A DNA stretch of 52,005 bases from Promethearchaeota archaeon (GTDB lineage: Archaea > Asgardarchaeota > Lokiarchaeia > Sigyniarchaeales > SOKP01), in NCBI GenBank assembly GCA_048939015.1, contig JBHLPW010000039.1, forward strand, positions 1 to 52,005. Reading direction: 5' to 3'. Shown here in pieces: positions 1-52,005 of the stretch (its first letter is position 1; each line of letters begins with the position of its first letter). Made by a program: the position numbers and the translations under genes. The notes below the pieces were generated by a model that was not told the DNA's origin, did no database searches, and was given only the letters and a program-made list of their open reading frames with translations.

Positions 1-293
1 ACGTAGGGTTTAGCAGTATGTTCTTTCTTACTGAGGAAGGATATAAAAAAGTCCGAGATCTCTATTCGGAGTTTACAAAAAAAGTTTCTGAAATTGAGAA
101 AGAAGAAAATGGGATTCAGAAAGAAAAACCATATTACATATTCACCTTGGGAATGCCATTAAAAATAGTAATTGAAGAAATTGCGAAACCACCAGTACCT
201 CCAAAACCACCCTCATCACCAAAACCACCAAAATCACCAAAACCACCAAAATCACCAAAAGTACCTCCACGCAAAAATAAAGGACATGAATAA
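1..293 (+). CDS. 3' part of a hypothetical protein with Pro/Lys-rich C-terminal tail (probably truncated by window edge)
   Basis: Frame is open upstream of ATG18 to the window edge (GTA GGG TTT AGC AGT ATG); C-terminus PPVPPKPPSSPKPPKSPKPPKSPKVPP. Confidence 0.6.
   Translation, partial: VGFSSMFFLTEEGYKKVRDLYSEFTKKVSEIEKEENGIQKEKPYYIFTLGMPLKIVIEEIAKPPVPPKPPSSPKPPKSPKPPKSPKVPPRKNKGHE
201..260 (+). repeat. 18-bp coding tandem repeat CCAAAACCACCAAAATCA (PKPPKS), about 3.3 copies
   Basis: 201-218 is a variant copy, 219-236 and 237-254 are identical, 255-260 is partial. Confidence 0.9.
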
Positions 294-432
294 ATTTTAG
301 TAAAATTCACTTCTTATCAATATCTTAATTAGTATTTTTCCTATAATTCAACTTTAATTCTAAAAATTGGACCCCATTTTATTTTTATTCTTTTTAATTC
401 TTCTTCTATTTAGTATAAAATAGTGAGATATT

Positions 433-621
433 ATGGAGGTTAAAATAAGAATAGATACAAGTTATTATGAATTTTTGGATTTAGTTCAAGATATATCTAA
501 AAACTCGATATCTATTCAAAATAAGCTTATGAAAACAATATATGAAAATTATGATATAAACAAGGTAAAGCGTAAACTAGATGGTCAAATTGCGTATCTA
601 GACAGATTATTGATAAAATAA
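433..621 (+). CDS. small hypothetical protein (62 aa)
   Basis: ATG preceded by GTGAG; fills an intergenic gap; no recognisable motif. Confidence 0.5.
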   Translation: MEVKIRIDTSYYEFLDLVQDISKNSISIQNKLMKTIYENYDINKVKRKLDGQIAYLDRLLIK

Positions 622-648
622 TAAATCACACTCAATCTTTTCCATTTC

Positions 649-683
649 CTAGTTGAGTATATTCTTAGGAATATACTCACTAG
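649..683. terminator. hairpin between convergent genes, candidate bidirectional terminator
   Basis: CTAG-T-TGAGTATATTC-TTAG-GAATATACTCA-CTAG: perfect 11-bp stem plus 4 bp beyond a 1-nt bulge. Confidence 0.55.
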
Positions 684-688
684 TACTT

Positions 689-1315
689 TCAATTTCCTTT
701 AACTTTTTTAAGTATTAGTTCTAAGTATGATTCTCGTATAGATTCTTCTCTTCTGATGTCAAATAAACCTAAGAAATCGAATAAAACTTCTTTGGAATCT
801 TCAAATTTTTCCGAAGATGGTAATAATAATTCAACTTCAACAAAATATTGATCTATGATCGGTAAATAATCAATCAAGGCTTCAATCTGGTAATTTTCAA
901 ATTCAAATTCATATAACTCCCTTTCCTTTTTAATTATAAGTACTTCTTGAAAACCTAAGTGCTTCAATAGTTCCTTCATTCTATCTACATCTTCAATCTT
1001 AATTTCCAACTCTTCACGAGATTTTGTAAATTTATCTATTTTCTTGCCTTTATATGTAATATAATGATTAACTTTTTGTGTGATTGACTTATTAAATTTG
1101 TTAAATTCAATCGACTTTCTTACTCTTAGTGCCTCATCCGTTTCTTTAAAATCTCTTAGACCACTTGGCATATTAAAATAAGTGTCTTCATGATTTAATG
1201 AAATTTTATATACTCCATTATTTTTTTCAAATTTTTTTCGAATTATTGTTGGATCTGAAATTCTAACTTTGATTTCTACTTCAATCATGTTAATCTTTTC
1301 CTTTTCTGATAACAA
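689..1315 (-). CDS. cyaB: CYTH-domain protein, class IV adenylate cyclase (CyaB-like)
   Basis: N-terminal EVEIK motif, DTYF, ALRVR, ITYKG, SREELE, KKERELY, FVEVE; real start probably the MIEVEIK Met. Confidence 0.85.
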   Translation of the reverse strand: MLSEKEKINMIEVEIKVRISDPTIIRKKFEKNNGVYKISLNHEDTYFNMPSGLRDFKETDEALRVRKSIEFNKFNKSITQKVNHYITYKGKKIDKFTKSREELEIKIEDVDRMKELLKHLGFQEVLIIKKERELYEFEFENYQIEALIDYLPIIDQYFVEVELLLPSSEKFEDSKEVLFDFLGLFDIRREESIRESYLELILKKVKGN

Positions 1316-1430
1316 TTATAATTTACAATTTTTTATTAGTATTAATGGATTGAACTCGAGTTGATTTCTTATTTCAGCATCACGCAGAATTGTTGAGGAA
1401 CTTGCAGAAGAATATAAATATCTTCCTTAT

Positions 1431-2336
1431 ATGATTGAGAGATATATCCAATTTTTGGGGTTTGATGAAACGGTCAAATTATTAGAAGCAAATGACAAAC
1501 CATTAACACCCTCAATACGAACTAATACATTAAAAATAACTCCTTCTGAATTGAAAGAACGTTTAGAAAGGAAAGGAAGTGAGCTGGAAAAAATTGAATG
1601 GATTCCATACGGATTTAATGTCATTAAAGAAAGTATAAACTTGGGATCTTCACATGAATTTCTACAGGGGTATTATTATTTACAGAATGTTGCTTCGATG
1701 CTTTCAGCTGTCATCCTCGATCCTAAACCTGATGAGGTTGTAATCGATATGTGTGCAGCTCCAGGAAGTAAATCAACTCATTTAGCTCAAATTATGGAAA
1801 ATAAGGGTAAGCTTATCTTAATCGATAAAAATAAAAATCGAATCCCTGCCTTGGACATCAATTTGAGGAGAATGGGTATTATTAATTCAATTATATTAAA
1901 TATGGATGCTTTTCATATAACAGATCTAAATATTAAACCAAATAAAATTCTTTTAGATGCGCCATGTACCGGAGAAGGATTAATAAGACAAGATCATAAT
2001 AGGAAAAAAAGCAAATCGATGAAACAAATTGAAAAAATGGCTTCAATTCAGAGGAAATTATTAAAAGCAGGATTAAATGCATTAAATTCAGGAGGAAAGC
2101 TCTTATATTGCACTTGTTCTATTGCCCCTGAAGAAAATGAGCTGATTGTTGATGAAGTACTAAAAAAATCCCAGAATTTTGAAATTGTAGAAATTTCTGG
2201 AAACTATGGTGTGAAAGGATTAACAGAAGTGTTTGGAATTTCATTATTAGAAAGTCTAAAATTCTCACAACGTTTATATCCTCATCTACATGATACTATT
2301 GGTTTTTATTACTGCCTCATAAAAAATACTAAATAG
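1431..2336 (+). CDS. Nop2/RsmB-family RNA m5C methyltransferase
   Basis: IDMCAAPGSKSTH, ILLDAPCTGEG, LYCTCSIAPEENE motifs. Confidence 0.93.
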   Translation: MIERYIQFLGFDETVKLLEANDKPLTPSIRTNTLKITPSELKERLERKGSELEKIEWIPYGFNVIKESINLGSSHEFLQGYYYLQNVASMLSAVILDPKPDEVVIDMCAAPGSKSTHLAQIMENKGKLILIDKNKNRIPALDINLRRMGIINSIILNMDAFHITDLNIKPNKILLDAPCTGEGLIRQDHNRKKSKSMKQIEKMASIQRKLLKAGLNALNSGGKLLYCTCSIAPEENELIVDEVLKKSQNFEIVEISGNYGVKGLTEVFGISLLESLKFSQRLYPHLHDTIGFYYCLIKNTK

Positions 2337-2638
2337 ATTATTAGTGGAAATTTGGTCTATATGAATTTATAGAGAATTCCAACTTTAAATAATAATATTA
2401 TTATCTTAAAAGGAATTTTTTAGTTTCATTGAGTTTTTCACAAGAAGTAAGAGAATCTTCAAAACTTCATACTTTTATCGAAGTGTTATATTTAAATTTA
2501 TTAAGAATTAATCTTTATAGAATTCTTGACTTAAATATAAAAGATACTAACGTTAGGAAATTAGTAAAAATTAGAATTCTGAAAGAATCTAAATTTAATT
2601 CAGATCTCAATTACATGATGAACTCGGTTATCTCTATC

Positions 2639-3355
2639 ATGAAAACTCAAATTTTCTCTAAATCCCTTGGATTAAAACATCCAAGCGTAAAAAAAGTAAA
2701 AGAGATAGCTGAAGAGATAATGAGTAAAAATAAGTTATTAAATGTGGAAAATCTCTATAATATAGCAAAAAAAAGATTAAACTTATCGAGAAATAGCCTT
2801 TTATGTATAATACAATTCTTGATTAATAAGAAGATATTAATCGAGGGATCTAAATTTTCTAAAGAAACTGCTCTTTTGAATGATAACAGAAGAATTATTT
2901 ATAATTTTATCAAATTGAATCCAGGAGTTCATTTCTCTTTATTAAGAAAAAAAGCATTATCTGGTGAATCTGGTAGTTCAGGACAATTAGTATGGCACTT
3001 AGAGATGCTCCTAAAATTTAATTATATCGATAAAACTAAAGTAGGGAATTATACTATTTTTTTTCCTATTGAAATGGAAGTTGATTTTGGAATAATGTCT
3101 TTTTTGTTGCGAGACACGATTAATTTGAAAATCATCGATTTATTAACTAAACAGAAATCACTCAAAAAATCTGAAATTTATAAATTGTTAGACGAAAAAA
3201 GGGATATTGTTAATTACCGTATAAATAATCTAATTAACTATGATTTAATCCGTTCTATAGATGATGACACTAAAGATCTCTATATAAATTCAGATAAAAA
3301 AAAGGATATTCATATTATTTTAAATAATTATAGAAATAAGTTAAATAAAATTTAA
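2639..3355 (+). CDS. multi-winged-helix putative DNA-binding regulator (paralog of 45665-46375)
   Basis: wHTH-like segments (RRIIYNFIKLNPGVHFSLLRK...SSGQLVWHLEMLLKFNYI; KIIDLL...VNYRINNL). Start moved from TTG2429 to ATG2639 because MKTQIFSKSLGLKHP aligns without gaps to the paralog's MKFKNIVGPLTLENP. Confidence 0.75.
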   Translation: MKTQIFSKSLGLKHPSVKKVKEIAEEIMSKNKLLNVENLYNIAKKRLNLSRNSLLCIIQFLINKKILIEGSKFSKETALLNDNRRIIYNFIKLNPGVHFSLLRKKALSGESGSSGQLVWHLEMLLKFNYIDKTKVGNYTIFFPIEMEVDFGIMSFLLRDTINLKIIDLLTKQKSLKKSEIYKLLDEKRDIVNYRINNLINYDLIRSIDDDTKDLYINSDKKKDIHIILNNYRNKLNKI

Positions 3356-3381
3356 TTAAAATAACTTAGCAAAAGGAGAGA

Positions 3382-4701
3382 ATGATGATATTAAATTGGA
3401 CACCAGAAATCATTGTTGAAATTTTCGCAAGTTCGATTATTTTGATAGCTACACTACTAATGTTTATTACTCCCAGAACAAAAAACATTAAATCTTTGTC
3501 TTATATCCGAGTAGCTCTCTTTTTCATGGCGATGCTCTTTATATTGGATTTATTAGCTAATCTTTTTTTGAACCTATTTATTTCCCGAATTTGTGGACTT
3601 ATGTTATTTCCTAGTGCAGTGTTTTTTGCAATTGGTATAAACTATACAATTAAAGAAACATCTAATTCACCATTCTTGCTTATCGCTGTAGGTTTAGGTA
3701 TTTTATACACTTACCTAGCATTTCAACCTGGAGCAGTTAGATTTGAAATCGAGGGGGGTTATTTAAATGTCAATTGGACTGGATTATATGAATTAGAGGG
3801 TTTGATTTTCATATTCTTTGTTGGAAGTGCTTCATTTTATTGGGGCTTGAAAACTTGGTTGAATGCTCCATTTTTAATCAAGAAAGAAGCCACTATTTTT
3901 TTCATTGGCACTCTAATAAATGGTCCCATTACTCTACTAATTTACTTGTTTTATTATTGGAATCCTATTTTTATTTTGTTTGCTTACGCTACTACTGGTT
4001 TAGGAAATTTATTAGTAGGCCTCGGTATATTGTTGGAGCCTAAACTACTTTATATTTTACCATTTACAGTTAATAGGATCGTTGTAAGAGATCGAAGAGG
4101 TAATGCATTATTTAATTATGATTGGTCTCTTTCTAGTTTAAGTGAATCTGTTTTTACTGGATTTCTAAATGCAGTACAACTTATGAGCGAAGAAGTAATA
4201 AATATGGGTGGTTTATTAGATATAAAACTAGAAGAAGGTATATTAACGCTATATGAATCTGAATTAATATCCGTTGGTCTAGTGTCATCTAAGTCTTCAA
4301 AGTTATTAAGGGAATGTGTCGTTGGTTTTTCAAATGAATTTCAAAATATTTTCGAGAAGGAACTTAAGCAGTCATGTATAAATCAAGAGAAATATGAGTC
4401 CGCATATGATTTAATAGAGAAGTACTTCTCTAACTTTCCTTATAAAATGATTACGAGCAAAAAACAACCTTTAATTTTATCAGGTGAATATACAAAAATT
4501 CCTATAGAGTTGGAAAGTAATTTTAAAGAGATTTTCAAAGACAAGATGGAATATAATTTTATTATAACTGAAATTCAAAAGTCTTCATTAAATATGAGTT
4601 CAGAGTTCTTTTCATTGTATAAAGATCTAGAAAATGAAGCACGAGAAATGATCGAAGATAATTCTAAGTCTCTGGAATATAAACTCCATGATGAATTTTA
4701 A
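3382..4701 (+). CDS. 7-TM membrane protein with C-terminal longin-like domain (paralog of 46406-47716)
   Basis: Seven hydrophobic segments in the first ~220 aa, then RIVVRDRRGNALFNYDW...VFTGFLNAVQLMSEEV...DIKLEEGILTL longin-like pattern; SD AAGGAG directly upstream. Confidence 0.75.
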   Translation: MMILNWTPEIIVEIFASSIILIATLLMFITPRTKNIKSLSYIRVALFFMAMLFILDLLANLFLNLFISRICGLMLFPSAVFFAIGINYTIKETSNSPFLLIAVGLGILYTYLAFQPGAVRFEIEGGYLNVNWTGLYELEGLIFIFFVGSASFYWGLKTWLNAPFLIKKEATIFFIGTLINGPITLLIYLFYYWNPIFILFAYATTGLGNLLVGLGILLEPKLLYILPFTVNRIVVRDRRGNALFNYDWSLSSLSESVFTGFLNAVQLMSEEVINMGGLLDIKLEEGILTLYESELISVGLVSSKSSKLLRECVVGFSNEFQNIFEKELKQSCINQEKYESAYDLIEKYFSNFPYKMITSKKQPLILSGEYTKIPIELESNFKEIFKDKMEYNFIITEIQKSSLNMSSEFFSLYKDLENEAREMIEDNSKSLEYKLHDEF

Positions 4702-4845
4702 AGTTTAATGTCAAAAAAAATACATATTCGAAGTTTTATCTTTCAAACTAATTTTTTAAATTTCTATTTTACAGAATTTTGGTCCTATTAAATTTAAATA
4801 TTCATAAAACAAAAAAATTCATAACTCAATTTTATTCAAAATTTT

Positions 4846-4876
4846 AAGGGAGAATTGGTAGGCGAAATCCTCCCTT
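4846..4876. terminator. GC-rich hairpin between convergent genes
   Basis: AAGGGAG...CTCCCTT 7-bp stem with inner ATT/AAT pairing, followed by T-rich tracts on the + strand. Confidence 0.45.
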
Positions 4877-4912
4877 TGTACTATTTTTTATATTTTTAAA
4901 AAATGATATTTC

Positions 4913-5500
4913 TTATTGCTTTTCTCTCAAATAGATACCCTTATCACTTAAATTAATTGCTATAATCTCATTAGATTTACAATGTTTTAGAGTGAGGATA
5001 TCAACCTTAGATTGCGCAATAGCAAGAATTTCATCAGCCTCATTAAAAACTAATAAAAAATCCCCTTTCTTTAAATTAGAGGATGTATTAACAACCATTT
5101 TCTTTAATATATTATTTCCATACAAAACTGATTTTTCGCCCTTCTCGTTAAGATATATATGGTTGAGATCTGAAAGATTTCCTTGTTTATATAGAAATTC
5201 TGCGCCTTCTAGGCTTAAATAAAAACTTGATTTTTTGATAAAGCCAAAGTATAAGTTAATCGAATAAATTTTATCTTTATATCCATTTAGGTCTATGTTT
5301 TTAAGAAAATCATCTGAAACTAAAAAAATTTTAGGGTAATTCGTTTTAAATTTTGACTCGATTATTACAATATATAACTCTTTCTTAGACTGTTTCAAGG
5401 ATTTTAAAATTTGGGGAGATATTTTAGCTAAAGATTCAGAAATGATTTTATTTTCGATTTCATTTATTTTTCTGAAATTTGATGATTCAATCATAATCAA
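4913..5500 (-). CDS. Nip7-like ribosome biogenesis protein with PUA domain
   Basis: FYLSLEGAEFL, EKSVLYGNNILK, GDFLLVFNEADEILAIA, NLSDKGIYLRE patterns. Confidence 0.8.
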   Translation of the reverse strand: MIMIESSNFRKINEIENKIISESLAKISPQILKSLKQSKKELYIVIIESKFKTNYPKIFLVSDDFLKNIDLNGYKDKIYSINLYFGFIKKSSFYLSLEGAEFLYKQGNLSDLNHIYLNEKGEKSVLYGNNILKKMVVNTSSNLKKGDFLLVFNEADEILAIAQSKVDILTLKHCKSNEIIAINLSDKGIYLREKQ

Positions 5501-5717
5501 ATAAAATAGAACGAATTAAGAAGATTTATAATTATTAATCAATAAAGGAATTAAAAAATAGTGTTATCAAAACATGGCATTCATTATATAGAAAATGAAA
5601 TCGAAATAAAAGATAACAAAAATAATTGTACCCTCTTTAGCTTTAAATATCACACAGCTCATTTTGAATATAAAAATTCTAAAAGCGTAAAATTTTATCT
5701 GTAAATTTTAATCAATT

Positions 5718-6560
5718 TTACTTATGTTTTACTATTTTTTCTTGCGATTTTGTTTTTATCAAAGTAAATTGAGTTAACTGATTTTTCAAATCTTCAGCTA
5801 ATATCCCTAATTTCTGTGCTGTAGTTGATATCTCTTCGATTGAAGATGATTGCTCCTCAGTAGATGAATTTATTCCCTCTATAGACGAAGATGTCCTATA
5901 AATTTTATCCATAATATTTCTAATTTTTGAGCTCGTGTTTTTTACCGCACTTTTTGAATCGTCTGCTAACTTTCTAACTTCATCTGCTACAACAGCAAAT
6001 CCTCTTCCATACTCGCCTGCCCTGCCTGCTTCAATACTGGCATTAAGTGCTAATAGATTTGTCTGTTCTGAGATATTGATTATTAAATCCATTATCGCTT
6101 GAATTTCATTTGATGCTTTGACAACATCTTGAGAATCTGAAACAATATCTTGAGTTGTTGAGGATATTTCTTCTGATGCTGCACTTACTTCACTAATACT
6201 CGCTGCCATTTCCGTGGCGATATTTGCGACAGATATAGAAGTTTCAGAACTAGATCTTAGCAAGTTATTAATTGTATTCTCTTGGCGCAGAATAGTTTTT
6301 AGAATAAAATAGGTTGTATAAAAAATTAAACAACCTAAAGCAGGAACTACACATATAACTATAATCAATTCATTGTCTAAATATCCCATAGTGATTACCG
6401 CCATTAATATTAAAATTATATTACCGATGGTCGTATACAGTATTACTTTAAAAGCCATAGATTTTCTGTCTAATTTAAACCTTCTCTTGAATAATAATAA
6501 AACTAGAGTAAAAACAAATAATGCTGATAATATTTCATATTCAAATGGGAATTGAGGCAT
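5718..6560 (-). CDS. short methyl-accepting chemotaxis-like protein (3 TM plus MCP signalling tip)
   Basis: [37 protein letters not shown] signature. Confidence 0.92.
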
Positions 6561-6965
6561 TCCTAAACTATTCCTATCTTAAATATTTGACAAAATAATC
6601 AAATAATCTATTTATAAATATTAGCAAAAAAAAAAATTACGTTCTATATGCGATCTAAAAACTTTATATCAATATATCTCATGTCTATATTCATTAGAAG
6701 TATAGAATAAAGGTACCAGACTATGATTTAAAATTAAAGAAAATAGTTTCTAAATTTTTATTAATGATGTTAATCCATAACAATTAAATTAAAGAAATTT
6801 TATTATAATATAAGAGTAAGTAAATCAAGATTAGTATTAGAATAAATTTACATATTATAGAAAAGATCTGGTTAAAATAAGAGTTCAATTATATTATTAT
6901 GAATAATTATATTAAAATTTCTATTATTGATCAATAAAAGAATTAAAAAATAGTGTTATATAGAA

Positions 6966-7679
6966 ATGGGTATTAGGAAAATTGAAGACGAGATTGATTT
7001 AAAAGAAGCAATGAAGAAAAAGGCTGCAGAACTAAAAATGAAAGATATGCAAGCAAAAGCTGCTGTTGAAAAATTCACTAAAGATAGACTTAGGGATCTT
7101 GCTAAAAAACATGGTGTCCTATTAGCATTAACTCCTGAACTAAGACAAGAGGTAAAAGAATTACAAAAAAAATATAACATTCCCTCTTCAAAAATTATTA
7201 CTGATCAAATATCAGAACATGATGTATTGAAAAAATTCTCTAAAATTGACCATCAAAAATTAGGAATGTTAGCCTATCAAAGAGTTTTGATGAGTAAAGA
7301 AGAAACAGGAGGAATAATCCCATTATCAGAAGTCTTTGAATTAGTAAATACAGGAATTTTAAATGGGAACATAGAAGTAAAAGATGTAGAAAAATCGTTG
7401 AGATTGTTGAAAAAGACAAAAGTTATTGATGACATAACTGAATTGGAATCGGGAGCAATTTTAGTTAGATTTTTTCCTATTGAGTATACTAGTGATGAAG
7501 CAAAAGTTGTTGAGTTAGCCAAAGAAAAAGGTATTCTTACATTAGAAGATGTCTGTGCTAGTTTAGAATGGTCACAAGATCGCGCTTTAAGATCTTTAGA
7601 ATCTCTCGAAAAAAGTGGTATTGCAAAATTTAGAGAAAATATCTTAACAGGAAAACAGTGGTATTTTCCTTCACTGTGA
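6966..7679 (+). CDS. ESCRT-II Vps22/Vps36-like (EAP30 family) protein
   Basis: ETGGIIPLSEVFELV, tandem winged helices, LEWSQDRALRSLESLEKSG and terminal WYFPSL typical of Vps22; adjacent to Vps25/Vps4. Confidence 0.82.
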   Translation: MGIRKIEDEIDLKEAMKKKAAELKMKDMQAKAAVEKFTKDRLRDLAKKHGVLLALTPELRQEVKELQKKYNIPSSKIITDQISEHDVLKKFSKIDHQKLGMLAYQRVLMSKEETGGIIPLSEVFELVNTGILNGNIEVKDVEKSLRLLKKTKVIDDITELESGAILVRFFPIEYTSDEAKVVELAKEKGILTLEDVCASLEWSQDRALRSLESLEKSGIAKFRENILTGKQWYFPSL

Positions 7680-7681
7680 CT

Positions 7682-8584
7682 TCATTCTAACTTTATTTTA
7701 AAGGCTAATTTCCCATCGTCTAATTTTAAAATTTTAGCTCTACGATTCTTAGCCATTATTTTAAAAATCTCTTCTAAATCTTCTAAAGGAAGTGAACTAA
7801 AATCTTCTTGTTTTGCCTCTCTTAATTCATATATCATAATAGGTTCAATTTTACCATTCTCATAAGCCCATTTCCATATCTCATCAGACCAAGCTTCAAG
7901 AGTTTTCCAGTATACTCTTAAACTTTCTTTACTTTTTGTAAGCCATTCTGCCTGATTCTGATTTATTAGTTCTTCAGCAATTTCTCTTATATACTGCTCT
8001 CGTTTGGTAAAATTCATAAATGGTTTATGAGTTATTAACTCTCTTGTATAGATTATGTGAAGAATCGCAAATCGAGCATAGTCAAAAAGTACTTTTGCCC
8101 ATTCTATTTTCCAAGATATATAATCATTTTTATTTTTATTTTTATCAGGCATATCATACATGAATTTTTTTCTTTCCTCCTCGAGCCAGGGATATGCCTT
8201 TAATAAATTTTCATACGCAGTTAATTTTTTCTCTATTAAACCCTTTTCTCCTATAATTTCTTCTTCAAGAGTTTGCAATTCTGATTCAATTTGATCAGCA
8301 TGCTTTTGATATACTTTTGTATCGATCTCCCCAAATTTAGAGGATAAAATATCTTCTAGTTTATCAAACTGATCTTCAATATAATCTAATTCTGTAGCTT
8401 TTATATCATCCTCTTTAATGATATGCTTTTGGGTTGCTTCTTGCTCCAATTGTTCTTTTTCTTGTTTTAACTTTTTTAATCTTGCAAGTTCTTTTCTTAA
8501 TTCTTGTAACTCTTTTTCAGCTTTTTCTTTAACTTCCTTTGGTACTTCAGCTGGTCTTTCTCTTTGTCTTTCCATGGTAATCAT
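7682..8584 (-). CDS. ESCRT-II Vps25-like protein with N-terminal coiled-coil extension
   Basis: EWAKVLFDYAR, AEWLTKSKESLRVYWKTLEAWSDEIWKWAYENG...IYELRE Vps25 pattern; Glu/Lys-rich N-terminal ~120 aa. Confidence 0.82.
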   Translation of the reverse strand: MITMERQRERPAEVPKEVKEKAEKELQELRKELARLKKLKQEKEQLEQEATQKHIIKEDDIKATELDYIEDQFDKLEDILSSKFGEIDTKVYQKHADQIESELQTLEEEIIGEKGLIEKKLTAYENLLKAYPWLEEERKKFMYDMPDKNKNKNDYISWKIEWAKVLFDYARFAILHIIYTRELITHKPFMNFTKREQYIREIAEELINQNQAEWLTKSKESLRVYWKTLEAWSDEIWKWAYENGKIEPIMIYELREAKQEDFSSLPLEDLEEIFKIMAKNRRAKILKLDDGKLAFKIKLE

Positions 8585-8592
8585 TTATTCTT

Positions 8593-9804
8593 CTAATTTT
8601 CTCCGAATTCTTCCGCCCATGCTTGATATTGTTTTAGCAAAGCTGCATTTGTCATCGGTTTGACTTTTTTAAGTGCTTTTTTGAAATCTTTTAATGAAAT
8701 ATCTCTTACTTTCACTTCTTTATCTGAATCTTCTAAAAGACCACCCATATCTAGTTCACGTACAGGCATCATTATAACTTCACGACATACATTTGCAATA
8801 TCTCTTCCAGAATAACCTTCACTTCTAACCCCTAATTCAATGAAATCTTCTTCAGTTAGCGCTGAATCTACACCTTCAGTGTGGATTTTAAATATTCCTG
8901 CTCTACCTTTTAAATCTGGTAGGGGTACGTGCACTCGTTTTTCAAATCTGCTTAACATAGCATTGTCTATGTCCCAAGGACGGTTTGTTGCCCCCAAGAC
9001 CAATAATGGTTTTCCGTGTGAAGATTTCAATCCTTGTATTTCGCTTAATAGCTGTGTTTTAACCCTTCTTTCACCCCCGCTCTCAGAACCCTCTCCTCTT
9101 TTTGTTGCTACAGAATCAATTTCATCCATGAATATTAGACTAGGTGCTTTTAACCGTGCGACTTTAAATAAAGAACTGATTAACTTTTCACTTTCACCTA
9201 ACCATTTGCTTAATAAATCAGCAGAAGATGCACTAAAGAATGTAGCCTTACATTCGGTAGCAGCTGCTTTAGCCAGTAAAGTTTTACCACATCCTGGAGG
9301 TCCAAATAGTAGAATCCCAGACCAAGGTTTTCTAGCCCCAGTAAATAAATTTGGTTTTGCTATTGGTAAGACAATAGCCTCTCTCACGGCTTGTTTAACA
9401 TTTTCTAATCCTGCAATATCATCCCATCTTACGTTAGGGGATTCTGTAACAATTGTACCAGAGATCATATCAATCAGTTCTTGTTCTTCAGATGATACTC
9501 CTGCTTCAGCTTTTGATTCATCATCGTCCCCTGAAGCGTCAGGTCTTCTAGATGGCCTTGCACTTCTAGGACCACCAAGTTGAGATTTTAATATTTTTGC
9601 ACGATCAACATATTCCTCAATGTTTTTTTGACATAGCATTCTCATTTGAGGATTCTTATTATATTTCATAAATTGCACTAATATTTCAGCTGCACGTTGA
9701 TATTTATTAATTGCTTGCCGATATTTTCCTTGGCTATCTAATAAAACAGCTTCCTTCGCAGTTGATACCGCATATTGATAAAGTTTTGAATCTACCGACG
9801 ACAT
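8593..9804 (-). CDS. vps4: Vps4 AAA+ ATPase with N-terminal MIT domain
   Basis: MIT (AKEAVLLDSQGKYRQAINKY...EYVDRAKILK), Walker A GPPGCGKT, Walker B IFMDEID, SRH GATNRPWDID, pore loop SKWLGESEK. Confidence 0.95.
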   Translation of the reverse strand: MSSVDSKLYQYAVSTAKEAVLLDSQGKYRQAINKYQRAAEILVQFMKYNKNPQMRMLCQKNIEEYVDRAKILKSQLGGPRSARPSRRPDASGDDDESKAEAGVSSEEQELIDMISGTIVTESPNVRWDDIAGLENVKQAVREAIVLPIAKPNLFTGARKPWSGILLFGPPGCGKTLLAKAAATECKATFFSASSADLLSKWLGESEKLISSLFKVARLKAPSLIFMDEIDSVATKRGEGSESGGERRVKTQLLSEIQGLKSSHGKPLLVLGATNRPWDIDNAMLSRFEKRVHVPLPDLKGRAGIFKIHTEGVDSALTEEDFIELGVRSEGYSGRDIANVCREVIMMPVRELDMGGLLEDSDKEVKVRDISLKDFKKALKKVKPMTNAALLKQYQAWAEEFGEN

Positions 9805-9992
9805 GATAACTTTTTTAAAACTATTTTATTATTTGAATTTAATCTAATTTAACAATTAGTAATATTAATAATTTTATTAGCATATATCAAATTTACTCTT
9901 TAACCTAAGGAGTATAATGATTGGTCTCCAAAAAATTAAATACCAATCATAGCATTTATATATTAAATAATAACTAATTAGATTTGATAAAA

Positions 9993-10631
9993 ATGGGTTT
10001 CTTAAAAGATATTTCTAAGTGGTTATCAGGAAATAGACGAGACAAAGACACAGTTCGCTCTGCCTCTGTCAAACTGAAGGTTTTCAATAAGAGATTGATG
10101 AGACAGGTAAAAAAGTTGGAGATGAGTGGGAAATTAGCGAGGGATAAAGCTGTAAATCTCAGAAAGCAAGGGGATTTAGAGGGTTCAAAATTTCACGCGA
10201 GGAACTACCTCCAAATAAAAAAACAAAGTCGTGCTGTTGAAATGTTTCGCACAAATTTAGAAGGATTGCAATTCAAGCTAGAACAAGCAACAGCAGTTAA
10301 AGATGTATCACAAATCATGACGGGAATTGCCCAATCTCTATCGACATTAAAAACACAGCTTTCAGTACCGCAAATGACAGAAATAATGAGCCAAATTGAT
10401 ATTGATATGGAAGAATTTGCCGTAACAGCTGATATTGCAACAGAAGGCATGGATAGTATCAGTATCGATACTGCTGTAACAGATTCAGATGTAAGTGAAG
10501 TTTTAGGGGAAATTGATGCGGAAATACAAGTAGAGATGGGCGTAGCTTTACCTAGTACGGCAGAAGGAGCTTCAGATGAAAAGATAGCCGAATTAGAGAA
10601 AGAATTAAATCGTTTGAAATCTGATCAATAA
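9993..10631 (+). CDS. ESCRT-III Snf7-family subunit (Vps2/24/46-like)
   Basis: Basic N-terminal helices, AKxHARNY-like motif (SKFHARNYLQ), acidic C-terminal half, terminal MIM1-like ELEKELNRLK; divergent from vps4. Confidence 0.88.
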   Translation: MGFLKDISKWLSGNRRDKDTVRSASVKLKVFNKRLMRQVKKLEMSGKLARDKAVNLRKQGDLEGSKFHARNYLQIKKQSRAVEMFRTNLEGLQFKLEQATAVKDVSQIMTGIAQSLSTLKTQLSVPQMTEIMSQIDIDMEEFAVTADIATEGMDSISIDTAVTDSDVSEVLGEIDAEIQVEMGVALPSTAEGASDEKIAELEKELNRLKSDQ

Positions 10632-10785
10632 ATTTATTTTTTTGTTCTTCGCATTCTAATAATTACAAATTTTTCAAAAAAGTAATATACTATTGATTAA
10701 ACTTAAAAATATAATTTACAATTATAGATTTAATTATAAAATTAAATTTAGTGCATAATTTCTATGCCTTCACTGGTGATGTATA

Positions 10786-11358
10786 ATGGCTAATAACTCA
10801 TCCACAACAGCTCTTTCATTTAAAGTGATAATCATAGGACCGGGTGCAGTGGGGAAAACCAGTTTACTTAATAGGTTTGTACACAATGAATTTTCTTTAA
10901 AATACAAATTAACTATTGGCGTTGATTTCTTAACTAAAGTCATAGAGTATGAACCTGGAAAAACCGCAAAACTCCATATATGGGACATAGGAGGACAAGA
11001 AAAATTTAAATTTCTCCATCGTAGCTTTTATGAAGGTGCATTTGGAGCATTAGTTGTTTTTGATCTCTCAAGACATCGAACTTTTTCAAGTATGAAAGAA
11101 TGGCTTTCCGAAATGCGAAATATAGTAATTAATGACATCCCTAGTGCAATAATAGGAAATAAATCAGATCTAATACCTGAAATTGGCCAGATAATAGATA
11201 GAAAAGAAGTTGAAGAATATGCAAAAAAACAAGATTGTCTTTATGTTGAAACCTCAGCTAAAACTGGAGACAATGTTGAAAAAGCTTTCCTTGAACTTAC
11301 ACATCTCATGATAAATAAAATGGGAAAATTGGTAAGCAAAAGCAAAGAGGACTCATAA
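10786..11358 (+). CDS. Rab-like small GTPase
   Basis: GPGAVGKT, TIGVDF, KLHIWDIGGQE, NKSD, ETSAK; no C-terminal Cys motif. Confidence 0.95.
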   Translation: MANNSSTTALSFKVIIIGPGAVGKTSLLNRFVHNEFSLKYKLTIGVDFLTKVIEYEPGKTAKLHIWDIGGQEKFKFLHRSFYEGAFGALVVFDLSRHRTFSSMKEWLSEMRNIVINDIPSAIIGNKSDLIPEIGQIIDRKEVEEYAKKQDCLYVETSAKTGDNVEKAFLELTHLMINKMGKLVSKSKEDS

Positions 11359-11487
11359 AGAGCTCCACATTTTTATATAATTTTCTCCATTTCTATCAAT
11401 TAACTCAAAAATAAATCTTAGCAAAATTATTAAAAGATTTATATCTATTTTAAACTTATTCTACAAATCTAATAATTGTAAAAAGTA

Positions 11488-12513
11488 GTGATAATCATGG
11501 TTTTACCAGAATTAATTACGATTGGAAGTAATACTTTAGACGTTATAATTGATATTGACGATATATTACGTTTTGAATTAATGGATAGAGATATTATAAA
11601 AAAGTATACTGCCATTGAATATTCTCGTAAATTGAATGTTAAAAACGTCAGATTTGTACCTGGAGGCTCAGGTGCTAATATTGCAGCTAATTGCTCTATG
11701 CTAGGCTTAAAAAGTGCATATGTAGGTATAATGGGAAATGATTTTTCAGCAGAAATTTGTTTAACTGATTTGAGAAAGCGAGGAGTAGATCTTTCTCACG
11801 TTATACAAACAGAAAGAGATACTACTGCATTATCGATAATATTAAGAACACCATGGGGTAAGGATAGAAGTATTCTTGCATATAAAGGGGCTAATAATTT
11901 ATTAAATCCATCAGATGTTGATGATGGATTTTTCAATAATATTAAAGCGTTCGCTTGGACATCTTTAACCAACGATGGTGCCTGCAAGGCAATAGAAAAA
12001 GCAATAACATTAACAAAAAATAAAGGAGGTATGGTGTTTGCGGCTCCAAGTATGTCAATTATTAAAAATGCATCAAATTGGGCAAAAATCTTAATTTCCA
12101 ATTCTGATGTAGTATCAATGAATTTAGAAGAAGCCCAAGAATTTACAGGTGAAAGTAAGAAAACACTAATGATTAAAAATTTCTTGGATATGGGAATTAA
12201 ATTAATTTCTATAACGGATGGTCCGAATGGTTCAATCATTTCTGATGGAAAAACAATTATAAATAGTGGTGTTTATAGTGCAGGTAATGTAGAAGATACC
12301 ACGGGTGCAGGTGATGCATTCTTAACGGGGATTTTAATTTCTTGTCTAAATAATTTCTCTCTTGAGAAAACATCAAAAATGGCAACCGCAATGTCTTACT
12401 TAGAATGTTTAGAAGTGGGAGTTCGAGAAGGTTTACCTCAAAGTGTAGCAGAGCTTGAAAAATTTGTAAATGAAAATACAATAAAGCAGGTTATATCTGA
12501 AATTGTTGAATAA
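11488..12513 (+). CDS. PfkB/ribokinase-family carbohydrate kinase
   Basis: GGSGANIA and DTTGAGDAF signatures. Confidence 0.92.
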   Translation: MIIMVLPELITIGSNTLDVIIDIDDILRFELMDRDIIKKYTAIEYSRKLNVKNVRFVPGGSGANIAANCSMLGLKSAYVGIMGNDFSAEICLTDLRKRGVDLSHVIQTERDTTALSIILRTPWGKDRSILAYKGANNLLNPSDVDDGFFNNIKAFAWTSLTNDGACKAIEKAITLTKNKGGMVFAAPSMSIIKNASNWAKILISNSDVVSMNLEEAQEFTGESKKTLMIKNFLDMGIKLISITDGPNGSIISDGKTIINSGVYSAGNVEDTTGAGDAFLTGILISCLNNFSLEKTSKMATAMSYLECLEVGVREGLPQSVAELEKFVNENTIKQVISEIVE

Positions 12514-12585
12514 AACAGATTTATTAAGAATCATTAAATTTTAATTTTAAAAAATATTCTTATTATTATTCTAATTATTATCAAT

Positions 12586-12657
12586 GCGCTCTTAGTATAG
12601 TGGTAAGTATGCCAGGTTGCCAACCTGGCGACCCGGGTTCAATTCCCGGAGGGCGCA
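12586..12657 (+). tRNA. tRNA-Gly(GCC)
   Basis: Acceptor GCGCTCT/AGGGCGC+A, anticodon arm CCAGG-TTGCCAA-CCTGG, T arm CCGGG-TTCAATT-CCCGG; CCA not encoded. Confidence 0.97.
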
Positions 12658-12691
12658 TATCTTTCACTTTCCCTTTTAGAGGATATTAATC

Positions 12692-12838
12692 TTGGAAGAA
12701 ATAAAGGAACTGTATGAAAAATTAAACGCTGTTTCCGAGAAAGAACGAGCAGAACTCTGGAAAATTATTATTGAAAAAAATAGAATTCTTTTTAATAGAA
12801 GAAGGGATGAATTGAATAAAATTTTAAAAAATAGATAA
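12692..12838 (+). CDS. small 48-aa helical protein missing from the ORF track
   Basis: TTG start after AGAGGA SD-like motif; MEEIKELYEKLNAVSEKERAELWKIIIEKNRILFNRRRDELNKILKNR then TAA. Confidence 0.55.
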   Translation: MEEIKELYEKLNAVSEKERAELWKIIIEKNRILFNRRRDELNKILKNR

Positions 12839-12876
12839 TATATTAACTTATTAACTTAATATCAAGAGGTCCAAAT

Positions 12877-13893
12877 ATGAGTATAGACATATCAGATGGT
12901 ATTGATAGTGGTAATTTAACAATAAAAATTCTAACCACAAATACAACCCTCGCAACTCTATTAACAAATGAAAAATTTGAAGGAAAAGTAATACAACCCC
13001 AGACTAATTCAAGTAAATATTTAGCAGAGCATGGTCTTGCTATGAGTATCGAAATCAAACAAGGAGAAGAGACGAAAAAATATCTTTTAGATGCAGGAGG
13101 ACCAAGAAATTCTATAATTTCTAACGCAGAAGCTATGGGTATAGATTTTAAGGATTATGATAAATTGATCTTAAGTCATGGGCATGTAGATCATTTTGGA
13201 GGGTTGATGAGTGTACTTCCTAAACTTAAAGAAGGATGTGAGATAATTATTACTCCTAATTCTTTTAATCAAAATTCTATTTTAGTTCCAAAAGCAAATC
13301 AAAAATTTTACTCTCCAGAAGAATTAACAGAAAGATTTCGTGAACTGCAGAAAGAAAATGCTTTTCTCTTTAGTATAAAATTACCCTCAATGAATAAAAC
13401 ACTAATTGAGAACATCGCTACTCAGAATAAACTTAAGATTGTAGAGACCCAAATACCAATTAAATTAACTAAAGGAATTACTACTAGTGGAGAAATTGAA
13501 ATTCTTGATGAGAATGAACTTACTAAGGGGATTTATTTAATGAAAAGCAGAAAGGAATTTGAAAAAAATACCTTTAGAGACGAAATTTCAATCTATATAG
13601 ATGTTAAGGATAAAGGACTTGTAGTGATTTCAGGATGTGGACACGCTGGAATTATAAATACAATTAAACATGGACAAAAATTAACAGGAATCAATAAGAT
13701 TTATGCTGTTATCGGTGGATTTCATAAAGAGTGGGAAAAAACTGAGGATATAGAAGAATCAGTTCGAATTATTGAAGAATTGAATCCTGAAATAACATGT
13801 GGAATGCATTGTACTGGGTTTGAATTTAATAAAATAATGTCTCGACATCCATCTCATACCTTTGGGATTGTTGGAACAGAGTTTCATTTATAA
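12877..13893 (+). CDS. MBL-fold metallo-hydrolase
   Basis: AEHGL, LSHGHVDHFGG, SGCGHAG, GGFH, MHCTG. Confidence 0.92.
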   Translation: MSIDISDGIDSGNLTIKILTTNTTLATLLTNEKFEGKVIQPQTNSSKYLAEHGLAMSIEIKQGEETKKYLLDAGGPRNSIISNAEAMGIDFKDYDKLILSHGHVDHFGGLMSVLPKLKEGCEIIITPNSFNQNSILVPKANQKFYSPEELTERFRELQKENAFLFSIKLPSMNKTLIENIATQNKLKIVETQIPIKLTKGITTSGEIEILDENELTKGIYLMKSRKEFEKNTFRDEISIYIDVKDKGLVVISGCGHAGIINTIKHGQKLTGINKIYAVIGGFHKEWEKTEDIEESVRIIEELNPEITCGMHCTGFEFNKIMSRHPSHTFGIVGTEFHL

Positions 13894-13955
13894 TTTTTTT
13901 TAAATATTATATTTTATCTCAATAGACGTAAATTGAATAAAATTTAAGTGAGAAA

Positions 13956-14264
13956 ATGGTAAATCTTGATTATGATATAATTATTGAAATTTTTGAAAGT
14001 GATGGTATTTGCACTCATCATAAAGTCGGTGAAAAATTCAAATACCCAGAGGATAGAGGCAAAATTTGTCAATGGTTATTAGATAGTATGAATTCAATGA
14101 TTCGTGTCTTAAAGTATGGTGGTACTCTTCCATGGACTTATAGCAACACACCTTATGAAAAAAAGATTGATCTTAAAGGAATTACAACTGAATTTGTACG
14201 TTGTCCAGATCCAACAGCTAAAATAATTGCCAAAATTACACGAATCCCAAATTCAAATGAATAA
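13956..14264 (+). CDS. small Cys-containing protein, TIGR04076-like family
   Basis: GICTHHKVGEKF...ICQW...RCPDP pattern. Confidence 0.7.
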   Translation: MVNLDYDIIIEIFESDGICTHHKVGEKFKYPEDRGKICQWLLDSMNSMIRVLKYGGTLPWTYSNTPYEKKIDLKGITTEFVRCPDPTAKIIAKITRIPNSNE

Positions 14265-15098
14265 TTAATCTGTCCAGAAGTTTTTAGCTAGATTTCGTCG
14301 CTTGTTCCAAAGTTCATTTTTTCCAGAAAAACCTATTATTCCCGCACCTTTATCGGCATCTTTAATTTGCCACATTCCACTTACAGCTCCAGTTAATGCC
14401 CCAGACAAAACCTCGAATCCTTGTGCAGTATACAAATCACATTCGACTCCACGATTAATTATAAATTTTAATTGACGTATACCTTGCTGATTCTTTGAAG
14501 CTAAAACCTCAAGTAATTTTTTAACCTCTAAATCAAGCTGATCATTAGGAACAACACGATTCCATAAATTCCACTCTACAGCCCTTTTTGCTGAATGCAA
14601 GGCGCCAATTAAGTTTATTTCTTTTGCCCGACGTCTACCTATTAGTCTTGCTAAGCGTGTAGTGCCCCCCCAACCTGGAGTGATACCAACATCAACTTCA
14701 GGCATACCCCATTTAGCCCTCTCTGTAGCAATAACAAAATCACATGCCATAGTAATTTCTAAGCCACCTCCAACAGCATAACCGTCCACTGCAGCAATGG
14801 TTATTTTATCTAATTCTTCTAACTGATTTGCCATATTTTGATAATAGCGAACACGGCGAGTAATATCGTTTGCATTTCCCCAATTCATCATTTCATTAAT
14901 ATCATCACCAACACTGAAATTATCCCCCGCACCCTTTATTACAAGAAATTTAATCTTTGTTGACTTCCGAATTTCTTCAATAACATATACAATCTCGTCT
15001 GAGAGTTGCATACTTAAAGCATTAAATACTTTTGGTCTATTGAGGGTAATCCAGACTACATTTTCTTTTTCTTCATATATTAGTTGTTCAAATTTCAT
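14265..15098 (-). CDS. enoyl-CoA hydratase/isomerase (crotonase) family
   Basis: ITLNRPKVFNALS, FSVGDDI, AAVDGYAVGGGLE, GMPEVDVGITPGWGG. Confidence 0.93.
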   Translation of the reverse strand: MKFEQLIYEEKENVVWITLNRPKVFNALSMQLSDEIVYVIEEIRKSTKIKFLVIKGAGDNFSVGDDINEMMNWGNANDITRRVRYYQNMANQLEELDKITIAAVDGYAVGGGLEITMACDFVIATERAKWGMPEVDVGITPGWGGTTRLARLIGRRRAKEINLIGALHSAKRAVEWNLWNRVVPNDQLDLEVKKLLEVLASKNQQGIRQLKFIINRGVECDLYTAQGFEVLSGALTGAVSGMWQIKDADKGAGIIGFSGKNELWNKRRNLAKNFWTD

Positions 15099-15327
15099 AA
15101 ATTAAGTTTCAATCATATTGTTATTAAAGGTTCTTCATAAGTTAATCCAATCTTAGAATATGTCATTTAATACTTGAAGTGATATTTCCTAAATAACATG
15201 GAGGAAGTCTCGGGAGATATATAAAACAGCGTGAAAGGTCTGTTTCACGAATATTTAAAATATTAAGATTAGCTTCGTGAAGTACATCAGTTGAATAATA
15301 TAAAAAAAACAGAATGGGTAATACTTA

Positions 15328-16167
15328 TTATAATAACCCTAGCAGATCTGTCACTCCACTAATTTTTGGAACATCAATTTTAAAATAGTTATGGACAATA
15401 TCTATTAAAAATGATAAATAGGGTTTATTTATTTTATCGTCATATTTTTTTGAGATATGTTCTATGATATCTTTTGATGTTAAACCTTTTGCTTCTTCAT
15501 TCTGTATAAGTTCCGTTATACATTTTGAGTATTCATAAGCTTTATTTATCTCATTTCTTAATAGAATTACTCCTGCCATCAAATCATATTCTGTTAGAAA
15601 TTTAGTAACCATTTCCTTTTCAAAATCTAATTTCTTTGGATTAATAAGCTTTTCTTTATCTCTGATAATTTCTCGATTTTTGAAGACAATATACTCTTTA
15701 AAATTACTCTTTTTTGATTGATATTCCTCTTCAGATAAGATTACAATATCAAAATCAAAAGTATTTTCCATTACAGCTTTAAAGAAATTAATTATATGGT
15801 TATATAGAAATTCTTGATCTGAAAGAATTATTGCTTTCTTGCCTAAAAAAATGGTTTTAATAACATTTACCATTAAAACATCTGGAATATTTAATCTAAT
15901 TAAATCAAATTTAATTGTTTCTGTTTCTGGTTTGATAGACTCTTCAGTAGATGCACTTTCTGGGAGTTCTATTTTAAAATCAGCTACTAAACAATCTCTC
16001 ACGGTTAAATTTTTATCAACATATGCAATAAAAGAATGTTCACAGATCATTCCTGCCGCAATATTGATTGCTATCAGACCTTTTGAAACATTTTTTGTAG
16101 CATCATCTCCAATCTCAACATGTTCCCATTTTTTACAGATTGGACAACGAATTTCAACCTTCGCCAT
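15328..16167 (-). CDS. hypothetical protein with N-terminal Zn ribbon
   Basis: CPIC...ICEH metal-ligand pattern followed by an alpha/beta domain. Confidence 0.75.
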   Translation of the reverse strand: MAKVEIRCPICKKWEHVEIGDDATKNVSKGLIAINIAAGMICEHSFIAYVDKNLTVRDCLVADFKIELPESASTEESIKPETETIKFDLIRLNIPDVLMVNVIKTIFLGKKAIILSDQEFLYNHIINFFKAVMENTFDFDIVILSEEEYQSKKSNFKEYIVFKNREIIRDKEKLINPKKLDFEKEMVTKFLTEYDLMAGVILLRNEINKAYEYSKCITELIQNEEAKGLTSKDIIEHISKKYDDKINKPYLSFLIDIVHNYFKIDVPKISGVTDLLGLL

Positions 16168-16313
16168 ATTCAGGGAAATTTTATTTAAATAGATAATAAC
16201 AATAATGAAAAACTGTTCTTATGCATCCTTATTTTTATATACATCAAATATTGTATTATTACTTTATAAATTTGCTCAACAATATAGAATATAGTAAGAA
16301 AAGCGAAGTACTT

Positions 16314-16793
16314 TTAATATCTTTTAATTCTACCGTAATTTTTCTCTATTAGATTAGCAATAAGCAGACAAAATACTGCACTTAGAATTTCTGCTATTAA
16401 AAAAGCTATGGTATTATCAAAGAATGCAATAGAGATTAAAAAGACAATAAAGAAAAAGCAACTAAAAAAGATAAAAATAATCAATAATGGTTTAGTTATT
16501 GGAACACTTAAAAATCTCTTAAGAGTTGAACTTTTGATTTTAGATTTAAGAAATCTAGTCCTCAATTTTTCTCTTCTCTCAACTTGTGCATAGCTTTCAA
16601 AAATAATAAGTGCTGCATAGAATAATGCCACCCATATACCAATGGGGATTAAAACAACAATTATATGGTTACCCATCGCTAAAAAATATTGACCTATAAA
16701 TATAAAGAGTAATTGGAACATTCCGCTCATTCCTAGCAATAACATTCCACTTCCAAAGTATTCCTTTGATGACCAACGAATCCTAAGCGGCAT
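16314..16793 (-). CDS. 4-TM hypothetical membrane protein
   Basis: Four hydrophobic segments; start moved to ATG16793 because the track's N-terminus overlaps tRNA-Val. Confidence 0.75.
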   Translation of the reverse strand: MPLRIRWSSKEYFGSGMLLLGMSGMFQLLFIFIGQYFLAMGNHIIVVLIPIGIWVALFYAALIIFESYAQVERREKLRTRFLKSKIKSSTLKRFLSVPITKPLLIIFIFFSCFFFIVFLISIAFFDNTIAFLIAEILSAVFCLLIANLIEKNYGRIKRY

Positions 16794-16819
16794 TTTAATC
16801 TTTGTTTTATTGTAATTAG

Positions 16820-16909
16820 TGGGCCCGGCGCGATTTGAACGCACGACCTTCCGCACGTCAAGCGGACGTCATTTCGGGTTTGATACTTACCGAGCTAGAC
16901 CACGGGCCC
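16820..16909 (-). tRNA. tRNA-Val(GAC) with 16-nt intron in the D-loop (16872-16887)
   Basis: Minus strand: GGGCCCG TG GTCT AGCTCGGTA [AGTATCAAACCCGAAA] TGAC G TCCGC TTGACGT GCGGA AGGTC GTGCG TTCAAAT CGCGC CGGGCCC A; 74 nt after splicing. Confidence 0.92.
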
Positions 16910-17013
16910 TTATATTCATAATGAAATTACTCGTATGTAATTTAGAATATTAAAAGATAAATATTTTATTAAAATTCAGAAGATTAAAAAGTAATATAAA
17001 AAAAAAGAAAATA

Positions 17014-20000
17014 TTAGTTAGAACCTAATCTGGTTTTTCTAAGTACAACAACTGCAGCAAAAACAGCTACACCAATAGAGACAATAGACATTGTTTCGAA
17101 AAAAGGGAATTCAAATCCACTTGGTATATAACCTTCAATAGTAAATAGAAAATCACTTATATCCTCAGAGACTCCACCATAACCATCATAAGCAATTACC
17201 TTTAACAATATTGAATTAGAATATGGAAAATTACTAACATCCCAATTATATGAGTTTCCCGTCAAATTAGCACTAATTAAATGCCATCCAATACCTCCAT
17301 CATTATAAGCTAAAGCATAGGTTAATGAATCACCATCAGAATCAGATGCGGACCATTCAACAGTAATTGATTCTTTAATGATTTCACCACCATTAGGAGT
17401 AGTTATTACCACAGATGGTGCTCGATTAATTACTGTATAACTATATGGATTTCCATGTGGATCTTTTCTAGTAGAATTTGAGCCTTCAATGTCCCATGAT
17501 ATCATATACCAGAGGACTTTTGTTCCATGATCTTGAATTGGAATGGATCCTTCCCAAGTTCCTGGATTTTCAGTTTGTTCTGTTAAAGTTGCACTAACCC
17601 AATTGGCCCCATCATTAATGGAATAATAGATGATAGCTAATTGAATCCCTCCTTCATCAGAGATTTCAGTAGTAACAATAGGTGAATCATCCATGCATGG
17701 ACCTAAACCGTCATAAGAAGTATCATATTCAATATTAGGAAATTGGATAATTGGAGGAATGTAATCAAAAGTATTATGTTCTAAAGGATTAGAAGTTTTA
17801 CATGCGAATCTATGAGGTCTAAAAATGTATGTACCAAATCTCTTATCAATGCCAACTTCTTGGATGATAAGATCAGTAGGATCATTATCAAATATCATAT
17901 ATGTGGTAGTATATTCTTCTGTTTCACTCTTTTCATTTGTGTTTTCATATTCAAATCCAAATGATACATTTACTTTAGTACCAAGTACTTCTGCCCAAAC
18001 GCTAGCGTCAATATCAACGTTAAAAGTAAATCCCCATTTTTCGGTAGTTCTAGTTGAATGGGATTTCTTTAAAGTAGTTCCTCCGTCTACTGTTACATTT
18101 TCTACCCAATTAACATTTGAATAATTATTGTGGACAGGATTGAGTTCTCTCCAATTTTCTGGAGCATTATAATCATTAAGTAAAGCTTCTCCACTTCTAA
18201 CAACACCATAATAGAATTTAGGTTCTTCCCATCTTTTTGTATTATTATAATATGTTCTATAATTAGCTTTAAAAACCCAATAAAATGTCCAAACTTCACC
18301 CCAATAAATATCTCCATAACCTGGACCAATATAATCCATGTTTGATGCATCAATATTCGAAGTAAGATCAGTTGTATCAGTAATTTCCATTTGAAAGTCA
18401 TAATTCCAAGATTCTTTAAATTTAGTTCGTAAAGAAGCACCGCCCTCAACACCAAAAAGACCAAAATCTGCTTTAGTTTCAACAGAAAATCCCTGTGTGA
18501 GGCTCAGAGTGCTTGAGACCCCCATAGAGACCGAGGTGGTTTCAGAAAAACCTGAATAACTATTATCACCACAAGGGTCATGTAAAATGAGATATAATTG
18601 CCTTCCAGTATTTTCTGAACCATAATCCTTTATTGCTTCTACATCTATTTCAATTTTACCAAACGTAAAATTTCTCTCATGTTGTACTAATGGAATTCCC
18701 GCTTCATATCCTACAAGAGTAGCATTTACTTTTCCATCTATATTAGAATTATAATTTAAGATAATGGAATTATTATTCCAAACACTTCCGTGATCAATAT
18801 TATTAAGAAATAATTTTACATCATCTAGTCTAACTGTATCATATTCAAAGTAGAATGTTGCTGGACCCATTGGAAAAATTATATGAGCGTTCTCTTCAGG
18901 GCTGTACCATTCAACATGAGGAGCATTCCTAGCAGCACCCCAAACTTCTGTTGAGTTTCCACTTCTACCCATAATATTTTCAGCATTAATAACATAATAA
19001 AATCGATGATCAATGTAGTTTCCCGCATCTGTGTCATTATAATATGTTTCAGAAGTACTTCCAATAAGCGTTTTTTTGCCTCCTGAAAAATTACCCCTAA
19101 ATATGTTATATTTCAAAATTGGAGCTCCATTATCATCAGGTGCATCCCACTCCAAATAAGTGTGTCCTATACCTTGATCAAGACTTAAGTTTTCTGGTAT
19201 ATCTGGTATTAGTGCAAACCAATAAAAATGGAAATATCTCTTATCAGATTGAAATACAGTACCAAGTGAATTATTAGCAAAAATCTGAATTGAATGCATA
19301 CCCTCATCAGGAACTGGAATTGTATAATTTCCCAAAATTGTTTTATTGATCTGATTATCATAAGAATATCCTATCCAATCAAGAGCGGTATTATTTACAA
19401 AACTTACTAATAAACCCTCTTGACCATTGTCTCCAACATCATATTTATTATCCCATGAATAACCTATAGCATCAATATAGTATCCATACCACGCGTCAGA
19501 GACATATGTTCCAAAAAACAAAGTATCCATTTCTGAGGGATTTCCATAATAACTATATCCTGCTCCACCATCAATGGAGACATACCCGCTTCCTGAATCA
19601 ATCCATAAATGCCAATCTGTTGTACAATTAAATTCAATTTTTACACGATACCATTGTTCCGCTGAAAAGGCAAACCCTGTGTTAATCCAGCTTGTTCCAT
19701 CATGATATCTCACCAAACCGTCAATAAATCCTAAATAAATGAAATCTGAAGGACCTCCATCTCTGATGCTTAATTCGTGATGTTTATTTGTATTAGTAAA
19801 CCATACATACATTTCTACAGTTCCTGTTGCTTGTCCTGAGTCAAAATAATTGAACATTCCTACGTAATCAATAGTACTGGAATCATAAATTCGCACTACA
19901 TTTTTATGAGCATCTACATTATCCACTATTGATACAGATCCTCCACCTTCATAAGTAACAAAATCATCTGGATCAGAACCAACCTCATCATTACAGAAAC

Positions 20001-20229
20001 TATAAGAACCCGGATAATATCCGTTCATCGTATCCGTATATGTTTTATTCTCAGGGGTGATTAAAGTTATTTCATTATCGCTAACACGTAATGCTGAATT
20101 TCCCTCAGAATTAGAGTTTATTGAATTATCCTTGGAGGGAATAAATATTGTAAGAGCTCCTAAGCAAAATAGAAATATTATACTTAATACAATATATTTT
20201 TTATAGCTATAATACATTAGATTCGCCAA
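17014..20229 (-). CDS. large membrane-anchored extracellular protein (beta-sandwich, FN3 and Ig-like domains, central Ser/Thr-rich beta domain)
   Basis: N-terminal hydrophobic signal, FN3 (PDIPENL...LEWDAPDDNGAPILKYNIFRG...YYVINAEN), many NxS/T sequons, C-terminal TM followed by RKTR. Confidence 0.85.
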   Translation of the reverse strand: MANLMYYSYKKYIVLSIIFLFCLGALTIFIPSKDNSINSNSEGNSALRVSDNEITLITPENKTYTDTMNGYYPGSYSFCNDEVGSDPDDFVTYEGGGSVSIVDNVDAHKNVVRIYDSSTIDYVGMFNYFDSGQATGTVEMYVWFTNTNKHHELSIRDGGPSDFIYLGFIDGLVRYHDGTSWINTGFAFSAEQWYRVKIEFNCTTDWHLWIDSGSGYVSIDGGAGYSYYGNPSEMDTLFFGTYVSDAWYGYYIDAIGYSWDNKYDVGDNGQEGLLVSFVNNTALDWIGYSYDNQINKTILGNYTIPVPDEGMHSIQIFANNSLGTVFQSDKRYFHFYWFALIPDIPENLSLDQGIGHTYLEWDAPDDNGAPILKYNIFRGNFSGGKKTLIGSTSETYYNDTDAGNYIDHRFYYVINAENIMGRSGNSTEVWGAARNAPHVEWYSPEENAHIIFPMGPATFYFEYDTVRLDDVKLFLNNIDHGSVWNNNSIILNYNSNIDGKVNATLVGYEAGIPLVQHERNFTFGKIEIDVEAIKDYGSENTGRQLYLILHDPCGDNSYSGFSETTSVSMGVSSTLSLTQGFSVETKADFGLFGVEGGASLRTKFKESWNYDFQMEITDTTDLTSNIDASNMDYIGPGYGDIYWGEVWTFYWVFKANYRTYYNNTKRWEEPKFYYGVVRSGEALLNDYNAPENWRELNPVHNNYSNVNWVENVTVDGGTTLKKSHSTRTTEKWGFTFNVDIDASVWAEVLGTKVNVSFGFEYENTNEKSETEEYTTTYMIFDNDPTDLIIQEVGIDKRFGTYIFRPHRFACKTSNPLEHNTFDYIPPIIQFPNIEYDTSYDGLGPCMDDSPIVTTEISDEGGIQLAIIYYSINDGANWVSATLTEQTENPGTWEGSIPIQDHGTKVLWYMISWDIEGSNSTRKDPHGNPYSYTVINRAPSVVITTPNGGEIIKESITVEWSASDSDGDSLTYALAYNDGGIGWHLISANLTGNSYNWDVSNFPYSNSILLKVIAYDGYGGVSEDISDFLFTIEGYIPSGFEFPFFETMSIVSIGVAVFAAVVVLRKTRLGSN

Positions 20230-20442
20230 AAATTTTGTAATTAAACAAATTGTCGATTAGACAATAATGTAAATAATCAAATTTACTTTTTAAATCTATA
20301 TCTTAATTTCTCAAATTCAAGGAAAATAAGGACCTTTTTTATATTTGGTTGTGACACTTCAATAAAAGTGAAGTAAACTTGGTAATTTCACAAATATGCT
20401 TGTTTTAATGAAAAAAATAAAAAAAATAAATAGTTTAACCTA

Positions 20443-21666
20443 TTAAGCTTTTTTCTCCCGTAAAGCCCTAATCATTGGTAAATCCTTTCCAGAAAGAATT
20501 TCTAGCATTGCGCCTCCTGCAGTCGAGATAAATGAAACATCGTCTGCTTTACCTGCCATTGAGGCAGCAGCACCCATTTCTCCACCACCTATTATTGTAA
20601 GCGCTTTATTTTTCTTTGTCGCATTTACCATAGTATCGACAATTTCATTTGTTGCTTTTCTAAAAACTTCCTTTTCAAATATTCCTGGTGGACCATTTGC
20701 GACAATAGTTTTACATTTCATAAGAATTTCATTAAATTTATCAACGGTTTTCTGTCCAATATCGCCTGTTGTTGTATTATAAGTACCTGCTTCGTCTATT
20801 CCTATAGTTTTTCTATTACCATTATCATCGATGATTAAATCTTCTGGAAGAATAATCTTGTTTTCATACTTCTCATAAGTGTCAATAATCATATCTTTAT
20901 TTTCTTCTAAATCTTTCGCGATAATATTGTGGTTAGGTTCTCCCATATTTTTACCTAAAGCTTCAAAGATCAAAATCGCAGTTAATCCTGAACATAATGC
21001 GTAGTCCAACTTATCATTATCAAAATTATACTTCATTGCTTTAAATTTATCAATAGCTTTTGCTCCACCAATTAACATTGCCATAGGTTTTTCAGGATCC
21101 TGCATTATTTTCTTCAAGGCGTCTAACTCTTTATCAGTAATTGGTCCTGCCATCATCTTTGGCCACCCTACTATGGATGCATGAGCTCTATGGGCAGCTC
21201 CAAAAGCGTCAACAATTACATAATCCACTAATGGATATAGTGTTTTTATCATTTCAGTATTTTCTGCTTCAGAAAAATCTTTATAATTTTTCATTTCTCC
21301 TTCAAATTTTCGAACATTATCAAGAACTAAAACCTCTCCTGGCTTTAGTTCTTTAATTGCTTGAACAGCCTGCTGACCAAATATATCTTTAACAAATTTA
21401 ACTGGACGACCAAGATGCTTTTCTATCTCTTTAGCATGTATGTTTAAATCAGTAAAATCTTTTTCTCCAGGTCGAGATTGGTGAGCTAAAATAATAACAG
21501 CACTTTTCTTAAAGTATTCATTCAAAGCTGGTACTAATGCACGTATTCGGGGAGAATCTCTAATCTCCATTTTATCTAAATCAATGTTAGAGTTGATATC
21601 TACTCGCATTAAAACTTTCTTACCTTTTAATTTCACATCTTTAAAAGATGTATAATCAATCTTCAT
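20443..21666 (-). CDS. pgk: phosphoglycerate kinase
   Basis: RVDINS, AHQSRP, DAFGAAHRAHAS, GGAK, NGPPGIFE, STAGGA. Confidence 0.96.
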   Translation of the reverse strand: MKIDYTSFKDVKLKGKKVLMRVDINSNIDLDKMEIRDSPRIRALVPALNEYFKKSAVIILAHQSRPGEKDFTDLNIHAKEIEKHLGRPVKFVKDIFGQQAVQAIKELKPGEVLVLDNVRKFEGEMKNYKDFSEAENTEMIKTLYPLVDYVIVDAFGAAHRAHASIVGWPKMMAGPITDKELDALKKIMQDPEKPMAMLIGGAKAIDKFKAMKYNFDNDKLDYALCSGLTAILIFEALGKNMGEPNHNIIAKDLEENKDMIIDTYEKYENKIILPEDLIIDDNGNRKTIGIDEAGTYNTTTGDIGQKTVDKFNEILMKCKTIVANGPPGIFEKEVFRKATNEIVDTMVNATKKNKALTIIGGGEMGAAASMAGKADDVSFISTAGGAMLEILSGKDLPMIRALREKKA

Positions 21667-21822
21667 CTGTTATTTCACTTTTATTTAGGATTTAAAATTG
21701 TTATAACTGTAATTTATATTTATTTTGAGTAGTTATTATTTTTTTTCAAAAATTAGTAAAATACAAAATTCATAGATTTTTATTGATTTTAATAATATAA
21801 TTATTTTTTATGGTAGGACTAA

Positions 21823-22602
21823 ATGAGTGATATGAAAGATATCCTTCAAAACTTAATTAATAAGAAAATTTCTTTAAATGAAGCAGAAAAATTATTAAAA
21901 GCAAATTTAATTGAAGAAATTGGTGATTTGGCTAAGTTAGATACTTTACGTAAAACTAGAACTGGAATTCCTGAAGTGGTTTTTGCTCAAAGTAAAGATC
22001 CCAAAATGATTATTGACATTATAACAGGATTTTTAAAAAAAAACAAATTCTCTATTATTTCACGTTATAATGAAGAACATAAGGAAATCATTCTCGAAAA
22101 ATTTTCAAATAAGGATGAATACACCATTGAAATAAACGAATTAGGGAAGATAATAGTAATTAAGGAAACCTCATTTAGCTTTGAAAAAAAAGGAGGAATT
22201 ATAGGAATTATTACTGCCGGTAGCTCTGATATTCCTATAGCTATTGAGGCAAAAATCATCGCAGAGGCGATGGGATGTGAAGTCGAAACTAGCTTTGATG
22301 TTGGGATAGCAGGGATACACCGTATATTTTTTCCATTAAGTGAAATGATAAAAAGAGGGGTTCATGTGATTATTGTATGCGCAGGAATGGAAGGAACTTT
22401 ACCAGGAGTTGTTGCGGCTCTTGTTGATGTTCCCGTTATTGGGGTTCCTATCTCAAGCGGATATGGAATGGGTGAAAAAGGAAAGGGAGCTCTAGTTACT
22501 ATGCTTCAATCTTGTTCTCCAGGATTATTAGTTGTGAATATTGATAATGGATTTGGTGCTGGATCGTCCGCAGCTATTATTGCTAATAAAATAGCTGAAT
22601 AA
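21823..22602 (+). CDS. larB: nickel-pincer cofactor biosynthesis protein LarB
   Basis: RTGIPEVVF, AGSSDIPIAIEA, DVGIAGIHR, AGMEGTLP, CSPGLLVVNIDNGFGA. Confidence 0.93.
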   Translation: MSDMKDILQNLINKKISLNEAEKLLKANLIEEIGDLAKLDTLRKTRTGIPEVVFAQSKDPKMIIDIITGFLKKNKFSIISRYNEEHKEIILEKFSNKDEYTIEINELGKIIVIKETSFSFEKKGGIIGIITAGSSDIPIAIEAKIIAEAMGCEVETSFDVGIAGIHRIFFPLSEMIKRGVHVIIVCAGMEGTLPGVVAALVDVPVIGVPISSGYGMGEKGKGALVTMLQSCSPGLLVVNIDNGFGAGSSAAIIANKIAE

Positions 22603-22716
22603 ATCCTATTCTCATTTAAGTCCAAATTAGATTAGAAAAATAATTTATATATTTGGGTTTAAATTTCACTTAATTAATCATATTAAATTACAAAAAAATA
22701 ATAAAGAGTGAAATAA

Positions 22717-23382
22717 ATGACTCCAACACCCGCTTCAGCAACAGCTTTAGCTAATCTGCGTTTATTAAATCCAGAATTAGGTTGGTATGTTATTCCATTA
22801 TTAGCGATAGTTCTATATATTTATGGTGTAGAAATCAAAAAGGCAAGAGAAACAGGAAATTGGAGTACTATTTTTGCTGGTTTAACTGTTTTAGGACTTG
22901 ATTTGATTAACGAAATATGGAATGGACTTGTTTTTGCTTTTACCAATTATTCCGCTTTTTGGACAACTCCTGGAGCAAGTGCCTATATAATTTTAATTGG
23001 ATGGAATATTGAAATTGCTTTTATGTTCTCTATCGCTGGAATAATATTTGCTAAGTTCTTACCTGATGATAAAAATAAAAAGATTCTTGGACTTCCTAAT
23101 CGATGGGCTATGGCAATTGGATTTTCATTATTCTGTGTTATAGTAGAAATTTTCTTGAATATTGGAAATTATTTAATCTGGGAATATTGGTGGTGGAATT
23201 GGTATAATCCAATTCTCATCTTTCTAATCGGATACTTTTATTTCTTTATAGGAGCGTTCTATGTGTATGATTTACCAGATAGAAAATCTAAGATGAAATT
23301 CGTTGGGATAATCTATGCCATAGGAATTGTGCTTTTATGCATCTTTTTACCACTAGGTATCGCAGGAATAATCAATTTCTGA
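22717..23382 (+). CDS. Trp-rich multi-pass membrane protein of unknown function
   Basis: About 6 hydrophobic segments; DLINEIWN, WTTPG, GWNIEI polar intramembrane motifs. Confidence 0.8.
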   Translation: MTPTPASATALANLRLLNPELGWYVIPLLAIVLYIYGVEIKKARETGNWSTIFAGLTVLGLDLINEIWNGLVFAFTNYSAFWTTPGASAYIILIGWNIEIAFMFSIAGIIFAKFLPDDKNKKILGLPNRWAMAIGFSLFCVIVEIFLNIGNYLIWEYWWWNWYNPILIFLIGYFYFFIGAFYVYDLPDRKSKMKFVGIIYAIGIVLLCIFLPLGIAGIINF

Positions 23383-23642
23383 GGAATTTAACTTTATTTT
23401 TATTTTTTTTATTCTAATTCTCTATTCGGTTTACTTAAATAAATACTTGATTAAAAATTATGTTTTTTTCCTTTAAGTGAAGGAATAGATTATTCAATTT
23501 CTTATCCCTTTTTGATATCTCTAGGGTTTTAATTTAAGATAGATAACTATATATAGGTACATTAATATAATTAATATTGAACTTATTTTTCAATTAATAA
23601 TATCTAAAAAAAAAATTCTAAGAACAAGTAGTTGAGACCCAG

Positions 23643-24185
23643 ATGGTCGCATCTATTAATCATACTGAACTATTTGAGAAATCAAAGAAATTTTTTGAAA
23701 GTGGCGATATTCTTAACACTTTAGATCATTATACGAAGGCAATGGAGCACATTGATCGATCAAAACTTAAAAATAAAAATGAATACATCCAATTTCTGCA
23801 AGATATTATAAATCATTGCAGAGAAAATAATTTACCTGAAGAAGAAGCACTCGCTTTAAGAACCTTAGCAAGAACATACTCAATTTTTAAACAACATGCT
23901 GAAAGCATGAAATATCACTATCAATCATTAAAAATTCAGAAAAGATTAGGTAAAAAATTAGAAACTGCTGAAGGGTTAGTTTTTCTAGCTGAAGATATCG
24001 AAGTATCAGGTAATTTTGATAAATGCATAAAAACATTTGAAGAATCACTTGATTTATATCAAGAATTGGGTAAATTAAGGAAAGTGAAAGAGATTAAGAA
24101 GGAAATTTCTAGATTAAAAGCCTTTTCAAAAGAAATGGTTGAAGATGAGTATTATTTACACAAATTTAATGTCGACAAATATTAA
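23643..24185 (+). CDS. TPR-like helical repeat protein
   Basis: EALALRTLARTY...SMKYHYQSLKIQKRLG and KTFEESLDLYQELG repeats. Confidence 0.75.
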   Translation: MVASINHTELFEKSKKFFESGDILNTLDHYTKAMEHIDRSKLKNKNEYIQFLQDIINHCRENNLPEEEALALRTLARTYSIFKQHAESMKYHYQSLKIQKRLGKKLETAEGLVFLAEDIEVSGNFDKCIKTFEESLDLYQELGKLRKVKEIKKEISRLKAFSKEMVEDEYYLHKFNVDKY

Positions 24186-24245
24186 ATCATAAAAACGTTG
24201 AAACTCTTTTACAACTTTTTTTTTCTTTTTATTTTGGCATTAAAA

Positions 24246-25541
24246 TTAGATTAAATCAATATCATCGTATATCTGCTTCAATTTAACATCAGCTAACAGT
24301 TGGATTTTTTTGACTGGTATACCAGTATCATCACTTATCTTTTTAAGATCCTCATATTCGGGCTTAATATTTATTATTTGTATTCCTTTCTCTGATTCAA
24401 TAAATGAAACTTTATAGTCTATTTCGAAATTTTTTCCATTGATATCAATGCTTTTATTTTCGATTTTTCTGTCAATACAAACCCGGTTAATAATGTTGAA
24501 TCTTACGCCTAATGTCCCTAATTCCTTTATTATTTTTTCAATTATCTTAAAAGTAAATTCTGGATGGCATATGACTTTAATAACTTGTCCTGTTCTGTTT
24601 TTTTTTGTTGTGCTTGGAAGAATTTGGATATCTAAAATATGTTCTTTTGCTAAGGTTGAGATAAAATTTCCAAGAATCTCTCCGGATATATCATCAACAT
24701 CAGTCTCTAATATGCTAACTTGCTCTACGTATTTTTGCAAAGGATGAGTTATATTAGAGACTTGGAATCCTTTATCCTCACCATAGAATAGTCTTAAAAC
24801 ATTTGAGAATTTTTCAAATTTCGTTTGACCAGTACTATAGTTAGTTTTTAAAATTTTCATATCTGGGAAATAAAAATTAACTTGAGGCTCTAAGCTTGCT
24901 AATAATGCAGCCCCAGTGGGAGTAGTCAATTCAGAATTTATTGGTCCACCATATGTTATTAGATTTGATTTTTCTAAAATCTTTAATGTAGCAGGAGCAG
25001 GAACAGCTAGAACACCATGTTGTGTAGTAATTGTACCACCACCTAAGGGGAGTTTACTGCAGTAAATTCTTAAATTTTCGTTATTAAAAACGTTAATCTC
25101 ATCTAGCGCAGTGGTTACTCCGATAACATCTATCAATGTATCAACGGAACTTAGTTCATGCAAATGAATATTCTTAGTTAATTCTCCATGAACCTCTGCT
25201 TCTGCGAGAACCAATGATTCTAAAACTTTATTTGCATACTCTTTAGCTGAATCAGAAATATTAGAATTAGCTAGATAATCATCCAATGATTTTTGAAGAA
25301 TAGTTGCTGTTCGGTGATCCTTGGTTTCTTTTATATCAATTTTTAACTTGTTTATTTGGATTCCATTTATTTCTGTTTTAAGTAGTTTAATTTCTAATTT
25401 TGAAACTCCGGGTAAAATATTTTTTAATTTTTCTAAATCTTTTAGAATTTTATCAGGTTCTGGAGTTAAATCTAAAAGAACTGCTAGAAACATATCTCCA
25501 GAAATACCAGAATTTTGTAAATCAATATATATTATTCTCAT
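24246..25541 (-). CDS. larC: nickel-pincer cofactor nickel-insertion protein LarC
   Basis: SGISGDMFL, AEAEVHG, HLHE, HGVLAVPAPAT, ELTTPTGAA, ETDVDDISGE, KPEYED. Confidence 0.94.
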   Translation of the reverse strand: MRIIYIDLQNSGISGDMFLAVLLDLTPEPDKILKDLEKLKNILPGVSKLEIKLLKTEINGIQINKLKIDIKETKDHRTATILQKSLDDYLANSNISDSAKEYANKVLESLVLAEAEVHGELTKNIHLHELSSVDTLIDVIGVTTALDEINVFNNENLRIYCSKLPLGGGTITTQHGVLAVPAPATLKILEKSNLITYGGPINSELTTPTGAALLASLEPQVNFYFPDMKILKTNYSTGQTKFEKFSNVLRLFYGEDKGFQVSNITHPLQKYVEQVSILETDVDDISGEILGNFISTLAKEHILDIQILPSTTKKNRTGQVIKVICHPEFTFKIIEKIIKELGTLGVRFNIINRVCIDRKIENKSIDINGKNFEIDYKVSFIESEKGIQIINIKPEYEDLKKISDDTGIPVKKIQLLADVKLKQIYDDIDLI

Positions 25542-25671
25542 TTTATTCTTCTTTTAAATTCATTATAAAACTCATTAGTTAAAGTAATAACAATTTTATA
25601 ATTATATTATCTTTTTAATAATATTAAGAATTATAAATAATAAATTATATTTTCACCGTCAGGGCAAATAT

Positions 25672-26406
25672 ATGTCAGAATTACAAACTGTTAAGGCTTA
25701 TCTTAACCAATTACCTGCAACTCTACTAAAATTATTAAACATTGAGCCTCCACATGGAACAATCCCAGAACCTGTTCAACAAATTGTAGATTTATATCAA
25801 GGTATTGAACGAATTAGCATAAACTTAATTGATAATTTTGGACTTTTTGAAATTACGTACCTTAAACCACAATTTATGATAACGAATTCTGAAGTAATGT
25901 TATTATTAAGCACTAAAAATCCTTATACATTAGGAGTATTGCATCAGTTAATGTTCGGAGGGTTTGATGTTGATCCTAATGGATTTCACCTATTAAAAGC
26001 TATAAGTAATGGCGGAAAAACTTCATGTTTTATTGGCAGAAAGAAAGATTTAGATAGATATGATGGAGGAACAAAATCTATTCCAAAAGATACAGATATG
26101 AGTACTTGGGTCGAATCTGCGAAAGTTATTAATACCCATGACCTTTCATGGATGCATTATTTAGATTTTGAGAATTTACATAAACAACAACAACGATTAA
26201 AACAAAGAACTCCAGAAGATTTGATTGAAAAGCTGATAAATCGAACCGATAAATGGATCCTGGGGAATTATAAACAACTCAGGTCAAATTCATTAATGAT
26301 AATCATTGGAGACCATGGTCGTGTAAAGATGGATATGGCTTATAGTGGAAAAATAGCGCAATGGAGAGAAGCAAGCGTTCCTATTGCGATTCTTATGAGA
26401 AAATAA
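25672..26406 (+). CDS. divergent alkaline-phosphatase-superfamily-like protein
   Basis: QLPATLLKLL, NLIDNFG, WMHYLDFENLH and IIGDHG resemble AlkP/NPP core motifs. Confidence 0.55.
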   Translation: MSELQTVKAYLNQLPATLLKLLNIEPPHGTIPEPVQQIVDLYQGIERISINLIDNFGLFEITYLKPQFMITNSEVMLLLSTKNPYTLGVLHQLMFGGFDVDPNGFHLLKAISNGGKTSCFIGRKKDLDRYDGGTKSIPKDTDMSTWVESAKVINTHDLSWMHYLDFENLHKQQQRLKQRTPEDLIEKLINRTDKWILGNYKQLRSNSLMIIIGDHGRVKMDMAYSGKIAQWREASVPIAILMRK

Positions 26407-26443
26407 ATCTTTTTTATATCATTTTATTTTTAAATTAAAATAG

Positions 26444-26959
26444 TTGTTTGATATGGAGGAATATAAACGTTTTACAATTTCTCTTCCTCAAGATCAATAC
26501 AAAAAATTTGAGGAATTTAGAAATCAATTAGGAATCTCAAGGTCTGATGCAATTAGAAAATCTATGCATCTTTTTTTGACGCAAGATGAGAATATCTCTG
26601 TAGTATCGGAAAATGTTGTTGGATGCATTACAATAATGATGACTCATGAACATGTTGATTTGAAAGATGAACATTCTCACAACCATACTGATGATTCACA
26701 CCATGATCATGATTATATATCAAGACCTATTTATGCAAATGTCCAGCAAACCGATGAAATCTTAAAAAATGATATTCAGCATCATTTCCATGATATAATT
26801 ATCTCTACAATGCATGTTCACCTAGAATATGAGAAATGTTTAGAAATTATTGCTGTATCTGGACCCTATGAAGAAGTAAAGAAGTTAAAAGAGTCTCTTC
26901 AGCGATTAAAAAGTGTATTATCTATAGGATTCTTTATTATTGATAAAGAGATAAAATAA
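26444..26959 (+). CDS. nikR: NikR nickel-responsive regulator with His-rich insert
   Basis: RHH N-terminus (RFTISLP...SRSDAIR); C-terminal IQH...STMHVHL...CLEII. Confidence 0.9.
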   Translation: MFDMEEYKRFTISLPQDQYKKFEEFRNQLGISRSDAIRKSMHLFLTQDENISVVSENVVGCITIMMTHEHVDLKDEHSHNHTDDSHHDHDYISRPIYANVQQTDEILKNDIQHHFHDIIISTMHVHLEYEKCLEIIAVSGPYEEVKKLKESLQRLKSVLSIGFFIIDKEIK

Positions 26960-27182
26960 GAATAAAATATTCCATTTCCATTAGAAGAAGTATAAGGTTT
27001 AGGCGATTTGGTTAGGAATTTTTATTCTTTATTTATATTAAGTGGGTTATGTGTGTTAAATACAACATCCAATTTGAAAAATATAAATTTCTAAAGAGTA
27101 ATAAATTAGTAATTTCTATTTTGGATACATTAAAAAATAAAAAGAATAATATTAGAAAAAAAACAAATTTAAAAATTTTAAA

Positions 27183-27380
27183 TTATAAATCTTTCTCTTG
27201 TACGGTTTTCCTATTATTTGCTTTAGCTCTTCCAATTGCTTTGTCGAGAATACCAATGATTGCATCATTAAGTGCAGGACCATCAATCAAATCTCCACTT
27301 GTATTGCAACCCTTACCTTTGATATATTCTCGGACTTTACTTTTTACAAAAAGAGCCTCAACAGCAGCTTTTTTAGCCAT
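27183..27380 (-). CDS. short prokaryotic histone, alpha3/face-to-face-like type
   Basis: LFVKSKVREYIK...RAKANNRKTVQEKDL with RxTxxxxD histone motif and truncated alpha3; strong SD AGGAGG upstream. Confidence 0.85.
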   Translation of the reverse strand: MAKKAAVEALFVKSKVREYIKGKGCNTSGDLIDGPALNDAIIGILDKAIGRAKANNRKTVQEKDL

Positions 27381-27649
27381 TTTTTTATTCCTCCTTTAAA
27401 GTTTTTAAAAGTGTTTTAAAAATGTTTTAAATTAAATTTAATTTTAAATATTATTCTGTCTTCCTTATTTTTAAACTTTAAGATCAAATCATCTTAAACG
27501 ATGAATAAAAACTTCCTAGATGCAATTTTTATAAATTCAAATTTTAGTTAAATTTGAGTCAGAATTTAAAATTAAATATAAATTTAGTACGATATTATTT
27601 ATTCCATATTGGAAATAATTGATTTAATTAGAAAATTAGGTATTTTCTG

Positions 27650-29470
27650 ATGAAAACGGTTTCTCTCAATGGTAAATGGAAGTGCATATCTGATCATCAA
27701 AATATTGGTATTAAGAATAAATGGTATGATCAAGAGCATTATGAGCTTGATAGAAAAAATTTAATAGATATTGAAATTCCTAAAAGTTTTAACAATTTAG
27801 ATGAATTTGGGAATTTTGAAGGTATCGTTTGGCATTTTTATCAATTTAAAATGAGAGAAACATTAGATTTATCCAAGTTCGATTATCAAATTAGATTTAA
27901 AGGTGCTAACTATAATTCGAAAGTATGGTTAAATGGTAAGTATTTAGGTCAACATAATGGTGGATTTACACCTTTTACATTCAATATTAACAGTAAAATT
28001 ATAGATAAAGAGAATGATCTAATTGTTCGGATTGATAATAAAAGAAGAAAAGACTATGTGCCTGCAATTTCTTTTGATTGGTTTAATTGGGGAGGAATCT
28101 ACCGAGACGTAGATTTAATAATCTTAGATAAGAATAGGCTAGAAAAAGTCTCTATAAAAACTTCTGTGATCACAAAACAGAAGAGTAAAATTGAGGTAAC
28201 GTTCCAAATTAAAGGGAAAGTCTCTCTAAGGTGGCAGGTATTGGATCAATCCAAATCTAATGTCTTATATAATGGAACCTCTCTTGAAAGTTCTGGGAAT
28301 GGAGGTTTTAATTTTGTTATGAAGAATCCTCAGCTATGGTCTCCAGAAAATCCTAATCTCTATAATTTAGAAATTTATAATTCATTGCACAACGATACCT
28401 TAATTTTTGAGACTTATTTTGGCATAAGACAAATTGAAATCAACGGGATAGATTTGATTTTGAATAAGGAAAAAATCTTTTTGAAAGGAGCTAGTTTACA
28501 TGAAGAATATATGCCCTATGGAAGAACTATTCCGTATGAAAAGCGAAGGGAGGATATTCTTAATATTAAAGCCCTTGGATTTAATGCTATTAGAACTGCT
28601 CATTATTCCCATGATGAAGCGTTAATGGATATTGCAGATAAGGAAGGAATCTTAATACTTGAAGAAATACCCGTATATTGGGCAATTGATTTTAAAAATC
28701 TAAAGACATGTGAAACCGCAGCAAATATGTTGAAAGAACTTATTTGGCGCGATATTAATCATCCCTCTGTTATTTGGTGGAGTGTGGGGAATGAATGTCC
28801 ATTACATAAGAAATCATGTTCCAAGTTTATTAAATCCTTAATTAATTTAGCTAAGGAAATTGACAATACTAGACTTGTTACCGTAGTTTCCCGAAAGTTA
28901 ATACCTGATTTAACAAGAAAAGCAGTGGATATAGCAACAATTAATACATATTTTGGTTGGTATTTTGGCCATGAAAGGATGATTAGTTTGGTTTTAGATT
29001 TAATTCGAACCCCGTTTATTAATAAGCCTTGGATTTATACAGAATTTGGGGCTGGGGCAAAATATGGTTTCCATGGTGATTGGAACAAACAAGTAAAATT
29101 TAGTGAAGAAAAGCAATTACAAGTTTTGGATTACACAATTAAAACCATTAATTCAAAAGAATACTTCGCAGGTTGGTTTATTTGGATTTACAGAGATTTT
29201 CGTGCACTTCATCGTAATAATGAATATCAACAAGGCTATAATAGAAAGGGAATAGTGAGTGGAGAAAAAAATGAAAAAAAACTTATTGCATACAGATTTC
29301 CAAAAATTATTAATGAACAAAGAAAAACCATTAATACAAAGATGATAGGAATTCTTTTATGGATTGTTTTATATCCATTTTCATTGTTTTTTACAAGACT
29401 AATGAATCAAGTCTTTGAAGTTATGTCAAAAAAAGAATCTCTATTCTTAACATTTGATCAAATTTCTTGA
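27650..29470 (+). CDS. glycoside hydrolase family 2 (beta-glucuronidase/galactosidase-like) with C-terminal TM
   Basis: DWFNWGGIYRDV, GFNAIRTAHY, NHPSVIWWSVGNE (acid/base), TEFGA (nucleophile), NRKG. Confidence 0.93.
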   Translation: MKTVSLNGKWKCISDHQNIGIKNKWYDQEHYELDRKNLIDIEIPKSFNNLDEFGNFEGIVWHFYQFKMRETLDLSKFDYQIRFKGANYNSKVWLNGKYLGQHNGGFTPFTFNINSKIIDKENDLIVRIDNKRRKDYVPAISFDWFNWGGIYRDVDLIILDKNRLEKVSIKTSVITKQKSKIEVTFQIKGKVSLRWQVLDQSKSNVLYNGTSLESSGNGGFNFVMKNPQLWSPENPNLYNLEIYNSLHNDTLIFETYFGIRQIEINGIDLILNKEKIFLKGASLHEEYMPYGRTIPYEKRREDILNIKALGFNAIRTAHYSHDEALMDIADKEGILILEEIPVYWAIDFKNLKTCETAANMLKELIWRDINHPSVIWWSVGNECPLHKKSCSKFIKSLINLAKEIDNTRLVTVVSRKLIPDLTRKAVDIATINTYFGWYFGHERMISLVLDLIRTPFINKPWIYTEFGAGAKYGFHGDWNKQVKFSEEKQLQVLDYTIKTINSKEYFAGWFIWIYRDFRALHRNNEYQQGYNRKGIVSGEKNEKKLIAYRFPKIINEQRKTINTKMIGILLWIVLYPFSLFFTRLMNQVFEVMSKKESLFLTFDQIS

Positions 29471-29491
29471 AATTAAAAGAACATCAGAAAG

Positions 29492-30511
29492 TTGAAGGAA
29501 ATAATTCTCTCAAAAGCTCCTGTCCGAATATGTGATATTGGAGGGTGGACTGACACATGGTTTTATCCAAAAGGTGCTATTTTTAGTATTAGTATCAATT
29601 TATATAGTCATGTTAAAATTCTTCCTAATTTTTCAAAGAGTGTCAAAATTTATTCAGAAAATCTTAATTTAAGTACAGAAATCCGAGATTTTCATAATAT
29701 AAAGTATGATGACAATCTCGATTTGCTAAAAGCAGCAGTAAAAAGAATGAGTATTAATACAGGGATTGATATTTATGTTAAAGCTGAAGCTCCTCCTGGT
29801 TGTGGTACAGGAACAAGTGCTAGCGTAGCCGTTGCTTTAATTGCAGCATTAGCTCATTTTTCCGATAAAGAATTACAAAAAGGAGAGATTGCAGATTTAG
29901 CTCATAAGCTTGAGACTGAAGAGTTATGTCTGGAAAGTGGGGTTCAAGATCAGTATGCTGCAGCTTATGGAGGATTAAATTTCATGAAAGTTGAATATCC
30001 GTCTGTGAAGATAACTCCGATAAATATCGATAAAACTAGACTAAGTGAACTTGAACGTCAATTGATTTTAGTATATTTAGGTTCGAGAAGTTCTAATATA
30101 ATGCATAAAGCTGTAATAAGTAGCTATAAGAAGGGTGATATATCCACTTTAAAATCCTTAGAAATCATGAAAAATTGTGCTTATGAGATGAAAGAATTAA
30201 TTAATTCTGAAAATCTTGGTGTAATCGGTGAGGTTATGAATAAGAATTGGAAAGCTCAAAAAAATTTACACCCCCTCATGACTAATCCAATGATCAATGA
30301 AGTGGAAAAATTGGCTGAAAAATACGGAGCTCTAGGTTTTAAATTAAATGGTGCTGGAGGAGGTGGATCAGCAACAATATTATCTGCAAAAGGATCTGAA
30401 AATAAAATTAAAGCGAAAATTGAAAATGCAGGATTTAAAGTGCTTCCAGTAAAATTAAATCTTAATGGTGTTCAAACATGGATAAGTAAAATGAATAATA
30501 ATAAAAAGTAA
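29492..30511 (+). CDS. GHMP-family sugar kinase (HddA/fucokinase/glucuronokinase-like)
   Basis: APVRICDIGGWTD, PPGCGTGTSAS, GVQDQYAAAYGG, KLNGAGGGG. Confidence 0.9.
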   Translation: MKEIILSKAPVRICDIGGWTDTWFYPKGAIFSISINLYSHVKILPNFSKSVKIYSENLNLSTEIRDFHNIKYDDNLDLLKAAVKRMSINTGIDIYVKAEAPPGCGTGTSASVAVALIAALAHFSDKELQKGEIADLAHKLETEELCLESGVQDQYAAAYGGLNFMKVEYPSVKITPINIDKTRLSELERQLILVYLGSRSSNIMHKAVISSYKKGDISTLKSLEIMKNCAYEMKELINSENLGVIGEVMNKNWKAQKNLHPLMTNPMINEVEKLAEKYGALGFKLNGAGGGGSATILSAKGSENKIKAKIENAGFKVLPVKLNLNGVQTWISKMNNNKK

Positions 30512-30568
30512 AATTTGTAGAAAACTAAAAAATCAGTGCTTTTTATACTTATTTTTTAATAGTAAATC

Positions 30569-31369
30569 ATGGGAATTCAGGATCAACTACCCATGTCTTC
30601 AATAATTAAAAGATCTTATGATAATCTAAACATTCACAATATCTTTATCTATAATAGATCCGGTGTTTGTTTTTACGGCAAGAATTTTACTGATTACTTT
30701 AAAGTTGAAAAAAACCTTGTTTCTCCCTTTATCACAGCTTTAATGTCTTTTTCTAAAGAAATGATTGGGAAAAAATTTAAGACATTAGAAATGGGTGATG
30801 TAAAATTTGTAATTTTTGAAATGGGTCAAATGAACTACAACATTTTATGTGATACAATAGAAAACGAGAAATTCTTAGAGGAAATTATTTCAAAAATTAA
30901 CAAACGCGTTTCTAAATATATGATTAAAAACAGAATTAATATTGATAACCAAATCGTATTCGATAGCAAACTAAATAATACGATTGAAGAAATTATCGAT
31001 GATGTCTTTAGTAATGAGTTTAATTTAAAGAAGGAACAAAAGATTATCGAATATATAAAAGAAACGAAATCATTTGATGGAATAGATGGTACTATTCTTT
31101 TAACAGATAGAGGAAAGGTTATATACTCTTCTTACAACACAGTAAATCTAAAAAATTTTCTAAAAGAAGTTGAATTCCGTGTTAAAATATATAATAATTC
31201 CATATTAAAGTTATTTTATACACTAAAGGATAATAGATTTATATTTTCAGAGTACGTAAAGAATAAATATTTCATTATATTAGTTTTTAATTCACATGTC
31301 AAATTTGGGATGGCTGAACATTATTTAACACGTATTGTGAAATCTGTTAAAAAGATCCTTTTAGATTAA
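30569..31369 (+). CDS. longin-like plus roadblock/LC7-like fusion protein
   Basis: N-terminal IFIYNRSGVCFY...FITALMSFSKEM (longin); C-terminal GIDGTILLTDRGKVIYS...IILVFNSHVKFGM (roadblock). Confidence 0.7.
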   Translation: MGIQDQLPMSSIIKRSYDNLNIHNIFIYNRSGVCFYGKNFTDYFKVEKNLVSPFITALMSFSKEMIGKKFKTLEMGDVKFVIFEMGQMNYNILCDTIENEKFLEEIISKINKRVSKYMIKNRINIDNQIVFDSKLNNTIEEIIDDVFSNEFNLKKEQKIIEYIKETKSFDGIDGTILLTDRGKVIYSSYNTVNLKNFLKEVEFRVKIYNNSILKLFYTLKDNRFIFSEYVKNKYFIILVFNSHVKFGMAEHYLTRIVKSVKKILLD

Positions 31370-31509
31370 ATTATTTTTCAAGTAGACTGGTTTTTTAAGT
31401 ATTGCTATCTTTAAAAATCTTAGATTAAGATTCATATTTATGATTTATAAAGACTAAATTAAAAAATCTTTTAGTATAATCATAAACTAAAATTGATTGT
31501 GAATATACC

Positions 31510-32013
31510 ATGTCTAAAACAGAAGAAGGTTTAAAAGAAGCATTTGCTGGAGAATCACAAGCAAACCGTAAATATTTAGCCTTTGGTGAAAAGGCAGATC
31601 AAGAAGGATTCTCTCAAATCGCAAAAATTTTTAGAGCTGCTGCGGCTGCAGAAACAGTCCATGCCCATAATCATCTTAGAGTTCTTGGTGGGGTTAAATC
31701 AACAAAAGAAAATATAAAAGCTGCTATCGAAGGAGAACATTATGAATTTACAAAGATGTATCCTGAATTTCTTGAAGCTGCTATGAATGAAGGAAACAAA
31801 GATGCAGAAAGAACATTTAAATACGCTAATGAAGTAGAAAAAGTGCATCATAAATTATATAGTTCTGCTCTTGAAGCAATTGAGAATGGTAAGGATTTAG
31901 AGAAAAAGGATGTATATATTTGCCCCGTCTGTGGATATACTCATGAAGGAGATCCACCAGATAATTGTCCTGTTTGTGGAGCAGCAAAAAAAGTTTTTAA
32001 GCAAATTACTTAA
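31510..32013 (+). CDS. rbr: rubrerythrin
   Basis: AFAGESQANRKY, ETVH, EKVH, C-terminal CPVCG...CPVCG. Confidence 0.96.
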   Translation: MSKTEEGLKEAFAGESQANRKYLAFGEKADQEGFSQIAKIFRAAAAAETVHAHNHLRVLGGVKSTKENIKAAIEGEHYEFTKMYPEFLEAAMNEGNKDAERTFKYANEVEKVHHKLYSSALEAIENGKDLEKKDVYICPVCGYTHEGDPPDNCPVCGAAKKVFKQIT

Positions 32014-32044
32014 TTTTTTTTATTTTTTTTTGATTTTCACCATT

Positions 32045-33634
32045 TTATATGGTCCAAGGACTATAACATTCTTTAATTTTCAATAAGTAATTATTTAGAG
32101 AAAAATTCAAATCCTTTTCTGCTTTTTGTAAATTAACAAATGTGGCACCATTATTATAATACTCAAAAAGTAAATTAGAAACCTCCTGATTTCCTAAAGA
32201 GATTAAAGTTTGCAATCGAGCATTTTTAATAATTGATTTAAAATTTCTAAACTTTAACTTTATTGAACTTATCTTCCTAAGTTCTTGTTCCAATCTCTGA
32301 TACTTTCTTTGATATTCAGATATCTTATCATCTAAAAAGGATGATATCTCTTTTTCATATGGTGTGTTAAGTTTTGGTATAAATGGATTGACATTTATTC
32401 TTAATGAATTCTTAGGGAAACCTATTTGGTCGATTAGTTCCAATAAGTTTACAATGGCTTCAATATCTTTTTCAGATTCACCAGGTAATCCAATTAGGAA
32501 GTAAAATTTTACATTTTTGATCTGAGAATTCTTTATTAAAGTTAAGACAGAAATAATTTTTTCGTTTGAAATTTTTTTTCCAAGCGCATATCTTAATTTT
32601 TCAGATCCTGCTTCCGGGGCTATTGTAATTGTTTTAATTTCCGCTTTTTCGAATACTTTAATTATTTCTTCTGTTAAGTGTTCAACTCGAATTGAAGGAA
32701 TAGTCAATCTTTTTCCCATATCAATTATATATTCACAAATTTGCTTGAATTTAGGATGGGATGATACACAAGAACCTATAAGACTAATTGTTTCATAGTT
32801 AGAATAATGTATGCTTTCTTGAAGGGAATTAATTATGTTTTCATAACTTTTATTTCGAAATGGATAATTATGAAATGAGGATATACAAAATTTACATTGA
32901 AATGGACACCCTCGATTTATTTCTAAAAAGAAATTACTTTCAAAAATAGGTTTTTTATGAGGAAAGCTAGAGATTAATTGAAATATGGGTGTTGGAGAAT
33001 CATCAAGATTTTTTAGAGTTGCTCTTATTACTTTATTTTCAAGTATCGGAATAAATAATCCTTCAATATTTTTTGCTCTCTTTAAAAATTCTTTATAAGT
33101 TATTTTTTTATCAATGTAGTTTTGAAATAAATCGAAGAAAATGGGTAAATTTTGTTCTGAATCGCCGATAAATAAGATATCAAAAAATTTACTAAACGGA
33201 ATTGGATTTGAAGTAACAGCCGGACCACCTGCAATTAATAGTGGATACTTAGAATCATCTTTTATAATTCTTTCTTGACGCTCTAGAGTAGTTAAAGGAA
33301 CTTCTGCTTTATCTAATATCCATAATACATTTTTAAAATCATTTTCAAAATGTATTGAAAATCCTAGAATATCAAATTCATTTGGTAATATTTTATTTTC
33401 AAGAGATCGCAAAACGTTTATTGAAGCATGATCTTTTGAAGCAGGAAATCTTAAAGATAGGTCATTAGGTAGAAAAATCCTTTCACAGGCAATATATTTA
33501 AATGAGTTAATTAAGTAATAGAGAAGTCTAATAGAATATGAAGACATGCCAAGTTTGATTTTATTAGGATATACTAATCCAAAAGAAAATTCAATTTTAC
33601 GCCAATCCTTAATTATAATGTTCTCTGTAAGCAT
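32045..33634 (-). CDS. radical SAM protein with N-terminal B12-binding-like domain
   Basis: EINRGCPFQCKFC (CxxxCxxC), IAGGP, TIAPEAGSEKLR, YFLIGLPGE. Confidence 0.9.
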   Translation of the reverse strand: MLTENIIIKDWRKIEFSFGLVYPNKIKLGMSSYSIRLLYYLINSFKYIACERIFLPNDLSLRFPASKDHASINVLRSLENKILPNEFDILGFSIHFENDFKNVLWILDKAEVPLTTLERQERIIKDDSKYPLLIAGGPAVTSNPIPFSKFFDILFIGDSEQNLPIFFDLFQNYIDKKITYKEFLKRAKNIEGLFIPILENKVIRATLKNLDDSPTPIFQLISSFPHKKPIFESNFFLEINRGCPFQCKFCISSFHNYPFRNKSYENIINSLQESIHYSNYETISLIGSCVSSHPKFKQICEYIIDMGKRLTIPSIRVEHLTEEIIKVFEKAEIKTITIAPEAGSEKLRYALGKKISNEKIISVLTLIKNSQIKNVKFYFLIGLPGESEKDIEAIVNLLELIDQIGFPKNSLRINVNPFIPKLNTPYEKEISSFLDDKISEYQRKYQRLEQELRKISSIKLKFRNFKSIIKNARLQTLISLGNQEVSNLLFEYYNNGATFVNLQKAEKDLNFSLNNYLLKIKECYSPWTI

Positions 33635-33671
33635 ATATAAGGTTTTTAAAAATTAATTTTATAAAAATCAT

Positions 33672-34472
33672 TCAATCATACGATATAGAATCATTCTCTG
33701 TTTTAATTTTCTTAATTTCTTCTACGATAAGAGGTAAAATTGTACCTGTTTTATGATTGATAACTACTTCTGCCCGTTCATCTAAATCAGTTGGATCATC
33801 ATTGATTATTATCAATTTTCCTCCTTCTCTTAAAGTATAAAGAGGTAAATCACAAATAGGTGCAACTGTGAGAGAAGATCCAGCTATTAACATTAGATCT
33901 GATTTTTTTGCTAAATCAATTGCCATATATTTTTCAAAATTAGGCAATTGTTCTCCAAATAAGACTACCGAAGGTTTTAATGGGGCACCGCAATAATTAC
34001 ATGCGGGGTTTTTCTCTTTTTTAACTTTACGCAATATTTGCTCTTTAGAATAGCTTGCACGGCATCCTATACAAGTAAATCTATTAATATTCCCATGAAC
34101 TTCATAAACAATTATAGAACCTGCTTTTTGGTGTAATTCATCTATATTTTGTGTAATTACCGCTTTAATGATATTCATCTTTTCAAGAACGGCAATCGCA
34201 TGGTGACCAGGATTGGGTTCTGCGCTGAATAACGTAGGTGCAATGTCCTCGGCCATTTTCCAAAACTTTGACGGATCTTTTAAAAATGACTGAATAGTTC
34301 CATATATTTCTGGTTTATACTTTTTCCAAATTCCACTTTCCCCTCTAAAATCGGGAATTCCTGATTCTGTCGAAATTCCTGCTCCAGTTAATACTATAGC
34401 ATGTTTTGAGTTTAATATTAATTCTGAAGCTTTACGGATATTTTCTTTTACTTTTACTTTCAATTTGTTCAT
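33672..34472 (-). CDS. cobB: NAD-dependent protein deacylase (Sir2 family)
   Basis: TGAGISTESGIPDFRG, TQNIDELH, HG, two CxxC, VVLFGE. Confidence 0.95.
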   Translation of the reverse strand: MNKLKVKVKENIRKASELILNSKHAIVLTGAGISTESGIPDFRGESGIWKKYKPEIYGTIQSFLKDPSKFWKMAEDIAPTLFSAEPNPGHHAIAVLEKMNIIKAVITQNIDELHQKAGSIIVYEVHGNINRFTCIGCRASYSKEQILRKVKKEKNPACNYCGAPLKPSVVLFGEQLPNFEKYMAIDLAKKSDLMLIAGSSLTVAPICDLPLYTLREGGKLIIINDDPTDLDERAEVVINHKTGTILPLIVEEIKKIKTENDSISYD

Positions 34473-34645
34473 GTTCCATATTGATGAAAATGATTAAGTT
34501 GTTAATGCATGTAATTCTAATAAAATTTATACTTATAGTTTAAATTAATACGTACTAGTGCATATTTCTAACATAAAATCAAAAAAAATTAATATATTCA
34601 ATAATTCTAATATTCATAATAGCTAATTTCTCAAAGTTTTTCTGC

Positions 34646-35545
34646 ATGATCTCTTCTTTCAGTATTATTCTAGAGAATGATGTTTTATATTGTTCTGATG
34701 AAGATAGATACAAAGCTTTTGAAATAGTATTATTTGTAGAAAAGCTCATGAATATATTTAGATGGCGTTTAAAACATATCTGTTTTAAAGGCAGAAAAAA
34801 AAAAAGAGAAAGAATTATTGTTGAACATATCATTACAAATGCTGGTCAGAATCTATTTTTTTGCTGCATTGGTCATTTTCCTGTAGGGTCAAAACAATCT
34901 TTTAAAATGTTAAAAGAATTCCGTGATCAAGTTAAAATTCAATATAAAGATCTTGCTCGATTAAAATTTGCCTCAAGAGAACCAACATTTAAGCAAGTTA
35001 TTAATCTTATAACAGAATATTTAAAAGATAAATATTTAGATCCTTTAGAAGAAGAAATTATTTATGATAAAGTTAATAATAATAATGGTAATAATGCTAT
35101 TTTATATGCAGGTATTTCTGCACAAGGATTGCCAATTATTTCTCAATTATATGACAATAATCTTTTAAGTACCCTAGAAAGAGAGAAAACTTTTGAAAAT
35201 ATTGAGTTATTTAGTTCAGATCTTTCAGCTAAACTAGCTACTATTTCCATGAACACCCTAATCCGTACTAAAACAAAGATTAAAGAGATCCATCTGGATG
35301 ATATTATCGATTCTGAAAATTATAATGGTAAAAAAGTTATACTTTTTGGAAATATAAATGGTTATTCAATAGATTTCATAGCTACGGGTAATTTTTATAA
35401 AATAAAAATAATATTTAAACAACTCAAGGCAAAAATGGCATTGGACTCTGCCTTTAATAATGAATTTTCAGGAGATTTAAGACCTTTCAAACATTTATCT
35501 TATTATCTTGATGAAGTGGTTAAAGAATTTGAACAAAATCATTAA
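34646..35545 (+). CDS. hypothetical protein, possible tandem longin-like domains
   Basis: SSFSIILENDVLY and ILYAGISAQGLPIISQLY beta-hairpin starts, each followed by helix-3 strands-helix pattern. Confidence 0.55.
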   Translation: MISSFSIILENDVLYCSDEDRYKAFEIVLFVEKLMNIFRWRLKHICFKGRKKKRERIIVEHIITNAGQNLFFCCIGHFPVGSKQSFKMLKEFRDQVKIQYKDLARLKFASREPTFKQVINLITEYLKDKYLDPLEEEIIYDKVNNNNGNNAILYAGISAQGLPIISQLYDNNLLSTLEREKTFENIELFSSDLSAKLATISMNTLIRTKTKIKEIHLDDIIDSENYNGKKVILFGNINGYSIDFIATGNFYKIKIIFKQLKAKMALDSAFNNEFSGDLRPFKHLSYYLDEVVKEFEQNH

Positions 35546-35598
35546 GCTATTAAATAAAAATTAATATAATGAATTAATTATTTGTATATCTTTCTATT

Positions 35599-37356
35599 TT
35601 ATTGAATTGCCAATTGTTCTTGAATTTTTGGTGATTCTCTTTTTTTAAACTCTCGGAATAACCTCGAGAATTTTAGTGGTTTGCCGGTATAATTTATTAC
35701 CGCTAATGCTTGTTCTTGGTAAGCAATAAAGAGTTTATTCGAAAATTCTTCCCATTCTCGACATATAGCTAAAGTTTCTTCATCATTTTTAAGAAGAGTT
35801 TCATATGACATAATTCTGTTAAATTCTAATGCATATTCTTCAATAATATCCAAGTTTGCTCCTTCTAGTAAATCTCTGCAAAAATCATCAGCAGAATACC
35901 AGTCTTTTACTCGCGAAAAATCTCGGTGAATTTGTGTGAGGAGAACATTTCTGGGGCCTTCCCATAGTTCCATAATCATTGAATCTCTATGAAAGCGTGG
36001 AGATGAAAGAAAATCTTCCATAATACCATGTCCTCCATAAAATGAAATTGCTTTTCTTATCATCTTTGGTGCCTCATCCGCTACTACGATTTTTTGAAGC
36101 ATAATCAATTCTCGTAATCTAAATCGACGTTTTCGTTCTTCAATATCTTCAATTTTTTCTAAATCTCTTATACCACTAATTAATCTTTCTTGAAAATGAA
36201 TGTACTCCCCATAAACTTTAAAACAACCAGCTGCTGTTCTTTTAGCAAAATGATCTAATTCATTTATTTGATTTATCATCATAGGAAAGGAAGATATTGG
36301 TATACCAAAGGCAGTTCTAAATTGAGAATATAATATCGCTTCTCTTGCTACTCTCAATGCTCCTGATGCCATTCCAAAGGCAACATGAAGCCTTGATAAT
36401 GAAAGAACAATCCCTACAATATCGGCAAGCCCCATTTCAAGGGGTCCTATTGGATATGCTACAGTACCATTATATGTAATTTCTGCTGTTGGTAATTCAG
36501 CAGTTCCTAATTTTTGTTTAAGGCGATCAATAGTATAAGAATTTCTTATTTCCATTTCCTTGTTCCCGGGTAACCATGCAGGAACCGCAAATGCGGCTAC
36601 TCTTGTTGATGATTGTGTTCCTTTAGGTTTTGCAGTAACTATTTGATGATCTGACTGGATTGCTGAACAAAAGAATTTTTGACCATATAGGCGCCATACA
36701 TTTGAATAGCCATCTGGGCCTTTCGCTTCTTCAAATACTGCTTCAACTAAGTTTGCAGGAACATCGCTACCACCTTGAATTTCGCTTACAAATTGAGATC
36801 CTAATGCATATTCACCATTTATGCCATCTCTAATGGAAGTAAGGACATTTTTTGCTTCAGTGCTTAAAGTATCCTCATACTTTTGCATTAACTCAACTGC
36901 TCCATGGGTGCAAGCCACAGGACACATTACGCCTGCTTCCCCATTCTCATATAATAAGAACATTTTAATAAATCTACTCCATGCTGAATTCCTTGTGGGA
37001 TCAAAAAGACCAAGGCTAAAAACTTCATGTTCTAAAATCTCAGTCTCTAAACATCTTTCTATGCGATCTATTCGATGATTATGAGCATCATAATGCTTCA
37101 CTTTAGTAACTTTTATTCGATTTTCAAGCTCATTAGCTTTATCAGCAAGATTTCGGAATCGAAATGAAATATAATCAGAAAGAGCTTGAAGGTCTCTATC
37201 AATTTTCTCAAACTCGTCCTGGGGGACATATTTTTTCACAAGAGCTTGTAGAAACTTATCATCTTTATAATAATTGATATGCTCTCTTACAAATAAAAAA
37301 TCATCAAAGGAGTAAGGATTGTTTCTATTTCCTTCTTGTTCAGAAATTAGTATCAC
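35599..37356 (-). CDS. acyl-CoA dehydrogenase, AidB-like
   Basis: CPVACT, SEIQGGSDV, LYGQKFFCS, RLKQKLGT, GGHGIMED, LWEGPRNV. Confidence 0.92.
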   Translation of the reverse strand: MILISEQEGNRNNPYSFDDFLFVREHINYYKDDKFLQALVKKYVPQDEFEKIDRDLQALSDYISFRFRNLADKANELENRIKVTKVKHYDAHNHRIDRIERCLETEILEHEVFSLGLFDPTRNSAWSRFIKMFLLYENGEAGVMCPVACTHGAVELMQKYEDTLSTEAKNVLTSIRDGINGEYALGSQFVSEIQGGSDVPANLVEAVFEEAKGPDGYSNVWRLYGQKFFCSAIQSDHQIVTAKPKGTQSSTRVAAFAVPAWLPGNKEMEIRNSYTIDRLKQKLGTAELPTAEITYNGTVAYPIGPLEMGLADIVGIVLSLSRLHVAFGMASGALRVAREAILYSQFRTAFGIPISSFPMMINQINELDHFAKRTAAGCFKVYGEYIHFQERLISGIRDLEKIEDIEERKRRFRLRELIMLQKIVVADEAPKMIRKAISFYGGHGIMEDFLSSPRFHRDSMIMELWEGPRNVLLTQIHRDFSRVKDWYSADDFCRDLLEGANLDIIEEYALEFNRIMSYETLLKNDEETLAICREWEEFSNKLFIAYQEQALAVINYTGKPLKFSRLFREFKKRESPKIQEQLAIQ

Positions 37357-37528
37357 TTCCTATTATTAATTATAATCAATAATAAAATGTACCTTAGGAG
37401 ATATATTTTAATAAACGTATATAGTTTATTAATTTTTTAGAAATTAAATATTCTTGAATTATGAGATAGTATATTTCTCATACAAAAATAATAATAATAA
37501 TATTTAGTTATTCAGTACTATATTTTTC

Positions 37529-38323
37529 TTATTCATCATTAGTATCGTCTATTTTAGATTCATCCTCAGAGACTTTACTATTTGTTTGAGTTCTACTAGA
37601 GGTTTGAGCTAGTTTTTTTACGTTAATTCTTTCAGATCTTTTAATTTCTGATTTTCTGGATCTCTTAACCTCCACTTCCACAATCTCGAATTCATCATCG
37701 GGAATTTCCTTATCTATCCCTCCTTCGGGAATTGAAATTAACTTACTCTTGATAATCACAGAATTAGATAATGGATATATAGTTTTTGCAACTCTTTGAA
37801 TTTGGTTTTGGAACTCACCAAAAACTATTCCTGCAATGAATTTCTCATGGTTCAGACTTTTAGCGAACTCTCTCAATATCTCTCTCATAATTTTCCGAAT
37901 CAATATCTGCTGGCTACTTCTAGCCCGTTTTATAGTGGTGCATAAAATTGTAAGCCGAAAAATATAATTGTCTTTTGTAGTTAAATTAATAATTGTTTGT
38001 ATTTTAGTACTTCCTCTTCCAATCAAGGATCTAACAAAATCATTAGTATAACTATGACCTTGAAATACAGTATTGCACTTTCTTGCTTCTTCATTAACGT
38101 CCGTGATTTGAAATTTTAACTTTAAACTGATATCCGAATATTTTCCTGTAAAATCATATAATAATGCCTCTAAGGTCCTTCCCATCAAAGTATCCTCCAT
38201 ACCAATTATTTCTCCAATTGGTTTGAAATTAAAGCTCTTGCTCGTTACTACTGTGTACCAATTTTTATCTTTAAAAGTTACCTTCTTAACTTTTGGTTTC
38301 TTTTTTTTAGCTCTTGAACTCAC
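37529..38323 (-). CDS. rps3ae: 30S ribosomal protein eS1 (S3Ae)
   Basis: KNWYTV, GRTLEALLYD, DFVRSLIGRG, IRKIM, KTIYPL; downstream of uS15. Confidence 0.93.
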   Translation of the reverse strand: MSSRAKKKKPKVKKVTFKDKNWYTVVTSKSFNFKPIGEIIGMEDTLMGRTLEALLYDFTGKYSDISLKLKFQITDVNEEARKCNTVFQGHSYTNDFVRSLIGRGSTKIQTIINLTTKDNYIFRLTILCTTIKRARSSQQILIRKIMREILREFAKSLNHEKFIAGIVFGEFQNQIQRVAKTIYPLSNSVIIKSKLISIPEGGIDKEIPDDEFEIVEVEVKRSRKSEIKRSERINVKKLAQTSSRTQTNSKVSEDESKIDDTNDE

Positions 38324-38337
38324 TTTGCATCCTCCAT

Positions 38338-38796
38338 TTATCTCGCTACAAGCGTTCTAATTTTTTCTACATCGTATTTGAAATCAGATGCTAAAATTTT
38401 CTTCTTTTTATAATATTTTATTAATCGGTATATCTTACTCTCAGTTCGATTTAAGCCTTTTCGGGCTTCAAGGTCTTTATGATTTGTTTCTAGATGTTTT
38501 CTTATACTTAAAGCCTTTCTAACTAAATTAGCCAATTCTTCCGGTAAAATCGTTTCAATATCGTTTTCTTCTAGAATTTGACTAACTTTTTTACCAGTTA
38601 CGACTTTAACTAATGGTACACCTCTAGAATCTCTCATTTTAGTACCGATCATTGATTTTGAGTGTCCTTTTCTTGCAAGTTTAACAACTTCACTTTCAAC
38701 TTCCTCAGGTGAGAGTTCTATCCATACTGGTTTTTCCAATCTAGCAGGTCTAGTGGACCCACTGCGTCCCTTTTTTCTGCTATGCATCCGAGCCAT
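38338..38796 (-). CDS. rps15: 30S ribosomal protein uS15 (S15/S13e)
   Basis: MARMHSRKKGRSGSTRP, IGTKMRDSRG, ESKIYRLIKYYK. Confidence 0.97.
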   Translation of the reverse strand: MARMHSRKKGRSGSTRPARLEKPVWIELSPEEVESEVVKLARKGHSKSMIGTKMRDSRGVPLVKVVTGKKVSQILEENDIETILPEELANLVRKALSIRKHLETNHKDLEARKGLNRTESKIYRLIKYYKKKKILASDFKYDVEKIRTLVAR

Positions 38797-38978
38797 TTTC
38801 TCTATACTTCTCCTGTACTTTATAGATGATAACTGAGATTTAAAATATTAAGTTATAAAATATTTAAAGAAGTATACAAAATAAAATTTTGGAATTTTAA
38901 AGCTATAAATAAGAACTACTTCAAATATTTCTATATTCTATGGGTTTTGATTATTAACTATTTTTAACTATAATTATT

Positions 38979-39563
38979 ATGAAGAAAGAAGAAAATTTGA
39001 TCTATTTTGTCACAGGAAATATAAATAAATTTAATGAGATTTCGGATCTTTTCTCAAAAGCAAATATGAGGTATACATTACACCACAAGGATATAAAAAC
39101 TTTAGAAATTCAAGCAAATAACATAAAAGAAGTAGCTTTATATAAATTAAATAGTATAAAGGGACAAATTGAAGGATCTTATTTTATAGAAGATGCCGGA
39201 TTTTTTGTCGATTCACCCCTTAATGGATTCCCAGGTGTTTATTCCTCTTATGTGATGAAAACGATTGGGAATAAAGGATTGTTGAGATTAATAGATGATT
39301 TTGAGAAAACAAAAGCTCATTTTACTTCAATAATTGCATTTTATTTAGCACCTCTTGAAAAAGAATACTATTTTGAAGGAAATGTTTATGGAAAAGTGTC
39401 AAAAAAGCTAAGAGGCTCAGGTGGTTTTGGATTTGATCCAATATTTCTTCCTGATATTATTCCAAATAAGACATTTGCTGAATTGTCAACAGATGAAAAA
39501 AATAAAATTTCTCATAGAGGAAAAGCATGGAATGAATTTATTAATTTTTTAGAAAAATTATAG
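38979..39563 (+). CDS. rdgB: non-canonical purine NTP pyrophosphatase (HAM1/RdgB)
   Basis: TGNINK, EDAG, GFPGVYS, GFGFDPIF, KNKISHRG. Confidence 0.95.
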   Translation: MKKEENLIYFVTGNINKFNEISDLFSKANMRYTLHHKDIKTLEIQANNIKEVALYKLNSIKGQIEGSYFIEDAGFFVDSPLNGFPGVYSSYVMKTIGNKGLLRLIDDFEKTKAHFTSIIAFYLAPLEKEYYFEGNVYGKVSKKLRGSGGFGFDPIFLPDIIPNKTFAELSTDEKNKISHRGKAWNEFINFLEKL

Positions 39564-39594
39564 ATATAACATTTCTTTTAATTTTGAACTATAG

Positions 39595-40587
39595 ATGAAT
39601 AAAATGAGAAAAATAATAAAATGGGGCATTTTAGGTTGTGGAAGGATAGCACATAAGTTTGCTGAAGGGTTAAAAGTACTCTCTGAAGCAAAATTGGACG
39701 CGGTTGCTTCTAAAACAGAAGGAAAAGCAGAAGATCTTGGAAAAATGTTTGGTGTGAAAAATATATATAATAATTATGAAGAATTAGTGAGAAATCCTGC
39801 TATAAATGTTATTTATATAGCGACAACTCATAATTTCCATTATAAAAACACATTACTCTGTTTAGAACATGGAAAACCTGTTCTCTGTGAAAAACCTATA
39901 ACACTAAATGCAAATCAAGCTAAAGACTTAATTAAGATAGCTCGTAACAACAACTTATTTTTAATGGAAGCAATGTGGACAAGATTTTTACCTTGTATTA
40001 TTAAATTAAATGAAATTATAGATCAGGATATAATCGGAGAAATCAAACATATTACAGCTGATTTTGGAATAAATCACGAATTTGATCCTAAAGCACGTGC
40101 ATTTAATCCTGAACTTGGAGGTGGTGCATTACTTGATCTCGGAATTTACCCAATCAATTTCGCAAGAATGGTTTATAAACGATCTCCTTTCAAAATAAAA
40201 AGTATTGCGGATATTGGAATAACAAAAGTCGATGAAAGATCTTGTTATTTATTCAAATATGAAAATGGACAAACTGCCATGCTCTCTTCTTCATATAGGT
40301 TACTTATGAAACATAATGCATTCATTTTTGGAACTAAAGGATACCTAAAAATTCCTGATTTTTACCATCCAACTAAAATTGTCTTAAAATTAGAAGGAAA
40401 ACCGAAAAAAATCTTTAGAGTCCCATTTAAGTCTACAGGGTATAATTACGAAGCAATAGAAGTGATGAAATGTTTAAACTCTAATCAAATTGAAAGTACA
40501 ATTATGCCATTAAATGAAACTTTAGAGATAATGAAAACTATGGACATAATACGTTCTCAGTGGAATCTTAAATATCCTGGAGAATAA
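39595..40587 (+). CDS. Gfo/Idh/MocA oxidoreductase
   Basis: WGILGCGRIA, VLCEKP, MEAMWTRF, GGGALLDLGIY. Confidence 0.93.
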   Translation: MNKMRKIIKWGILGCGRIAHKFAEGLKVLSEAKLDAVASKTEGKAEDLGKMFGVKNIYNNYEELVRNPAINVIYIATTHNFHYKNTLLCLEHGKPVLCEKPITLNANQAKDLIKIARNNNLFLMEAMWTRFLPCIIKLNEIIDQDIIGEIKHITADFGINHEFDPKARAFNPELGGGALLDLGIYPINFARMVYKRSPFKIKSIADIGITKVDERSCYLFKYENGQTAMLSSSYRLLMKHNAFIFGTKGYLKIPDFYHPTKIVLKLEGKPKKIFRVPFKSTGYNYEAIEVMKCLNSNQIESTIMPLNETLEIMKTMDIIRSQWNLKYPGE

Positions 40588-40612
40588 TTAATTAAAATGA
40601 GAGGATATCAAA

Positions 40613-41002
40613 TTGAAAATTGAACATATTGCAATTTGGGTAAGGAATTTAGAAAAAATGAGAATTTTTTATGAAAAATATTTTGGTGTGAAATCGAATA
40701 AAATTTACTTTAATAAAGACAGAAATTTCTCATCATATTTTTTAACATTTGAGGGTACAACTAGATTGGAATTGATGCAGAGATCATTAATTCCAAAGTC
40801 TCTAAATAATCCTTATACGCAGCACATAGGTTTAATTCATCTGGCGATTTCCGTTGGATCTGAGGATAAAGTGATTTCTCTAACTAATCGTTTAGCTGGT
40901 GATGGCTATGAAGTATTAGATGAGCCAAGATATACGGGGGATGGTTATTTTGAAAGTATAGTATTGGATCCTGAAAAAAATCGAATTGAAATTACTGTTT
41001 GA
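40613..41002 (+). CDS. VOC/glyoxalase family protein
   Basis: IEHIAIWV, RLELM, HLAISVG, DPEKNRIEI. Confidence 0.92.
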   Translation: MKIEHIAIWVRNLEKMRIFYEKYFGVKSNKIYFNKDRNFSSYFLTFEGTTRLELMQRSLIPKSLNNPYTQHIGLIHLAISVGSEDKVISLTNRLAGDGYEVLDEPRYTGDGYFESIVLDPEKNRIEITV

Positions 41003-42110
41003 TAAGATAGTATAAATTTTCTTTAGTTTCCCTATCAAATAAATGAATTTTTTCGTTATTAAAAGTTAGATATACTTTATCTCCAATTTTAAAATTTTCG
41101 ATTTTTGTAGTAACACAAATTATCAAATTTCCATCTACATCTAAATGAATTTCAAATTCTCTTCCCATTGGTTCTATAATATCAATAATTGCCGTTGCTG
41201 AATTATTTGATACTTCTGCTGAGATTAAAACATTTTCTGGTCGAACTCCTAATATTAATTTCCTCAAATTCTTATCATTTAATTTGAGAAAATGATTTGG
41301 TAATAAATATTTCATGAAACCTAAATTTAAATACAAATTTCCATTCTCCCTTTTTAGATCACCCTCCAACATATTCATTGGCGGACTACCAATAAATCCC
41401 GCAACAAATATGTTTTTTGGAAAGTTATAAATTACATTTGGTTTATCTACTTGTTCTATTTTCCCTTTATTTAAAATCGCGATCGTACTTCCCATAGACA
41501 TCGCTTCAATTTGGTCATGAGTTACATAGATAGTTGTGATACCTAACCTCTTATGTAATCTTTTAAGTTCAGCTCTAGCAAAAACTCTTAATTTGGCATC
41601 AAGATTAGAAAGAGGTTCATCCATCAAAAACACATTAGGTTCTCTTACAATCGCTCTTGCTAATGCAACTCTTTGCCGTTGACCACCACTAAGTTGTTTT
41701 GGTTTCCTCTCTAAAAGATCTTCTATTTCAAGACTTTTTGCAGTTTCGACTACTTTTTTTTCAATTTTTTCCTTACTTTCATTTTGGATTTGTAAGGGAA
41801 AGGCAATATTCTTAAAAACAGTCATATGGGGATAGATAGCATAGTCTTGAAAGACCATAGCGATATTTCTCTCTTGGGGTCTTTCAATGTATTTCTTATC
41901 AGCAGAAGTAACAAGTTTATCCCCAAACCATATTTCCCCTTCTTCAGGTTTAATTAATCCTGCGATACTAAGAAGTGTTGTTGACTTTCCACACCCAGAG
42001 GGGCCAAGTAATATAAAAAGTTCACCATCTTTTATATCAAGATTAATTTTATTCAGAGCATAAACATCCCCATATTTTTTTACTAAATTTCTTATTTTAA
42101 CATTCGTCAT
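40992..42110 (-). CDS. sugar ABC transporter ATP-binding subunit (MalK-like)
   Basis: GPSGCGKST, LSGGQRQR, MDEPLSNLDAKLR, VAGFIGSPPMN. Confidence 0.96.
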   Translation of the reverse strand: MTNVKIRNLVKKYGDVYALNKINLDIKDGELFILLGPSGCGKSTTLLSIAGLIKPEEGEIWFGDKLVTSADKKYIERPQERNIAMVFQDYAIYPHMTVFKNIAFPLQIQNESKEKIEKKVVETAKSLEIEDLLERKPKQLSGGQRQRVALARAIVREPNVFLMDEPLSNLDAKLRVFARAELKRLHKRLGITTIYVTHDQIEAMSMGSTIAILNKGKIEQVDKPNVIYNFPKNIFVAGFIGSPPMNMLEGDLKRENGNLYLNLGFMKYLLPNHFLKLNDKNLRKLILGVRPENVLISAEVSNNSATAIIDIIEPMGREFEIHLDVDGNLIICVTTKIENFKIGDKVYLTFNNEKIHLFDRETKENLYYLIKQ

Positions 42111-42122
42111 ATTATTATACCT

Positions 42123-43040
42123 CTAACCTTTTATGGCTCCCGCCATTAATCCTTGCATTAAATATTTACCTAACAAAACGAAAATCAGTAGAATAGGTAT
42201 AGAATACAAAAATGAACCTGCCATTGTATTATTCCATGCAGTTTCTGTACTTCCCGCCATATTGGATAAAGCAAATGATGCAGGTTCAAAATTTGTTCCA
42301 GTTAGTATCAAAGCAAAGAGATAATCATTCCATATACTAGTAAACTGGAATACAGCCGCGACGATAAATGGTAAAGGAGATAATGGTAAAATAAGACGCC
42401 TATATATCGTCATTACCCCCGCTCCATCAGTTTTTGCTGCATTTATTAAACTTTCTGGAATTGATTCATAGTAACTTCTAAAGAGAAGTGTTGTCATAGG
42501 AATTCCGTAAACAGTATGTACTAAAATCATAGCCCATACTGAGTCATAGATACCCAAATTTCTTATAGTAATAAAAAGAGGAATTATAATTGATTGATAC
42601 GGAAGAAAAATTCCTATAGTAAGAAGAAGAAATATTATGTTTGAACCTTTGAATTTTAACTTAGTTAATACGAAACCACATATAGAACCCAATAAACAAG
42701 ATAATAAAGTTGCTGCAGAAGTAAATAGAGCTGAATTAAGTAAAGAATGTTTTAATTCTTGCCAAGCTACATAAAAAGGATCAAATGTTGGATTTGATGG
42801 TGGTGCAAGTGGAGATGTTATTGATAAATCTGCTTGAGTCTTGATTGCAGACATAATGCCTGACCAAAGTGGTAATAACGAGATAATTACAGTAATTATC
42901 AAAATAGCATATAATATAGCACGTTTTATTATTTTCTTTGCTTTTGATAGAACTAATCCTTGTGTACTGTAAATATTTACATATTTATTCTCATCAGTTA
43001 AATCTAAATTTTCTAAGTAGTTTTCTTCTTGTGAATTCAT
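42123..43040 (-). CDS. carbohydrate ABC transporter permease (MalG-like)
   Basis: EAA-loop variant IPESLINAAKTDGAG; WNDYL. Confidence 0.93.
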   Translation of the reverse strand: MNSQEENYLENLDLTDENKYVNIYSTQGLVLSKAKKIIKRAILYAILIITVIISLLPLWSGIMSAIKTQADLSITSPLAPPSNPTFDPFYVAWQELKHSLLNSALFTSAATLLSCLLGSICGFVLTKLKFKGSNIIFLLLTIGIFLPYQSIIIPLFITIRNLGIYDSVWAMILVHTVYGIPMTTLLFRSYYESIPESLINAAKTDGAGVMTIYRRLILPLSPLPFIVAAVFQFTSIWNDYLFALILTGTNFEPASFALSNMAGSTETAWNNTMAGSFLYSIPILLIFVLLGKYLMQGLMAGAIKG

Positions 43041-43043
43041 TAC

Positions 43044-44003
43044 TTATTTCCTCTTTCTATATGTTATATAAAGATAAGGAACTACAATTAACAATACTAT
43101 CAATAGCAATGTCGTAGCAATAGCAGCACTATATGCAAACTGATTAGCTTTAAAAGCGATTCTATATATCATAATTGGTAAAATTGTAGTTGCCCAACCG
43201 GGACCTCCTTCATCAGTCAATATCCAAATAAAATCAAATGCTTTTAATGCAAATATCATAAGAATAACAAAAGCAGTAAAAGTTGATGTTTTAATTTGTG
43301 GGATAATAACACGTGTGTAAAGCTTAAAACCAGACGCCCCATCTATTTGAGCGGCCATAACATGGGATTGTGGGACAGATCTTATTGCTGCTAAAAAAAT
43401 CAGCATTACATAACCAGAAAATTGCCATACTAAAGCAAAAGAAACACTGAAAATTGCAATATTTGGATCACTTATCCAAGCTCTTTGCAAGAATCCAAGG
43501 CCAAAAAGATCTAATACAGTATTTATAACTCCATGCTCAATAAACATCCATTGCCATAAATAAGCAGTTACTATGAATGAAAGAGCATAAGGGAATAAGT
43601 AAATCGTTCTAAATACACCTTCTGTCCTAACTTTTTGATCTAAAAGTATTGCTAAGACCAGACCAATAATAATACTAGAAGGTATAAACACAATCATAAA
43701 TATAAGATTATTTCTTAAAGCTATCCAAAATATTGGATCATTAACCATCCTGAAATAATTTTCAAACCCTATAAACCCAGAAGTCTGGATTAATCCCTCC
43801 CAATCAGTAAATGAGAAAAAAATATTCCAGAAAATAAAATAATATACAAAATATGCTACAAGTGCACAACAAATAATGAAAATGAACCGAATAACTAATT
43901 TATCTCTTGCAAATATTTCCTTCACTAATTCTTTTGAAATTTTACCTTTTTTTTTCGCTTTAAGGTCTTGATTTATATCTAAATCCTCATGTACTTGTTC
44001 CAA
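43044..44003 (-). CDS. carbohydrate ABC transporter permease (MalF-like)
   Basis: GFENY, FRTIYLFP, EAA-loop variant VMAAQIDGAS. Confidence 0.93.
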   Translation of the reverse strand: MEQVHEDLDINQDLKAKKKGKISKELVKEIFARDKLVIRFIFIICCALVAYFVYYFIFWNIFFSFTDWEGLIQTSGFIGFENYFRMVNDPIFWIALRNNLIFMIVFIPSSIIIGLVLAILLDQKVRTEGVFRTIYLFPYALSFIVTAYLWQWMFIEHGVINTVLDLFGLGFLQRAWISDPNIAIFSVSFALVWQFSGYVMLIFLAAIRSVPQSHVMAAQIDGASGFKLYTRVIIPQIKTSTFTAFVILMIFALKAFDFIWILTDEGGPGWATTILPIMIYRIAFKANQFAYSAAIATTLLLIVLLIVVPYLYITYRKRK

Positions 44004-44095
44004 TTCAACACCCTAATATTTATTAATTAAAATTTAATCATAAGGAATACTATAAAAAAAAAAAATTAATTTTTAAAATTTATTTAATTCTACAT

Positions 44096-45469
44096 TTAAT
44101 CTAAACTCCATACTCTTGTAAAATCACTAGCATGTGTAACGGCTAAAGCAGCTATAGCCGTGGCAGTTCCAGAAGCTGTAGCTGAACCTGCAGTTAATGC
44201 ACCGATCAATGGAATAAAATCTGAATTAAAAGCTTCAGGTGCACCACTACCATGAACTACACTTGGAAACATATATGAAGTAGCTGATGCGTCAATTGCA
44301 TTAAAGTCTGCTATAGCAGATTGTTGATAAGCCCCATATTTAGATATATTTGCATCAGTTCGTGCGGATATTGATCCTTTTAGAGGATTAAAGGCATCTT
44401 GTCCTGCATTTGAAGCAACCACTCCTAACCATCGGTCTACATTAGTAGGATGAGGTATATTTTTTGGTTTTTCAAAACAATCTACTACTAGCCCATACAT
44501 ATTCGCTGTTCCTGGAACTCCGATAGTTGTATAATTAGTACCGTGGTCCCATCCTGCTTGGAAAAATTCTCCGTTTGCCCAATCCCCCATTATTGCAAAC
44601 GCAGCAGTTGGTGTAGCGGCAGTTAATTTTGCTATAGCACTATCCCATGATAACGCTGCCCAATCAGAGTTAATATAATCTGTAAGGTTTTCATAAATTT
44701 CACAAGCGGTGAGCAAATCAGCATAATGAGTTGCTGTCCCACTATCAATATCTCCATTTATCCAAGCTTCATAAGCATCAATACCTACACTTGCAAGAAT
44801 TTGTTCAAAAGCATGTGCCGCAGTCCATTGTTCGCCCATTGCGACTGGTGCTGTAATGGTATAGTTTGGGTTGGCTATTATAGCTTCGCAAGCAGCCCAA
44901 AAAGCCGACCAAGAGGTAAGAGTTGCTGGATCTATCCCAGTATCATTAAGTATTTCTAAATTACACCATAATACATTACTTCTATGAATATTAACTGGGA
45001 CAGAGTAGTAATGGCCATCGGGGCCTTTGCTGATATCTTCTATAACATCAGGAACTGCATTTTTTAAGGCGGTCGTCCAGATATGGTCGATATTATTTAA
45101 TAAATTGGCTTCATAAAATATAGTCCACTCATAACCATTATGAATTTGGAACGTATCAGGAGGTTGCCCTGCTAGCATCAATGTTTTAATCTTTACTCTC
45201 ATTTCAAAACCTCCACCGCCTGCTATTTGGACCTCTTGGACAGTTGTATCTGGATATTGTGCTTCAAATACATCTACTAGAGCTGTAATAGCAGCAGCTT
45301 CTCCTCCTGATGTCCACCAGTGGTATATTTCGAGGGCGTCAACCTCTCCTTCAGGAGAGGGGGCTAGAACAACATAAGTTACTCCTGCAGCGACTGCAGC
45401 TGTAGTTATTACAGCAATTAAAACAAAAATTACAGTTTGTTTTTTAGGTTCCATTTTTTTTTTTCCCAT
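44096..45469 (-). CDS. sugar ABC substrate-binding protein (glucose/mannose-binding type), N-terminally anchored
   Basis: LEIYHWWTSGGEA, PPDTFQ, VPVNIHRSN, MGDWANGE, FNPLKGSI, PSVVHG. Confidence 0.9.
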   Translation of the reverse strand: MGKKKMEPKKQTVIFVLIAVITTAAVAAGVTYVVLAPSPEGEVDALEIYHWWTSGGEAAAITALVDVFEAQYPDTTVQEVQIAGGGGFEMRVKIKTLMLAGQPPDTFQIHNGYEWTIFYEANLLNNIDHIWTTALKNAVPDVIEDISKGPDGHYYSVPVNIHRSNVLWCNLEILNDTGIDPATLTSWSAFWAACEAIIANPNYTITAPVAMGEQWTAAHAFEQILASVGIDAYEAWINGDIDSGTATHYADLLTACEIYENLTDYINSDWAALSWDSAIAKLTAATPTAAFAIMGDWANGEFFQAGWDHGTNYTTIGVPGTANMYGLVVDCFEKPKNIPHPTNVDRWLGVVASNAGQDAFNPLKGSISARTDANISKYGAYQQSAIADFNAIDASATSYMFPSVVHGSGAPEAFNSDFIPLIGALTAGSATASGTATAIAALAVTHASDFTRVWSLD

Positions 45470-45664
45470 TTCTAATTATTAATATAAATTGAGATTAATT
45501 TTTCGTTAGATATTTAAAAATATTTATAGCGTTATTAAAGGATATAAGGACTAACTTTTTCCAAAAATTTTAATAATACTAGAAAATATATTCAAAGTTA
45601 GGAAAGCGTCTCAATTTTAAATACTTTCACAACTTAAGACTATTATTTGAACATTTTTTTAAAA

Positions 45665-46375
45665 ATGAAATTTAAAAATATTGTTGGCCCATTAACATTA
45701 GAAAATCCATATGTTCAAAAAATAATTGAAATTGCAAAAGAATTTATTGAAAAAAATAAAGTTTTGAAGGTAAAAAAACTCTATAATATAGCTATAAAGT
45801 CTTTAGACATTTCTTCGGGAGATATATTAGATATTATCCAATTTTTAAATAATAATAAAATTCTAATTGATGGGTCAAAACATACTAGAGATACAATCTT
45901 ATTTAATCTATATAGGAAAAAGATCTATGATGTGGTTCAAAGATTTAACGGTGCGACATTCTCTTTTTTAAGAGAGACAGTTTTTACAAATAATTCTGGT
46001 AGTGCAGGTCAATTAATTTGGCATTTAAAGATGTTATTAAAATTCAAATATATAAAGAAACTTAAAGTTGGAAATTATTCTTTATTCCTTCCTATTGATC
46101 TAGAAGATGATTTTGGAAGATTATGTTTCTTTATGAAGGATGACCTTAATAGAGACATTATAAGATTATTTACAGACAATGATAAGATTAAAAAGCCAAA
46201 TGTATACAAAAAAATTAACTTTAAAAGAGAAAATGTTAATTATAGGTTAAAAATTTTGATGGAGCATCAGATTTTAATCTATAAAGATGAATCCACTAAG
46301 GAGATTTGTATTTCAAAAAAGATGAAAGAATTTCTTCAAAATAATGAAAAAAAAAAAAATTTAAAAGTAAAATAA
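45665..46375 (+). CDS. multi-winged-helix putative DNA-binding regulator (paralog of 2639-3355)
   Basis: LYNIA, IIQFL...KILIDGSK, SGSAGQLIWHLKMLLKF, KVGNY, DFG, VNYR shared with first copy; start placed at ATG45665. Confidence 0.78.
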   Translation: MKFKNIVGPLTLENPYVQKIIEIAKEFIEKNKVLKVKKLYNIAIKSLDISSGDILDIIQFLNNNKILIDGSKHTRDTILFNLYRKKIYDVVQRFNGATFSFLRETVFTNNSGSAGQLIWHLKMLLKFKYIKKLKVGNYSLFLPIDLEDDFGRLCFFMKDDLNRDIIRLFTDNDKIKKPNVYKKINFKRENVNYRLKILMEHQILIYKDESTKEICISKKMKEFLQNNEKKKNLKVK

Positions 46376-46405
46376 ATTAGAAAAAATATAGATAAGGGGA
46401 TAGAT

Positions 46406-47716
46406 ATGAACATACTTATAATTTTAGAACTTGCTTTTTTAATTTCTATAACAATAGTCTTTTTAATAATTACAATAGCAATACAAGTATCTAAAATAAC
46501 GAAAAGATTTCCACTGTTGTTTTATTTAAGGTTAACATCATGGTTTTTAGTCTTATATTTTGTAACCGACATTATTTCTATCGTTTTAGAAAATGGAGCT
46601 TTTGCTCGTATTCATATTATGCTAATATTTCCATTTACATTCTTTTTTATTTTATTTTTTAATAATATGATTAAGGAATCATATTATACGATTGGTTTTA
46701 TTTTATCTTGCTGTTTAGGTTTTTTACTTATTTTTTTGGGAACCCAACCTAACGCTGTCATACAAGTGATGGAACAAGGAGTTAAAAAATATATACCTAG
46801 TGGACTCTTTAGTATTATAAATACCATGTTTTATCTATTATTCATAGTTTATTTAGTGTTTTGGGGAACTAAAACATGGTTAAGTAGTCCATTTTATTTT
46901 AAGAAAAAAACTTTAGTATGTTTTATTGGAACCATTTTGTTTGTCGGAGGTTTTATATTTCATTTTCTTTATTATATAAATCCAATTTTCAATATTTTAA
47001 TGCACTTCTTAAATTTGATAGGTATAATACTTATAACAATAGTGGTCATGAAAGAAGTAAAAGTTATTTACGTTTTGCCTTATACTGTTTATAGAATCTC
47101 AGTAAGAGATAATAATGGTAATCCCCTTTATGATCATGATTGGACAGATATGAATATAAGCGAAACTATTTTTTCGGGATTTCTAAATGCGATTGAGATA
47201 ATGAGTGAGGAAGTAATGCATGTAGGCGGAATCCTTGATATAAATCTAAATGAAGGTATTCTTTTAGTGACTAGATGCGAATATATAACAGTAGGATTAC
47301 TTGCTTCCAAAGCATCCAAATTATTAAGAGATTGTGTTAATAATTTTACAATTGATTTTCAGAATAAATTTAAGAGACTTCTAAAAAAATCTTGTATAGA
47401 TATGAAAGAATATAGATCTGCCTATGAGTTTATAAGTAAATACTTTTCAATTATTCCTTATAATAATATTAAGAATAAGAATCAGCTTATTACTCTTTCA
47501 TATGAATATCATGAAATACCAAAACAGATTGAAGATAATTTTAAGAGTATTTTTGAAAACAAAGATGAATATGAAAATGTTTTAAATGAATTAATTAAAA
47601 CTCCCTGTTCAAAACCTTCGGAATTTTTTGAACTCTATGATGAGTTAAAATTTGAAATCAATGAATTGGAAACAAAAAAGTCAAAGGAACAAGAAGAAAA
47701 GAAATATTTAGAATAA
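46406..47716 (+). CDS. 7-TM membrane protein with C-terminal longin-like domain (paralog of 3382-4701)
   Basis: Seven hydrophobic segments; WGxKTWL, GFLNA, MSEEV, EGIL, SKLLRxCV, KYFS shared with first copy. Confidence 0.78.
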   Translation: MNILIILELAFLISITIVFLIITIAIQVSKITKRFPLLFYLRLTSWFLVLYFVTDIISIVLENGAFARIHIMLIFPFTFFFILFFNNMIKESYYTIGFILSCCLGFLLIFLGTQPNAVIQVMEQGVKKYIPSGLFSIINTMFYLLFIVYLVFWGTKTWLSSPFYFKKKTLVCFIGTILFVGGFIFHFLYYINPIFNILMHFLNLIGIILITIVVMKEVKVIYVLPYTVYRISVRDNNGNPLYDHDWTDMNISETIFSGFLNAIEIMSEEVMHVGGILDINLNEGILLVTRCEYITVGLLASKASKLLRDCVNNFTIDFQNKFKRLLKKSCIDMKEYRSAYEFISKYFSIIPYNNIKNKNQLITLSYEYHEIPKQIEDNFKSIFENKDEYENVLNELIKTPCSKPSEFFELYDELKFEINELETKKSKEQEEKKYLE

Positions 47717-47818
47717 TTGAAAAAAGATTACTTATGATGTAATCAAATTTTTACTTTTTTTATATCAATCTTTTATTAAATCAATTGAAACCTTAAAAAA
47801 TCTAATAAGACATATAGA

Positions 47819-50794
47819 TTAAAAAGTCTGCCTGAAAATATCCATTATAGACTTTTTATAAAAATACTTGATTAAAATAATATAGGTTCCTAAAGCTGAA
47901 ATAGATATTGATAAGATAAATACACGAAGTAAAGTGTCCCAAGGGAGTGTAAAAATAACAGGCATCTCAGTCATCAGCGACATTGTTGATTCGAGTAAAT
48001 AAGCGGTGAATGTACCAATTATTGTTCCCATAATTCCGGCAGCAAGCAATATTGTCAAACTTTCAATTGAAAACATATTTCTAACATTTCTAGCTTTCAT
48101 ACCCATCGAACGAAGGATACCAATTTCAAATTTTCTTTCTAACATAATTGCATACATACTACTTACTAACCCAAAAATGCTTATTATTATTGTGAACATC
48201 AGAATTAACTCCATTAAAAAACTCTGTCTTTCAGTCATCGATTCCATAAATTTTATTTTAGAAATGGCATCATCAATAAGAATATCCTTTTCTTGGTACA
48301 TTACTTGAATATCGTCTTTAGTTTCCTCAATATTTTCTTCTGTTTTATCAACCAAATTTATAAAAATTTTGTCTACAATCATATTACTCTCTCCAGGGTT
48401 TTTAGTTTTCATTAAGCGCATATAATTATCTAATGAAACCATTACACCGCCTCCGTTTGCAGACATCTCATTTGTACGGAAATTATAAAATCCTGGAATT
48501 CCTCCGGAGATTCCTACAACTTTAAAAATCGTTACATTGCCAGGATGATCCTCTATTTTAGGATCATAAAAGGTTATTCGTATGTTTTCTCCAACATCTT
48601 GGATACCCAGTCTACTTGCAATGGATTTAGCTATAATACAAGTATTATTATGATCAAATAATTCATTAAATGAATATGACGTACTACTTCCATCACTCTC
48701 CCATATTAATAAATTCTTATCTATCAAATCAACAAAATCTTCATTAATACCTATAAATCCTGCATCGACTACATCAAAATCCATCATATCTCCAGCTGTG
48801 GTTTGAAATTTAACTTCTTCTTGGGTTGTATAGAATTGAAACATACCCATCATCGCTTCTTCCGATCCTCCTCCTGAGAAACCTACTTGACCTTCACTAA
48901 CATCAAAAATTGCTGATAATGTAGCTTGAATATCAAAAGTATTATGAAGTGAAATTGCTAATTTATCAACTCCGGCTAAATTTCTCAAATCCTCAGCCAT
49001 TTCGAGAGTAAGTGCACTTTCAGAATTATATAATTCTTGATTTACTAAAACTAAATCAGATCCATATTGAAATTTTAAATTTAATGCTGTATTTTCGGAT
49101 TCCATTTCAGTCACACTTGTAATAAAAAATATAAATGAGAAACTAATAGCAAACATGAGAACAGTACTAGTATTTCGTCGTCTATATCGCTTTAATGAAA
49201 GTGCTATTATGTTACTATATTTTCTTATAGTTGGTGTAATTATCCCCAAAAAGATCCTCTGAATTAACGGTATTATCCCGATTGATGCAAATACTAACCC
49301 AATTACTATAGCAGCGAGTAATCCAACAAATAATCCAGTTGTTAGCATATAATCACCAGTAACAAAAATATTTGGCAGTAAAACGAATACTATCATCCCA
49401 ATTGCAGCAATCGAAATTCCAGCAATAAAACTTTTAACATTCATACTTCCTTCTTTTTTAATCTCCCAACCCTCTTCTTTAGTTTGAAAAGGAGTAATGG
49501 ATTTAATTAAGTCAATCCTTGCGGTTTTAATAGCAGGTATTAAAGCTACTGCTAATGACACGCATGTACCTATAGCAAAGGTTAAGATGAGAGTGTCTGG
49601 TTGAATAACCCACTCAACTTCGGAAAACTCAAATTGAAAATGATACATAGGAAATATGGATTGTGCTATTGGCCGCATTAGTGTAAATCCAAGTATCATT
49701 CCGAGAATTGAGCCAAATAATCCTAACATGAAACCTTCAAATAATACCATTTTTACAGGATAGGCTTTTTTACTGCCTACAACTCTGACAATACCGAACT
49801 CTCGCACACGCTCTTCAACGGATGTTGAAAGTATGCTATTTATTAAAATACCGGTTATAAGCATTGAAAGGATAATAATAAACCAAAAAATTATAGTAAC
49901 CATCATTAACATGAACTGACCACTTTCAAGTTCCTCTAATTTGGGTAAATTTACGGAGAATTCGTTAAGTTCCAATCTTTCTTGTATCCTAGTACCAATT
50001 ATTCTTAATCTCCTTGTTGTTAACGTTAAATCACTCGCGTCATATACACTTTTAGGATTTTCAATAGTCCCTACAACATAATTTATTTGATTTTCTCTTT
50101 GTAAAAAATCTTGAGCTTGATCTAAATTAACAAGGATTAGAGATGATTCAAATTGCATAAATTTAAGATCTTGGACACAAATTTCTACGATTGTTAAATT
50201 TAATTGATAAGTTTGGTATTCTAAATGGACAGTATCCCCCCTTGAAACATTAAGGATTTCAGCAGCATTTTGTAAAATGACACATTCGCCAGCATCAGGT
50301 TCATCTTCATATATCTCGTTAGTTTCTTCTCCCTCATCATCAACTATAATTAAATTACCCAAATTTCCATTTTCTGCTTCCTTTAAAAAATCAAGACCAT
50401 ATAATTGCAGGAAGCCACTTGTGTTTATATTTTCTGAGGTTGTCGTCACTAGCATCATAATTCGTGGAAATAATTCATCAACACCTTCAATATCGCTTAA
50501 TTCATTATTAATAATGCTTTCATCATAGAAGGGATTAAATGTTAAATCTGTTTGAATAGCACGAGTGATTAGTATATCATTCTTACCTGTCGTTGAAGTA
50601 ACATACAATAGATAATTATAATTCACTGTATCATTTAACATTCCAATAACAGTCAATAAAAATAATGAAATTGCAATACCACTTATTCCAAATATTGCCT
50701 TAGCCTTATCTCTCTTGAGATCAAGCCAAGATTGCTTTAGAAATTGTAAATTTATCTTCTTCCTTAACTGGTATATTAAATTTCTTATCTCCAT
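47819..50794 (-). CDS. MacB/FtsX-type ABC permease with two repeats
   Basis: ERVREFGIVRVVG and ERKFEIGILRSMG motifs, two large extracytoplasmic loops. Confidence 0.9.
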   Translation of the reverse strand: MEIRNLIYQLRKKINLQFLKQSWLDLKRDKAKAIFGISGIAISLFLLTVIGMLNDTVNYNYLLYVTSTTGKNDILITRAIQTDLTFNPFYDESIINNELSDIEGVDELFPRIMMLVTTTSENINTSGFLQLYGLDFLKEAENGNLGNLIIVDDEGEETNEIYEDEPDAGECVILQNAAEILNVSRGDTVHLEYQTYQLNLTIVEICVQDLKFMQFESSLILVNLDQAQDFLQRENQINYVVGTIENPKSVYDASDLTLTTRRLRIIGTRIQERLELNEFSVNLPKLEELESGQFMLMMVTIIFWFIIILSMLITGILINSILSTSVEERVREFGIVRVVGSKKAYPVKMVLFEGFMLGLFGSILGMILGFTLMRPIAQSIFPMYHFQFEFSEVEWVIQPDTLILTFAIGTCVSLAVALIPAIKTARIDLIKSITPFQTKEEGWEIKKEGSMNVKSFIAGISIAAIGMIVFVLLPNIFVTGDYMLTTGLFVGLLAAIVIGLVFASIGIIPLIQRIFLGIITPTIRKYSNIIALSLKRYRRRNTSTVLMFAISFSFIFFITSVTEMESENTALNLKFQYGSDLVLVNQELYNSESALTLEMAEDLRNLAGVDKLAISLHNTFDIQATLSAIFDVSEGQVGFSGGGSEEAMMGMFQFYTTQEEVKFQTTAGDMMDFDVVDAGFIGINEDFVDLIDKNLLIWESDGSSTSYSFNELFDHNNTCIIAKSIASRLGIQDVGENIRITFYDPKIEDHPGNVTIFKVVGISGGIPGFYNFRTNEMSANGGGVMVSLDNYMRLMKTKNPGESNMIVDKIFINLVDKTEENIEETKDDIQVMYQEKDILIDDAISKIKFMESMTERQSFLMELILMFTIIISIFGLVSSMYAIMLERKFEIGILRSMGMKARNVRNMFSIESLTILLAAGIMGTIIGTFTAYLLESTMSLMTEMPVIFTLPWDTLLRVFILSISISALGTYIILIKYFYKKSIMDIFRQTF

Positions 50795-50824
50795 ATTTTT
50801 CGATTTTAAATCTTAATATTTGTA

Positions 50825-52005
50825 TTAAATATCTAAAATACTGAATTTTTTCTTCTTACTTTTAAACTTTTTCAAAACTTTACCCTCTTTGGCTAAAATT
50901 TCTTGAACTGTTGCTTTTTCTTGCCTAATTAGCCTTACTCCTTCACAAGTCTTATTTTTACAATAATAATTATTCCTAGGTTCATCTTTGAAATACCATT
51001 TTTTACAATTTTCACATAAGTAAGCAGCATATATTTGATCATGCCCACAAGTTGGGCACATAATATCAAATTTGGCTGAGGAAAACCAAGATCTACATGA
51101 TTTACAATATAAAGTCAAAGGCCTAGTTAATTCCTCCTCCAATTCAATCACTTCTATCCTTTTAATTACTTGATCTTTATCAATATCTTTCATTCTGATT
51201 TTTTCAGCACGATTATCTTTTATTCTACTAATCCATATTCTACCTTTCCTTTCTGAGATAATATAAATAGCAATCCCAATTATAATTGCAGACATAAAAA
51301 TAATTATGTATGGACCCCATGTGCTCCACCATTTCATATTATTTACTCTAACAATAACAAAATCTTCGCCCATATTTCCTTCCTCGTCATAAGCTACCAC
51401 TTTAACTTCATATCTTCCATCACTATATTTAGTTGTATCCCAACTAAACTCTAAAACATGTGTAGTGCTATTAAATATGAGTTTGCTTCTATCAATACTC
51501 TTTCCATTGAGATAAATATAAATTTTTGACTCATCTAACTCAATATTATCAGAAATATTTGCTTGTATCATAATCAATGATTTAAGAGTAATATCAGGTT
51601 CTGGGTTTATAATTTCAATTTCAGGCGCAATAAAATCTGTAGATTTATCATATCCTACATAGATATTGGATAATAACCATCCATATCCCAATCCAATCAC
51701 ATTATCATTTGAATGCAAAGTAAACATTATCATTATCACATCATCAGAGTATTGAGAGATATCAATTTTTCGATTTCCAGATAATTCTTCACTCTCAAAT
51801 GTAAACTCCTCGATAATATTCCAAGTGTCTCCAAAATCTTTAGATATTGAAATAATACACTTATCTATTTGGTCTTCAGGTATATAATATTCATTTTGTA
51901 AAGAAATTTCAAAATCGAATTCAAGATAATTTTTGTACTCACTGCCTAAATGTAGTGGAAAAGTGATTAAATTACTATCCCAGTTAATACCATATCCTTG
52001 TTCAC
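50825..52005 (-). CDS. single-pass membrane protein: extracellular beta/Ig-like domains, TM, cytoplasmic double Zn ribbon (5' truncated)
   Basis: Frame is open from 51739 to the window end; Ig-like WDTTKYSDGRYEVKVVAYDEEGN; CKSC, CPTC, CENC, CKNKTC after the TM. Confidence 0.8.
   Translation of the reverse strand, partial: EQGYGINWDSNLITFPLHLGSEYKNYLEFDFEISLQNEYYIPEDQIDKCIISISKDFGDTWNIIEEFTFESEELSGNRKIDISQYSDDVIMIMFTLHSNDNVIGLGYGWLLSNIYVGYDKSTDFIAPEIEIINPEPDITLKSLIMIQANISDNIELDESKIYIYLNGKSIDRSKLIFNSTTHVLEFSWDTTKYSDGRYEVKVVAYDEEGNMGEDFVIVRVNNMKWWSTWGPYIIIFMSAIIIGIAIYIISERKGRIWISRIKDNRAEKIRMKDIDKDQVIKRIEVIELEEELTRPLTLYCKSCRSWFSSAKFDIMCPTCGHDQIYAAYLCENCKKWYFKDEPRNNYYCKNKTCEGVRLIRQEKATVQEILAKEGKVLKKFKSKKKKFSILDI

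Follow-up and report, generated by a model that had tools for sequence, protein, structure and literature searches.

Longin domains of Asgard archaea rank as eukaryote-like proteins, and their partners in these organisms are largely not established. In complexes such as Mon1-Ccz1, TRAPP and FLCN, longin dimers recruit or regulate Ras-superfamily GTPases as GEF, GAP or effector platforms. The closest published arrangement to the one treated here is that of Asgard longins fused to two-component signalling domains (Liu et al., bioRxiv 10.1101/2020.10.19.343400, text on Fig. 5c). As in those fusions, the longin described below lies inside prokaryote-type signal transduction proteins, and a kinase paralog of our receptors fits them. 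The two genes of our locus, however, contain neither kinase nor receiver, their output being a helical tail and a separately encoded winged-helix protein; the relevant text of Liu et al. (10.1101/2020.10.19.343400) mentions neither a seven-transmembrane (7TM) part nor an operon with a winged-helix (wHTH) gene. The 'NPRL2-like' longins in the same text (10.1101/2020.10.19.343400) may or may not belong to the 7TM-longin family. The literature search found no paper on a 7TM-longin/wHTH gene pair, longin/two-component fusions in Asgards being all that is published.

A comparable logic is known from the anti-sigma/ECF sigma pairs and from Mlc-PtsG, in which a cytoplasmic segment of a co-encoded membrane protein holds a regulator and covers its DNA- or polymerase-binding surface. 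Like the pair described here, these systems involve no phosphotransfer. They show no sequence or fold relation to it, however, and in our case the sequestration is modelled, a 7TM-longin protein takes the place of their membrane component and a putative archaeal tandem winged helix that of their regulator.

The window analysed (the whole stretch, 52,005 nucleotides, of a Promethearchaeota archaeon) carries two such gene pairs, which are conserved and of a Lokiarchaeia type. The sequencing data of its source comprise four sediment-metagenome DNA runs of one study. The initial annotation had placed the same gene pair, as paralogous copies, at 2639-4701 and 45665-47716, which ORFs and alignments confirm. 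The features are the following:

2429..3355, + strand: putative wHTH regulator gene, copy 1; longest ORF of 308 aa, start TTG at 2429
2972..3019, + strand: invariant motif GSSGQLVWHLEMLLKF of wHTH copy 1 (residues 182-197), in the second winged helix
3382..4044, + strand: receptor copy 1, 7TM domain (residues 1-221)
4045..4437, + strand: receptor copy 1, cytoplasmic longin domain (residues 222-352)
4438..4701, + strand: receptor copy 1, linker, C-terminal helical tail and stop codon (residues 353-439)
45647..46375, + strand: putative wHTH regulator gene, copy 2; ATG at 45665
46406..47716, + strand: 7TM-longin-tail receptor gene, copy 2; ORF paralogous to copy 1

The genes are separated by 26 nt in copy 1 and 30 nt in copy 2. 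The two wHTH proteins are 44% identical (E 1e-57) and the two receptors 40% identical across 407 residues (E 9e-98), all the motifs listed initially (SGS[SA]GQL[VI]WHLxMLLKF...KVGNY, WGxKTWL, GFLNAxxxMSEEV and SKLLRxCV) being present in both copies. The stronger conservation of the cytoplasmic half also holds, with identities of 54% in the longin and 42% in the tail vs 28% in the TM region; the faster divergence of the TM part relative to the longin (28% vs 54%) is what may be expected for varied inputs and a common output. One boundary has to be shifted. The conserved core of wHTH copy 1 comprises 238 aa from ATG 2639, but the open frame runs upstream to TTG 2429 and this extension of about 70 aa is conserved at the protein level in orthologs; therefore, the true start is probably upstream of 2639, the position first assigned. 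A search for operators upstream of both operons yielded only imperfect AT-rich palindromes, none of them convincing.

The seven TM segments and the beta-hairpin between TM4 and TM5 that had been read from the letters are both seen in the AF2 model of receptor copy 1 (helices with pLDDT of about 90; hairpin at residues 119-132). By the positive-inside rule, the distribution of loop charges makes the N-terminus and the hairpin extracellular and the C-terminus cytoplasmic. No Pfam family is found in either receptor copy or in 33 relatives; specifically, the Pfam search returns neither kinase, receiver nor cyclase domains in the window receptors, in agreement with the initial reading, and neither HisKA (DHp) nor HATPase_c. 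In structure comparison the bundle is GPCR-like or ACER3-like with Z of 12-14, values that are usual among helical bundles. Receptors of the GPCR type (class C, D and adhesion) and the ACER3/PAQR proteins share with it the seven helices, the N-out/C-in orientation and about 200 superposable residues, while the 7TM-longin receptor has neither sequence similarity to them nor a conserved metal-binding His. To our knowledge, archaea have no heterotrimeric G protein. A class C GPCR cluster described in a preprint (10.64898/2026.10.28.762692) may or may not be this receptor family.

The best single match of the bundle is the hydrolase ACER3 (6yxh_A, Z 14.0). Regulator-transporter pairs are common, and together with this match they would fit an ordinary local regulator lying beside a membrane transporter or enzyme that it controls without physical contact. 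Assignment to the 7TM hydrolases of the ACER3/PAQR (CREST) type was nevertheless rejected: their metal site is built of His, Asp and Ser, and since no invariant or 90%-conserved column of residues 1-221 contains a His, the TM region lacks it. This and the evidence given below (a histidine kinase fed by the same module, and the ties between tail and partner) make the local-regulator reading very improbable.

In the model of the whole receptor the cytoplasmic part stays below pLDDT 50, and the domain was instead folded alone with 124 sequences (AF2, model m57579d2024fa; pLDDT 84.7, pTM 0.80). Its topology is b1b2a1b3b4b5a2a3 (E9-16, E21-26, H34-52, E57-62, E65-71, E75-81, H86-108, H114-128), a five-stranded sheet sandwiched by helices, as in longins. 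VIA structure matches are led by VAMP7, Sec22, Fuzzy and sedlin with Z of 12.4-13.8 (4afi_B, Z 13.8 over 120 aa at 3.0 A; 3egd_C, 12.9; 7q3d_C, 12.6; 2j3w_A, 12.4), and the best 25 matches are all longins; a Loki longin (8yqg_B) reaches Z 10.7, and Roadblock/MglB 9.6 or less with partial coverage. Foldseek adds AP2 sigma (E 1.9e-4). At the sequence level, the longin Pfam families (PF13774, PF19036 and others) do not match the window receptor, a profile search of the domain against the PDB gave nothing significant (delta-COP at E 1.4), and among the 124 relatives PF19036 (Fuz_longin_1) matches weakly in seven, with a best E of 1.7e-4, and PF19031 in one. Topology and best structural matches thus agree that the C-terminal domain is longin-like, the point on which the initial proposal depended. 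Compared with eukaryotic longins (VAMP7, Sec22, sedlin/TRAPPC2, Fuzzy/Mon1 LD1, AP sigma and SRX), the receptor longin has the same fold and strand order along some 120 residues, with Z of 11-13.8, an rmsd of 2.6-3.3 A and a sequence identity of 5-18%. It differs from them in following a 7TM bundle and in lacking a SNARE motif, a GTPase partner or a coat context.

The role of this module may be judged from a third paralog in the same genome (G000:C79; L003 1474-3420), in which the 7TM-longin part (24% identity to the window receptor, E 6e-25) is fused to HisKA (E 1.8e-19) and HATPase_c (E 1.2e-28), with a receiver gene after it. Further 7TM-longin kinase fusions are P0310 and P0376. Because HisKA and HATPase_c are fused to it, the 7TM-longin part is a sensor input module. 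The resemblance to the HisKA_7TM sensor region proposed at first is therefore half upheld: the kinase paralog bears the same 7TM part before its kinase domains, but PF16927 (HisKA_7TM) gives no match at E up to 1 in either receptor copy, nor at E up to 0.05 among the 33 relatives.

Linkage was surveyed in 251 genomes of the phylum, where tail-bearing receptors and wHTH orthologs are both confined to family f1. A wHTH gene lies directly adjacent on the same strand at 34 of 34 full-length loci retrieved, in the two window pairs and at L007, L012 and L013. These 39 adjacent or fused pairs (wHTH before receptor in 33, the reverse in 4, fused in 2) bear out the suggestion that the two families are tightly linked. 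Receptors without a wHTH neighbour are G104:C13:50090 and the broken copies L008 and L010, and wHTH orthologs without a 7TM-longin receptor are L014, L016 and L017; the latter also adjoin membrane proteins. The fused form is a natural receptor-wHTH protein of 676 aa, which in its C-terminal part shares 42% identity with the window wHTH (E 4e-60). It is known from three records that are 100% identical in nucleotides and thus represent a single lineage. As a membrane protein with its own wHTH domains, it recalls the membrane-tethered one-component regulators of the ToxR/CadC type, although its membrane part is N-terminal (the opposite order) and crosses the membrane several times instead of once, and the families have no relation to each other. 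Simple release is hard to reconcile with a regulator that stays tethered permanently.

Regarding the first gene product, PF24266 (HTH_HVO_0163_N) matches residues 151-216 of wHTH copy 1 with 31.0 bits, exactly at the 31-bit cutoff; it is present in 27 of 29 family members (E up to 0.01), and copy 2 alone scores only 12.7 bits. The other matches (HTH_24, HTH_20 and Lrp-type, the last weak at E 0.003 in the profile search against the PDB) are also DNA-binding HTH families. Of the several winged helices initially proposed, the second is thus supported by PF24266 and the third weakly, while the first finds no support, and hhalign detected no similarity of the three presumed winged helices to one another. 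The columns of the motif GSSGQLVWHLEMLLKF are invariant or nearly so in the family alignment. By this family resemblance, the protein would bind DNA. For HVO_0163, the literature search yielded a single mention, in unrelated proteomics.

The part of the receptor that follows its partner most closely is the C-terminal helical tail (353-439; conserved residues I394, E397, P402, F409, L412, Y413 and E419). It occurs only in the wHTH-paired subfamily, and no wHTH gene stands beside the tail-less relatives of about 355 aa, be it at the 8 loci of one count or at the 39 of another. Two candidate stand-alone tail genes of about 100 aa (G195:C67 and G189:C482) were discarded, having neither a start codon at the front nor an adjacent wHTH gene; they seem to be what is left of genes of the copy-2 type. 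The complex model of tail and wHTH reached an ipSAE of 0.71 (runs 0.73, 0.69 and 0.71) vs 0.01 for the best control, with a partner pLDDT of 80 and a contact agreement between runs of at least 55%. Of 80 solved complexes, 58 attain this ipSAE mark, as do 2 of 110 mismatched pairs, a calibration that holds only roughly because the model was built on our own alignments. The predicted interface joins tail residues 384-433 to wHTH residues 138-143, 169-196, 207-209, 226-232 and 263-267, and in both proteins conservation is highest at these positions. According to the model, the tail would dock on the invariant GSSGQLVWHLEMLLKF helix of the second winged helix (interface 182-196). When column pairs between the two proteins are ranked by covariation, 11 of the first 100 fall in this interface vs 1.5 expected; phylogeny confounds this figure, which lends weak support since covariation across the 39 pairs is dominated by subfamily signal. 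The receptor-regulator interaction first envisaged is therefore favoured by the natural fusion and the model, the predicted contact being made by the tail and not by the longin. The same data (co-occurrence of tail and partner gene, an existing fusion, a model clear of its controls) speak against a local regulator without physical contact.

Other features of this contact could be read differently. In ESCRT-II, tandem winged helices are the protein-binding parts of a membrane complex. The most conserved helix of the second winged helix, which would normally read DNA, lies buried under the receptor tail in the model, the fusion indicates that the wHTH part can work while tethered, an ESCRT cluster lies 2.3 kb from copy 1, and the orphan wHTH orthologs stand beside membrane proteins. 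The wHTH protein might then be a stable protein-binding subunit or adaptor, not a transcription factor, and the pair might serve membrane organisation. Against this, the protein has no Pfam match to EAP30/ESCRT-II, its matches are the DNA-binding families named above, and copy 2 and most paralogous pairs have unrelated neighbours, such as genes for ABC transporters and FtsX; an adaptor role is accordingly unlikely.

The longin itself could also be the real output, the receptor recruiting or regulating a Ras-superfamily GTPase with the wHTH protein as an accessory. The fold, the weak PF19036 matches and the similarity to Fuzzy (18% identity for 7q3d_C) would suit such a role, the genome of the window has 88 Ras-like genes, and one GTPase gene lies upstream of the fused receptor-wHTH gene. 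Near tail-less relatives, small GTPases (whose identity was confirmed) are mildly enriched, with 0.79 genes per 10 kb within 1 kb, 0.29 at 1-3 kb and 0.09-0.17 at 3-9.5 kb. However, of the six closest cases beside these short forms, four represent the same orthologous locus within a single genus, and the genes are convergent, not operonic. For the wHTH-paired form, a GTPase within 6 kb is found at 4 of 20 loci, no more than the background of one per 52-67 kb would give, so the coupling to small GTPases proposed initially has no neighbourhood support there. In addition, the longin also precedes a histidine kinase and behaves there like a domain that transmits the signal. We regard a GTPase output as unlikely. 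A broader version, in which a platform of longin dimers lets the 7TM-longin core act directly on these GTPases while the histidine kinase and the tail that binds the wHTH protein are lineage-specific extra outputs, is still less probable; if true, it would place in a prokaryote a receptor-to-G-protein logic comparable to the eukaryotic longin GEF/GAP complexes at membranes.

The reading that we prefer, with a probability of roughly one half, is that each pair forms a kinase-free membrane signalling unit in which the receptor tail holds or gates its cognate wHTH regulator. The variable TM bundle and the extracellular hairpin would take the input, the conserved longin would serve as a transmitter or dimerisation module, and the C-terminal tail would be the output of the wHTH-paired subfamily. 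This tail would dock on the invariant helix of the second winged helix of an HVO_0163-type protein with tandem winged helices, and hence it would depend on the receptor state whether the membrane retains or masks the regulator or leaves it free for DNA. Since the same 7TM-longin module feeds a histidine kinase in the paralog, tail and wHTH protein may be viewed as an alternative, phosphorylation-independent output. The linkage of the genes, the longin fold, the kinase paralog, one fusion and the joint occurrence of tail and partner are observed and the contact of tail and wHTH protein is modelled, whereas we infer that the receptor senses a ligand, that the regulator binds DNA and which way control runs. 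Of the receptor proposed at the outset, independent of phosphorylation and acting on the wHTH protein, the interaction with the regulator is backed by linkage, fusion and model, while the arm leading to small GTPases finds no backing in the gene neighbourhoods of the wHTH-paired form. The gene pair is most likely an undescribed kinase-free route from a membrane signal to gene control.

In these proteins the longin follows a 7TM bundle that resembles a receptor, and it leads to one of three outputs, namely a kinase, a predicted wHTH-binding tail or nothing recognisable. This provides a concrete and testable candidate partner for a large family of Asgard longins (806 clusters at 50% identity), and the paralogous pairs within one genome are well suited to specificity tests. 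If the contact between tail and regulator is true, it would constitute a new kinase-free receptor-to-transcription route in archaea. The arrangement suggests that the longin domain serves ordinary signal transduction in these archaea rather than vesicle traffic.

As the initial annotation had proposed, the same two genes occur twice in the window, in the same order and closely spaced, and all the motifs cited there were found. The four open reading frames are:

TTG 2429 to 3355 (+), wHTH gene of pair 1, with the conserved core from ATG 2639
3382-4701 (+), membrane (receptor) gene of pair 1, 26 nt after the wHTH gene
45647/45665-46375 (+), wHTH gene of pair 2
46406-47716 (+), membrane (receptor) gene of pair 2, 30 nt after the wHTH gene

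The two wHTH paralogs share 44% identity (E 1e-57), and the two membrane paralogs share 40% across 407 residues (E 9e-98). The cytoplasmic half of the receptor is indeed the better conserved one, since identity is 28% in the TM region versus 54% over the next 131 residues and 42% over the last 87. Pair 1 lies between an RsmB/NOP2-like methyltransferase gene and a NIP7-like PUA gene, with an MCP-signal protein and an ESCRT cluster nearby, and pair 2 lies in between ABC-transporter and FtsX-permease genes. The MCP-type gene (5718-6560, minus strand) has the NIP7-like gene on one side and the ESCRT cluster on the other; its product is a small membrane protein of 280 aa whose methyl-accepting chemotaxis signalling domain matches PF00015 (E 2e-30). 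The wHTH protein could be a plain local regulator beside a transporter or an enzyme, a reading to which we give very little credence.

In the AlphaFold2 model of receptor copy 1 (33 homologs), both the seven TM helices (pLDDT ~90) and the anticipated beta-hairpin joining TM4 to TM5 (residues 119-132) are present; judging by the charges of the loops, the N-terminus and the hairpin face outwards and the C-terminus lies inside. Superposition of the bundle on ACER3, Ste2 and class C/adhesion GPCRs gave Z 12-14 over ~200 residues (Foldseek E 6e-3), values which, for helical bundles, point to a common arrangement only. The alignment of receptor homologs contains no conserved His in the TM region, and therefore a metal site of the ACER3/PAQR type is absent. 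No Pfam model matched the window receptors or 33 relatives. A nearly invariant L-N-W-T motif in the extracellular N-terminus (residues 4-7, window 3391-3402) is an N-x-T glycosylation sequon.

The cytoplasmic part was predicted poorly in the whole-receptor model, and residues 222-352 were therefore aligned with 123 diverse relatives and folded on their own (pLDDT 84.7, pTM 0.80, topology b1-b2-a1-b3-b4-b5-a2-a3). In an exhaustive structural comparison, the top matches of this model were solved longin domains, covering the whole domain: VAMP7 (4afi_B, Z 13.8, 120 residues, 3.0 A), Sec22 (3egd_C, Z 12.9), Fuzzy in CPLANE (7q3d_C, Z 12.6), sedlin (2j3w_A, Z 12.4) and a Lokiarchaeota longin (8yqg_B, Z 10.7). 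Roadblock/MglB matches were partial and ranked below the longins, and Foldseek was concordant. The suggested longin-like nature is thus supported by the model as a fold, not as membership of a particular longin family, because by sequence no more than 7 of 124 relatives matched PF19036 (Fuz_longin_1), all of them weakly. The same longin domain, apart from the 7TM part, also ends other large proteins, for example a 550-aa polytopic membrane protein of the window's genome (contig 24; L026 2099-3748), an 867-aa RelA_SpoT-TPR-SLOG protein (L027 2518-5118) and proteins of 750-1100 aa without Pfam match (L028, L029, L030).

A third, distant paralog in the window's genome (contig 79:12146-14473, fetched as L003 1474-3801, including a receiver gene) places the same module before a kinase. 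The first ~350 residues of this 648-aa protein (L003 1474-3420) align to the window receptor at 24% identity (E 6e-25); HisKA (E 1.8e-19) and HATPase_c (E 1.2e-28) come next in the protein, and a stand-alone receiver gene lies directly downstream. Further kinase fusions are found among the relatives (P0310, P0376), and other genomes contain open frames 627-650 aa long. From these sequence relationships, 7TM-longin is read as a sensor module. Longin domains of the NPRL2-like kind fused to two-component domains have already been reported in Asgards (Liu et al., bioRxiv 10.1101/2020.10.19.343400); the kinase form thus appears to be known in outline. An exhaustive profile search yielded 806 clusters at 50% identity, many members having ~355 aa and terminating right behind the longin domain; the ~435-aa form is this core plus a linker and helical tail (residues 353-439).

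When 251 genomes of the phylum were scanned with receptor and wHTH profiles, receptors with a tail were confined to the window's family, and so were close orthologs of the wHTH protein (E 3e-49 or better). The expected adjacency was borne out in 34/34 fetched loci, where the two genes are direct neighbours on one strand. Including the two window pairs and three further loci, 39 pairs are available (33 wHTH-receptor, 4 reversed, 2 fused). At three loci (L007, L012, L061), one wHTH gene accompanies two receptors, as wHTH-receptor-receptor or receptor-wHTH-receptor. One intact receptor (G104:C13:50090) and two broken ones lack a wHTH partner, and three wHTH orthologs lack a 7TM-longin neighbour, other membrane proteins coming next. 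The latter loci (L014 3076-5499, L016 2974-3654, L017 478-1577) encode a signal-anchored protein of >800 aa, a polytopic protein of 227 aa, or two small 3-4-TM paralogs. Receptor tail and wHTH gene co-occur, since tail-bearing receptors adjoin wHTH genes whereas tail-less relatives never do (none at 8 loci in one set and 39 in another). Fragments of 84-100 aa that stand alone (L066 2367-2666, L068 2-253) are almost identical to the tail of copy-2-type receptors; with neither a start codon at the front nor a wHTH neighbour, they are probably gene remnants.

Regarding the partner, the start of copy 1 at 2639 was probably placed too late, and TTG 2429 is the likely gene start, because the frame ahead of Met71, a nearly invariant residue, is open and conserved as protein for 70-125 residues both in copy 1 and in its closest orthologs. 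A near-perfect AT palindrome with a TATA-like box (2384-2409) precedes this TTG. The multi-wHTH description held in part: PF24266 (HTH_HVO_0163_N) matches residues 151-216 of copy 1, exactly at cutoff, as well as 27/29 relatives, marking a second winged helix; HTH_24, HTH_20 and Lrp-type matches in the last ~70 residues are weak, and the first winged helix is presumed. That the wHTH protein is instead an adaptor subunit that binds no DNA seems unlikely.

A complex model of receptor residues 222-439 with wHTH residues 71-308 supports binding, with a score of 0.71 (runs 0.73, 0.69, 0.71; best control 0.01), a partner pLDDT of 80 and at least 55% of contacts shared between runs. The score mark is attained by 58/80 solved complexes and 2/110 mismatched pairs, a calibration that is only approximate here because author-built alignments were used. 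The predicted interface joins tail residues 384-433 (including conserved I394, E397, P402, F409, L412, Y413 and E419) to wHTH residues 138-143, 169-196 (the invariant GSSGQLVWHLEMLLKF helix), 207-209, 226-232 and 263-267; the longin domain is excluded from it. By corrected mutual information over the 39 pairs, 11 of the top 100 inter-protein column pairs fall fully inside the interface versus 1.5 expected, an excess inflated by relatedness. The two proteins also occur naturally fused: P0246 (676 aa) comprises receptor residues 4-426, ~30 linker residues and the wHTH protein (42% identity to the window wHTH, E 4e-60). This fusion is real DNA, limited to one lineage, since an ENA assembly, a Logan assembly and a GTDB genome carry 100% identical nucleotides. 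A gene some 790 nt upstream of the fusion (L004 157-1686) codes for a protein of 509 aa that contains an Arf/Ras/Roc GTPase domain.

Coupling to small GTPases through the longin domain, the other output initially envisaged, is improbable for the paired receptors, whose neighbourhood is at background (a GTPase within 6 kb at 4/20 loci, with one Ras-like gene per 52-67 kb in genomes of the family). Around tail-less relatives (39 loci), GTPase genes number 0.79 per 10 kb at distances up to 1 kb, 0.29 at 1-3 kb and 0.09-0.17 beyond. Of the six cases lying closest, four come from orthologous loci in a single genus and are convergently oriented. On these densities, the GTPase link is a lead for the short forms and unsupported for pairs 1 and 2. 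In one genus, four loci (L024 2370-5180, L095, L098, L099) each hold two tandem tail-less genes, with a convergent Ras-family GTPase gene 10-47 nt away.

The family is known from Promethearchaeota-type archaea only and is annotated as 'hypothetical', and a literature search found no published description of the 7TM-longin/wHTH pair, in line with the view that it is not a characterised system. The most likely reading, with a probability of about one half, is that of a kinase-free receptor gating a wHTH regulator via its tail. The 7TM-longin module would sense an external or membrane signal and, in the paired subfamily, relay it to the helical tail; the tail would hold the cognate winged-helix regulator by masking the helix in the second of its winged helices, and the state of the receptor would thereby gate the regulator with no phosphotransfer involved. 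Judging from the fused form, the regulator is more likely to be occluded and exposed at the membrane than obligatorily released.
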